DNA of 62,193 nucleotides, filler included, from Diploschistes diacapsis (Eukaryota), in assembly GCA_023645945.1 (NCBI GenBank). It is 20 parts of 20 records of this genome, joined end to end, with 100 filler letters (N's around TTAATTAATTAA, not from the genome) between each part and the next. Parts side by side here need not be neighbours in the genome. Positions count along the whole stretch, not along the records: positions 1 to 24,001 come from JALAIB010000250.1; 19 more parts are not named here. One strand, given 5' to 3'. The notes beneath the pieces were generated by a model, which was not told the origin of the DNA, did no database searches, and saw only the letters and a program-made list of their open reading frames with translations. The position numbers were made by a program, and so were the translations under genes. Shown piece after piece: positions 1 through 62,193 of this stretch (positions are counted from its first letter, which is position 1; the number at the start of each line of letters is the position of its first letter).

Positions 1-1390
1 TCCCCCTGAAACTCCACGCAACGCCCCACCTCCGCGTGCGCTGGCCCTGCACGAACTCGCCGACCGCCCAATTCCGCACCCCCTCCCCCTTCAGCATCTC
101 CACCACGTCCCGCACGCTGGCCAGTTTGCCCAGCATCGTGCTGTACCACTGCACGCGTTTTCGCAGGGCGAGGGACTCGGCGAGGAGGCGCGACGCGAAG
201 CCGACCTCGCCGCCGGGCGAGTTGGTGGTGGTTGGGGCGTAGACCATTTCGGCGGCGCAGCCGGTGCATGCGGAGTTTGGGGGCCGCGACTTTTGGGAGG
301 CCGAGGCCAGGAGTGAGGCGGCGGAGGGGTAGAAGGGCGGGTTCGTGAGGGTGAAGTCGATGCTGGACGTGGCGGAAAGGGGTGTTGAGTAATCCGATGC
401 GGGAAAAAAAAGGGGCAGGTGGGGAGGATGAGGCAGGAGTGAAGAGCGGTGGAGGGGGTTATAGAGGAGTGAGAGAAAGAAGAGAGGGGGGGGTTGGGTG
501 GGTGAAGATGTCTTACCTGTCAATGCCGAGCTTGTCCAGGGGTATCAGAGGGCCTTCGGCCGTTGAGGGATACAGACGGATGCGGTTTTGGAGGTTGTTG
601 AGAGCGATGTTGCGCTCGGCGAACTCGAGGTTCTTCGCGTCGATGTCTGTCGCTATGAGGCGCCATCGTGGCCGCGTGGCGCAGGCGAGGAGAGGGTAGA
701 TGCAGGAGGCACCGGTGCCGCTGGAGGGGTGGAGTCAGTGTGCTTCACGAGGGGTGGGAGAATTGGGCAGGGAAATAGAGAGGAGGGGATGAAAGAAGGA
801 AGGGAGAACGAAAAGAGGGAGAAGGGCACCGTACATGTCCAAGCCGACCACGTCGCGATTGGGATCGTAGCGCTCGGTGAAAGTAGAACTCGTGCTGTCG
901 AGGAGGGACTGGAGCCAGAGAATATAGTTCAATCTGCTCGTCTTAGTCTCCAACCGTTAGAATTTGCCCTACTATGCGCTTCAATACCTGTTTGGAACCT
1001 ACGCCCGCTACAGGTCAGCACCGACGCAAACCTGCAGAGGCGTGCTGCTAGACGTACCGGCGGACACAGCCTATCGTCCGGCAGTTCGACATGGAGACCA
1101 AAATCCCGCTTTAGCAGGCTCTTCGTGAGCTGTCTGGGTAGTCGCCGTTAGCGGGCCTCGCTCGAACGTTTCTTCCGTGGTAAAGTAGAGAGTGCTGGCC
1201 AACATACTTGACGGACTGTGGATTGCTGAAATCGAGCTGGCCATTGGCCTTTAAGCTACGATAGAAGCATGTCAGTGCTTATCGGCAAGGATGGGACTGG
1301 TCGTGCTGACTGCTTCGCGAAATCGGCGTCGTGTAAAGCTAGGGCTGAGAAGTCGATCTCGTCTTCGTACGGGTTAGGGAACCTCTCCAT
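1..1390 (-). CDS. METTL16: METTL16/RlmF-family (U6 snRNA) m6A methyltransferase, multi-exon, 3' end runs off the window
   Basis: Manual splicing at GT-AG introns with CTRAC-like branch sites gives MERFPNPYEDEIDFSALAL...RDFGLHVELPDDRLCPP|VPNR|LNYILWL...GLDIGTGASCIYPLL...IDFTLTNPPFY...GGEVGF...WYSTMLGK...GQRTRRWGVAWSF. These are the LCPPVPNR, DIGTGAS, NPPF and TRRW motifs of the family. Confidence 0.93.
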
Positions 1391-1667
1391 TTCCTACAAA
1401 GCTTCATAAGACCCCGCGGTCCTGCTTCGCGCTTGTAGGATCCAGGCGTGGCAATGGCCTTGTGTGAGACCGAGACCGGGTTCAGATGACAGAAGAATGT
1501 ACATAGGAGATCACGAAATCATATATGCGGCGATGCAAATGTCAAATAACTTTCGCTGCAGTGTAGGCTGTAAAGCGCCCACCATTGCTGGGCATTAATT
1601 TATTAGCAGAGCTTGTTATAGATTTGTTCTGCAGCATGAATAGAGGCTCCATCGTTTCCAACACAAG

Positions 1668-4600
1668 TCATCCTAATTCAGAAAATATATAATCAATTAC
1701 TCTTCTCATCTCCTGCCTTCGGTTCTTATCCATAGAAATCCCATCCGGTAATCTGGTCAATTCATCCCTGCTGTACTTTACCGCATCAATAATGGCAGCA
1801 TCTCCTTTAACCTTCGCACGAGCTTCTACTAGACACCTGGCCACTCTGAGATGGCCGAATATGGCCGCGGCTTGAAAGGCGGACCCGAACCCGAACCCGG
1901 AATTGTCGTACGGATCGGCCCCAGCGAGCAGTAAGCTATTAACTACAGAGAAGTAGCCCTTGGTTGCCGCCATGTATAACGGCGTACTTCTAAAAGTCTA
2001 AACCCACAGAACCGTTATTCCTGCATGAGTGTATATAGAGCGATCTTCTTCTCGAGTCAATCGGGAAGAATTTATCGACCTCTGCGCCGTAATCTAGCAA
2101 ACAATTCACGATGGCGCAGTGGCCTGTGTGAGCAGCGATGAATAGAGCGGTTCGCCCCAAAGAATCTTGCTTAGCATCAACTTCAGCTCCTAACTTCAGC
2201 AAAACCTCCACTGTTTCTATATGACGGTTTTCAATTGCACGACAAAGGGCTGACCTTCCGTAAGGGGTTGGTGAATAAACATCAAGTTTGGCTCCAGCAG
2301 AAACCAGAAGCTTCACACTGTCGATCTGACCATGTCCCGCCGCAACCTGGAGCGCAGTGCATTTGTGGTATGAGGTAATCACCACTTCCCTGGGCATACC
2401 AGCAAACAGATAAGTTGAATATAACGCGTCAACAATGAAGTCAATCGCAGCACCTTTCGCCAGGATTTCGCGGATAATGGACAAGCTGTTTTGACTGGCC
2501 GCATACAGCAGAATCTCATGCAACAGTGTGTTGTTTTTGGCTTCATGCGTGAGTATACTCGGAACTACACTCATGGCAACGATAGCCATGTCCGCTTGAA
2601 TGAAGTTCCTCAAAGTCTTCGCATTACCACACCTTTCGGGTGTGATCAAGTATAAAGCTAGTGCGGTGTGCCTGTGTCTCAACGTCCAATCCGTAACATC
2701 ATTCAGAATTGACGGATGCGCATCATGATCCAATGTCTTATCGAGTTCTGTTCTGATCCAGGGGCGAAAGGCCAAGCTGTTTCGCCCTGCAACACATGCA
2801 TGGAACAGCCTCTTCATGGGTAATCGGGTACCAGAATCAAAGTTTACCAAATGATAGATCCAATTGTGTCGGGCGTACTCAAGGAAATAGAACTGCTCTT
2901 CTAGCGGTGGTAGGTGCTGTGGGGGTTGCAACGCGGAGAGAACCTCCCTTCCCTTGTTCAGAAGTCCTTCCCGATCTAGATTTGGGGATTGTCGATGCAG
3001 ACGTAAAACGGTCTGCGCGAGTTTTGAACCAAAATTGCGGGACTGAGCAATTGGGCTCAGGCCAAGCTGCACAGGCTGAATTTGCGGATCGACCCCTTTT
3101 TGTACTTTAACAAGCTGCCGCTCAAAGTCAGTGAAATGTAGGTATGTGAGACACAGAAAGCCGAGGTGATTGTCTGTGTCCTCTTCACGGAATATGTGTT
3201 CATCGCAATGTGAATCTGAGAAGAGGTATTTTTTAATGCTATGGTGAACGTAGTGGACAGTCTCGTATTCTTCGTCTACGAATATCAAGCCGCAGCAATC
3301 GCTAACGACGCGGCCCATATCATTTGGAACAGCTCCGGGATCGAAAGCTTTTTGTTCAATCGAAAGACTGAGCAGCTCCTTAAATTCGTCGACACGCAGC
3401 GGTCGTTTGAGTAATCCGCAATATTGAAGCATCTGAGATGCGTGGTCTGCTGTGCTCCGGGTCTTGACCCGACCGAGTTTCCTCTGGAGAAGCTCAGTCA
3501 AGCTGCGCGGTAAACGACTTAATGAAAGTAAAAGGTCGTTATCGGAGTTCTGTGCGCATAGCTCTTCGATCACAAGCCGTGTCCATAGAAACCTTATTGC
3601 CCACGATTAGTCCACCTCAAGTTCAGAAGGATTCCAAGCTTCAGCTTCGATTTTAGCCATGAGAGAAGGCGTTGCGCCTCAGACCACAAAGAACAGCTGG
3701 CCATAGGTGAACGTTATTTCAAGGGAAGTGCTTTCACTTACATTCCGTCAGAACCCTCTTCTAAAGCCTTTGCAACATTTACTATAAGACCTATATTGCT
3801 TAATATGAGTTGTTCGCTCTCAAGATATTCCTGCAGCTTGACATCGATATAATGATTCAGGTCGGAATTATTTTTCTCTCTCGTGACATGTATCTTGAAA
3901 GTAGGCCAGGCAGATCTGGGAAGAAAAGTCTCAGTATCAGGACGGCCAGAGAAGAATACCTTGAGGCGCACCGCACGTTGCAGCTGTTCTACGCTTGCAC
4001 CGACCTTTCGGACTTCGATTTCTTCGCACTCGTCATATCCATCAAGAACAACGAAGTACGCCAGGTTGGAACTAAGATGGGCGCAGATGAATTCTGTCGT
4101 GCCTTGCTCGTCAAGATCTTTGCTATTACGGTGCAATTCTTTAAGCTGACCGAGAGGTACGTTCTCGATGTACAAATCCAGTATTTGACGCGCCAGGCTT
4201 CCAAGAATGCTTCGCGCCGACAACGATTCTCTGTAGTCAGCCCGGCAAAAGTAGTATGCAACGATGTCGGATTGCTCGCGCGATTCAAAAAGACGCGCTA
4301 CAATTTGAGAAGCAAGCATCGTCTTCCCAACACCCATTGTGCCGGAGCACCATAGGGTTGCTGATTCTCTGCTCCCGCGCCACGCTAGAAAAGCTGATTC
4401 ACGCTGTATCCACTCGGCAGTTCCGGGAATTCGTTCGCGTTGCGCCTGCTTCCAAGGTTTGACGTGGTTGATGGAGGATAGATTTTCCTTGATTGACAAG
4501 CGTAGCCTTCTTACTTCTTTTTCCGCCTGCTCGTTTCGCCATTGGTCAGACCTAGTAAACTCTTTCCGTGCGGCTTTACGGAACGCTGTGGCCCAGTTAT

Positions 4601-5321
4601 GATGCAGTCTTTGTTCTCTGACTGACTCTTGCGCAGAGAGCTGAGAAGCTAGTGTAATTGATAATTGCACGCCCTTCGCTGCCTGCTCTATTTTTTCTAG
4701 AAAAGGTTTGAATTCAAGCTCAAATGGCCTCAACACCGAAGACAGAACTTGGACCACTGAGGATTTCTGCATCACCTCAATGATCTTGGTGGATAGGCGA
4801 ATGACAACCCCATAGTATTCACAAAGTGCGCTCTGAAGTTCCATACAGTCCGGGAAGAGGTAACCAAACTTCTGGTACGCTGGACAAAATTTCCCTATAT
4901 TCATGATGAAACTTGTGACCTTATCGAAATAAGAGAATATGTTGCTTGCTGCAAGTATGGCCAGTTTAACAGAGCCCCAGATTAAGGCCGCAAGAGCAGG
5001 GTTAGAGTCGACGAATGTGCCGACGACGCTAGCAAACTGCTGTGTCGAGTCCAGGAAGCTGCACAACCTTGGAGCTACACAGCGCCTTCCCCTGCTCTTA
5101 TTTCCAGCATCAATTCGGGTAATGAATTGAATGACGCTACCAGCATCAGGTGCCGGTGATACAGCATGTAATTGTTGCTTCTGCTCGGTTGAGAGTACAT
5201 TTTCGAAGCTCACCAAGGCATCGCGAAGCACAGCAGTAGGATCTGATCCGAGATATTGAGGAGAACCTGGCACAATGCTTTTCGGTGCAAGGTCCATGAT
5301 CATAAAGGCGTCATGCTCCAA
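1668..5321 (-). CDS. Fungal NLR-like STAND protein: helical N-terminal domain, NACHT NTPase, ankyrin repeats; apparent frameshift near the 3' end
   Basis: ORF 3738-5321 has a Walker A (GTMGVGKT) and Walker B (VVLDGYDE). Intron 3593-3741 (GTAAGT...CTAAT...AAG) joins it to ORF 1990-3573 via GM|FLWTRLVIEEL. Ankyrin repeats follow (TALQVAAGHGQ, SALCRAIENRH, TALFIAAHTGH). The last ankyrins (STPLYMAATKGY, 1668-1990) are in a shifted frame. Confidence 0.85.
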
Positions 5322-6538
5322 CTGACGCTTCTGTTATCAGCGTTTCGATGTTGGCGAGAGGCAGATAACAGCGCTTGGTTCTGCAGTAAAGCGGCAGTAC
5401 GGAGTGCAACGCATTCGTATTTTGCTTCAGAAACCTTTCTAAATGATATTCGTTCCTTGTTGTGGAAGAAGTGCTCATACAAAACAGAAACCCAATGGCT
5501 GGACGAAATGTGTTTGCTGCGGTGACTCAGTCAACAATCGCATTCCAAGTCTCGATGCAGTTGCATAATAAAAGCCTCGTGACAAGGCTGTGAAGTAAGG
5601 CTCTCTTGCTCGTCCCCAATCTGCCTCATCCAACCCCACTGCTGGGCAGGCATTGTGACCGAAAGACAATATACATCATCCCGTCGCGGATTGAGCATCT
5701 TCAAAGCTTCATTGCCTACACTGATTAAATTGTATATGTTGTGCTTTCCATAGAAAGTCTTCTAGGAGAGATCTACGTATGCGGATTATGTGTCACGTGA
5801 CTCCGCGTTTGGCGCTGTCTAAATGCTACGTTCCCAACGCGCTCATGGACACGACCTCCTGTACTATGTTTACATTCCGAGGACCAAGCAGCTTTACCAT
5901 TCACGTTGAACGGCAGACCAATTTGAACCATTTGGTAATATGTGGTATGTCTCCATTATACATGCTAATCCGAGATTTACGGTACGTCGTCAAGGCTTCA
6001 CCGTCCGATGCGACTACCAGACCCGGAACAAGGAAGATTTCTCATGCTTTCAAGGACATCAGGGCCTGCTCCGATCATCTCGCCGGTTCCTGGCCAAGAT
6101 AGTAAAACCAAGTAGTGGCTGTTGCGATCCCGGCTCTGGGTTGCACGAATTGTTCTATGGTCCATAGAGGTGCAAATACAGTGGGTGAAAGGTAAGTTCG
6201 ATGAGAAACCCGAGAGCATCACGATACCTTGGATGCGGATCAAAGTCCGTGAACAAGTACTCCTACAAATAGATGATCAGACGGAACGGCTTTCATGATA
6301 GTTTTCGAAGACAGCGTCAGGGTGTAACCCCAGGAGAAACCCTAAGATCGCCTTGTGGAAGAGCTCAACCGGCGGGATTCCCAGTCGATAACATGAGTCC
6401 AGAAGTACCACGCGAGGCAGATGCAACGATCGATCGTGGAAGGAGCCTAGGCCATACTGGCACTCTGAGATCAGAAAATGAAAAATTGAATGAGACGAAT
6501 GCATCCCTAGAAGGCCACTCGATTGCACACATCCAGAC

Positions 6539-7473
6539 CTAGCGCCTATTGCTGGGTGGATTTCTTGGCTCCTTATTTGGACGCTGCTGTGGCCCAGCTT
6601 TGCCACCATTGGGGTCATATTGATACTTGGATGTATCGTTTGGATCTTGGAAATTCTGGTACCCGGGCTGACTTGGTGCAGACGGGGCAACTGTGTGACT
6701 CCCTGGACCTGGCATATATCTAGCCTGGCCACTGGAAGCTGTCACGGGCGCTAAAAAAGGGGTGTTCAAACTGTTATACCCCGGTACGCCCTGATTGGTA
6801 CTGTATGGTAATTGCATTCCTCCTGTTGCAGACGGACCGTAGGAAGTAGGAGCACCGTGCTGGGAAGAAGAGGATTCAGCTTCGTATCCTCGTACATAGG
6901 AACCAGAGGGCCGGTCCGAACGCTGGCGGTTCCATTCATTAATGTCATAACCGGGATGGCTGTTTCGCATAGTGTCGGAGTCCACGTAAGAAGGCGCTTA
7001 TGTCTTTCTCAATCCTGTGTTGTTTCTTGAGAGGTACAAAAACATACCTTGTCTGCCTTCTCTTTGTCTCGCTCGCATTTCATTCCAGTATCGTTGCGAC
7101 TCGAATTTCAGGGTGTCTACCATATGCTATAACAATTCCAGCTGACCATAAGCTAAATGATAATCTAGAGACTCACAGGGGTGAACTGGCCTATTGCTGT
7201 GACTTCGAAACCCTGTTTGCCCTGGAATGAGTTAGCAGCACCGATCCCAGCAGTGAGAGCTTTGCCCACTTTGAACACCATTGGGCGACACCTAGCTTCT
7301 GGTCCAAGAAACCGTTGAACTTTCGCCTGGAGGACCTGGCGCTCTATGCCATCCCCCGCCAACCAGAAGCTGTCCAACAGCGGATTGTCTCTCGGAGAAG
7401 GCGTGACATATGCAGAGCCTGCATGAGGGTCTCGGTTCGCTTGCGGCCCGTCGCGGCGGCGGCGATCAGTCAT
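6539..7473 (-). CDS. RfeG-like putative transcriptional regulator (4 exons, low-complexity P/Q/G/S/Y tail)
   Basis: Spliced product: ...DSFWLAGDGIERQVLQAKVQRFLGPEARCRPMVFK|GKQGFEVTAIGQFTP|HMVDTLKFESQRYW... This resembles the conserved RfeG block (DGIDREVI..DI.RYLG.DA.VRP...GY.ITAY..LT..MI.DLK.DS.RW, recalled from memory). Donors are GTGGGC, GTGAGT and GTATGT; the last exon is ORF 6539-6985. Confidence 0.6.
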
Positions 7474-8221
7474 GGTTGATTATAGAGGCCACGAAGTTCC
7501 AATACAATCCATTCAGTGTGAACAATAGATAGTTGAAAGATAACATGCGGATGAGTCACTTATAAAGTCTCCAAGAAGCGAACTAGCCATATAGCGTCCA
7601 AGCCTGACTCCGGAGCGTGTACCCAGGCAAGACAAGGCAACGAGGGGAAGGGCCAGCAGGAGTCCTAGTCGAATAGCGGCAGCTCTTTTAGGGTGACAGC
7701 TGAAAACGACTTGGGCAGTACTGCATACCGATTTTTGGGGACGTAGCCTTGTCGTGTCGTTTAGCCTTACGGGTATGATAAGACGCTTGCCTACTTAGGA
7801 TACCGCGGGATATCAGAGGATCGGACGATACCGCCATCTTTGATGGATTCTGAAAAAGGCAATTCAAGCCGAAGTTATGGAAGTCGTTTATTGAGCCTCT
7901 AATTGAAAGGAGCCAGTAGGCTACTATACCTACGAGGACGTTGGGCCCTTAGATAACGGAACAGCAACAGGGCCGTTCATTGGAGCAGTATAAGCATATG
8001 TTCGTGTGTTGTTGTGACGCGGTCAAATCTCTCAACCAACAATCTGGAACAACCGAGCCAAAGATGGAGTATAGGTAGAATTGAAACGTTGTTCTTGAAC
8101 ATGTCAAAACTCAAAACCCAACACTCGCAAGAGCAAAAAAATTTATTCTGATAGGTCACATGTGAAAACCACATACACTGTCTGCTGTGGTGATCGGGCC
8201 AGGTTTCCTCATTCCAAGCAT

Positions 8222-9901
8222 CTATACCTTCTCCCCAAAACCACCGTGAGCCTTTTCGTCTCCATCACTGCCACTATTCCCCATATGAGAATGATGGAGT
8301 ACGTCCATGGCATCATTGGTCGCGGCAGCCCTCATGTCGTCGTCGTTCTCAACATGGAAATCACGCCCAAGGTACTCGGGCCCGAGGAAGGTAAGCAAAA
8401 TGACATAGGCGTAGACGCAGGCCATGAACTGTCACCCCGTTAGTTCTGGGGCTCGAATTCATATCCAAGCGTAGACTTACAATGCAAATTACGATACCGT
8501 AATTGTAACGTGACTCGTCCTTCAGGGGCGGTAGCGGAAATCTCTCGCCTATGGTAGCTTCAATGGTGGACGAGGCCGAGCTGACGAGGTTCCCGAGCTG
8601 ATAGGAAGACCCGACAACGAAAGTTCGAAACGACCCTGGGGATAGTTCCATCAAGTGAATGGGTATAACACCCCAAGCACCTTGAACGCAGGCCTGTTCA
8701 AAGAAAGCACTAGCAATAACGCCATTATTGGAAACAAACGTATACGGATACAACAGCGCTCCACCAACAATGCTGATAGCAATGATGGAAAAGCGACGGC
8801 CGAGCGACTGGCTGAGAAATCCAATTATCGTTCCTCCGAACATGGCTCCAAGATTGGCTACCACTTGAGTTATAGTAACCTGGTTGGCGTTAAACGAATA
8901 CTGATTCTGCAGCATGGTCGGATATAGATCCTGGCTGCCGTGGGACATGAAGTTGAATCCAGTCATCAGCAATATCATGTAGGTTAAGAGCTTCCAATGC
9001 CTTCGCAAAGCCACCTTGCCCTCTGCAAGAAACGTGCCCGTGAGATTACCGGTCGCATTACGAACAAGCTGGCGCTCTCTGTAGGCCTGAGTCTCGGGCA
9101 GACAGAGACGGAAGAGGATCAAGAAGATTGGCGGACAGGCTCCAAACCAATACAGCGGCCTCCATTGGTAGGGCGTGGTGTTAACCAAGGCTCGAGCAAA
9201 TACGGTGGCCAGAAGATATCCAAAAGCATATCCCTGCTGAAGCATGCCTGATACTATACCCCTAGCTTCAGAAGGGCAGTCTTCAAGAGCAGTAGCCGCA
9301 GCGTTGCCGTACAGCCCACCCATGGCGATACCATACACTGCACGCACACCAAGGAACTGTTGGTATGTGTTGCAGAATCCGGTCGCAAGCTCCAATACGA
9401 TAAACAGAACCATATTCACAACGTAGGGCCACTTTCGCCCATACCTATCTGCGGCGATACCAAATGTGATACTCCCAATGGAGCGCATCATGAGCACGAG
9501 CGTGATGCCCCATGTGATGTCGGCATTGGAACGATGGAATGCCGTAGCCAGGTTCGTCAAAGTTAGGGAAACAGTGAAGTAGTCAAAAGCGTCCCACGTC
9601 CCTATTACGATACCTTAGTTTTCGCTCAATAATACATCTCGTATGGACCACTCACATCCTAACCAACCAACAAAGAAGAAAAGCCATTGCTGGCCATTCA
9701 GCAGCCGAAGCAGTCGGATGGGATTAGGCAGCTGTCAAAACTGTTAGCAGTTCCAAGGTAATGAAGGGCTCCTCAACAGCGCACCTTGTGCAAAGGCGGC
9801 CTGAGGGTGCTGAAGCGGGTGGTGAAATATTGTCCAGTGCTCATATGCTTCGGCTGCGCAGCCGGAGCGTAGTTGAGCTCCGGCTTAGTTCCTTGCTCCA
9901 T
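8222..9901 (-). CDS. JEN1: JEN1-type carboxylate/H+ symporter (MFS, SHS family), 4 exons, intact
   Basis: Splicing gives MEQGTK...TRFSTLRPPLHK|LPNPIRLL...GW|TWDAFDYF...ADRYGRKWP...GMLQQGY...NFMSHGSQDLYPT (the Jen1 signature NXXSHXSQDXXXT)...YQLGNLVSS. The last intron joins ORF 8361-9560 to ORF 8222-8425. Confidence 0.93.
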
Positions 9902-10337
9902 TTTTCGGGCCAACACACATGCGCCAGGCAGGAACAACTAATAATCAAGGGGAGCAAAAGCAGGATCAAAAGTGCCAGGAGAGCTTCATTCTTGCAGCGG
10001 AAAGTAAGCAAATTCTTAGGAGGGTGATGACCACGGCGGGGAACGGCTCATCGGCCTTTCCTCCTCGGGATGATTAATAAGCCGGTTGGAAGAGCCGTAG
10101 CTTCCGCGTCACGTGGATAGAGCATTTGCTCGATGCGGAGAAAACGAACGAAGTATACATGTTCATTCAGTTAGACCATCATGAATTAGAGCGATAAATG
10201 CCCGCTTGGTACATGAGTGATTGGCACGTATCTTATGAAGACGCTGGTGAACCTCTTAGGGAACAATTCACTACTGATCCAAAGTCAGAACTAATTTCAA
10301 TGAACCAAATCAGGAGCACATCGACCGATTTGGGAGG

Positions 10338-11484
10338 CTATTGATAGGGCCTCTCGATGGCTCCGTGTGCTCCCATCATGAGGATGTCCATCTTAAAGCT
10401 TCGAGCGGGAGCTTTGAGATTGGTAAGTGTGATATCGTCAACCAAAATCAGCACATCTTCCGTCATCGCGTCCCTCAGATGGCCAAGTATCTGAGGGGCT
10501 TTCTCATCCGAGTAGTTGTGCATGATATTACGCATGTAATAATATTTCGCGCCTAGAGTCACTTGGTTGCTAAACTTTATGCACAGGGGAGAAGGACGGC
10601 ACCTTTCACCGGGTTGAGGGTAAAGAAGTCATGTTCTATCGTCTCGATGCCTTCTAGCGAGCCAGCATGTGGAAGCACGGTCTTCAACAGGCCCTCAAGA
10701 ATCACGCGACCAGGGAGGGTTAGATACTTTTCCTTGAACTCTTTACACTGTGGACCAGTACCACCGCCAACGTCGACGAAGAGTGCCCGCTGCGGATCGA
10801 CGCCGCTTGCTCTTCTTGTAGAGGATACATGCTGAGCCAGGTTGACGCCCCCATCCGCCGAGTTGGACAGTATTGAAACCATATCCTTCGTCCACATGGG
10901 TTGGCCTTTATATGCTCATAAGAGGCAAGCTCGGTATGATGACCGAGCTACAGAGGGCAATGCTTTGGATCGGTGATGTCATCGTACCCATTCTCCTTGA
11001 GGAACCCGGGGATGGCAAGGACCAGAGGAGCATCAACATCTATCCTTGGCACCCTCTTAGTCGCTTACTAGAACGAACGGCAGGAAACTTACGAAAACAT
11101 GGCCATTGCTTTGCCGAGAGGTGTTGTCAAGTGTTCAGTGATGTGGTTCCCTTCGTAAGTGTCTTCAGCAATCTCTTTGATCATGCTCAGCGCTACAAGA
11201 CAGCGCAAAAGTCTTCCGAGCAGTACTGGAGTTGCACTGGTTTTCTCTGCCAACTCTGATGTCGTGCTTGGTCCTTTCTTCTCCAAGATGTGATCAAAGA
11301 GTTTAAGGTCGACGGCTGTCTTGGCCATGGCCAATTCCATGAAGACGGCTTCGAGCCTGCCATATGTGTCCTCTGGTGCCTCTAGCGAGAGAGTCAGATT
11401 CCTAATGGAATCAATAATGGTCCTTTGTGCTTTCTCATCTGCCCCTTGGACCAAAGCTCGAACTAGGGAAAATATGTTGTCCAT
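10338..11484 (-). pseudogene. Secondary-metabolism O-methyltransferase (Methyltransf_2 type) pseudogene
   Basis: Winged-helix N-terminus (ELAEKTSATPVLLGRLLRCL), FVDVGGGTG, HDFFTLNPVK|GAKYYYMRNIMHNYSDE motifs. In-frame TAG at 10948-10950 (HCPL*LGHHT), a frame break near 10900, and a truncated C-terminus (ERPYQ*). Confidence 0.8.
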
Positions 11485-12419
11485 TTTTGGAGTCGGTTTG
11501 GGCAGGAAAGAGGATGGACTAGAAGTGATTATCTTATCAGATTTGGAAGCTATCTTATTAAATGAAGACTTGTGGTTGAAACCTCTACGGCGCTTCTTCA
11601 TGCTTTATAAATGATTCTGCCTCATGTCCAACACAGACCATCGCATCCTATCAGATCGAATTGCAGTAGCCTGAAGACCCACTACCTGCCAATGTCGACT
11701 CATTCTGGATTTTAAATGATACAAGGTTTCATAGACTGCAGGAAAGAAAGCCTAATTGCTCCCGAGCATATGCTAGGACCGCATACTCTTCCATGCTGAA
11801 ACTTCCAGGCTCCTTGCCTAATCCGGCAATTTCTGTGAAAGGCGGGGAGCTAGGCTGTTGGATGGCAGAGAGAGAATGGACGAGCTTAGCAGTGTCGTGT
11901 GCTGGATCAGGTACAGCCACTTTAGAGACCCACTCCTGCAACATGGCTTCATTGTGGAGCCCTCTCCTACTCGCTTTGACGCTCAAGATTGCGCTTCGCC
12001 TTAGCTGGCCTAAGCGCCAACCGACTCTTGGACGGGGGCTTTGTCTTTAGATGCAACTAGTAGCACACAGTTTCCTAAGATACGTCCATGGAGATCCTAC
12101 GCAAGCTCTCCACCGCTATTTGGAACAGACCCCCCAGAACCCTCATGTTATTCTGCAACCTATTGTCAATAATTCTACAGCCACCGGACTTCCTTATGCG
12201 GATTGAAGTACCGCCGGACGTCCGAAGCTCTCTTGTGCACGGACCATCTCCACTCGTACTTTGTTGACGAGATACCACGGTCAGGCTCAACTTCATCGCC
12301 TTCCTTGACAACATGTATCGTTAAAGGTGCACCATTCGTATACTTGTAACTCTTACGCGACTTGCTTATCGCCTGCACTATGCTCTCGTCATGTCCACTC
12401 TTCCATGTTTACGTATATC

Positions 12420-13851
12420 ATGGCGTATAGCCTATTCCAGCGGGGTGTAGGCGCGCGGTCACGAAGCAGCCTTGGTCCTTTTGGTCTCCGCCATATAGCC
12501 CTACTCAACACAGTATCTTCTTCTTCAAAGGTGCCATGGTCGCAACCTCCAGCCTTCGCTCCTGTGCCCGAGGAAACAATCGTTGAGTTGACGAATCACT
12601 CCATACATCAGTTGACTCTGTCAGATCTGGTCAAGTAACGGCGCCCGTCAACTCGTGCTTCAGTCAATTGACTAATTCTTGGACCAATCTAGCCATGGCC
12701 GACCACCACTCACCAAAGATGCCCTCTTAGCTTCTGCAAACTTCACTTCTGGCTTAATACCAATCCGTCTTGCCCATCGAGTGCATGCTCTTCGCAACCT
12801 TCCGTTCATAGTCGCTTCGAACCCGAACATCTCTCGCATCTATGGGAATTACCTGCATTCGTTGCAAACACTTATTCCATTTCATAATCGGGAGTTCACG
12901 ACAGTCGAAGAAGAGGTTGGCTTCACAGATGCTCTTGCGGACTTGGTACAAACTCATGCAAACACCATACCAGTACTTGCGCGGGGCTTTCTGGAGTGCA
13001 GGAAGTACATATCGCCAGAGCTTGTGACCACCTTCCTTGACGAGCATCTACGTGCACGTATCGGCACTCGCTTGATCGCGGAACAGCACATTGCGTTGCA
13101 TTTGTCCTCGCAGCCCCACTGTGACGTTGCCGCCACTGCGAATGCAGTTGGCGAATCTTACATTGGGGTCATAGATACGGCTCTTCGGCCTGCTGCTGTC
13201 TTGGCTACCTGTGAAGCCTTTGTCAGCGACTTGTGTGAGCTGAAGTATGGTGTTAGACCGTCGATCGTGGTAAATGGCTCGCCAGAAACAACCATTGCAC
13301 ATATTCCAATGCATCTGGAGTATATCTTGACGGAACTCCTGAAGAACGCGTTTCGTGCGACGGTTGAGAGCGGCAAGGAGCGTGAGCCTGTGGAGATCAC
13401 TATCGCCATTGCAAAAGAGGACCAGGAAGACAAGGGCACGGGCAGCACAGACTGTGCGGGCACTGGAATAAGGAAGATTGGCGGCGGCGCTTCCGGACCT
13501 GGCGATGAAACCCTCACTATCAGGATTCGAGATCGCGGTGGTGGTGTCGCACCAGAGCATCTGCCACATATCTGGCGCTATAGTTTCACCACATTCCGTG
13601 GAGATCTCCCCGCTTCCACCGGGTCAGCTGCACCGACATACGGCACCGATGCTTTGAATGTGATCTCAAGTAGCAGCGACGATACGGGCACCATTGCCGG
13701 TCTTGGGTATGGGCTGCCGCTTAGTCGAGCATATGCGGAGTATTTTGGTGGCGGGATCCAGCTCGAAAGCCTGTGGGGATGGGGAACAGACGTGTACTTG
13801 ACCCTGAGGGGTCTTCGCGGCATCAAGGCTCAGGGAGTGTCTCAAAGTTAG
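12420..13851 (+). CDS. Mitochondrial pyruvate dehydrogenase / branched-chain alpha-ketoacid dehydrogenase kinase (GHKL family)
   Basis: Exon 1 starts at ATG 12420 (alternative in-frame ATG 12405); intron 12635-12692. Motifs: LPIRLAHR-like IPIRLAHR, RARIGTRLIAEQH, N-box ELLKNAFRAT, G1 IRDRGGG, G2 AGLGYGLPLSRAYAEYFGG, GWGTDVYL. Confidence 0.93.
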
Positions 13852-14279
13852 GCGGTGCTTTTCAACTTTAGTTTGTCGTTTATTGCCGAGAACTCTGTCC
13901 CTTGGATATCCCAAGCCCAAGGGCAACTGGACTAGAAACTGACAACATCTTCGAAATAGCGTCCGTTATATCTTGCCCCCAGTCTTTGCAAGTCTACTCG
14001 CTATATAAGGCCAACCAATTCAAGTTCCAAGGTTTCTAGGAATGCCTACATCAGGCCCGATGATGTATTGATAGAAACATCTCTACAATTCCTTCCAATT
14101 GTGACCCTCGGCTTCCATTTCTAGCCACTCCCCAAATTATATCTTCTTTGTGTTGCCTAACGCTAAATTGCCGTCCGTCCCTTGGCAGCTGTGCAGTGCT
14201 TTTCTTATTGAACCCCATGAGACCTCCCCAATCGCACATTACTTCAGAATTACTGCTTCACACCCATGCCATAAACCAG

Positions 14280-14932
14280 ATGCTCTCCATATGCCATCTT
14301 GCCGCTGCTCTAGCGTCGATGGCGCTTCTGAGAGTATCGTCCGCGCATGCCACGCAGGACCACATCCTAGCCAACAGCAACGTTGAAGAACGCCAAGATT
14401 GTCTCGACAGGGAAATACATTCTACCGATCTGTACTCGACCTGGTTACGAGAGCCCACGCAGGCGACGAGGGCTGCAACGGCAACAACAGCCAGAACACG
14501 TTCCGTTCTCGACCACGCCGTCAGCCACGCCCATCACCACCGACACACGGCCGGCCAGGTTGCCCTGGCGCCCACTACAAGCTTTCGCGCAGCCTTGTAC
14601 GAGTTGGGGGAGAACCTCGACTGGTCCGGGATGGGGGGTGAATTTCACGTTCCACAACGGCACCAAGGGGCAGTTTGGGCCTGTGGGGGATGTAGGTTCT
14701 GCTTTTTTCGTTCAGCGCTTTTTTGCGCTTTGTTTTACCTTGTTGTTTTTTTACTTGCTCGTTTCTGAATGCGTTGGGCTGACGGAGTCGTCGCGATCGG
14801 TACTACCTACCAACGCACGGAGGCGACAAAAACGGCAGCTACGCAGGCTTTTTTGCAACGAGATTGCGTCGGTGGTCGACGGCAGCGGATGGATGGGCCG
14901 ACGTATGCCAGTTGCCTGAGAATACTAAGTAA
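14280..14932 (+). pseudogene. Probable small secreted protein gene, frameshifted
   Basis: Signal-peptide-like start MLSICHLAAALASMALLRVSSAHA. Coding-looking segments hop between frames (GDEGCNGNNSQNT; AALYELGENLDWSG; NFTFHNGTKGQFGPVGD; YYLPTHGGDKNGSYAGFF). An intron-like T-rich segment starts at GTAGGT (14692). No family recognised. Confidence 0.3.
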
Positions 14933-15417
14933 GGATTCCTGTTGGAATGAGCCTGAAGATGGTCCCGATGTTGGCGCTTGAGGGATCTTTGTAGAAACTC
15001 GGTGGGGTGTAAAAAAAGGGATTTGACGGGTGTTGAGCATAGTTGGGGCTTCTTGTTGCTGGCGCTTGATGGCACGCTTTGAAATTACTTTCAGGACTTC
15101 GGTCAGGTTTCTATGAATCTTCCTTGGTTATGGGCATCATGATGGCTAGGCTATTCGATGTGGATTTGAAAATATATATTGAGCCTCCAACCTTTTCTGT
15201 ACAACTATCCCCACCGCAACTGCGGTCTGAAGCAAGATTCAAACGAAAAAGGCCTATATATTCTCCACGTCTTTTCTCGTCTACAATGATTGAACATTCT
15301 TGTCCTCCACTCATCTCTCCTAATCAAATAAGCACATCCTTCCAAGCCACGTTGTATCTTTCGGTTTTGATCCTGCACAACGGCAGAACCTATCAAGCAT
15401 CCTCGGAATTTGTAATC

Positions 15418-16378
15418 ATGTCACCAATCGAAGATCTTCGGTCAGAAACCGCAAAGGATCCCCTCAAGCCAAATATGAGAGTTGCGACATCAGAGTCAAG
15501 CCCCGAGCGACTCCGTGATAGTGTCAGGGCTGCACCCGACCAAAGCTTGGACGACCAGAGCGACTGCGTGGATCACAGCACAGCAGCTTTTCAAGGCTCG
15601 GAGCTACAGATATCTTCCTCTGCATCCCTGCTTAGGCAGCCTGAGGTAGGCCATTTGACACTAAAGTGTATGCAGTTGATATTCACAGCACGAACTTCAG
15701 CAAACAATAGAAGAACGATTCAAACCAATATCAAGAGTAGATGAAATAATATCAGGGCCAAATAAACTAACATCAGAAATGGAGGATAAACCAGATAAAC
15801 TAAGAGCAAAGCTGGATAAACTAAAACAGGCCGTGACCAAAATGTGAAAGATGGTTACTGCACGAGAGAATATAGCCACCGATCTTTTAAGATCTTGGGT
15901 TTTCGAAAGGGGAGCCGGAAAACTACTGATGGATCTTACAAAGGCCGTTGCAAAAGAGCTTTGGGAGACGGAGGCTCTGAAAGAGGGCAACGACCATTCC
16001 ACCGCAGCGATAGGGCAGTAGTTTGACTCCCTAGACTACCGTGAGCTGGAGCGATCCAGCCCCCCCCGGCAGTATCACAGAATCTTCGCAAGATCGGGGG
16101 ACCAAGTGAGCCAAGGAACCACCGGCTGGCTTTCGGAGCTCATCGTCGATAGATACTGGCCGAAGGGCTCCGCCTCGCACGCCGAGCTCGCGTCCAGATT
16201 CAACGTTTCCAGCAACCGAGACGATGTGGGAGTCCTGTTGGGAGCTATGGCGGTACGTCTGTGGAGAAAGTCCGACAGCTTCAGCCGCGAAGTATATGCG
16301 AGAGAATGGTCTACTTCCCTTCGATTAGGGATTATTCGACGCTACAGCAACACGCGTTGTTTGCTACGCTGCTTGTAA
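15418..16378 (+). pseudogene. Degenerate hypothetical coiled-coil protein gene
   Basis: MSPIEDLRSE...LLRQPE, then a GTAGGC...CAG intron, then QTIEERFKP...KLRAKLDKLKQAVTKM*KMVTARENIATDLL...AIGQ*FDSLDYRELE, read through two in-frame stops. Confidence 0.35.
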
Positions 16379-16638
16379 GCATTCGCAATATTGCTCGAGC
16401 TTGGGCAGCTTTTGGTCTGATGGGCCCATTTCTCCGGATGCTTGCTAATAGGAAATTGGTGAACCATTGAAAGCTTCAGATATTGAGACTGTGATGTTGA
16501 CGTCTACCAGGAATAGTGGAGAATGGGTTTATGCAACCAGTTTTTGAGAATTTTTGATGGTCAGATGTCGATCAATCCGCAATGCAGAAGTATCACCAAA
16601 AGATGAGACGAGTGAGTTGAGGAATTTTGATAGGCACA

Positions 16639-16923
16639 TGTCACAAACTTAATCTATTGGAGATCACTCCAATATTAATTCGTCTTTATTTTTCTTTTTC
16701 GAGAAGCTTCTTTTCAAACCGTCTTTGGAGACCCCTTAGTATCATTACAAATTTCTTACACACTATATCAATACATTTATGTCTTCGAATAGACTAGCAA
16801 TCATTCTTTTATTTCTTAAGTTCATTTCGTTAGGTCTTCCTTAAATATCTTACTTAATAAGATTATTTATTATTGTAATTTTATTATTTATTAAATCACG
16901 TGTTCGGGTATTAGGGTCACGAT
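16639..16923. repeat. AT-rich RIP-like relic, possibly a degenerate solo LTR
   Basis: Abrupt AT- and TpA-rich island inside ~50% GC DNA. It begins TGTCAC and ends near GTCACGA. No second copy in the window. Confidence 0.35.
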
Positions 16924-17103
16924 TCTACGCTGCATCTGCCCCTTGTTTACAGCGCATGTGTTGGTCTTTGCATATTGTTGCTTATTCGCAAATACGATTT
17001 CGGGCCAATAGTTTTCTCGTTTAAACATATGTGGGAAGAGCGAATGCTTGGTTTCCTAGCTTTTGAATTTATTTATGGTTATGCATTATGCTTCGATTTG
17101 AGA

Positions 17104-18194
17104 ATGAATACAACAAGCAAGGATCCAGAAACTTATATCCTTTCTCACTTGCGTGAAGATAAGGAAGAAGATCAACGCCTCAACTACCAGCACGAGTTAA
17201 TTAAACATGCCATTTTGGATGGTCGGTTGCTGCATCCTGTTATTGCTGATAGGGAGTTCAAGAATGGTATTGCTGATATCGGCTGCGGCACTGGTATCTG
17301 GCTCGACAATATGGCGAGGATGATTTCTGCTCAGGGCCGAGGTACTGAGAGTAACGGCCGTATGCTGGTGGGATTCGACGTAAACGTTCACGCGTTTAAC
17401 CCCAAACCGGGCTGCAGGCGTTCAATTAATCGAGCATGACTGCACCAAGGCCTTCGAATTAAAATATTGGAACAAATTCGACCTTGTTAACATCCGCGGC
17501 CTTGCATACGCCCTGCCATATGAGACTTTCACATGCCTAGCAGAGAACGCAGTACAGCTACTAAGTAGGAGAAGAGCCTGGTCGCTGGAGAGAGAGAGAC
17601 TTGCTAAACGGTCATAGGGCCTGGGGGGTATCTACAATGAACCGAGACCGAAGCACGGCTCTGGAAGGCGTATCCAGATGCCATTGAGATAAATGAAGTC
17701 ACTGAAAGTCGTTGAGAATGAGCGTCATGAGCGTGCTCTGATCCCCATAATAGGGCGCTCTGCTCTATCTGACCTGAAACTCCAATTAAGTGCAACATAC
17801 TCTTCCGCATTTCATGCTCCGACAACTTCTGTCTTTGAACATGAGGTTCAAGCCTGCTCGGCTACTCCCCAGCGGAGACACGATGACTATTCTTAGTTTT
17901 GAATTGCGTCCAGGAGGTGTGAGTAGAGCTCAGCAATGTAAAGACACTGAGCTGAACCAGCGCTTTTCCGATCTCTTGCTCGAATCGGTCAAGCTCTTCT
18001 TGGACGGGTCTATAAGGCGCAGAATGTCCTCTGCGGATGAGCGAACCGAGAACGACAAGGGCATTGTGGATGATCGTGAGCTAAAGGACGTACAGAGGCT
18101 TTCGAATTGTATTGAAGAAGCTCAGAAATCCAACAGCATCATGATGGGCGGAAGCTTCCCCTATCTTGTTGCACAGAAGTCGCTTCTGGAATGA
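17104..18194 (+). pseudogene. Class I SAM-dependent methyltransferase (LaeA-like/Methyltransf_23 type) pseudogene
   Basis: EDQRLNYQHELI, IADIGCGTGIWL and LVGFDV motifs. A +1 frameshift near 17410 restores GVQLIEHDCTKAF...FDLVNIRGL. After the intron, RPGGYLQ*TE has TGA at 17638-17640 where Trp is expected. Confidence 0.8.
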
Positions 18195-18418
18195 CGAACC
18201 CACAAAAGAGCGCAGTGTCTAATTGTTGAACGACAGGAATAGCATGCTAGCCAATACGACCAATAGTCCTATGATGGAATATTCGTCGTTGATACATGTT
18301 TTGACTGAGTGAATCAATATACCTATACACTGTGCTTTCCGACCACCGTGTTCAAACTTGAGTCACGAAATACATAATCTTCCTGATCCCTTACATTGGT
18401 TCCATGGACAGTACTGCT

Positions 18419-19878
18419 CTATGGTGGTACCTCAAGCTCTTTGGACCCTGGCATACGCTCAATCCCATGTTCCTCGGTCGTGTATAGTTGATTCTCTCCC
18501 ACCCAGTCCTTTAATGTGTCGAAATTTCGACATTTATGCTGCCTGCCCGTCAATCACTGGTCAGCGGGACGATTTGTTTCGGAGTAATAAACACTCTTAC
18601 ACGTTAAAATCTGGAAACGGCGCAGGGTGACCCTTTACCCAGACATACAGTCAGGTGCCAAAAGTAGTTAGGTCCCCCCCATATCTCACCAAAATCGATC
18701 AACTTTGTACCCAAACATCTTCCCCAGCAATGTGCCAAATCGGAAATTTAAAGCTTTATAAAGAACTTTAAGAGCGTTTATGTACAAGAGATTTTCTACG
18801 AAATTTTTATAACAATTTCTTGAGTGCCTAATATGCGGTTAAACATTTAAGAAAAATGGTCCCCGCCAAAAATCGCGGTTACGGGTGCGGTAACTGTACC
18901 CTCGCTTTTTTCAGTCGCATCTTGCGGCCCCCCAGGAAAATGTAAAAATTTTTGAAAAAAAAGCGAATGAATATTTGAAGCTTTTAAAAGGCTCTTATTT
19001 TTTTTTTAATTTTTAAAAACGTTTTCGCAGAGATATAGGGGCTAAAAAAGGGACTTTTTTGGTGAGAAATTGGGGGGACCTAACTACTTTTGGCATAGTA
19101 CTGTAGGTCAAGATCCCCGTGTCGGTGTCGCACATTAGCTATAACTTATCAATTCCTACAGTTCTGTCAAAGTCCAATCCTTTCAAGAAGCCTACCTTCT
19201 GACGTAAATTATCGATGCAATGATCGAGATGGTAACGCAGCGTTTGAGGGCTGTCCCGCCAGGGCCCGGCCTTATCCTTGTAATAGTCCCAGTACGAGGC
19301 CTGCCGGAGCATATTCAGGCAGTGTAACTGATGTAGCACCTCGAAAGAGGCTATATAACCCCCGCCCAGTTCTGGGCGCCAGCTCTACCGAGTACTCGGC
19401 GGATGCATTCACCGCCTTCAAGGTCTGTTTGGAAATGCTGATAGCGCCTCCTGCCGCAGTTAGCAGGAAGATGTAAATGGTTTGGAAATGAGGAACCAAA
19501 CAAACCATCGCCATAGGTGATACTTTTGCATGCTGCGTCAATCGCTGGGCTCGGAAGACCTTTATATGCATTGGGCATGACAAAGCTACCGTCAAGCCGT
19601 CGATAATGGCCCGATCCCCGGATGGCTTCAATAGCTGGAGAATACATAGGCATATGATCCTCACAGTAGCCTGGTCGTGGTGCAGACTCTCGAGTGCAAA
19701 GACTGTTTAGAAATATACCGAGAGAGACAAAGAAGAAGATGACTCGCAAGATCCAAAGGTAAATATATGTCTTGTTCCCGTAACGAGGCAAGCGAAAAGC
19801 TAGATTTTTGTCATCCTCGTCTCTACTACACTCCTTTCCAAGAAGGCTTTTCTTGCAGAGCTTGTCGTCGGGATGCAT
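18419..19878 (-). pseudogene. ustYa: UstYa/DUF3328 RiPP oxidase with two HXXHC motifs, disrupted by a MITE and a frameshift
   Basis: N-terminal TM helix, YSPA, SPAIDAA, then GGYIASFEVLHQLHCLNMLRQ...HLDHCIDNLRQK|LMCDTDTGILT[MITE]YVWVKGHPAPFPDFNV|QHKCRNFDTLKDW...VPP* (stop 18419-18421). Extra base at about 19375. Confidence 0.92.
18648..19103. mobile_element. 456-bp Tc1/mariner-derived MITE with TA target-site duplication
   Basis: The left end CAGTCAGGTGCCAAAAGTAGTTAGGTCCCCCCC and the inverted right end CAGTACTATGCCAAAAGTAGTTAGGTCCCCCC are near-identical for about 45 bp. TA at 18646-18647 and 19104-19105. AT-rich non-coding interior. Removing the element plus one TA restores the host reading frame (ILT-Y-VWV). 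Confidence 0.93.
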
Positions 19879-20515
19879 TTTGTTTCAGAGGTCTACTCGA
19901 AGCTCATTCCACAGTTAATGAAGGGAAGGTAGACCAAAATGAAAGTTACAATGTTCTTGGAATGGCAGCCTCTGCAGTGGAACATCAGTCAAGTCCTCTT
20001 TCCTTGCTTGGGCACCTACCAGTAGCGGACAAGTCGGTAAGATCAAAATGGCTATGGGGCGTTGCTGAAGCCACAGCTGCAAAGCCTTTCAGGGTAAGCT
20101 TGATGACTCGATTAGGCATATTTGATCCAGAGCCGACAAGCAAGCGCGCATTGACATACAAGCTTGCTTGGCTTGCTTGTCTTACCTTCCCGACGTGGTA
20201 TTTAGATACGACGATCAGACGCAAGGCAGCTGAGAGAATATGTGGGTATGATACCCCTTCCCAATATGTGCTTCATGTGGCAACTGCCGTGGGAAATATG
20301 CATTAGACCATCCTCTAACCAGCCAGGTTGGAGCAACCTTCGAGACCAGAAATATCAGGTGAGCCTTTTGTTCAAGCACCTCTCCGTCCCGCTAATTAGA
20401 TATTTATATCTTGTTTATCTCAACCTGTGGGCATTGAATTCCTTATGTTAGACTACCCTTTGCATTTTCTCTCCCCCAACCCAGCTGCTGTGTCCCAGTT
20501 CTCACTTTAGCCCTC

Positions 20516-20813
20516 ATGCAGTCTAACCTTCTCCTGCTACTCACTGTCCTGGCGGGGGCCGTCATGGCTGCTCCGGTTGTTGTCCCCAAGGACAGCAGTT
20601 CAGTTGTGAACTCTCGCTTCATCATCTACAACGATGGCAATATCGCCCGTGACATCAAAACCAAAGAGAAATGGCGAGAACGCTGTAATCAACACACGTT
20701 CCATCACCTACGAAGACTGTGATTTTGTTCCTCGCGATGCCGACGCCGATCCACGAGATGCATTTAAGAATTGTAGATCAATAAGTTGGCTGGGGCTGTA
20801 CTACGTTGCATAA
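20516..20813 (+). pseudogene. Dikaritin-type RiPP precursor (signal peptide plus 2 repeats, Kex2 KR site), one frameshift
   Basis: MQSNLLLLLTVLAGAVMA-APVVVPKDSSSVVNSRFIIYNDGNIARDIK. Deleting one A from AAAA (20657-20660) continues it as PKRNGENAVINTRSITYEDCDFVPRDADADPRDAF...* (TAA 20811-20813). It is divergently transcribed from the UstYa gene. Confidence 0.7.
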
Positions 20814-21490
20814 CAGGTCTGGGTCAGCAGGCGGCATGTATCTATCCAGAGGCATTGGAAAGCGTGCACTCCCATAACAATTAGCTCATGTGGGAAAATG
20901 CAACTTTGGTATGATTTTATACGCCTCTTGATTCTTGTTACCTTTTCCGGTGGATATTTGCTTCAGTATGGCCACCGCACCATCCAAATGACTGTTCTCG
21001 TTGGTAGTCTTTCGCTCTTCTCTTCCCATCGACTCGCCTGGAAAGAGGCGGGCTAGATAGAACACACAACTCTTCTCTCCACCCACCTTTTCTCCGTCGC
21101 AAGGGTGGCTAATTAATTGGCTTAGGAAAAGACGCACCACCTTCTAAGCAACACTCACATAGAACCCGCACGCATACCGTATAGCGTCCTTGTACATGAT
21201 TCCATGGGAAGGTTGGCTGCCTGATGCAGAGCGAGGCTTCTCGGGGCTATGGCAGCCTTTGCCACTAACTTGCATCATTGTTTGGAAAGACGTATGGATT
21301 GCTTCTGTAAAGGGTTTTTTTGGGATCTCTAGCTGTTACACAAATGTCTTACTGCTTTATTTAAGAGGGCCGACATAGGAACGATGGTATCCGGAGTCCG
21401 CCATTTGTTAGAGAATCGGATAGGCTCTAAAAGCTGTTACTTGACCAAAGTCTCTACACGCTTCCGGTATCCGTATAATAATTAACAACG

Positions 21491-22529
21491 ATGGGGGGAG
21501 CAGCAACCATTGTCATCACCGTGACTATAGTCCTTGGAATTTTGTCTATTATCTCAGTGACTCTGCGTCTATACTGTCGCATTGCCTATCAAAGATCCCC
21601 CTTGGGTCCCGACGACTACTGTGTCATTCTGGTATGGGCCCTTTCCACATATAATTGTGTACGGAAGCTGATCATACCATAGCTGCTTTCAATTGGTATT
21701 AGTGTTGTCAGCGATTATACAGCATCAGTTACAGGAGTGGGTGATGAGTCCTATCAGCCTACAATAGACGAAATCATGTTCGCTTTAAAGGTATAGTGTC
21801 GATGTTTGAAGAAGAGTCGCCTATGCATTGACCATTGGGAAGGCCAATTTTTGCCGCCGAAAATAGTCAGATTGCATTCATGGGCTTCGTCAAGGTGTCC
21901 TTGTTGCTCTATTATCGACGAATATTCATTTCGCGACCATTCATCATCTTCTCGAAATGGCCCGTCTACAAGCAGTGGAATCCCGAAGCTGATTATAACG
22001 TTGACGTTTCGGCGGTTCTGATAAGTTTCGTTGTCGGAAACGCCATATTTGATCTATTTACCCTTGCCTTGCCGCTGGCCACGCTCCGCGGCCTCCAAAT
22101 GAATTCCAATCGAAAGCTCGTCTTGTCGATCGTCTTCATCTTCGGCAGCATGTGCGTGGCCTTTGCCCATCTCTATTTCTCCATGTAGAACTCCCCAGTC
22201 CGCTGGCAGCCATTGGCAGCTGCATTTTAGCTTCCCTCTTCCGCCTGTATTATGCCGTCTGGTACATCCGTGTGCCTGCAACTCCAACCTCCCTGTTTGA
22301 AGTGCCCTTCATTTACAACAGCCTCTGGGCCATCGTTGAGACTCCCATATTCATCATCACCACCTGTCTCCTGACTCTCGGGCCGCTTTACCGCTCGTGC
22401 GACGGCCCCAGCTCGCTTCTGCGCAGTCTGCGTTCCCTGCTGCGCTCGCGCCGTACAGTTAAACCGAGCAGGGATATCTGGAGAAAACAGGAGAAGGGTG
22501 GAAGACACGAACTCGACGAGAAACAATAG
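21491..22529 (+). pseudogene. PTH11-like / Sat4-family integral membrane (rhodopsin-domain) protein, probably pseudogene
   Basis: SVTLRLYCR...LGPDDYCVIL, KVSLLLYYRRIF, NAIFDLFTLALPL...MNSNRKL, WAIVETPIFIITTCL motifs. An extra T at 21848-21852 breaks the frame after intron 2. One TM segment appears deleted between FISRPFIIFS and KWPVYKQW. Confidence 0.7.
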
Positions 22530-23501
22530 CCTCCATGCTTGGGTGCTGCTCCAAGAGACAGGCGAGGTGGAAGGGCTGGATGCTACCCACAGGGCCCAAC
22601 TAGAAATGACAAATGCCATTAGCGATGATCTAGGATTGCATGGGAGACAGGTGGAGTAGCAAAGGAGAAGATAGTAAAAGAACCGAGCGAATAAAACGGC
22701 CTTTGGGCTCAAAAAGTTTTTACTTTTCATTTAAATTACAAGACACATAGCATGAAACTAATACCGGTTGCGACCGTTGTGAGCATGGCTCCTTTAAGTC
22801 AATTCTTAACTATAGCTGTAGCGATTGTAATGTTGGACTGAGACGGGGTGATGGGAAGCCGTATGATCACTTTGATGTCTGCAACACAAGTATTCCCATA
22901 ACACCAAAACTTACCGACTTACGAAAAAACCCCCCCAAGCGTACCATAAAATTCTTGTACTATCTCTTTACTAGTAGGAGTTCAACCGCGCTTTGCGCTT
23001 TGTGCCGACTCCCGACCACATCCTAACAGCGGCAGAGTGGCCGCAAACGGTGGGGGCTTATGCATTTGGGTCCCCAACTCTTAAGCCTGGCTACAGTGCT
23101 TTCGGATACACATGGTCACAGTCACAAGCAAGCCTGCACGGCAGGTTGTGAAGCACAAAACCTACCTGGAAGATTGGACCAATAAGCCAAGCCAGGCGTC
23201 ATTATTGAACGGACCTCCCCCCCCTTCCTCTCACATACATAAGGTGGAATATCAGTTTGCAGCGCCACGCACACGCCGGAAGGGGCAGGCGAGGTGCTTT
23301 TCAAAGCCTGCTCTGCTACACTCCCAGTGGCTCGCGCAGTACCCATGCCGCCCCTGACTTTTTTGTAAACCAGGCAAGGAGCACGGTCAGAGAGACTCTC
23401 CTTCCTCAACATTCAAAAGCACGAGTGATTGCATCCTCATCTTTAGCTCGAGAATATCACAACCTTTCCGAGATTTTCCTCTACCTACTTCATTATCCGC
23501 T

Positions 23502-24001
23502 ATGGCACCTTCAGATGCTCCCATCATCGTGATTGTCCCCGGAGCGGCGCAAAAGCCAGCCCACTACGCCTACCTCCAACACCTCCTCCACCTCCTCCAC
23601 CAGAAAGGCTACCCCACGCTCTCCGTTCCCTTGCCCAGCACTGGTCCCGTGGGGCCAGTGACCGTGCAGGACGACGCCGACTTCGTCCGTTCTCGTCTGC
23701 TCCTACCCGTCCTGGACATCGAGAACCACAACGTCATCACCGTCTCTCATTCGTACAGCGGGATCCCTACAACCGCTGCTGCCCACGGCCCTTGCTAAAG
23801 CCGAGAGCGTGCGGCGCAGGGAAAAGCCACTTCGGTCCTCGGCTAGATCTTCATCGCCGCAGTGCTGACCAAGGGGCGGAGACGGGCAAGGGCGTGGTCG
23901 ACGCTTTTGGCGGACAGTACCCTCCCCATCTTGAAATCGACGTATGTCCGATCTCTCCGTTCCTCGTCGTGGCTCTCCGTGCTCAACTCTCTCCGGGGGG
24001 G
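23502..24001 (+). pseudogene. Alpha/beta hydrolase (Abhydrolase_6 type) pseudogene, truncated by the contig end
   Basis: IVIVPGA oxyanion region, VSHSYSG nucleophile elbow, DDADFVR. Small duplications (9-nt HLL repeat, +C at ~23790, +AG at ~23805) and in-frame TAG at 23844-23846 (VLG*IFIAA). Confidence 0.8.
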
Positions 24002-24101
24002 NNNNNNNNNNNNNNNNNNNNNNNNNNNNNNNNNNNNNNNNNNNNTTAATTAATTAANNNNNNNNNNNNNNNNNNNNNNNNNNNNNNNNNNNNNNNNNNN
24101 N

Positions 24102-24923
24102 CTGTATATATAGAGGTATTATTTTACAAAAAAACTTGTCCAGGCTCGTAAATTTAGGGCATAATATCGCGTAAAAGTCGATAATATGCTTCGGCGGTGA
24201 CTGTTCGTTTATTTATATAATATTCGTCGAAAAAATATCACATAACGCGCCCGTCTGCTCTTATAAAAGCGATTATCATGATATTTTCTTTATTTTTAAA
24301 TTTGGTAGCGATATGCTCGTGTAGCCATTACTCCCCGGAGTGTTTTTAAACCCATTATCGCATCTCACCGCTATTAATCTATATTAAGCATTCATCTGTT
24401 TATTAAATATTGGCTCAATCCTCGGCACGCCAGCTCCTATATGCTCTGAAGTATTTTAGGCGTTTTATAGCATCTTTAGGGTCCAAATAAGGACGCCAAC
24501 GCTTTCGATATTTTTTAAAAAATCGGTCGATTTCGGCGAATCTTCGGCGGATAATATTTCTATTAATAAACGTTATTTCGAGTAATTCGTGCTATTATAT
24601 ATTTAACTGTCTCTTGGCGCGTCGATAGAGCCTATTTTTTGATTTTCGGTAATAGTTCGGGGTCGTCTTGAGCGATCGAGATTATATTACTTATTATCGC
24701 GTTTTAACGTTTTTTTTGGTATATTGGGCTGTAGAATAGGGAATATTGAGCTTTTGGGCAGCATCTTTAAAAGTATTACCGTTATAGAGGGCGCCGAGGA
24801 GCTCCGAACGCTCGAAGGGCTTCAAACGGCGTTATAGTGGCATAATTAGAAGAATAATAGCAAGAGTTGAATGTTTATTTACTACCGCTTATGGTGGACC
24901 TAACTACTTTTGGCCTAGTACTG
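24102..24923 (-). mobile_element. RIP-degraded Tc1 transposon, 5' part; TIR matches the 18648 MITE
   Basis: Terminus GGACCTAACTACTTTTGGCCTAGTACTG|TA. The minus strand is a stop-riddled homolog of the 33462 transposase (MPL*RRLKPFERSELLG...RSRRPRTITENQK). Confidence 0.85.
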
Positions 24924-25232
24924 TATATTCGTTACGTTTTCGCGGAATTAACGAGGGTATATCGGGATTTTTACGAGAATTTTTGGATAGACGTGAGCAA
25001 CGGTTCTAGAAGTTTAGAGTTAAGAAAGGAGAAAGTAATTATAATAAATATTTGTGACAGTCTTTCGGACGAGCGGAAGACCTTAGCCCTAATATCGCGC
25101 CAAGATCGCGGACTTACATAAGAGGAGTTTTCAGTAAGAAGTCTCCTACTTTCTTCTCTAGAAATTAGTTCATGAATACTATGACCATTACTACCACACT
25201 ACTGCATTTTATCCTTTACAGCGTTATTATAA

Positions 25233-25368
25233 TATAAACATAAAAGTGGTCGGTCGACTTGTTGGGGGTAGTCCCCTCAGGGCAGCTCCATTTAAAGAGG
25301 CCTGCTAAGTAGCTCTAGACAATTCATGCATCCTACACCTCACAAATATCCTACCTAGATATACTATT
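25233..25368 (-). mobile_element. Partial LTR, family B (inverted relative to 51138 and 52803)
   Basis: Reverse-complement similarity to 51138-51372 (GGAGCTGCCCTG, CATTTGTGAGGTGTAGGATGCA). Confidence 0.7.
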
Positions 25369-25833
25369 TGTTACGATCCAGAGTGACTAAACGATCACCT
25401 GGCACTTCACAACTAGTCGGGCACTTCCCAACCATTCCTTGTATATAACCAACCACGGACGCTAAATCACGTAACTAACAGATATTTAGTGACAGACATC
25501 TGTTAGAAACAGATCTGCCTAAACAGCTATTTGTTAGTAATAGTTTTATTACAATAGCTTTATTATCGGCAACCAGCTGTCGCTTTAAATTATATAAAAA
25601 TACCGCTATAGTTTCTTTAAATCGGGGCGTGTTTATTTTTATAAACATCTTTAACGATTACTCGAGATTAATTTATATTTATTATTTTTTATTAACGAAT
25701 AATAATCTTTTTATAAATTAATATAAACTTATAATTAATCGATTTTTTCTTTTATTGTATTCTTTTATTAATAAAGATTAAATTACCTTAATTAATATTT
25801 CGTGTTTATATTATAAAAATAAAGATTATAATA
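25369..25833 (+). mobile_element. LTR family C, RIP-mutated
   Basis: TGTTACGATCC...GATTATAATA, collinear with 38652-39115 and 49051-49491. Confidence 0.75.
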
Positions 25834-26121
25834 CTTAAACATTCTTAAAAATAAATGTATTTAATAATATAATCGGGCGATCGTTAGTAAAGATTAAATC
25901 CGTATTATTTTTAACGATATTAAAGTTCGATACGATTATAACGGGCACTGCGGAAGTTAAAAAAACGATTCTAGAAATAGCGTAAAAGCTAACGAAAAAA
26001 CCTTAAAAGATTTAATTATTANNNNNNNNNNNNNNNNNNNNNNNNNNNNNNNNNNNNNNNNNNNNTTAATTAATTAANNNNNNNNNNNNNNNNNNNNNNN
26101 NNNNNNNNNNNNNNNNNNNNN

Positions 26122-26910
26122 ATCTTATAACGATTATATGGCGAAACGGATTTTCCTTTCTTTAAATTAGAGGTAATTAAAAAATAACGTTAAAAAAATT
26201 ATTAGCGATTTAAAATCATTCTTGATGTTCTCGGATAGATTTTTTTTAATAATTTAAAAGTTTTTTAGGCTTAAGATAACGGTTTTTAGTATCTTAATAA
26301 TTTCTATTTGCTCGTCTCTTGCGAATTAGCGGCGTCGCGTTAACGTCGGAATAAATATTAACGTCAAAGAATTCTTCGTTAGTTTTTAATCGTTTAACGT
26401 TATTTTTAATACGTTTTAAACGTTTTTTAAATTATAATACTTTTTTTTAATTTTTGTATTTTTATCCGTTCTTGTAGTCGGATATCTTTTAACCCAATTT
26501 ATTTTAATTTTATAGAATTAAGAGCTCCTTCTTTCGGTATTGTCTTGCTTATAGGTCGGTTATTAAAAGCTTGCGATTCGTTAAACTCGTTTTCTGATTC
26601 CTGTTTATTTTATAATTATGGACGGGTATTGCGTTTCGCCCGTGAGTTATTTAACATATTTCGAACCGTAGTCCTTAAAAAGGATAAGAAGTTATAATTA
26701 TAAAGATTAATATTATAGTATAATAATAAAATAGATAAATGATTATTCGATAGTTAGATCTTCGTTAAACGATAGATGTATTAATGAAATAATTTTTAAA
26801 AAACTATTTCTATCTGCGAAAATTCTGTTCTTATACAAGAACACGCTAACGGGCCTTGGTATATACTTGACATACCCACTGGTAGCCCTTATTGGGTTCT
26901 GCGTATTACA
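26122..26910 (-). mobile_element. LTR family D (about 26692-26910) plus degraded internal (gag-like) sequence
   Basis: The reverse complement begins TGTAATACGCAGAACCCAATAAGGGC, the same start as 29192-29407. Flanking DNA is heavily RIP-like. Confidence 0.65.
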
Positions 26911-27035
26911 CGCGCGTTTTTTTAATCTTTTATTGTTTATTTAATATTTTATTTGCCGTACGAAATATTTTAATCTCGATTTCAAGAACTATTATCTTAT
27001 ATATTAATTTAAAAGTACCTTTAACCTATATGTCA

Positions 27036-27632
27036 TGTAACGCCCGCAGTGTACGCACCGGGGTTCAGGTCCCCCTACTGCCACAGCCACGCACCTCCAT
27101 ATAGTGTAATAAGGAAACAGTGCTTCGGGGTTCCTAAAAGCATTATGTTTAATCTTTTAACTCAATAGAATAACGCTACTTATTAAGCACTACCTCCGTT
27201 ATTATAATTATGCTTTCATTCCCCAGATCGTTGGTTCGAGCACGAGCGTAAGTAGTGCGTTAAATTTATTACGTTACGATTAAGCGTATTTTACGGGGTC
27301 GTCAGATGGAACATGCGGTTAGCTTTAGGTACGGCTGAATAACCCCGTCTTTAAATTCATAACGTAGGTGTTAGAAACGGCTTAGAATATTTAATATATC
27401 CGGGGCGCTATATAAGACGTGGCAGGTGCTAAGGGCCAGCATTGTGGGGAAGAAAGATAGCTGTAATGCGCGCAGTGTGCGCATCGGGGTTTAGGTCCCC
27501 CTGCTGCCATAACCACGCATCTATATATAGTGTAATAGGGAAACAGTGTTTCGGGGTTTTTGAAAGCATTGTGTTCAGTCTTTTGGCTTAGTGGGATAGC
27601 GCTACTTATTAGGTATTATCCCCGTTGTTACA
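27036..27632 (+). mobile_element. Complete TRIM (terminal-repeat retrotransposon in miniature), LTR family A
   Basis: Two 171-bp LTRs (27036-27206, 27462-27632; consensus TGTAAC...GTTACA). 255-bp non-coding interior. Purine tract GGGGAAGAAAGATAG before the 3' LTR. 5-bp TSD TGTCA at 27031-27035 and 27633-27637. Confidence 0.92.
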
Positions 27633-29003
27633 TGTCAACTAACTCGTATAAATAAATAAAAGAATTATGTTAATATTTAATAATTCTACATTTTAAGTTT
27701 ATAAAATCTCGTAAAGTATTTTTCGCCGTACGGGACGTATTTAGATTAATAAATACGGAATTCGTTAAACGAGTATTCGAAAACGTAAACGTACGAGATT
27801 TAAAATCTAAATTATTAATTATTTTTCTTATATTATACGAAATAAACTTAATAATTTTAAAATCTATTCGTACGTTTTCTAGGTTTATAATTACATAAAA
27901 AACCCGTTTAAAGATAAAAAAGAAATCGTTTTTAATAATATACGTAATGTGCGTGTATATTATTTACTCGATTTTCTTCCGTACGCAATCTCGAACGATT
28001 TAAAACATCCGATATTAAAAAATTAAAAAATATATAATAANNNNNNNNNNNNNNNNNNNNNNNNNNNNNNNNNNNNNNNNNNNNTTAATTAATTAANNNN
28101 NNNNNNNNNNNNNNNNNNNNNNNNNNNNNNNNNNNNNNNNGTCTTAAGGACAAGGGATGGGATAAGGAACGTGTAAATACTGGGAAGGGCATGGCAGGCA
28201 GACAGGCAGGCAGGCATGGGATGGGATGGGATAGGGGGCGGGTACAGAAGAATCGAGCGAGTTATCTTGCGGTATTGGCATTGGTTCCGGGCATGGATGC
28301 GTGTGCAGGTTGTTGTGCGCGGCGTGTGCGCGCGTGGCTGCATGATATGCAGCTGAATGCTATTCCCCCTTCGGCACTTTGTGTGCGGACAGGAAGCGAA
28401 GCAGCTGAGGTCGGTGGTACTACCTATTATTACCTGCGGCTTGCGGCATGCTGTTCCCACTGCTATCTCTACCAGCTTTACTGGGCGTCCTCGCGTTTCT
28501 GCTCGTGCCTGCTTGCTTTGCTGTACCAAAGGTGTTGGCTTTCCCCTCCCACTGACTGCCCTGCCCTCCTGCGAACGAATATTCTCCTTTGTCCCACGCT
28601 CCTAGGCTAAATTTAACCGTCCTTGCAGCAAAAAAGAAACACTAGCTTCATTAAAAAGTACCATCTCACTCACCCCCTTTTTCTCTGTTAGAATGGGGTA
28701 TCCAGTTAATCAACGCAAGTCCACCCTCCCCCATTTCCCCAGCGCTTTCTATATGTCTATCCTCGGCGGTGGTGGTGGTAGTACGATGATGAAGATGCCG
28801 CTCGATGATCTTTTTCAGAGGTCATACATTGGGGATTGTTTCTCCCCATTCGCGAAAATGTTTTTTTATCCAAGAATTAGCCTCCCCTGCCTCCGGGCCT
28901 TGAACGGGCTGGTGCCGGTTCCGAAGTTCGTTTTGCTTTAAAGTATTGGAACATTTCTCAGCACTTTGATGTTTAACGAACCCAATGATTCAAAGCAAGA
29001 CTG

Positions 29004-29110
29004 GGGCCGTTTCGTGCCAGGGATACAGATACAGATATAGATACCGTAACTTAAAAAGGAATTCGGCACGGACACGGACACGGACATTATTTTATAATAA
29101 AAAAGCACGG
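29004..29110. mobile_element. End fragment related to the ACACGG-repeat hAT-like MITE
   Basis: GGCCGTTTCGTGCCA followed by CACGGA tandem repeats, similar to the 57315 end. Confidence 0.5.
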
Positions 29111-29191
29111 CAACTGAAATTCTTTAAATTAATATTTTTTTAATGGTTTTATTCCATCGCCTTTCTTTTTTCCGGGCCATTTTAAATTAAT

Positions 29192-29407
29192 TGTAATACG
29201 CAGAACCCAATAAGGGCTACCAGGGGGTATGCCAAGCATATACCAAGGCCCGCTAGCGTGTTCTTATATAAGAACAAAATTTTCGCAGACAAAGATAGTT
29301 CTTTAGAAATTATTTCGTCAATACATCTATCGTCTAGCAGAGGTCTAGCCAGCGAATAGCCACTTATCTGCCTTATTGTCACACTGTAGTATTAGCCTTT
29401 ACATAAC
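29192..29407 (+). mobile_element. LTR family D copy
   Basis: Starts TGTAATACGCAG; inverted match to 26692-26910. Confidence 0.7.
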
Positions 29408-29409
29408 GG

Positions 29410-29870
29410 TACTGCTAGATGTCGAAGATTAACGAAAAATCGAAAAAGATTTCAGCAAAAATAAAGCTGAAGGTCGATAATTATTAAAAGATATCGAACA
29501 AGTTCAGCAGTAGGTGCAGCTGAATTCTCGATAATAACAAAGATCGAAAGGGTCCAGCGACGGAGATAACGTTTCGGCTAGATTTCGAAAATAACGAAAA
29601 TATCGACTAGATTCAGCGGCGATAGGCTGAAAGTCGATGATTAATAAGGATATCGGAAAGGTTCAATAGCAGTTTAATTAAATTTCGACTATTATTAAAG
29701 GATTCGACTAGATCTAATAGAGAAGGTAACGGTTCTGATGGATGTCGAAAGTTAAAAAGGGATTCGACTAAGTCCAGCAACGTAGGTAACGATGTTGTTA
29801 AATATCGAAAAATGATAAAAGATATTAACGGGTTTAATGTAATAATTTAATTAAACTTCGATCGTTATTA
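29410..29870. repeat. Degenerate tandem repeat, about 9 units of 50-60 bp
   Basis: Recurring TCGA...AAAGG/AT.TCGA...TTCAGC pattern at about 29421, 29473, 29527, 29584, 29634, 29683, 29744, 29803 and 29857. Confidence 0.55.
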
Positions 29871-30159
29871 AAGGAAAAGGAAAAAGTCAGAAGTTTTTCG
29901 TTAATTTAATAAATAATGAATCCGGGAACTAAATATTTTTTATTTTAGTATCTTTTATATCAGCGTAATAAGGTCCCGCGATCTTTTATAATAATATATT
30001 TTCTACTTTTGAATCGGTTTATCCTAAGGTTTTATAATTTAGATCTTAAGCTTTCGGATNNNNNNNNNNNNNNNNNNNNNNNNNNNNNNNNNNNNNNNNN
30101 NNNTTAATTAATTAANNNNNNNNNNNNNNNNNNNNNNNNNNNNNNNNNNNNNNNNNNNN

Positions 30160-32001
30160 GTAATATTTTTAAAAAATATTTAAAAAAGGATACATTCGTA
30201 AATCCAAATTATTAACATTATTTCCAATTATTTTCGTACCGAAACCTAACGGTAGAAAAGGACGGACTCTTCGACCCTATATTAACTTCCGGAAGCTTAA
30301 CGCTATCACCGTAAAGAACCGTTATCCCATATCGAACATTTAAGAATTGCGAGATCGATTATATAGCGTATTATGGTACACGAAACTGGACTAACGAGTA
30401 AACTTTAATTTTATACAAATGAAAGAAGATAAAGAATAGAAAATAATATTTAGAATACGTTATGGGTTATTCGAATATTTAATAATATCTTTCGGTTTGA
30501 TTAACGCATTAATTACCGAATAGAAATTTATGAACGACATGTTACGCGATATTTTAAACGATTACGTTATTTTTTATTTGAACGATATTTTGGTTTATTT
30601 TAACGGAACTCTCGAAAATCATCGATAAAAGGTAGCGGAAATATTTTAAAGTTTTGATAAACGTGACCTTCGTCTGAAACCAGAAAAATGCGCATTCTAT
30701 AAAACTGAAATTGATTTCTTAAGACACGTTATAGAACGAGACGGCGTCAAGATCGATGTAACAGCGGGGGTAGTGCCTAATAGGTAGCAACTATCCCACT
30801 GAGCCAGAAGACTGAACATAATACTTCCAGGAACCCCGAAGTACTGTTTCTTTATTACATTATATGTAGATATGTGGCTATGGCAGTAGAGGGACCTGAA
30901 CCCCGGTACGCATATTACGGACGTTATAGCTATCTTCCTTCTTCATAATACTGGCCTTTAACACCTATTACGTTGTATATAACGCCCCGGATATATTAAA
31001 TATTTTAAACCGTTTCTAACACCTACGTTATGGATTTAGAGACGGGGTTACCCAGCCATTTAAGACTAACCGCATGTTCTTATGTAACGACGACCCCGCA
31101 GGGTACGTACGTTTAACCGTAGCGCAACAAGTTCGATTGTATAAGTGATTAACCTTGTGCTCGAATTAACGATCTAGGGAATGAAAGTATAATTATAACA
31201 GCGGGAGTAATGCCTAATAGGTAATAACTATCCCATTAAGTTAAAAGACTGAACATAATGCTTTCAGGAACCCCGAAGCACTGTTTCCTTACTACACTAT
31301 ATGTAGGTGCGTGGCTGTGGCAGCAGGGGGACCTGAACCCCGGTGCGCACACTACGGGCGTTACAATCGACTTAAAGAAAATGAAATCGATCTTGAAATA
31401 GCCAACCCCGAAGAACGTTAAGGACGTGTAATCCTTGTTAGGATTTATTAATTATAATAGATTGTTCATTAGAGACTATTCAAAAGTAATAGAATTATTA
31501 ATAAAATTTATTAAAAAGGGTTTATCTTTTAATTAAACGCAAGAACAAGAATAGATTTTTCTGAAACTTAAGGACCTCACGGTTAATATACTTATCCTAA
31601 AGTTCTACGATCCAGAAAAATCAATACGAATCTAAACCGATATTTTAGGATTAGTTATTACAGCATACCTATTATAACTAAGTAATAATGACAAGTGGCG
31701 GCTAATAGCTTATTACTCGCGTAAGATGTTATTAACTAAACAAAATTACGATATAGGCGATTAAGAACTACTCGCTATCGTCGTAACGTTAAATAAATAA
31801 TATATTTATGTACACGAAGCAAAGGAAACCGAAATCTATATAGATTATATGAACTTATTAAAGTTCACGATTATAAAAAAACTTAACCCAAGATAGTTTA
31901 AATGGTCAGAGATTCTTGGACGATATCGTTTTACGATTAAACGGATTATAGATAAAGTTAACGAACGAGATGACGCGTTTAGCAGACGACCAGATTATAT
32001 A
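30160..32001 (+). mobile_element. Ty3/gypsy pol fragment (RT and RNase H), RIP-inactivated, with a nested TRIM
   Basis: KKGYIRKS...FVPKPNG...LRPYINFRKLNAITVKNRYP, FGLINA, YLNDILVY (YLDD), FLRHVI, NYDIGD*ELLAIV; many stops. Confidence 0.9.
30757..31365 (-). mobile_element. Second complete TRIM (LTR family A) inserted in gypsy RT
   Basis: Two LTRs homologous to the 27036 element, inverted. 5-bp TSD ATCGA at 30752-30756 and 31366-31370. The host frame GVKID continues after removal. Confidence 0.92.
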
Positions 32002-32076
32002 ACGTGTTTCACGGGGATTCCGGCCACCCCCAGATTCCGGCTACTTTTGCCAAGAAATAATTTAAATCTTCAATAT
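32002..32076 (+). mobile_element. Fot1/pogo-type TIR end
   Basis: TA|ACGTGTTTCACGGGGATTCCGGCCACCCCCAGATTCCGGC with an internal direct repeat; the same TIR occurs at 34724, 45461 and 54155. Confidence 0.8.
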
Positions 32077-32265
32077 NNNNNNNNNNNNNNNNNNNNNNNN
32101 NNNNNNNNNNNNNNNNNNNNTTAATTAATTAANNNNNNNNNNNNNNNNNNNNNNNNNNNNNNNNNNNNNNNNNNNNCGTATAAATTCATTTTTAACTAAA
32201 TTTTTAAATCCGTCCTTATATATTTCCATTAAGGTTTCCTTATTTTATTTAATTAGTCTAGCGTA

Positions 32266-33542
32266 CAGTCACGTGCCAAAAGTAATGGTCCCTACCTAAA
32301 TTATAGTAGACATCACCAACTTTGGAGATGCGATGCGCACCCAAATAATGTCCTATAAATGCGCTTTTTAGATCATTTTGATGCCCTTTATTCGTAGTAT
32401 CTATTAATACTTTGTTTGCCACCCCTGCGCGTCGTATACAGCCTGAATTCGCGTAGGCATCGAGTAGATTAATCGAGCAGGCAAATCCCACTCCCTATCT
32501 ATCGTAATTTAACTAAATGTCTCGATAATAGTAGCTTTTAAAGCCTGTTTCTTATTGTTCTTGCTTCCACGTATTATTTTAAGCTCTGGATAAAGTCGAA
32601 ATACCTTCTCTTTTAATCTAAACCAAAGATGCTCTATAGCGTTCAAATTTGGACTATATAATAGATGATCGAGAACCTAAACGTCGAGATTCTCTAAAAG
32701 CGTTTTAGCAGCGTTTACAGTGTGTATAAAAGCATTATCCTGCAAAAAACCTTGCCCAGGTTCGTAGATTTGGGGCAAAATATCCCTTAATAAAGCATAA
32801 TAAGCCTCGGCGGTAGCATTTCGTCCATTTGTGTAGTAATCTTCGAAGAAATATCACACGACGCGTTTATCGGCTCTCATACCAGCCCAAAGCATGATGC
32901 TTTCCTTGTTTTTAGCCGTTTTTGCTAGGTGATCGGGAAGCCATTGTTCTTTTGTATGTCTCCATACCCATTTTCGTACTTCACCATTTCCTATTGCTAT
33001 GGAGCACTCGTCGGTAAATTAAATATTGGTAAAATCCTCGGCGCGTTAAGTTCGGTGTATTCGGGAGTGCCTCAGGCGTTTTTCCGTATCTTTAGGCTCT
33101 AAATATGGCTTCCACCGCATCCTATATTTTTTAAAAGAGGGGTCGATGTCGCGGAATCTTCGGCGCACTATATTTTTGCTGGTAGACGAGATATCGAGCA
33201 ATTCAGACCACTTAGATTCTGGATGGCGTCTGGCCGTTCGATAGAGCCTATTTTCTTGATTTTCGGACGTTGTTCGAGGTCTTCCGGAGCGCTTCAGATC
33301 ATCTTGGTCTTCATCACGCTCTGAAACCTTTGCTATTGTCTTTTTGGCTGTAGAATAAGGAATATTTAGCCTATTGGCTGCATTTTTTAGGATAGCACCT
33401 GATCTGTATGCGCCTATAAGCTCAGAGCGCTCCCAGAGCTTCAAACGACGATATGGTGGCATTATTGTAGAAATAATAGTAGGCATTTATTGTTTATTTG
33501 TACCGATTTAACCGAGGGACCATTACTTTTGGACTAGTACTG
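32266..33542 (-). mobile_element. Full-length 1277-bp Tc1 (DD34E, impala-sized) transposon with a stop-interrupted transposase at 32404-33462
   Basis: TA TSD at 32264-32265 and 33543-33544, ~27-bp imperfect TIRs. Transposase has RSGRPR, FTDECS, FLQDNA and SPNLNAIEHLW, with 34 residues between the second D and the E. An uninterrupted copy of the target site lies at about 33935-33950. Confidence 0.93.
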
Positions 33543-33544
33543 TA

Positions 33545-34091
33545 TTCTTAAAACTTCGCCGTGTATTCTAAAACCGAGCTTCTTTGGTTAACTATTTTAA
33601 TAACTCGAATTACACATTTTCTATCGTTGGTTATTTCGAAGGCTAATCGGACCTATTTTTTAAACCTTACGAAATTTTTAAACATTCCGTAACTATTTTC
33701 TTGATTTTTTAAATATACGTCGAGATAAAGTCTTATTTATGTTAATACGCGGTCATATATAAATCTTACGGTAAAGACGGTTCGTTTCCTTTAATCGTTT
33801 ATAATTATTATTTTAATTTAAAGAATCGATAAACTCCGAAATTAATTTTAATTACCTATAAATTTATCTTTAATTAAATTCTTAAGTCCGTTCTTATATA
33901 TCTTTATTAAGGCTTCCTTATTTTACTTAATTAGTCTAACGTATTCTTAAAATTTCGCCGTGTATTCTAAAACCGAATTTCGTTAATTAACTATCTTGAT
34001 AACTCGAATCGCATATTTTTTATCGTTGGTTATTCGAAGGCTAATCGGACCTATTTTTTAAACCTTACGAAATTTTTAAACATTCCGTAAC
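33545..34091. repeat. About 399-bp tandem duplication of RIP-mutated retroelement sequence
   Basis: The sequence from 33545 recurs from 33944; 32177-32263 recurs at about 33857-33941. Confidence 0.75.
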
Positions 34092-34191
34092 NNNNNNNNN
34101 NNNNNNNNNNNNNNNNNNNNNNNNNNNNNNNNNNNTTAATTAATTAANNNNNNNNNNNNNNNNNNNNNNNNNNNNNNNNNNNNNNNNNNNN

Positions 34192-34724
34192 AATCAATTC
34201 GATTTAGATTTATTTTTATTATATAATTTTTTATCAAATGCGACCGAACTGCGAAAGATTAATAAAGAATTTAATTAAACGTTGCGAATTATTTTAGAAT
34301 TAATTAACCCGATTTAACGTTATTCGAATTGAATAACCCGTATATTTAAATCGACGTATATTAAGTTTATAACGTTACGTAAAGAAAATCGAGAGTAAAA
34401 AGCGTTTCTTAATAATCGTAAAAAACGTAAATTAAATAAACGAATCGAATTAAAAGATCGTTTTATATTTAATATAAACGAAATTTTTGAAATAGTAATT
34501 CGGGTTGAATCGAATCGAATAATTTTAAAACGATTTATAACGCGTAAAAAACGTCGTCGCGTTTCTGAAATCGAGGAGGATAAAGAGAAAGAAAATAGAT
34601 TCGATTTAGATCGATTAGATTCTGATTACGACGAACAAGTTGTATCTAAAAACCGTAGAATGTTGGCGGTAGTGATTTGAGGTGGCCGGAATCTGGGGGT
34701 GGCCGGAATCCCCGTGAAACACGT
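34192..34724 (+). mobile_element. 3' end of a RIP-degraded Fot1/pogo transposon
   Basis: Inverted TIR ending ...CCCCGTGAAACACGT|TA, preceded by a degraded basic/acidic transposase tail. Confidence 0.8.
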
Positions 34725-34726
34725 TA

Positions 34727-35412
34727 GTAAAGATTTTATAACAAACGATAAAACGGGAAAATTAGATTCGTTCGACGAACCGATTACGAGAAATTAAAAA
34801 AAATATCGTTATTTCACGATTTAAGATTCTCTTTTATTTAATATTTATATTAAACTTTTCGGCGAATCATCGGGCCGATAATATTAAAAAAAAAGATAAT
34901 ATTACGATTTAAATATTAGACTTAACACGTTTTAGTTTTATATATAAATCAGTCACGGGATTAAAAATCACGTAATACGTTTATTACTCGCGTTTACTTT
35001 CGTAAACGGCGAGTAAACTTTCGCCACCGCTCGATAATCGCGCTTATTTTCGTAAACGATAAATCTTAAACTATTTCTAAAAAGAAAATTCTAAAATAAT
35101 AAAAATAACGAATATAAATTAATCCCGAACAATCGCTAAAAATATTTATAAAAATAAACACGCCCTTTTTTACGAAAGTAAAGACGTGTTTATATATAAT
35201 TAACTCGCTCGCCGTTTACCGCAAACTTAGCGAGCGATATTCTCGAGATTCGCCGTTTACGAGAATAAGCGCGATTATCGAGCGGTGGCGAAAGTTTACT
35301 CGCCGCTTACGAGAATAAGCGTAAGCAATAAGCGTATCACGTGACCCCTGGTCCCGTGACTGACCTATATATAAAGCTGGGACGTGCCAAGTCTGGTACT
35401 TGGATCGTAACA
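34727..35412. mobile_element. 3' region of a chromovirus with two family-C-like LTR starts facing each other
   Basis: 34727-34770 matches 44257-44300 inverted; 34780-34900 matches 48935-49050. The LTR start at about 34900 (+) and TGTTACGATCC at 35412 (-) share about 170 bp in inverted orientation. Confidence 0.7.
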
Positions 35413-35793
35413 TTCAGATACAGGTTCTAAACATTTTAAACTTTCATCGTCTAAAGCCTTTACATTATAGGCACACTTCTTCTTACCCTTTTACTGATTG
35501 CGGATATCTCGGTATTCTTTTCTTTTCTTCCCCTTCTTATTCTTTATTACGACAACCATCTTTACGAACACTTTAACGAGTTTACATTATATCGCGCGAT
35601 AATCATTACTATAAAATAAATATTTTGTTCTTAAATTAAAACGGCGGCGTCATTTTTGGTTAAATCATCCTTGATAAGTACGGAATGATTTTTCGTAACG
35701 AAATAAATATACTATAACTTCATCCATTAACTTCTTTTATTTATCGGTTAACCTATAAAACCATTTATTATAATCCGTGTTAACGGATAAAAT

Positions 35794-36105
35794 TGTAAGG
35801 CCAAGCAAGGAGCATGCCAAGAGTCGGACAAGCGGCATTCAGGGTCTTGGCTTACGGGTACTTGAAGGGGGATTTTGCCCTTCTTATTCTCTTCTTTTCT
35901 TTAATAATTAGTTCTAGCATGAATCTATTCTGCGTATAGTTATCTTGCCATATTATCGTATTTTATTCTTTATAGTTCTAATTACTTTACCTTTCTTAAA
36001 AACGACGATACGATAAGATAACACGTTCTTCGCAACGTATACGTAAAGTAAATCCACGCAACCAAATTAAAATAAAAAAAAATAAAAGAAAAAAAAGAAG
36101 TGAAC
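35794..36105. mobile_element. LTR-like repeat, family E
   Basis: TGTAAGG start; ~310 bp collinear with about 60515-60827. Confidence 0.6.
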
Positions 36106-36282
36106 NNNNNNNNNNNNNNNNNNNNNNNNNNNNNNNNNNNNNNNNNNNNTTAATTAATTAANNNNNNNNNNNNNNNNNNNNNNNNNNNNNNNNNNNNNNN
36201 NNNNNCGTATATCCGTCTAATTCAAAAATCCGTATCTTAAAATTAATTGTTAAATTATATATATTCAGCCATAAATCCCTTA

Positions 36283-36452
36283 TTTAACAGCGGGGGTAGT
36301 GCCTAATAGGGTAGCGCTATCCCACTGAGCCAAAAGACTAACACAATGCTTTCAGGAACCCCGAAGCACTGTTTCCCTATTACACTATATGTAGGTGCGT
36401 GGCTGTGGCAGCAGGGGGACCTGAGCCCCAGGGCGCACCTTTGGGCGTTACA
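36283..36452 (-). mobile_element. Solo LTR of TRIM family A, little RIP damage
   Basis: Near-identical to the 30757/31365 LTRs; ends GGGCGTTACA. Confidence 0.85.
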
Positions 36453-38119
36453 GATATACCGTCACGGAAATTAAATTATTACGAAACGGATTATTAAATT
36501 AATAAATTATTATTTATTTTAAAGCATAAGTTTATTAAATTAAATAGATTATTCGTTATATCATATCGAAACGTGTCCGGTATTATACCGCAAGCTTTTC
36601 GTAAAGGTACCGCGATGTTATAAAAGTTTAAAGAATTCCGTTTTGGGCCAAAATACCCGGAAAACGAAAACGACGGTAAAACACCGCAGGTTTATTATAA
36701 ATTAATCGAAATGCTACCTTATCAAAAAAGCTTAAATATAATATTATCAGCCTTTAAAATGCCTAGGCTAGAAAACCCGGAAAACGAAGACGACGGCGAG
36801 ACGCCGTAGATCCATCGTAGGTTAATAAAAATATTATTTACTCGAAAAGATCCGAATAAAATATTATTAACCCCGAATAATATATTTAAACCAAAAAACC
36901 CGAAAAGTAAAGAAAACGATCGAATACCGTAAGTTTATCGTAGGTCAGCTGAAGCGCTACCGACCCAAAAAGGATTAATAATAAAATATCTATCCATTCC
37001 GCGAGCATTCGTGAAAAATATCATGAGATGGGAGCCTACCGATATTTTACCGACGGGGAAGTTATTCGATTTAATACGTACCTTATATATAGCGGACGAT
37101 TTTATTAAGAAGAACAATAAATCTATCTTGCAGTCTAACCGCTCTGATATCGCAGCTAAAATAATATAATATTTTGATAATATAGGGTTGTTTTATCATA
37201 AAAACCGTATATATATCTTAAAAAACGACGGTATTAAATCGGAACTACTACGGCTAATCCACGATTATAAATTATTAGATCATTATAACGTAAAACGTAC
37301 CCACGAGCTTTTAACCCGAAAATTCTATTAAGAAAACATGAAGGAATATATTAATAAATATATTAATAGTTATAATATCTATTAACGAGTAAAAGTCCCC
37401 CGGCATAAACCGTATGGCACATTATATTTCCTCCGGTTACCGTCCGCATCCTAATAAGAGATCATATTAGATTTTATCACGAAGTTACCCCCGAGTAGGG
37501 ATACAATAGGGGTTATAAATATTATCCTAATAATAATAAACAGATATACTAAAATAATAAAATATTTTACCATAATTAAATCTTTAACGTCCGACGGGTT
37601 AGCGACGATAATCCTACGGGACGTAATTTTAAAACATAGCGTCCTAAAAGGTATTATATCCGATCAAAACTTAGTTTTAACGAATTAATATTAATCTCAA
37701 TTTTGCCGTGTTATATAAGCTAGATAACGCTTAAGCACCGCTTTTTATCCGTAATCTGACGGATAAATAAAACGTTAAAATCAGACATTGGAACATTATT
37801 TCCGCATATTTTGCTACGAAGGCCAAGATGATTAACTAGAACTATTATTACTAATAAAATTTTTATATAATTCTACGTATAATTCAACGATTAAAATAAT
37901 TTTATTTTATACGTGCTACGATTACGAACCGTAAATCCATTTTGGCTTCGAAGTCGAAACCGACGAAGGAAAAATATTTATTATTTAAGCGAGGATTGAC
38001 CGCATGTAAGCCGCACGGGTCTAGCTTATAAAAAATATCAAATATATTTAAAAGTAATAAAAGAAATACTTCGATCAGAAGCATCTATTTTATACGTATA
38101 TAATAAGAAAATTAATAAT
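36453..38119 (+). mobile_element. Ty3/gypsy integrase region, RIP-inactivated, with three ~120-bp tandem units at 36650-36980
   Basis: Degenerate HHCC region (LIHD...H...KFY*...RVKVPRHKPYG), EIILDFITKLP, IISDQ, LSTAFYP*SDG..KR, QTLEHYFR. Confidence 0.85.
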
Positions 38120-38219
38120 NNNNNNNNNNNNNNNNNNNNNNNNNNNNNNNNNNNNNNNNNNNNTTAATTAATTAANNNNNNNNNNNNNNNNNNNNNNNNN
38201 NNNNNNNNNNNNNNNNNNN

Positions 38220-38651
38220 AAATAAAGACTCGTATTAATAGAAATATTAATAAGAAAAGAGATAATTACTTTTTAGAAATCTTTAAAAAATATTATTAGT
38301 AATTGTACCTTTTTTAAAAAGAGATAGGCTTACGAATATTACTTAATTATAAACTCTAAAACCATGTTATCGATATCATAAACGGAGAAATTCTAAAATT
38401 TAGATTTCTTTATAAAGTATTAAAGATGGAATTAAAATTCTTTAAGTAATATCTTTAAAAAATGTTTAAAAAAGGATATATTCGTAAATTTAAATTATTA
38501 ATATTATTTCTAATCATTTTCGTATCGAAACTTAACGGTAGAAAAAGATAGATTTTTCGATCCTATATCGATTTCCGGAAGTTTAACGTTATTATCGTGA
38601 AAAACCGTTATTTTATATCGAATATTTAGGAGTTGCGAGATCGATTATATG
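38220..38651 (+). mobile_element. Ty3/gypsy RT N-terminal fragment (same family as 30160)
   Basis: 38460-38650 is collinear with 30165-30365. Confidence 0.85.
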
Positions 38652-39115
38652 TGTTACGATCCAGGTCACCTAGTAGTCACCTGGTACGTCACAGCTAGTC
38701 GGGCACTTCCCAGTCACTCCTTATATATAGCCAACCACGGACACTAGGTCACGTGACTGACAGATATCCAACGGTAGATAGCTGTTAAGGATAAATCTAT
38801 TTAGGCAGCTATTTATTAGTAACAACTCTATCGTAACAGTTCTGTTGTCGATAACTAACTGTCGCCCTAGATTATATAAAAACGCGCTATAGTTTTTATA
38901 AATCGGGGTATATTTACTTTTATAAACATCTTTAGTGATTATTCGAGATTAATTTATATTCGTTTATTTTTATTATTAGATAGCAATCTTTTTAAAAATT
39001 AGAACAGATTTGTTACCGATCTTCTTCTTCTCCTTCCATACTCCTCTTCTATCAGAGACCAAACCCACCTTAATCAATACCTCGTGTTTACGTTGTAGAG
39101 ATAGAGATTATAACA
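38652..39115 (+). mobile_element. LTR family C (464 bp)
   Basis: TGTTAC...ATAACA termini; homologous to 25369 and 49051; no matching TSD seen. Confidence 0.8.
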
Positions 39116-39242
39116 GTTTATAACCTGTTTAGTAACGTAATAAATATATTAAAGTCTAGAGATTTTATCCTAGGAAATATTTTATTATATAAACTTTTAT
39201 TTTCCACGATATACGTTAAGCACTATTACCTTAACCGATCTA

Positions 39243-40132
39243 CAGTCACGTGCCAAAAGTAATGGTTCTTACCTAAATTGCAGTAGACATCACCAACTTT
39301 AGAGATGCCATACGCACCTAAATAATGTCCTACAAATTCGCTTTTTAGATCATTTTGAAGCTCTTTATTCGTGGTATCTATTAATACTTTATTTGCCACC
39401 CTTACGCGTCGTATACAGCTTGAATTCGCGTAGGCATCGAGTAGACTAATCGAGCAAATAAATCCCACTCCCTATCTACCATAATTTAAGCGAATGCCTC
39501 GATAATAGCAGCTTTTAAAGCCTGTTTCTTATTATCCTTGCTCCTACGCATTGTTTTAAGCTCTGAATGAAGCCGAAATATCTTTTTTTTAACTTAGGTT
39601 AAAGATGCTCTATAGCGTTCAAATTTAGACTATATAGTAGATAATCGATAATTTAGACGCCGAGAATTTTTAAAAACGTTTTAACAGCGTTTGTAGTATA
39701 AATAAAGGTATTATCCTGTATAAATCCTTGTCCAGGCTCGTAGATTTGAGGTAGAATATTCCTTAATAAAGCATAATAAACTTCGGCGGTAGCATTTCGT
39801 TCATTTATATAATAATTTTCGAAGAAATATCACACGACGCGTTTATCGGCCCTTATACTAGTTTAAAGCATAATGCTTTTTTTATTTCTAGCCGTTTTTG
39901 CTAAATGATCGGGAAGCTATTGTTTTTTTATATATCTTTATATCCATTTTCGTATATTATTACTTTTTATTGTTATTAAATATTTATCTATAAACTAAAT
40001 ATTAATAAAATCCTTGGCGCGCCAAATTTAATATATTCGGAAATATTTCAGACGTTTTTTCGTATTTTTAGACTTTAAATATAGCTTCTACCGCATTCTA
40101 TATTTTTTAAAAAAGGGATCAATATCGCGGAG
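39243..40132 (-). mobile_element. Second, more RIP-mutated copy of the 32266 Tc1 element (partial)
   Basis: TA|CAGTCACGTGCCAAAAGTAATGG; collinear with 32266-33155, differing mostly by C>T and G>A changes. Confidence 0.92.
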
Positions 40133-40628
40133 NNNNNNNNNNNNNNNNNNNNNNNNNNNNNNNNNNNNNNNNNNNNTTAATTAATTAANNNNNNNNNNNN
40201 NNNNNNNNNNNNNNNNNNNNNNNNNNNNNNNNTAAAAATTAAATTTAATATAACTATTTACGCTAAACTTCGAAAATTTAGAAAAATTCGTTTTATAATA
40301 ATTGGTCTCGACATTAAAATAAAATATAATATTATTAACGAAAAATTCGCAATTAAAAGGTAACTTATACGGTTATTAAACGTAGACTTATCGTATTTAA
40401 AATTTATAAACGGATTTAAGTTATATAATTACGGGATATACCGCGTTACGCTCGTTATACGGAACGTATATAAAATAACTAAAGAATTCGAGATATTTTA
40501 TTATCCCATCGATAAAATAAAAAATCCGATTACTTTAAATATCTTAAAATTAAAAATAGCTTAAATTAATTATAATTATAATTATATCAAACGTTTTATT
40601 CTCGTTAACGAAAAATATGAATTATTAC

Positions 40629-42144
40629 TGAAACGCCAGCGCAGGAATGGGATACTACACTACCGGGGGCTGGGCCTGATCCGGTGAGATTACGTGTAGC
40701 TGGGCATCTGTAGGTAAAAGGTCTCGATTCGAAAAGCTAGAGAAGAAATTATCTAGGTGGGAGGATGGCAGAAATAAATAATGTGTAAATACCAGCCCTA
40801 CGGGGTTCGGGTCCTACCCGCCTATATAACCACCCTTTAACATCCTTGACGCGGTTAGCACCTGTTATATAATCTTACCGTTATATAACCTTATCGTTAT
40901 ATAACCCCGGTAACTTAATAAACGTCTAAACTGATCTATCTTACTACCCCCTTCTCTAAATGCTTGTATTTCTTATAAACGATGATACCTTTTTTAATCA
41001 ATATCCACCTCGATCTTCATTTCTTTCGTTAATTTATTTAAAAAGATACCCGTTATTCTTTAATAATAAATATTATCGTCTTTTTAAACCCCTTTCAACG
41101 GTATCCTTACTTAAACAAACTTTTAAATTTTATAAGAAAACGTGATCGTCTCGATAATCGATACTACCTTATTTTAAAAACTCGCCCCCGTTTATAATCC
41201 TTATTGGTATATACTATCTATCCCTAAACGTTATAAGTTATAAAAATCTCATTTTTTCGGAATTTAATCGATAAAACTCCCGTAAGATATCGAAAGCATT
41301 TTCGAAATTAACGGCGGGATATTAGCTATCGTTAGATAGCTATCCTACCCAACGTACTTTATATTGGACGTTCAGTCCTCGCCCGGAGCCACGCCTGGCG
41401 TCGAGGATCTCTTCGAGCTCCTATTCTTCTCCGGCCTCCGTCTCTACCGGGGGTGATCTAAAATGCGTCTGTCCCTCCAATAGGTCCTGCGGGTCTTTTA
41501 AAAGCAAAAACGAATAAAAGGTTTTAAATTGCTTCATCGACGTTGGTAGATTTAGTTCGTAATCGACGTCGTTTAGCTTTCGTAACACGTTGTAAGGGCC
41601 GTTTTATTTATTATTCAGCTTCTTATAGGCTCGGGTGGTTCTAATATTACATATATTTAATTAAATTAAATTACCGGGGTTAATCTTTTTAACGAAACGT
41701 CGATATTCGTCCGCGTATCGCTTCTATCGTTCTTACGTTAGGGTTATATATCGTTTCGCGAAGTTTTAAATATCTTATATAACTTTAGCAATAGCATTAA
41801 TATTTCGATTATTTATTCTTTCGCGGGTAATAACTTTCTATTCCGTTAATTTATCGATGTCGAAAGATATCCGAGGTTCGTATTCCTTAATAACGAAGAA
41901 TAATAAACATCTCGTCGATTTATTTTCGGCCGCGTTAATAATAAATTTTATTATAAATAATAATCGTTCTCAATCCTTCTGCGAGTAATAGACGAAGGTT
42001 CGCAAATATCGTTTTATTTTTTTATTAATATTTTCGATTTATCCGTCCGTTTATAAATAAAAAACCGTCAATAGCTTAAAACGAATATGCAATATCTCGC
42101 ATAAATATTATTATAATTGATTAACGAATTAGATTTCTTTATCG
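40629..42144 (-). mobile_element. Chromovirus 3' end: integrase, GPY module, chromodomain and LTR family F
   Basis: Minus strand reads KKLNNK*NGPYNV and E*ELEEILDARRG...QYKVRWVG. A GC-richer LTR-like block from 40629 is related to 50066-50180. Confidence 0.82.
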
Positions 42145-42244
42145 NNNNNNNNNNNNNNNNNNNNNNNNNNNNNNNNNNNNNNNNNNNNTTAATTAATTAA
42201 NNNNNNNNNNNNNNNNNNNNNNNNNNNNNNNNNNNNNNNNNNNN

Positions 42245-43528
42245 GCTTTAATCTTAATTATAACGATAAAGAAGATTACGATTATAATATTCGCCGAAAA
42301 TATATCGACGATATCTTTTAAGACGGTTATATTAATGCCTATCATCGGTTTAATAAATATATTTTTAATATTATTATAGAATCGAGATTTTCTATTTTAA
42401 TTTAAACGACAGCAATAACTTTCGATATATATACACGTTATCGACCATAATACCAACGCGATATAATACGAAACGATATAAATATTATACACACCCTACC
42501 GAATCATATTTAATTAAATCTAATTATCGATTACGACGACAGCGGTACTTATAACGCCGATACCAGCCTTAAAGATCTAGCAAGATGTCTCCCTATACAA
42601 CTCGAATCTAAAGCCATCTCGACCGATCCGAAAAAGCTTAAATCGAAATTAAACAACGGAATTATAACATACGGACACGAATATAAAATAATAAAACTAT
42701 AAGGACTAATCGATAGCTATCTTAACCTATTTATTAACACCGATAATATTAATATACCAAAACGACTAAAAATACCACTAATTAACGATTAACGAAAGAA
42801 ATACAGCGCCAATATAGCAAAAATATATCCTATTAATAACGGAAATAAGATTATAATTAACGAAACTTTCGATAAATTACAAAATAGAGAACGAATAAAA
42901 TAAACTAAAAAGCCTACGCCGTTCAGCTTTCCTATATTCGTCGTATAGAAATAACTGATAATATCAAAAAGAATCGTATCGTTATCGATATTAAAACCTT
43001 GAACCGGGTATCAGAACGAGATATTTATTTAATATCAGATCAGCTAGACATACTGAACGCTATAAAGGGATTGGCCTTCATATCCATGATCGATGCAATC
43101 CAGTTTTTCTACCAATTCTAGACGAAGGAAGAATATCAGCATAAATTAACGATAGTATCTCATCGGGATTAAGAGATATTCAAAGTACCGGTCATGGGAT
43201 ATAAGAACATATCGACTTTTATACAACGTATAATAAACAATTTATTAAAAGATTTACGATCCTTTTATCGCGTTTATTAAAACGATATCGTGATCCATTT
43301 AACTACGTTCGAAAATCATATAAATTATTTATATAAAATCTTCGTTCAATTAGATTCTATCAATCTAATACTATTTCTAAAAAAGTCCTTCCTGGCGTTC
43401 CTTTCTGTGAAGCTATTAGGCCAGAAAATAGATAAATTAAGATTAATCACGTCGGAAGACAAGCTTAAGGCCATTACGGAACTCAGCTTTTTAGTAATCT
43501 TATCATAATTAGAATTTTATATCGGTTT
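42245..43528 (+). mobile_element. Ty3/gypsy RT fragment (different family), RIP-inactivated
   Basis: TPFSFPIFVV, RIVIDIKTLN, ISMIDAIQFFYQF, VMGYKN, FY*NDIVIH, VKLLGQKI. Confidence 0.85.
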
Positions 43529-43993
43529 TAGGCTGGCCGTCACTGACACTGACACGGCCGTGTCAGTAACACGGACATTGATAGTGTCAGTGTCCGTATT
43601 TTAAAAATAAAATTTTAAAAATAAAAGCGTAAGAAATAAACGTAATAATTTTAAAAATATTAAAAAAAAAAGTATTTCCGTGTTTTTATTATAATATAAT
43701 GTCCGTGTTAGTAAATTTACGGAAATATAATATCCGTATTAGTGTCCGTGTTTTAAATTTTTTAGTTACGGTGTCCGTGTTTATAAATTCACGGAAATAT
43801 AATGTCCGTATTAATATCAATGTTTTAAAAATTTTAATTGTAGTGTCCGTGTCCGTGCTTTCACTATAATGCAGTGTCCGTGTTAGTATCCGTGTTTTAA
43901 AATTTTAGCTATCGTGTCCGTGTCAGTGTCCGTGTTTTAAAAAATTTTGCTGCAGTGTCCGTGTCAGTGACCGTGGCACGAAACGGCCAGCCT
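43529..43993. mobile_element. Non-autonomous TIR element (hAT-like MITE) with dense ACACGG/CCGTGT subterminal repeats
   Basis: 11-12-bp TIR (T)AGGCTGGCCGT...ACGGCCAGCCT, a 20-bp perfect palindrome ACTGACACGGCCGTGTCAGT near one end, and many GTGTCC/ACGGAC motifs. Inverted homolog at 57315-57906. Confidence 0.75.
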
Positions 43994-44016
43994 CAGCTAG
44001 ATCACGTCAAGGTCGG

Positions 44017-44156
44017 TGTAACAGCGGGGGGAAGTGCCTAATAGGTAGCGCTATCCCACTGAGCCAAAAGACTAACCACAATGCTTTCAGGAACCCCGAA
44101 GCACTGTTTCCCTATTACACTATATGTAGGTGCGTGGCTGTGGCAGTAGGCGGCAG
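44017..44156 (-). mobile_element. Partial LTR family A
   Basis: TGTAACAGCGGGGG...; cut by the contig end. Confidence 0.85.
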
Positions 44157-44256
44157 NNNNNNNNNNNNNNNNNNNNNNNNNNNNNNNNNNNNNNNNNNNN
44201 TTAATTAATTAANNNNNNNNNNNNNNNNNNNNNNNNNNNNNNNNNNNNNNNNNNNN

Positions 44257-45460
44257 GAATCTAACTTTCCCGTTCTATCGTTCGTTACAAAATCCTTACT
44301 ACTTCTTTTTATAAACATTGTTCTCTTAACGATAAATCTTGTCTCGTTATATTATCTGGTTCTAAGGTTTTAAAATGTTCGAAATATATACGCCGTAATC
44401 GTCCTTACGTGAAAATATCATAAGCTCGCCTGAAACGGACATAAGATATATTAAAACGATTTATATAAAAGGATATTAACCGGTTTCTTAAACTTGCTCG
44501 TCGCATCGAGCGAAATAAACTTCTTTTATAGAAAATATAAACCCGTATTAATGTAAAGATAGAATATTTAGCGGAATTATTGACTATAAAGGGTAAAGAT
44601 TTAAACCGTATTATAATTAATATATCGGTATTTAAGGCGGAGATTCTTATCGGAAATTTATCTTTTTTCGCTAATAATCCCGGGGAGTTGTTTTCGTTAA
44701 ATAAAGGTATTATTATTTAGTTAACTAATCTTTTTAATTAATAAGTTTGTAGTATTTCTTTATCTTGTTTTCGTAGTTGCTTAGGTTTTCTAAGGGTTTT
44801 TACGTGTTCTATTCTAACGGGTATTTTTTTTATTTAATAAGGAATTTTTTAGGATTATTATCCAGAATCTTCTCGATTTCGTATTCGTTTTCGTTGTTTA
44901 GTTCGAAGTAAAAGGTTTCTTATAACGGTATATCTAGATATGCTAATTCGAGATATCGTGAATAAAATATTAAATGAACTTTCGCGTCTTTTAATAACTT
45001 AAGTTAATAATTAACTCGTTTGGTTTCGTCCGGTATAACGGGTTATTTATCGATAAGGAAAAGTCCGATTTTAATATGATCGAGTTTCTTAAAGGGTTTG
45101 CGTATTCTGAAATTATTCGTGTATAAGTAGACCTTATTTTTCTTTTTTAGTTAAGGATTTTTTTTTGAGATTTTTAGTCTTTTGGTATCGTTTAGTACCC
45201 CGTCGTTAGGTGATTATGTATTTTAAATCTTTCTGATTTCTTTATATTTGTTGTTAAGGTAGTATTCGGCGTTTAATAATAGTTTAATCTAGTTATTCAT
45301 ATTTTAATTAACGTAATGCCGTAAATACTGTTTAAGAATTTAATTTATTCTTTCTGTTTGACCGTCTGTTTATAGGTAATAAGCGTTTGAATACTTTAAC
45401 TTCGTGCCGAACGCTTCCATCATAATTTTCTAATATCCTGAAATAAAAAGCTTATTTTTA
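44257..45460 (-). mobile_element. Chromovirus integrase/chromodomain 3' region with an antisense accessory ORF remnant (44257-~44740, + strand)
   Basis: Minus strand: LSNAYYL*TDGQTER, KKLDHIKIGLF, EYEIEKILD...FLIK*KKY. Plus strand: a Cys-spaced motif followed by a coiled-coil-like segment. Confidence 0.82.
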
Positions 45461-46165
45461 ACGTGTTTCACGGGGATTCCGGCCACCCCCAGATTCCGGC
45501 CACCTCAAATCACTATTTTCATCTTACATTCGATCTTTCTTAATAATAACTACCTCGCATAAGAATAATTCGATTCTAATAGAATTTAATATTAACGAAT
45601 ATTTATAGGCCCTAAAATCATAACAATATATTAGCATTCGAGAAACTATCCGCGTATTTAAAGTATCTTAATCGATCATTATAAATCGACTCGATAGAAC
45701 TTAATCTCGCTCTAATAATCACGAAACGATTTAAATCCTTTTAAATTTAAAAGAAAAGACATTAGTACGATAGATTACACGTCTTATATAAACTGGCTTT
45801 CCTGTATCGCTTACGTTAGTAATAGAAATGGCCGAAGAAATTTAACGCGAAAGAATTCGATTCGATTCGAATTTAGAAGTTACGATCGCGAATCTTTAAT
45901 TTATCGATAAAAATTAGGTATCGCGATTTCATAAACGATTTCTTAAAATTATTAATATTTAGACGAGATAGATCGAGTCGAATAACTTTAATACAAAAAA
46001 TTACAAGATTATATAATAATAGTTCTTTTTTTAAAGCTTTCGTTTCGAGTTAAACAAACTCGAATTAAAAAATTATTAAAAGAAAACAAAAATGGGTAAT
46101 TACGATCGAATATATTTCAATTATTGGCGGGATATTACCGCCTATAATCATTTTTAAAGTATTAT
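45461..46165 (+). mobile_element. Fot1/pogo transposon 5' part, RIP-inactivated, inserted in the chromovirus
   Basis: TA|ACGTG... TIR; degraded HTH/CENP-B region (SIRETIRVFKVS, EKTLVR*ITRL...GFPV); collinear with 61555-62135. Confidence 0.85.
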
Positions 46166-46265
46166 NNNNNNNNNNNNNNNNNNNNNNNNNNNNNNNNNNN
46201 NNNNNNNNNTTAATTAATTAANNNNNNNNNNNNNNNNNNNNNNNNNNNNNNNNNNNNNNNNNNNN

Positions 46266-47767
46266 GAGGGAGGGAGGGATGAGTGGAAAATGGAGACGGG
46301 TTACCTTTCCGGTCTTTTGGATGATGAGACCGCCGAGCAGCGAGCCGCTTACTGCGCATACGATGGCGGGTAAAAGGCGCAAGCCTGCCTGCGAGGCACT
46401 GACGTCGTCTACGGCTTGGTAGTAAAGCGGTATGTAAAACAGGATGCCAAACCAGCCGGCCATGGAAAAGAAATTGCAGAAATAGGCGGCCATCATGCTT
46501 TGATCGAATATGATTCTCGCCGGAGCTAATGGGTTTGATGCGTACTTGAGCTCGACCATCAGGAACAATCCAATGGCTGGGATGACTAGAGCCAGGCAGG
46601 TGATGGTGAAGGGTGAGCTCCAGGTAACGTTACTCCCCCGGTCCATTCCGAGCAGAAGAGCAGTCACTGCGAAGACGAGGATGAAAGCGCCTAGGAAATC
46701 AATCTTCTTCAGCTTTGCTTTCCAGTTGTCCTTGTCTGGGGAAGGAAGCTTCAGCGTGAAGGCGACTGCGACAAAAGCGATGACACATAGGGGCAACTGG
46801 CCGATGAAGGCCCAGCGCCAGCCTATCGAGTCGGCGAAGAGACCGCCTGTTGCTTTTCGTTAGATAAATCTTATTGGGGTAAAGCATGGTACATACCCAA
46901 GGGAGCTCCGACTGCACTGCCGAAAGCGAATAGGATGTTTATTACACCCTGCCATGTACCGCGCTCTCTTAAGGGTATGATGTCGCTCATCACGATCGAT
47001 ACTACGGTAGTCATGCCACCGCCACCTCCATGCCGTGAGCTTCGTTCTTCTAGATGAAGTCGTTCGCCTTACCTATACCGGAGATAGCCTAGGACTTGAC
47101 ATCAACTTCAATTCGCGCATATGTTGCACTCATACTTACTCGAGCCGTAATCAACTGGTCCATTGATCCAGCGAGTCCGCAGAACAAGCAACCCAAGCCA
47201 AATATGGAATATGCAAAGAGCAAGCACGGCTTGCGGCCAAAGATGTCGCTAAGCTTTCCGTACAGGGGTTGGAAGGATGTCAAAGTCAGGAAGTAACTGA
47301 ACCGATCATACTCAGCAAGACTAGATTGCCGTTACTACAGAACTAGCTCACGATGTAGCTATCCAAGAAGTATTGTTCAAGGAATGAAGATCGCTCCCAA
47401 TCTTGCCGTAGCTAGCAGCGACGATTGTTTGATCCGCTGCGGCGAGGAATATCTAGAGGCTTCAGTAGTCTTCGATCCTGCAACAGGGAGATGTCCCTAC
47501 CCCGATGGAAAGAGCTGGCAGAATGTACTTCATCCGCTTCTTCACGTCGGGCATCCCTTTGAACTGCGCTGCCCTTTCATCCTCCGACTCTTGTCTTTCA
47601 GGGTCGGCGCTTTGCTTCACTCCGTTGCTTCCGCCATGGTTTTCCGTTTCACCGAGAGCTGGGCCTATCGCTGGAGCTCCTGTTTCGATGTACGACCCAG
47701 CGGGCTTGACCTTGGCGATCAATGGCTCTCGCTCCGTGGGTTCGTTATGTGGTTCATTTTCGGGCAT
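46266..47767 (-). CDS. DHA2-type MFS multidrug / vacuolar basic amino-acid transporter (Vba-like), 3' truncated by the contig end
   Basis: Spliced: MPENEP...LPALSIG|IFLAAADQTIV...SWIATS|YFLTLTSFQPLYGKLSDIFGRKP...AR|AISGI|GGGGMTTVVSIVMSDIIPLRERGTWQG...GWRWAFIGQFPL...IDFLGA. Confidence 0.92.
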
Positions 47768-48494
47768 TATCGGATTGAGGACATGCGCTGCAAAGATTGG
47801 TTATGTATATTGAAAAATCTGCAGTGGAAAAGATACCTTTACGAGTGTTAAGAAAAAGCAACTTAGCTCACTTGAAATTATTAACCATGGAAGGCCGCCA
47901 TGAACGATGTTTGTACAATTTATAAAATTAATTATGTAGGCCAAAAATCTATATATAAAAAGTTACAATTGCACGTGAACAACTTTTCATGATGATCCCT
48001 ATTGTATCCAGCCTTCTTTCATTCAATTTATATCCTTTGTTTCCTTTTTCTTCCGCATTAGCTTCTGTATCTTATCCGAATAGACAAGTATTAATCGATA
48101 TTAATTCCAATTTTAACATATTATGTTATAACGAAGGTTTAAAGCAGAAAAAAATATTACACTTTCTATTATATNNNNNNNNNNNNNNNNNNNNNNNNNN
48201 NNNNNNNNNNNNNNNNNNTTAATTAATTAANNNNNNNNNNNNNNNNNNNNNNNNNNNNNNNNNNNNNNNNNNNNTTTAATTAAATAGAAAGATTATTTAG
48301 AATTAGAAATAACATAAAAACCTAAAAAAAACTTAAAACATTATAAAATAAAATTAATAAAGTTTTATAATATTAATGGACCTACTATTAAGAATAATTG
48401 AAATTAAGGATAGAAAGTTTACGGAACATATATACATCTAATGTAAAAACTAACCCGTCGGGATAAGGACCTCGTCCCTTAATTCTCAATTTAT

Positions 48495-48940
48495 TTAAGA
48501 TGGCGACATGGCCGCCAAGAACTGAAGGTCTTGCGGGCTACCCGTAAGCACTATGCTGTTATTCGGATCATTAATCGTTTCCGCCTTTTCGTCCAATTGA
48601 TCAATAAGGCATTTTATTTATTCTATAGATTTCTTTTCGATCAGCTTAAAAATCTTCCGTAATTTCTCAATACGGGCCTCGTATTCTACTAATTAAGAAA
48701 AAAGCTTTCGTCTTTTCTCTTCTTTTACCTTTAATTTAGATTTCGCTTAAACGCGCATCCTATTTATAACCTCTTAAGATATTAACACGTAATTCTTTCG
48801 GTTAAAACGAACGTATTTCTCGTAACGAAAAGAAATAAACGGTATAATAATATAATTATAAAAAACTAAATAATAGAAGTAAGAAAAGTTAACGGTTTTA
48901 TTTAATCGAAGGATTCGATCGATAAGTTTATAATTACGAG
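48495..48940 (-). pseudogene. Second, divergent antisense accessory ORF remnant just upstream of a 3' LTR (family C)
   Basis: Reads FSYFYYLVFYNY...RYEKYVRFNRKNYVLIS*EVINRMR...EARIEKLRK. Tyr (TAY) sits where the 44310 copy has Cys or Tyr, consistent with G>A RIP of TGY codons. Confidence 0.5.
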
Positions 48941-49050
48941 AAGTTAAAAAAGATATTATTATCTCACGACTTGGGATTCTCTTTTATTTAATATTTATAT
49001 TAGACCCTTCGACGAATCATCGGGCCGATGATGTTGAAGAAAAGGGATAG

Positions 49051-49491
49051 TATTACGATCCAAATACCAGACTTAACACGTCCCAGCTTTCTTATATATA
49101 GGCCGGCTAAGATAACACGGGTCACGTGACTGACAGATATCTGATGAAAGATGTCTGTCGAGACAGATCTGTTCGGATAACTTTTTATTAATAATAATGC
49201 TATCGCGACAGCTTTGCTATCGGCGATTAACTATTATTCTAAACTATATATATAAACGTCGTTATAATTCTTATAAATCCTAATATATTTACTTTTATAG
49301 ACATCCTTAATTATTACTCGGGATCAATTTATATTCGTTATTTTTATCATTAAAGAACCTTCTTTCTAAAGACAATCTAAGACCTATAACTGCTCTATCT
49401 TCTTCTCCTATTTGCACTCCTCTTCTAAACGAGACCAAACCCACCTTGATCAATACCTCGTGTCTACCTTATAGAGATAGAGATCATAACA
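49051..49491 (+). mobile_element. 3' LTR, family C, preceded by a polypurine tract
   Basis: GAAGAAAAGGGATAG|TATTACGATCC...ATCATAACA. Confidence 0.8.
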
Positions 49492-50065
49492 TAAACGCGA
49501 GTTATAACGACAAACGACCGATTATTTAATCGAGATTAGGAACGTCGTTTTAAACGGAGAAATATTATAAATCTAAAATTCCGATACCGTACCAATTATA
49601 TAAAAAATATATAAAATATAAAATATATAAATAACGACGTTATAAACATCGATACTTTAACTAATAAACCCCGTTCTAATTAAAAGAAAGAAACTAAAAG
49701 ACCCAACGAGGGACCTTTAATTAAAGAAAAGAAATATTTTAAATATAATAAAATTAATTACTTCGCCCGAGATTATAGAAACAAAAACACGGTCTATAAA
49801 GAAAATATTCTCGCCGCGATTATTCTATAATTTAACGTAATTACGTTTAACCTTATAGAAGGCTGCTTAACAGACGGATAACTTTAAAAAGAAATTACAG
49901 TTAAATCGGATAACATAATCTAACCAGGCGATATCGACGAATCTATTAATAAAAATGCCGAAATTACGCCTTTATTAATTTTAATAGTAATAAACGAGAT
50001 TTCGAAAAATAACGATATTTCGAAAAATATAACGAAATATAAAAAAACGATAAAATAATTACTCG
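49492..50065 (+). mobile_element. Degraded gag C-terminus with a RIP-mutated CCHC zinc knuckle
   Basis: KKYFKYNKINYFARDYR at about 49728-49780 fits CX2CX4HX4C after reversing G>A and C>T changes. Confidence 0.65.
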
Positions 50066-50180
50066 TGAGACAGCCCAGCCCAGGGGCCTGCCAAGCCACG
50101 GCAGGGTCAGGAGGTGGCTGTGTAGATGGGTAGTCCCCGAATCCCGGTAGGTCTGGTATTTATATTACTTAACGGTACCC
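50066..50180 (+). mobile_element. Start of an LTR family F relative
   Basis: GGGTAG...CCCGAA.CCC.GTAGG.CTGGTATTT is shared with the reverse complement of 40788-40828. Confidence 0.55.
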
Positions 50181-51137
50181 NNNNNNNNNNNNNNNNNNNN
50201 NNNNNNNNNNNNNNNNNNNNNNNNTTAATTAATTAANNNNNNNNNNNNNNNNNNNNNNNNNNNNNNNNNNNNNNNNNNNNATCGAATAGTAGCCCTTAGG
50301 GGTCCCTAATACTATTAATGTTTAAAAAGAATTATAAATTAATTACGAAAGAAAAAAAAACGCGATAATCCGTAAATAATCTTCCGAATTAATCTATAAA
50401 CAATTCGAAAAAGAAAAGGAACGATATTCCTTATTTAATTCCTTACGTTATTTCATCGTTTCCTTTTTATACTCTTTTGATTTCTCTTTAGAATCATAAC
50501 ACCATATTTTCTCTTATTTTTTCTATTACAAAGCCCCTTGCTTCAATAATACACCAAATTTTCTTTCCTTATTCTTCATATTCGCCCTATTCTTTTATTG
50601 TTCTTTCTTTTCTTTTTTCTTTTTTATTCTCTGGTTTTCTCGTTCTGATAATATTGGTTCTTTTATTTATTTATTTTTTATTATTTTTCCTTAAAACTCG
50701 TATTCGATCCCTATTTTTTACCGTTCGTATTCGTATTATCTTATTTAATCTATTCATTCGTATTCGATTTCCTTTTTTTCGTGTTCGTATTCGCGTAATC
50801 CTAATTAATTAATTTAATTTCCGTCCGGTACCGAGTAACTCGAATTAATAATACCTATCGTTTCTAATATCGATAATCTTTAATTTCTAATTCTTTTTTA
50901 ACATTCCACCTATTCGTAGCTTAATTTTCTAAATATATCTTAACTAAATTCTATTTTTTCATCCTTTTAATATTAATAGGCCATTTGGGGATAATTAAAT
51001 ATCCTCTTTATTTTTTTCTCTATATTTTTATAAATAATATCTTTTTATCATATCTAGAACTTTTAGATCGTAACCTTCTTCTTACCTTTCGTAAGATGTA
51101 GAAGGGTCCTTAGACAAGTCCTTAGGTTAACCCCCAT

Positions 51138-51372
51138 TATAAACATAAGGCGCGCTGTCTAGGGAGACTTCCCTTGCTGTAGTAGGTAAGTAGTCGTAGG
51201 TGGTATAATAAGGGAATGTAGTGTGATCTCGTAGTCAATAGCATACCTAGGTGGGACATTTGTGAGGTGTAGGATGCATTGATTGTCTAGAGTTACCTAG
51301 CAGGCCTCCTTAAATGGAGCTGCCCTGTGGGGACCACCCCCATCAAGTCTGCGGCCTACTTTTATGTTTACA
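51138..51372 (+). mobile_element. LTR family B (about 235 bp)
   Basis: Collinear with 52803-53037; ends ...TTTACA. Confidence 0.75.
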
Positions 51373-52184
51373 ATACGAGCGCGCGTAACTTAAATATTTA
51401 TTTACATCATAAACTTATATAAAAAATCTTTATTCTAATATCGTAGATATATAAAGTCGATACCCGGCTTTTAGATCGTCGAAATAGAAGATTTCGTTTA
51501 TTAGCTTGAAAAAAAGCCGTATTATATCTTCTTTAAGTTCCTAATTTTTTTATACCTTTATCAGAACTTTTTGTTATTTAAGTTTTTCGTATTTAGTTTT
51601 AAGCAGATTTTTTAAATCTTGCGATATTCGCACGACTGTAATTGGATAAACTTTGACCTCGATGTTATTTTAGAGGACGTTTAGTATTCCTTCGTTAAAC
51701 TCGATTTTGTATTTTTTCGAGGTTAATCTTAAAAGGGTATCTGGAATTAAGTTTTTCTTTTTAGGAATGTATTTAATTTCGATTTTAAAGCGTTGGATAT
51801 ATTCTAACGTTTTGATTAATCGTAGGTTTAGCTTTTTTATAGAGATAGGATTTAAAGATAGTTGTTTATTAATTCCGACCGTTGCGCTATGATCCGTAAA
51901 AGAATATATTAGGCGTGATTTCGCTGGACTCGACTAAGTGACGTATTTTGCGTAAAAATTATATTAGGTATGTTATTTCTAGCTTCGTTGGCTAGTACCG
52001 GTACTCAGTATCGTTGAGTTTTCGAGACAGGAATAATATAGGTTCGATTTTATTATAAGTAAAATATTCGTAGGAATCGAATTTGGTATCTTTCTTAATA
52101 TAATATAATATATATTTTATATTAAAGAGCTTACTCGTATCGATATTTCCGTAAAGCCGACGTTTCCGATCTAGATGTATTAAT
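51373..52184 (-). mobile_element. Ty3/gypsy RNase H fragment, RIP-inactivated
   Basis: E*RY*VPVLANEA...FTDHSATVGI...LNLRLIKTLEYIQRF...IPKKKNLIPDTLLRL (YTDH...ADALSR type). Confidence 0.7.
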
Positions 52185-52284
52185 NNNNNNNNNNNNNNNN
52201 NNNNNNNNNNNNNNNNNNNNNNNNNNNNTTAATTAATTAANNNNNNNNNNNNNNNNNNNNNNNNNNNNNNNNNNNNNNNNNNNN

Positions 52285-52420
52285 CTATCCCACTGAGCCA
52301 AAAGACTAACACAATGCTTTCAGGAACCCCGAAGCACTGTTTCCCTATTACACTATATGTAGGTGCGTGGCTGTGGCAGCAGGGGGACCTGAACCCCAGG
52401 GCGCACCTTTGGGCGTTACA
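52285..52420 (-). mobile_element. Partial LTR family A
   Basis: Near-identical to 36317-36452. Confidence 0.85.
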
Positions 52421-52802
52421 AAAATTGTCTTCGAGATTAATTAAATATGCGCTAATCTTACGTTCTTTTTTTTAAGAATGGTTTAGTTGTTTTCTATCTA
52501 ATAAACGGAAAAATCGAAATAAATACGTAACGGCCTAAAAACATGTATTATTAATTATACGTCGTGAAAAATAAGCGTAAGAAATTAATATACTCCGAAT
52601 CACGATTTTATAAGATATTTTTCTTATAATAACAATCGTTTTAGATTATGTCGGCGATCTCTTTCTAAATTTTGGCTATCGCATTATAAGCTTTTTGTTC
52701 TTTATAAACTATTTTCAGCTGCTGTATACCCGCCTCCCCTATAAAGCGCCAAAGCATCCTATCCGTTACCTCGCTCATCGCCAGTTTTCGAAAAGATTTT
52801 AT

Positions 52803-53037
52803 TATAGACACAAGGCGCGCTGTCTAGAGAGACTTCCCTTGCTGTAGTAGGTAGATAGTCGTAGGTGGTGTAGTAAAGGAATATAGTGTGATTTCGTAGT
52901 CAACAGCATACCTAGATAAGACATTTATGAGGTGTAAGATGTATTGATTATCTAAAGCTACCTAACAGACCTCCTTAAATGGAGCTGCCCTGTAAGGACC
53001 ACTTCCATCAAGTCTACGGCCTACTTTTATATTTATA
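52803..53037 (+). mobile_element. LTR family B copy
   Basis: Collinear with 51138-51372. Confidence 0.75.
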
Positions 53038-54154
53038 TACGACTCCTTCTTTAATAGTTCGCTGTTTTATAACGAACTCTATATAAATCTTATTAATATA
53101 AAATTTCTATCTCGTTATCTTTATACTTTAATATAGTTCTATATTTCTCCGGTAACTAAAATATTTAAAATTTTATTATCTTTAATATTCCTTTTTCGAC
53201 GTAATCGTATTTTTAAATCTATTTTTTTATATTTTATTCTTTTAAACATAATTAGAATAAAAGACGGTATTTATTTAAAGATATTTTTATTTTCGATTGT
53301 ATTTATATTATCCGTAAATACTTCGCCTAATAAATATAATTAATAGCACGTCCTTTCCTTTCCTTTCTTCTATTTTCCCCTCGTTTCGTCACCATTAGCA
53401 AGGAGTCAACTGCAGATAAGTAAGTAGAAAAGCAGGCAAGGAAATCTATCACAAAATCAAGTAAGTAACAAAGCACAAGGCAAGCAAGTCAACATATAGA
53501 AAAGTAAGCACGTAAGCAAGAAAGTACCTGGCAGATAGGCAGGAAAGTAAGCTTGTTAAGGAGCTAGCAGACAATCGAACAGCCACATAAATAAGCAGAC
53601 TCTTTTTTATCATAGTCATAGGCCCCTAGGGTCTTCTGATACCCATTTCTCCCTATCATGCTATTTCTGAGACTCCGGCAGCGACATATGACTTCTCTCT
53701 CTTTATCTCATCGATCAACTGTCCGAGGTAATCCGCTGCTAGATAGACCGCTGTCTTAATCTTGGTTTTTGCTTTATATATCAAGGGGTATCGGTCGTTT
53801 GAAGGTTACTCCCTTACGTGGTTAAGAAAACTCTTAATGGTATTGAAGCTACTTCTATTTATTAGTATTATTGGTGTTTAATAACTTTTAGTTTGAATAA
53901 GACTTCTTGATAGAACCAGGGGCTGGAGAGAGAAAGAGTCTTGTGCTAGTGCGAAAGGTGTGCTGTCAGCCATTATTGAAGGTGGTTGGTATGACTGTTA
54001 AGCAGGGTCTTAAAGCGCAACGAGCAGGATCTTAAAATAAAGATCTTAAAATATAAATAAAATTTCAATACAACTAGATTTTTAAAGCATGTTAAGTGGG
54101 ATCTTAAAATATAATAAATAATAATTTAAGCTAAATAGTATAAAAATTAATATA

Positions 54155-54188
54155 ACGTGTTTCACGGGGATTCCGGCCACCCCCAGAT
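54155..54188 (+). mobile_element. Fot1/pogo TIR end
   Basis: TA|ACGTGTTTCACGGGGATTCCGGCCACCCCCAGAT. Confidence 0.8.
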
Positions 54189-54288
54189 NNNNNNNNNNNN
54201 NNNNNNNNNNNNNNNNNNNNNNNNNNNNNNNNTTAATTAATTAANNNNNNNNNNNNNNNNNNNNNNNNNNNNNNNNNNNNNNNNNNNN

Positions 54289-55594
54289 TTCATCAACTAA
54301 TGCCGGAAAAGTTGAATTTGACGTCATCACCACCTCTGGCACATCCCTAACAGTAAATGTCTGTAACCACCCCCGTCTCTTCTGGGCTCTCCGAGGCGGT
54401 GGCGGTTCCACCTTCGCCATCTTACTCAACTACAAGTTCCGGCTCCAACTACGCAACTCGGGGGGTATAGCAATGTACACGTTCTTCGCTACCCTTCCTC
54501 CACCACCCGACTCCTCGACCCCCGCGTCGACCAACCCCATCCTAAAAACGGTGTTCTCCTTCCTCGCCAACATTCAGCCAACGTGGTACGAAGCAAACGT
54601 AACGGGATACGATTACCTCAGCCCCTATTACATCAGCACCTACCACATCCTTCCTATCGGTGCGTACCCCCTCCAAACCCTCCAAAACCTAACATCTTCC
54701 TACCGTGTCCTACTCCGAAGTCTACCAAACATCACCATCTCCCAAGATAACTATGCCCTCTTCCCCTCCAACCTAGCCTATATGCACGGCACCGCAGTCG
54801 CCGATGCACTCCACGGTGCCGTCGGCCTGGGCGTCCAGGTCTCATCTCGCCTCGTCCCCACCTCCCTCTTCGCCACCTCGGCCTCCCGCTCAGTCCTTGT
54901 CTCTGCACTTCTGAAGGGCCTCGACGCCCTCGCGTCCCTAGGTGGCAACGCGACGCATCCGCCGCCCGTTGAGCTCGGACTGTACAGCACGGTGCCTTAC
55001 CATGCTAAGGATGAGAGGTATGAGACGAGCGTGAACCCAGCATGGAGAAGAAGCACGTGGCATGTAGTTACGGGTGGGGCGTGGAAGGCGGAGGAGAGCG
55101 AGGAGGCGACGAGGGGCACACAGGTGGTGACTAGGGCGGTCATGGGGCCGCTGATCAGGCTTGTGGGGGATGTTGCTGAGGCGGAGGTAACGGCGGGGAA
55201 CGGCCAGCTTAACTATTCTGATCGCCATGATAACCAGCAAGGTACACGAGCCGGGGAGGAGCCAGAGAGCTGCGGCGCTGGTCGGGGCTGGGGCTACCGC
55301 AAAGGCGTCGAGAATAAGAGCAGAAGCAGCAGCGCCAGCTCACCACCGTACAGCAACACCAGCAGCACCAATCGCCACGACACAGCCAGAACCGGAAGAA
55401 ATAGTGAACGGCATGTGAATCGGGGTTACGGCTACGTCAACGAGGGCGACTACCTGGAGCCGAACTGGCGGGAGGTGTTCTACGGCGGACTGTACGAGAA
55501 GCTGCTTGCGGTGAAGAGGGAGTGGGATCCAGAGGGCGTACTTTCGTGTTGGAAGTGCGTTGGGTGGACGGAAGAGAAGGGGGCGGATGAGTAA
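54289..55594 (+). CDS. FAD-linked oxidoreductase, berberine-bridge-enzyme-like, 5' truncated
   Basis: EFDVITTSG...LFWALRGGGGSTFA, TSVNPAWR, and the BBE C-terminal motif GYVNEGD...NWREVFYG..YEKLLAVKREWDPEGVLSCWKCVG. Confidence 0.9.
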
Positions 55595-56290
55595 GTCCAG
55601 CCTCTTTTCCATCTTCTCCCCTTTTCTATGTCATCTGCGTCTGTCTCATCTATCCCGGGCCCTGTTTGTCTAGATGCTCGCTTCTATTTTTCTTGTTCCC
55701 TCTCCTCTCCCTTCCTCCTCCCTTCTCTCCGTCCCCTATCCACCACCGCAGCCCCCAAATTTGCTTTGCGTTGAAACAAGAAACTCCTAACCACCACCTT
55801 CCGCGGCACACACAGTCCCATGTACTCCTGCTACAGCGAAAACGAAAACGATGCGCAACCGCGCCCGTATTCGAGTCGTCTCCCCAACACCATCGCCAAT
55901 ACGCAATAACGGCTTAACTCAACAATTAAACCATACATGTAGAAGCACCCTTATGCCCCCAGATCCCCGTGGCAGACAGCGCGAAGGGGCGTACGCTTGG
56001 TTGTTTTGTTCGTGTATCTCGTGTCGAAGGTGTTGAGGACTATTGCATTACCACAGCACACCACAGCACAGCACAGCACAGCATACCACAGCAGAGCAGG
56101 GGACGTGTTTTCCCCTTTCTTTTCCCTCCGCGCTTGGGGCGTTGTTTTGAAGCATGCTAGATACATTTTCATCCCCGGGGAGGGTAGCGGNNNNNNNNNN
56201 NNNNNNNNNNNNNNNNNNNNNNNNNNNNNNNNNNTTAATTAATTAANNNNNNNNNNNNNNNNNNNNNNNNNNNNNNNNNNNNNNNNNNNN

Positions 56291-57314
56291 CGTATATGTC
56301 TATTATCGTATCTAGATTAAGGATTTTGCCGTCATCGCCCAGCCTCTATATCAGCTATTAAAGAAAGATCAATCCTTCTTATAAGGTCTTTACCAGTAAT
56401 AGGCCATGGATACTCTTAAACTATTATTTACCAATACTCCTATCTTGAAACCGCTGGATTATACGATGGTTAAGACCCAACCGATTATTCTAGAAGTTGA
56501 TATAAGCAAGACTAATTGAAAAAGTTTTCTTAAATAATTAAATATTGATAAAAAACGTCGTTATATATTTAGATACGAGAACGGAATATAGTCTCTTTCG
56601 GAAATAAAGTATGATGTTAAAAAACGCGAATGCCGGGAATTACTAAAGATTTTAAAAAAATTAAGATTTTATTTATATAGAATACATTTAATTCTTAAAT
56701 TAGACGCCAAAACTTTGATATATTAATTAAATAAGTCCAATACCGATCTACCAAAGGCCCTCGTTAACAATTAACTTGCATAAATTCAGCTTTTCGACTT
56801 CGAAGTACAACATGTCCCAAAAAGATATCATATTATAACAGATGCGCTCTCACGACGACCGCCTGCAGAATCAGATTTAATGAATAAAGAAGATATAAAC
56901 GACTTTATAAAGCAATCCTTCGAGATTCGTCATCGGATTTACGCCCAAGATCATACGGATTATGTCAAATCTTCATCTCGGAACGATCCGGACGGATCTG
57001 AATAGGAAACCCTAAGGGTTAATAATCCTAATATAGAAAAAATCCTGCCTATAACTTTAAATCTTGATTCCCGTTATATTAATAAGCATCAAAAAATAAC
57101 AGAATATTTAACTTTCTTATAAAAACCATCTAGAATATCTAATACCGATTTTAGGAATTTAAGACGCTAAGTTACCCAATATCTGGTCTAACATAAGAAA
57201 TTTTTCAGACGCGGACGCCACTTACAGACAACATAAAGAATAGTCGATAATCCCGACGAAAAAATACACATCCTAAAGGAAATGTACCTCCAATCTAGTC
57301 ATCGGAGCTATAAT
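56291..57314 (+). mobile_element. Ty3/gypsy RNase H to integrase fragment, RIP-inactivated
   Basis: FAVIAQPLYQLLKKD, IILEVDIS, YDVKKRECRELL, IQLFDFEVQHVP...DALSRRP. Confidence 0.85.
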
Positions 57315-57906
57315 TAGGCTGGCCGTTTCGTGCCACGGTCACTGACACGGACACTGCAGCAAAAATTTTTAAAACACGGACACTGACACGGACACGATAG
57401 CTAAAATTTTAAAATACGGATATTGACACGGATATTGCACTGTAGTAAAAGCACGGACACGGATATTGTAATTAAAAATTTTAAAATATTGATATTGATA
57501 CGGATACTGCATTTCCGTGAATCTATCGAAATACTGCGGTGAATCTACCGAAACACCGTAGTGAAATTTTTTTAAAAAAATAAAAGCGTGAGAAATAGGC
57601 GTGATAATTCCAGAATTATTAAAATTAAAAAAATAATTTAAAGTGTTTCGGTGAATGTACGGACACGGATATCGTAATAAAAAAATTTTCGATACGGACA
57701 TTAATACGGACATTATATTATAATAAAAGCACGGACACGGATATTGTAATTAAAAAATTTAAAATATTGATATTAATACGGATACTGCATTTCCGTGAAT
57801 CCATGGATACGGACACCGTAGCTAAAAAATCTAAAACACGGATACTGACACTGTCAGTATCCGTGTCACTGACACGGCCGTGTCAGTGTCAGTGACGGCC
57901 AGCCTA
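57315..57906. mobile_element. hAT-like MITE, second copy (inverted, longer)
   Basis: TAGGCTGGCCGT...ACGGCCAGCCTA 12-bp TIRs, ACACGG arrays, terminal palindrome. Confidence 0.78.
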
Positions 57907-58192
57907 ATATCTATTATTGTATCTAGATTAAGGATTTTACCGTCATCGTCCAACCTTTATATCAGTTACTAAAAAAGGATCAACCCTTCTTATAAAGTCT
58001 TTATCAGCAACAGGCCATAGATACCCTTAAACTATTATTCATTAATACCCCCATCCTAAAGCCGTTGGACTATACGGTGGTCAAGACCCAACCGATTATT
58101 TTAAAAGTTAATATAAATAAAACTAGTTGAAGAAGTTTTCTTAAATAATTAAACATTAATAAAAAGCGTCGCCATATATTTAGATACGAAAA
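57907..58192 (+). repeat. Direct duplicate of 56296-56582
   Basis: TCTATTAT.GTATCTAGATTAAGGATTTT...AGATACGA recurs immediately after the MITE. Confidence 0.85.
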
Positions 58193-58292
58193 NNNNNNNN
58201 NNNNNNNNNNNNNNNNNNNNNNNNNNNNNNNNNNNNTTAATTAATTAANNNNNNNNNNNNNNNNNNNNNNNNNNNNNNNNNNNNNNNNNNNN

Positions 58293-60095
58293 GGCGAGAA
58301 AGAGGGGTCTGGGAGAGGGCCCCGGTGCAGGCGGCGGAGGCTATGAGGAGGAGGATGGAGGATCTGTAGGGGGGCAGTGAGAGCCAGTCGGTGCTCCCTT
58401 TGCTGACCGTCTGACCTCGTGACGACGGGCAGACCGCTCCGGTTGGTGCCGAATGTGTGGTAAACTCGCGGGAGAGCACCATGCAGGCGAGCAGTCCGTT
58501 GAGCGAGGCGTACACAAAATGAAACGAGTAGTTGTGCTATGTTGGCAACCAAGGCACTGCCAAAAAGGGGGAGGCCTTTCGGTGAAACCAACAGGGGGAA
58601 TCAGGAGAGAGGGCCTCCAAAGCCATTCGCCCATAAAGTTGTTAAGCTGACCCGCTGGGCGCTCGATATTTACAGATAGCCTTTTTATAAGTATGATCAT
58701 ACCGCCCACCCCAAAGATATGCGCAACTAACATTGAACTTTGGCAAAAACGTCCGAAGGGTTGTTCGGTCAGTCACCCACAAGAAACAAATCCAGAACCA
58801 CCGCAGCCCGACTGGCGCCTGTAAAACTAATGCATACATACTTGACCTTTGGGAGGAGGACACTGCCACCAATGACAGCCAGGGGATCTGCGGCCGAACT
58901 ATGGCCTTTCGCATCTCGCTTCGACGGGCGATATCCAGCTGCTCGCGGTCGCTTCTTTCTCTGTTGGGCGACTGCAAATCGCCTTGCACGTATTTGTGCT
59001 GCTTATACGGCTCCGAGACCCTTCGTGTTTGGGCCCGGGTGGTCTACAAAAGATGTCGAAGCATCACCAAACGTGATCAGTGGCTTGAAAGTTTTTCTTA
59101 TAACAAGAATGTAAAGATATTGCCCTGATGCCGTTGGAAACGATGACCACAATCATGACGACCACGGACATTTGTATGGTACATGGGGACGGGGTGGGCT
59201 CTAGCAGACAATATTGAGCGTAACTTCTCGGCCACGTTGAATTATTCGCATCGGCGCAACCTTGCAAACTATAGGGACAGAAGTTGAAGCCCTAGTTAGT
59301 GATATCCTGCAGGATATCGGTAGTACCGAAATTATTAATACTCAGTGTTTCATCCTCCCCATCTTGTTGAGTCCAGTCTTCACAAGGCTACTCCAAAGGC
59401 ATCGGTCCTTGGCCTCCTGGCTCAAATGGGAACTGCGTAGCAAGCTTAACCAAGCAGCCACTGAATGGTATTAATCAATATGGGTCAGGAGAATGAGAAC
59501 TTTTGAACATGCAGTTACCGAGTTCTTCGAATATATGCTCGCACAATCGCAAGGATCCTTCCTGGAAAAGGCGCTCGAATTTCTTATGAAAGTCGGACAC
59601 GACAGCCCGGACGTATTAGTCTATTGGCGAGCCTGTCCCAAAACTATCAAGGTAGCCCGGTACAAAAGAAATATTGGCAAGATCGTAAGACCCAGATGTC
59701 AAAAACGATTCGGTGGCGCCAATAGCTACATAGCCGTTCGCGACATTGGTGGAAAATATAGCGGAGTTATCCTTATTACCACTTATCATAGACCAAAGCA
59801 GCATAATAGATTTTGATCTCGCAGAAGGCGAAGTGGTAAAGAACTGGCGGCAAGTAATACCTACAGCACCCCTCTCCATGTTTACATCGCTTCCCAGTTC
59901 AGGAAGCCCGAAATGCCCACGTCGAGCCATTGCCCCTTATGGCATTCGTCTACTTCCTCGCGGATAGTTGCGGACAAACACTGCATGGCAGCATTTGCTG
60001 GACCCGAGCAGCAGAGTCGACAGGGCGTTAATAGCCAGGTGGCTCCCGGTGAACGGGGCTTACGTCTGAGAACAAATGATGCCATTGTATCGTGA
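58293..60095 (-). pseudogene. DUF6536-type fungal membrane protein pseudogene (multiple frameshifts and stops)
   Basis: Fragments occur in order but in different frames: ANAAMQCLSATIREEVDECHKGQWLDVG, QYCLLEP...C...VVIVSN, PLITFGDASTSFV.HP...TKG, ANIAQLLVSF.YASLNGLL..M, GQQR.T.WLSLP.R. They match the family pattern as recalled. Confidence 0.7.
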
Positions 60096-60293
60096 ATCAT
60101 GAAAGTTGAAAGCAAAAGAAATAAGTACTAGCGCGAGAGATATGAGTCATCCCAGCCCACAGGGCTTAGCGTACTTTTTGGAATATATAATCCNNNNNNN
60201 NNNNNNNNNNNNNNNNNNNNNNNNNNNNNNNNNNNNNTTAATTAATTAANNNNNNNNNNNNNNNNNNNNNNNNNNNNNNNNNNNNNNNNNNNN

Positions 60294-60827
60294 GTAATTT
60301 AAAGTCTTTTATTCGTCTTTATTTTTAAAAGACCCGCAGGATTTTTTAAAAAGATAAGCGCATTTTAAACCATATCCGATAAAAATAAAAGCCGGAAAAG
60401 AATAAGAATTCGAATAAATTCTTAACGTTAAAAAACATCTCGGGCGAGGATTAAACATCCAATATAAAATACGTTAAACAAAATAATTAATCGACAATAA
60501 TTAATATTGCGTTATGATAAAATTAAGCTAAAAGTATGCCAATAATCGGACAAGCGGCGTTCAGGGTCTTAGCTTGCTAATACTTGAAAAGGGATTTTAC
60601 CCTTATTACTCTCTCCTTTTCTTTAATAATTAATCCTAGCATAAATCTACCCTACGTATAATCATGTTATTATATTATCGTATTCTATACTTCATAGTTC
60701 TAATTACTTTACCTTTCTTAAAGACGACGATCCGACAAGATAACACGTTTTTCGCAACGTATACATAAAATAAACCCACGCAACCAAATTAAAATGAAAA
60801 AAATGAATCAAGAAAAAGAAATAAACG
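60294..60827 (+). mobile_element. Chromodomain fragment (copy of 41330-41530) followed by LTR family E
   Basis: CGGGCGAGGATTAAACATCCAATATAAAATACGTT matches the reverse complement of 41350-41385; 60515-60827 matches 35794-36105. Confidence 0.7.
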
Positions 60828-61554
60828 TTCTAAAACTACCTTACTTGATAAAAAAGATTTAAATCATATCGAATAATAAGAACGAAACTTATAATTTAAA
60901 GACAAAACATCAGCAGGCGAGTCGCTAGAATAAAAACATAATTTCGAATCTACATTAAGAAATATATTAAAAATAGTCAAAAACATACTATTAAAATAAA
61001 ATAAGATATAAAGTTTAAAAAAAGCTAGCTAATAAAGGCGAAGAAAGATACCTTCGTCGAGAAAGCCAAAAAAATTCTTATTAAAGTAGCATTAATAACT
61101 GAAATGATGTACAAACGATAAACAAACTAGGATTATTTAGATGTTATAAACTGTTATCGCGACATTAATTAAATAAGTTATTATCCTTTGATAAAAAAAC
61201 TGTTCAAGAACATAACCATTAAATAATAAATATAGAAAATTTATCATATTATCTAAGTATTTTCTTAACGATGAAATTAAGATACGTTTCGCTATACAAT
61301 CGCTTACTAGCAAAGCCGAAGAAGCATAGGTTCCATATTTAAAAAATAAAAACTTTTCCGATTTCACGTGGGATTACTGTAAACTATTTTTACTAAATAG
61401 GATCAAGGACCCTGTCTATCGCTCGCTATCAGCCTATCAAAACTAAAAATCAGCAAAATAGGATTCTTATTAATCGATTCAAAACTTCGAAGCATATTAT
61501 ACCATACTAAAAGAATAACTAAATAATAAGTTACCGGGTACAATAAAAATATTA

Positions 61555-62193
61555 CCGTGTTTGACGGTGAGTCCGGCCACCCCCAGATTCCGGCCACCTT
61601 AAATCACTATTTTCATCTTACATTCGATTTTTTTTAACAATAATTACCTCGCATCGCAATAATTCGATTTTAATAGAATTTAATATTAACGACTATTTAT
61701 AGGCCCTAAAATTACAATAATATACTAATATTCGAGAAACTGCCCGCGTATTTAAAGTATCTTGATCGATTATTATAGATCGATTCGATAAAACTTAATT
61801 TCGTTTTAATAACCACGAAGCGATTCAAATTCTTTTAAATTTTAAAAAAAACATTAATACGATAAATTATACGTTTTATATAAATTAATTTTCTTATATC
61901 GTCTGCGTTAATAATAAAAATAATCGAAAGTTTTAACGCGAAAGAATTTAATTCGATTTAAATTTAGAAATCACGATCGCGAATCTTTAATTTATCGATA
62001 AAAATTAGATATCGCGATTTCGCAAACGATTTCTAAAACTATTAATATTTAAACGAGATAAATCGAGTCGAATAAATTTAATACATTAAGTTATAAAGTT
62101 ATATAACGGTAATTTGTTATAATAATAATTTAATAACGTGTTTCACGGTCAGCTCGGCCACCCCCAAAGCTCGGCCACCTCACAATGCAATAT
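61555..62193 (+). mobile_element. Fot1/pogo 5' part with a second pogo-subfamily TIR nested at 62136
   Basis: TA|CCGTGTTTGACGGTGAGTCCGGCCACCCCCAGATTCCGGCCACC, collinear with 45461-46020. Then TA|ACGTGTTTCACGGTCAGCTCGGCCACCCCCAAAGCTCGGCCACC at 62136. Confidence 0.83.

Follow-up and report, generated by a model that had tools for sequence, protein, structure and literature searches.

A decayed head-to-head ustYa and repeat-peptide gene pair in Diploschistes diacapsis as the probable remains of a minimal dikaritin-type locus

In the genome of Diploschistes diacapsis, we identified a ustYa/DUF3328 oxidase gene on the minus strand and an ORF for a secreted repeat peptide on the plus strand, arranged head-to-head with 637 bp between them. 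Both genes are broken, and with a probability of roughly 0.7 we read the pair as the remains of a minimal dikaritin-type locus that does not work here. The core of this pseudogenised pair is uncharacterised. The locus lies in a window of 62,193 nt (the whole stretch of DNA analysed), in which everything past 24001 consists of unconnected short pieces with N runs between them and is no flanking sequence.

The initial annotation had placed a short secreted ORF at this distance from a DUF3328 gene, which sequence and coordinates bear out, and had recognised in the two a dikaritin layout of ustYa oxidase and secreted Tyr-repeat peptide, a pairing that recurs at orthologous oxidases in seven black-aspergillus genomes. 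The methyltransferase gene that it described as convergent with the oxidase gene was found there as well, with a gap of 224 bp, and oxidase, precursor and methyltransferase are each broken in the source data, as it had stated. Contigs of the likely source run, which is not an independent sample, cover 17000–18670 and 19076–21000 at 96–100x with 0 differences and 0 gaps; assembly slips were therefore rejected as the cause of the gene breaks. The features are listed in Table 1.

Table 1 Features of the decayed locus, in order of position along the window.
Feature	Position	Strand	Remarks
Class I SAM methyltransferase pseudogene	17104..18194	+	three frame changes and a stop codon at 17638-17640
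ustYa exon 4	18419..18542	-	HKCR motif to stop
ustYa exon 3	18601..19138	-	split by MITE
Non-coding MITE, 456 bp	18648..19103	.	CAGT...ACTG ends, TA target duplication, 53-nt inverted repeats
ustYa exon 2	19196..19450	-	HQLHC and HLDHC; frameshift near 19376
ustYa exon 1	19506..19878	-	N-terminal membrane helix; clade-invariant Phe and Trp changed
Divergent intergenic region, 637 bp	19879..20515	.	coordinates; shared promoter inferred
Secreted two-repeat precursor gene, broken	20516..20813	+	frame change near 20657-20662; ORF stops at 20722
Predicted ER signal peptide, 18 aa	20516..20569	+	sequence; hydrophobicity scan
Repeat unit 1, S-V-V-N-S-R-F-I-I-Y-N-D-G in window	20591..20653	+	sequence; alleles in related samples
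KR site and repeat unit 2, A-V-I-N-T-R-S-I-T-Y-E-D	20664..20738	+	out of frame with signal peptide

The oxidase gene consists of four exons, and in-frame stops are absent from its six native pieces. It matches PF11807 (UstYa) with 72.1 bits against a cut-off of 25 (a single ORF gives 31.4 bits), and both HxxHC motifs reported for the DUF3328 gene, HQLHC and HLDHC, are present. A hydrophobic stretch spans residues 37–60; in the AlphaFold model of the orthologue P0002, which is poor as a whole (mean pLDDT 47.6), a helix at residues 34–61 is the best-predicted part. A protein word search with the N-terminal oxidase ORF found no match among 47 candidates, and a PDB sequence search with the oxidase alignment gave nothing useful. 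With a frameshift, a MITE insertion and two clade-invariant residues changed, the oxidase is not intact in this genome and, judged from its sequence, would not be functional.

The 456-bp MITE that splits exon 3 is present in multiple copies in the genome and was missing from the first account of the locus. It resembles mimp (miniature impala) elements of Fusarium in its CAGT start, TA duplication and GC-AAAA box. It is, however, not an exact match to the published mimp pattern CAGTGGG..GCAA[TA]AA, as given in PMC6930931, is 456 bp long and forms a separate family in this genome.

The ORF at 20516–20722, which starts MQSNLLLLLTVLAGAVMA, holds the signal peptide and repeat unit 1. Its N-terminus is hydrophobic (3.29 in a crude Kyte-Doolittle scan) and followed by A-P, in agreement with the signal peptide proposed previously. 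The KR and second repeat said to be hidden in another frame were also found, beyond a break near 20657–20662. In all, the precursor contains two repeated Tyr-containing units and one dibasic site (KR, in the second frame), the remaining boundaries being single Arg or Lys. The two units align without gaps over 13 residues with a score of 35. Of 20,000 shuffles, 12 scored as high, and at the DNA level 20 of 5,000 were as alike, both tests applying to windows picked after being seen; elsewhere in the six frames of the contig, none of 7,938 windows reached the score. An intron was rejected as the cause of the frame break: only GT..AG spans of 18–30 nt are available, none with the needed phase. Searches for precursor homologues, all of them insensitive for short peptides, recovered the gene itself and nothing else, be it in its own genome (both of two candidates), in a word search of 5.8 billion proteins (one of six candidates) or among the collected loci.

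Two related samples (runs X2 and X3) carry the locus in a form about 95–96% alike. Among the differences listed for them (40 of 266 substitutions and 12 of 50 indels), eight alter amino acids of the oxidase; the related samples have the clade-majority residue in six of these and the window in none. At four of the seven differences listed for the precursor, the version in the relatives brings the two repeats closer to each other. Because the related samples carry consensus residues where the window copy has drifted, with Thr in both of them at the position concerned, FIIY in the window is likely a decayed ITY-type core. That the core is unlike known ones holds insofar as it matches none of YAIG, FYYTGY, INFKIPYT(G) and YVIPID, but this is weak ground for a special status, because 838 types and 2,560 singletons in the class of Kex2-repeat precursors make an unmatched core the default.

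The suggestion that a one-base repair would join the repeats was right in placing repeat 2 and its KR site in another frame. The predicted one-base difference is absent in X2, though, where the precursor region (20255–20726, depth 4) has one net +1 gap only, and this gap is not the difference that would join both repeats in one frame. Such a pattern would suit a precursor that was still alive: an old frame break would have left a one-core precursor of signal peptide and repeat 1, which would still have worked with an intact oxidase in relatives, and the oxidase lesions alone would have killed the pathway. The X2 contig match also starts exactly at the TA duplication and extends for 149 more letters, as expected if X2 is without the MITE, and single-repeat gigA-like precursors are known from epichloecyclin genes (PMC10540207). 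Yet at depth 4 a sequencing error in X2 is possible, and repeat 2, which an old loss would have eroded, is still well conserved. We consider this history, including the working one-core precursor in relatives, rather improbable and prefer a pair of which both members are broken.

The methyltransferase gene has Methyltransf_23/25 matches below the curated cut-offs and falls with Atlas methyltransferase clusters at 0.94; a PDB sequence search with it gave nothing useful. An intron behind its first frame change was rejected, as it would remove the motif after the SAM-binding loop, which we take to be part of the methyltransferase family pattern. The initial annotation was correct in calling a SAM methyltransferase, whereas the membership in the pathway that it assumed is not borne out, the enzyme being of a common class I type and not a SET enzyme like GigC. 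A three-gene pathway would have the class I methyltransferase tailor the peptide, for example at the N-terminus or the conserved Arg, followed by decay as a unit. It could draw on the gap of just 224 bp to the oxidase gene and on the methyltransferases used by the ustiloxin (PMC6514808) and epichloecyclin clusters. Moreover, X2 has two gaps in 17626–17874 and X3 three in 17416–18114, equal to the frame changes there, so the methyltransferase of the relatives is probably in frame and decayed in the same lineage as the other genes; an early idea that it is also broken in X3 was dropped, the two 5′ insertions of X3 being ambiguous. The tailoring of Arg would parallel that by GigC, whose target is Lys in a loosely similar core, I-N-F-K-I-P-Y, but GigC is a SET enzyme. 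The gene here is convergent and not co-promoted, a crude motif scan found a SAM motif near only one of the 25 other ustYa neighbourhoods, and unrelated neighbour genes are damaged too, so that the co-decay of the three genes may be regional. We hold a three-gene pathway to be unlikely and regard the methyltransferase gene as probably a neighbour in decay, with no proven part in tailoring.

The oxidase is 54–64% identical to full-length orthologues, with which it forms a clade (support 100/100, 15 of the 20 tree rows). The clade spans five ascomycete classes, Sordario-, Lecanoro-, Dothideo- and Leotiomycetes as well as Eurotiomycetes, the last a placement that we assume. Epichloe proteins were absent from the 34 oxidase matches. 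A type-128 KEP accession adjoins the orthologous oxidase in 7 of the 18 prefixes checked (Umemura 2020 Table S2, PMC7329392), all black aspergilli of one clade and with adjacency read from accession numbers; ten prefixes, among them those of the closer Pyrenochaeta and Chlorociboria orthologues, have no KEP within two genes. A catalogued KEP comprises at least three repeats of at least eight residues between dibasic sites (Umemura 2020 pipeline), a definition that leaves out the present precursor with its two repeats and one dibasic site. In black aspergilli, the oxidase beside KEP type 128 (An11g07050 in A. niger) belongs to the same clade (55–56% identity), and the precursor gene is directly adjacent by accession. 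KEP type 128 differs from the precursor here in having, by definition, at least three repeats; its eight members, known here from accessions alone, are all from Aspergillus, and no product of this type was found in the literature searched. By locus numbering only, we infer that the precursor beside An11g07050 is An11g07040, a gene listed among those of A. niger with strong induction on straw.

The small ORF might also be no oxidase substrate at all but a linear secreted peptide or a remnant, with the DUF3328 protein acting on another molecule in the manner of the hydroxylase or halogenase CctR. DUF3328 enzymes do work outside RiPP pathways, hydroxylating or halogenating non-ribosomal substrates (PMC12435403), precursor homologues were not found in the own genome or by protein word search, and neither of the two testable non-Aspergillus close orthologues has a catalogued KEP. 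Nevertheless, we judge this very unlikely: the ORFs scanned on the 24-kb contig included no NRPS, PKS or other core synthase, KEP adjacency occurs in seven aspergilli, the catalogue overlooks precursors with fewer than three repeats, and the head-to-head layout matches that of other ustYa/repeat pairs of this genome.

UstYa matches occur on 27 contigs of the genome (one PF11807 match on contig C1669), and a repeat-peptide ORF lies beside ustYa in at least 10 of the 25 other neighbourhoods. At one paralogue (L121), the units of the adjoining precursor end Y-x-Y-[DE]-D-G-like, as at this locus. A metagenome scan yielded 79 loci, all distant (best segments 25–46%), and the best of them (L037) has a differing repeat precursor.

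Among known systems, asperipin-2a (aprA, aprY, aprR, aprT; Aspergillus flavus) likewise has one DUF3328 oxidase, a secreted repeat precursor with a core ending in Tyr, and no tyrosinase, according to PMC6514808, on which we also rely for the mechanism of asperipin-2a and ustiloxin. Its core is FYYTGY in contrast to x-I-T-Y, and here no reductase was seen beside the locus, there are only two repeats and the genes are broken. Epichloecyclin (gigA, gigB, gigC, kexB; Epichloe festucae) shares a single DUF3328 gene, a methyltransferase, a follower peptide after the core and the loosely similar pattern [IV]-N-x-[KR]-..-I-x-Y, but GigC is a SET-domain protein whereas the methyltransferase here is class I, and the present locus lacks both LXKR sites and a dedicated kexin. 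Ustiloxin and phomopsin agree in signal peptide, KR site, acidic flanks, UstYa-type oxidase and a methyltransferase nearby; they need, however, a tyrosinase and at least two DUF3328 genes, neither of which is present here, and carry 16 or several EDYxI repeats, compared with none. Neither a tyrosinase nor an S8 peptidase was found among the scanned ORFs of the locus contig.

By analogy with these characterised relatives and with CctR (PMC12435403), the precursor would enter the ER via its signal peptide, and the membrane-anchored, dimeric, di-copper DUF3328 oxidase would act in the secretory pathway, linking the conserved Tyr in each V-V-N-[ST]-R-[FS]-I-T-Y-[DE]-D unit with a carbon that lies one to three residues before it. 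Proteases, Kex2-type and others, would cleave at KR, and probably also after single Arg residues, and trim the acidic flanks, so that one or two small cyclic products would be released, each with the core x-I-T-Y. A lapse of selection in this lineage may then have let conserved residues drift, frameshifts arise and the MITE enter exon 3.

A broader proposal, which we put forward as speculative, is that an undescribed V-N-[ST]-R-x-I-T-Y family owes its cyclisation to one conserved UstYa clade, which occurs in the five ascomycete classes and is intact in industrial black aspergilli; the precursors would be short, cut mostly at single Arg and overlooked by Kex2-repeat surveys, a class I methyltransferase would tailor the lichen product, and An11g07040 would be a live precursor. 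With only about five dikaritins characterised and precursor types numbering in the hundreds (PMC10512285), any orphan pair that is tractable offers a lead. The dead copy described here directs attention to an oxidase clade whose members in easily handled aspergilli are intact. It also shows that a lichen ustYa gene can be accompanied by a short precursor with two repeats and mostly monobasic sites, a point of relevance to lichen RiPP clusters, in which repeat precursors have reportedly not been found (PMC12048977). Finally, the locus clearly illustrates turnover through both point decay and the insertion of a MITE, in a genome rich in such pairs.

RIP on the locus contig was rejected, the composite index being negative over 1–24000. 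Other, unrelated genes nearby are also damaged, namely an O-methyltransferase gene with an in-frame stop and a rhodopsin-like gene.

Contig C1669 (window bases 1-24001), part of a 29-Mb fungal assembly in 4,361 contigs and followed in the window by short pieces with N runs between them, carries a real, pseudogenised dikaritin-type precursor-oxidase pair. The anatomy proposed in the initial annotation was borne out: a precursor ORF of 68 codons with a hydrophobic N-terminus, a second unit with a KR site in another frame, a PF11807 oxidase gene with HQLHC and HLDHC motifs lying head-to-head at 637 bp, and a convergent class I SAM methyltransferase gene.

Features in and around the precursor-oxidase locus (positions of the window).
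Feature	Position	Strand	Remark
NACHT/NPHP3_N and ankyrin-repeat gene	1668-5333	-	fungal NLR-like
O-methyltransferase gene	10300-11480	-	in-frame stop and apparent frame change
Class I SAM methyltransferase gene	17104-18194	+	
MITE in oxidase exon 3	18648-19103		
Oxidase frameshift	near 19376	-	
Precursor ORF	start 20516	+	
Precursor unit 2 with KR	past ~20660	+	other frame
Fungal rhodopsin-domain (Pth11-like) gene	21491-22529	+	looks internally shortened or frameshifted
Alpha/beta hydrolase gene	23502-23868	+	at contig end, 2.7 kb off precursor

Comparison with full-length homologues gives the oxidase gene four exons, and introns account for two of its apparent frame changes. Its genuine lesions are one frameshift and, in exon 3, an inserted 456-bp MITE that has inverted repeats of 53 nt, is flanked by a TA duplication and is absent from the initial annotation. 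Scoring 40 of 55 candidate copies in the genome gave three others at 96-98% identity, TA-flanked where visible. Copies of this mimp-like family (C4040, C2833, C436, C3018, C245 and other contigs) range from 98% to about 70% identity, which suggests both recent and earlier activity.

The best match to the window DNA was a lichen metagenome run, possibly its source, and related DNA occurs in X2, a rock metagenome, and X3, a coded organism. The likely source run is not an independent sample; its contigs show no differences from the window at 96-100x on either side of the MITE, so the lesions are present in the data. For most of the 4-kb locus, X2 and X3 supply sequence at about 95-96% identity. 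In X2 the matching part of the contig begins at the TA duplication and is preceded by a further 149 letters, a record layout expected of an empty site, so X2 may well lack the MITE. Of the 266 substitutions and 50 indels, the best-supported 40 and 12, respectively, were examined. At the eight amino-acid differences listed for the oxidase, X2 and X3 have the clade-majority residue six times and the window never; two of the six are a Phe and a Trp shared by all 16 homologues.

The two precursor units align over 13 residues with a score matched by 12 of 20,000 shuffles and 0 of 7,938 other contig windows, and their DNA alignment score was reached in 20 of 5,000 shuffles, the stretches having been chosen after inspection. 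Among the best-supported differences, seven fall in the precursor; six alter a residue and four raise the likeness of the repeats, the unit then reading V-V-N-[ST]-R-[FS]-I-T-Y-[DE]-D. Because the relatives' residues make the repeats more alike, the FIIY of the window, previously proposed as a core, is likely drift. The joining of both frames into one precursor fared less well: the X2 contig (depth 4) shows only a single net +1 gap across the gene. The frame break may therefore be an old one that X2 shares, in which case the precursor would hold one core. In X3, a contig carries 14 letters that fail to align directly before 20735, and depth rises slightly there (window 20721-20750), faintly suggesting additional repeat sequence in that relative.

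The core matches none of YAIG, FYYTGY and INFKIPYT(G); such novelty is expected because the cores of Kex2-repeat precursors (KEPs) are hypervariable. With its conserved Arg retained, the unit would bear a loose resemblance to the epichloecyclin core (PMC10540207). The locus is assigned to neither the ustiloxin nor the epichloecyclin type. Beyond layout, motifs, lesions and clade, which were observed directly, a mechanism may be drawn from CctR (PMC12435403) and from asperipin-2a and ustiloxin (PMC6514808), as described in these papers: the oxidase would act in the secretory pathway as a dimeric, membrane-anchored di-copper enzyme, cross-linking the Tyr of each precursor unit to a carbon close by, and a small cyclic peptide with a core around x-I-T-Y would be freed by proteases.

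With the native HxxHC exon as query, 34 of 35 candidates reached E ≤ 0.001, the best being 80-87% identical across that exon, and an exhaustive search returned 830 proteins (85 at 1e-10). When its breaks are read as X, the window oxidase has 54-64% identity to full-length orthologues. It falls in a clade that holds 15 of the 20 tree rows at 100/100 support, without a resolved position inside it. The four paralogues examined from the same genome share 26-43% identity with the orthologue P0002. Clade members come from Sordariomycetes, Lecanoromycetes, Dothideomycetes and Leotiomycetes, and also from Eurotiomycetes. No product of the clade was found in the literature searched, most subscription papers lying outside it.

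Linkage was assessed by looking up the neighbouring accession numbers of orthologous oxidases in the accessible part of Table S2 of Umemura 2020 (PMC7329392). A KEP stands at ±1 in 7 of 18 prefixes, all type 128 and all black aspergilli, and two away in one, A. tanneri of the sister clade; the other ten, including Pyrenochaeta and Chlorociboria, have none within two in that part of the table. Type 128 has eight members there, all flagged DUF3328-linked, and is likened to the window precursor by accession adjacency to an orthologous oxidase. According to the available text, the KEP pipeline requires three repeats between dibasic sites (PMC7329392), so a two-repeat gene such as the window precursor would escape it and stands outside the catalogued KEPs. 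In A. niger, An11g07040 is numbered next to the orthologue An11g07050 and is presumably the precursor; the portions available of PMC3415456 and PMC5598271 place it among strongly straw-induced genes (0.3, 65.5, 1.1). The locus is of value because it directs attention to an orphan pair in black aspergilli that is intact and can be tested. In several of these species (e.g. GAA85944, PWY82649, PYH75210) another KEP is found 8-11 genes away from the orthologous oxidase, hinting at a larger RiPP region.

The methyltransferase gene has three frame changes and one stop; the gap counts in the relatives equal the number of frame changes, so it is probably in frame there. Its part in the peptide pathway is unproven: it is not of the SET type, whereas the epichloecyclin cluster enzyme is, a SAM motif was seen near 1 of 25 other ustYa loci of the genome, and unrelated neighbours are damaged too. 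An alpha/beta hydrolase gene, such as stands at the contig end here, is present in some gigA-like clusters (PMC10540207).

Across the genome PF11807 gives 46 matches, spread over 27 contigs (ustYa loci L117-L141 besides the window's); several ustYa genes stand in pairs, and there are many distinct repeat precursors, among them EDFVDFYK (L117), NSWSAKD (L128), AYAAWPVED (L130), SRCLAGF (L133) and EAIGNGY (L141). Among the 25 of 26 other ustYa contigs that were examined, at least 10 have clear repeat-peptide ORFs close to the oxidase according to a scripted scan, with two more seen by eye; many have single-Arg boundaries. Lichen fungi are already reported to be rich in such clusters, with 987 in 111 genomes (PMC12048977). 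As a set, this repertoire may outrank the broken locus in interest. At L121 (C1968, about 7800-8400), beside one closer paralogue, precursor units end in Y-x-Y-[DEQ]-[DEP]-x-K, sharing with the window repeats an acidic tail after Tyr. On a metagenome contig, a distant ustYa locus (L037, 2949-3150) combines additional ustYa-like genes with a repeat precursor whose TTDGTQI-EGW units are delimited by KR.
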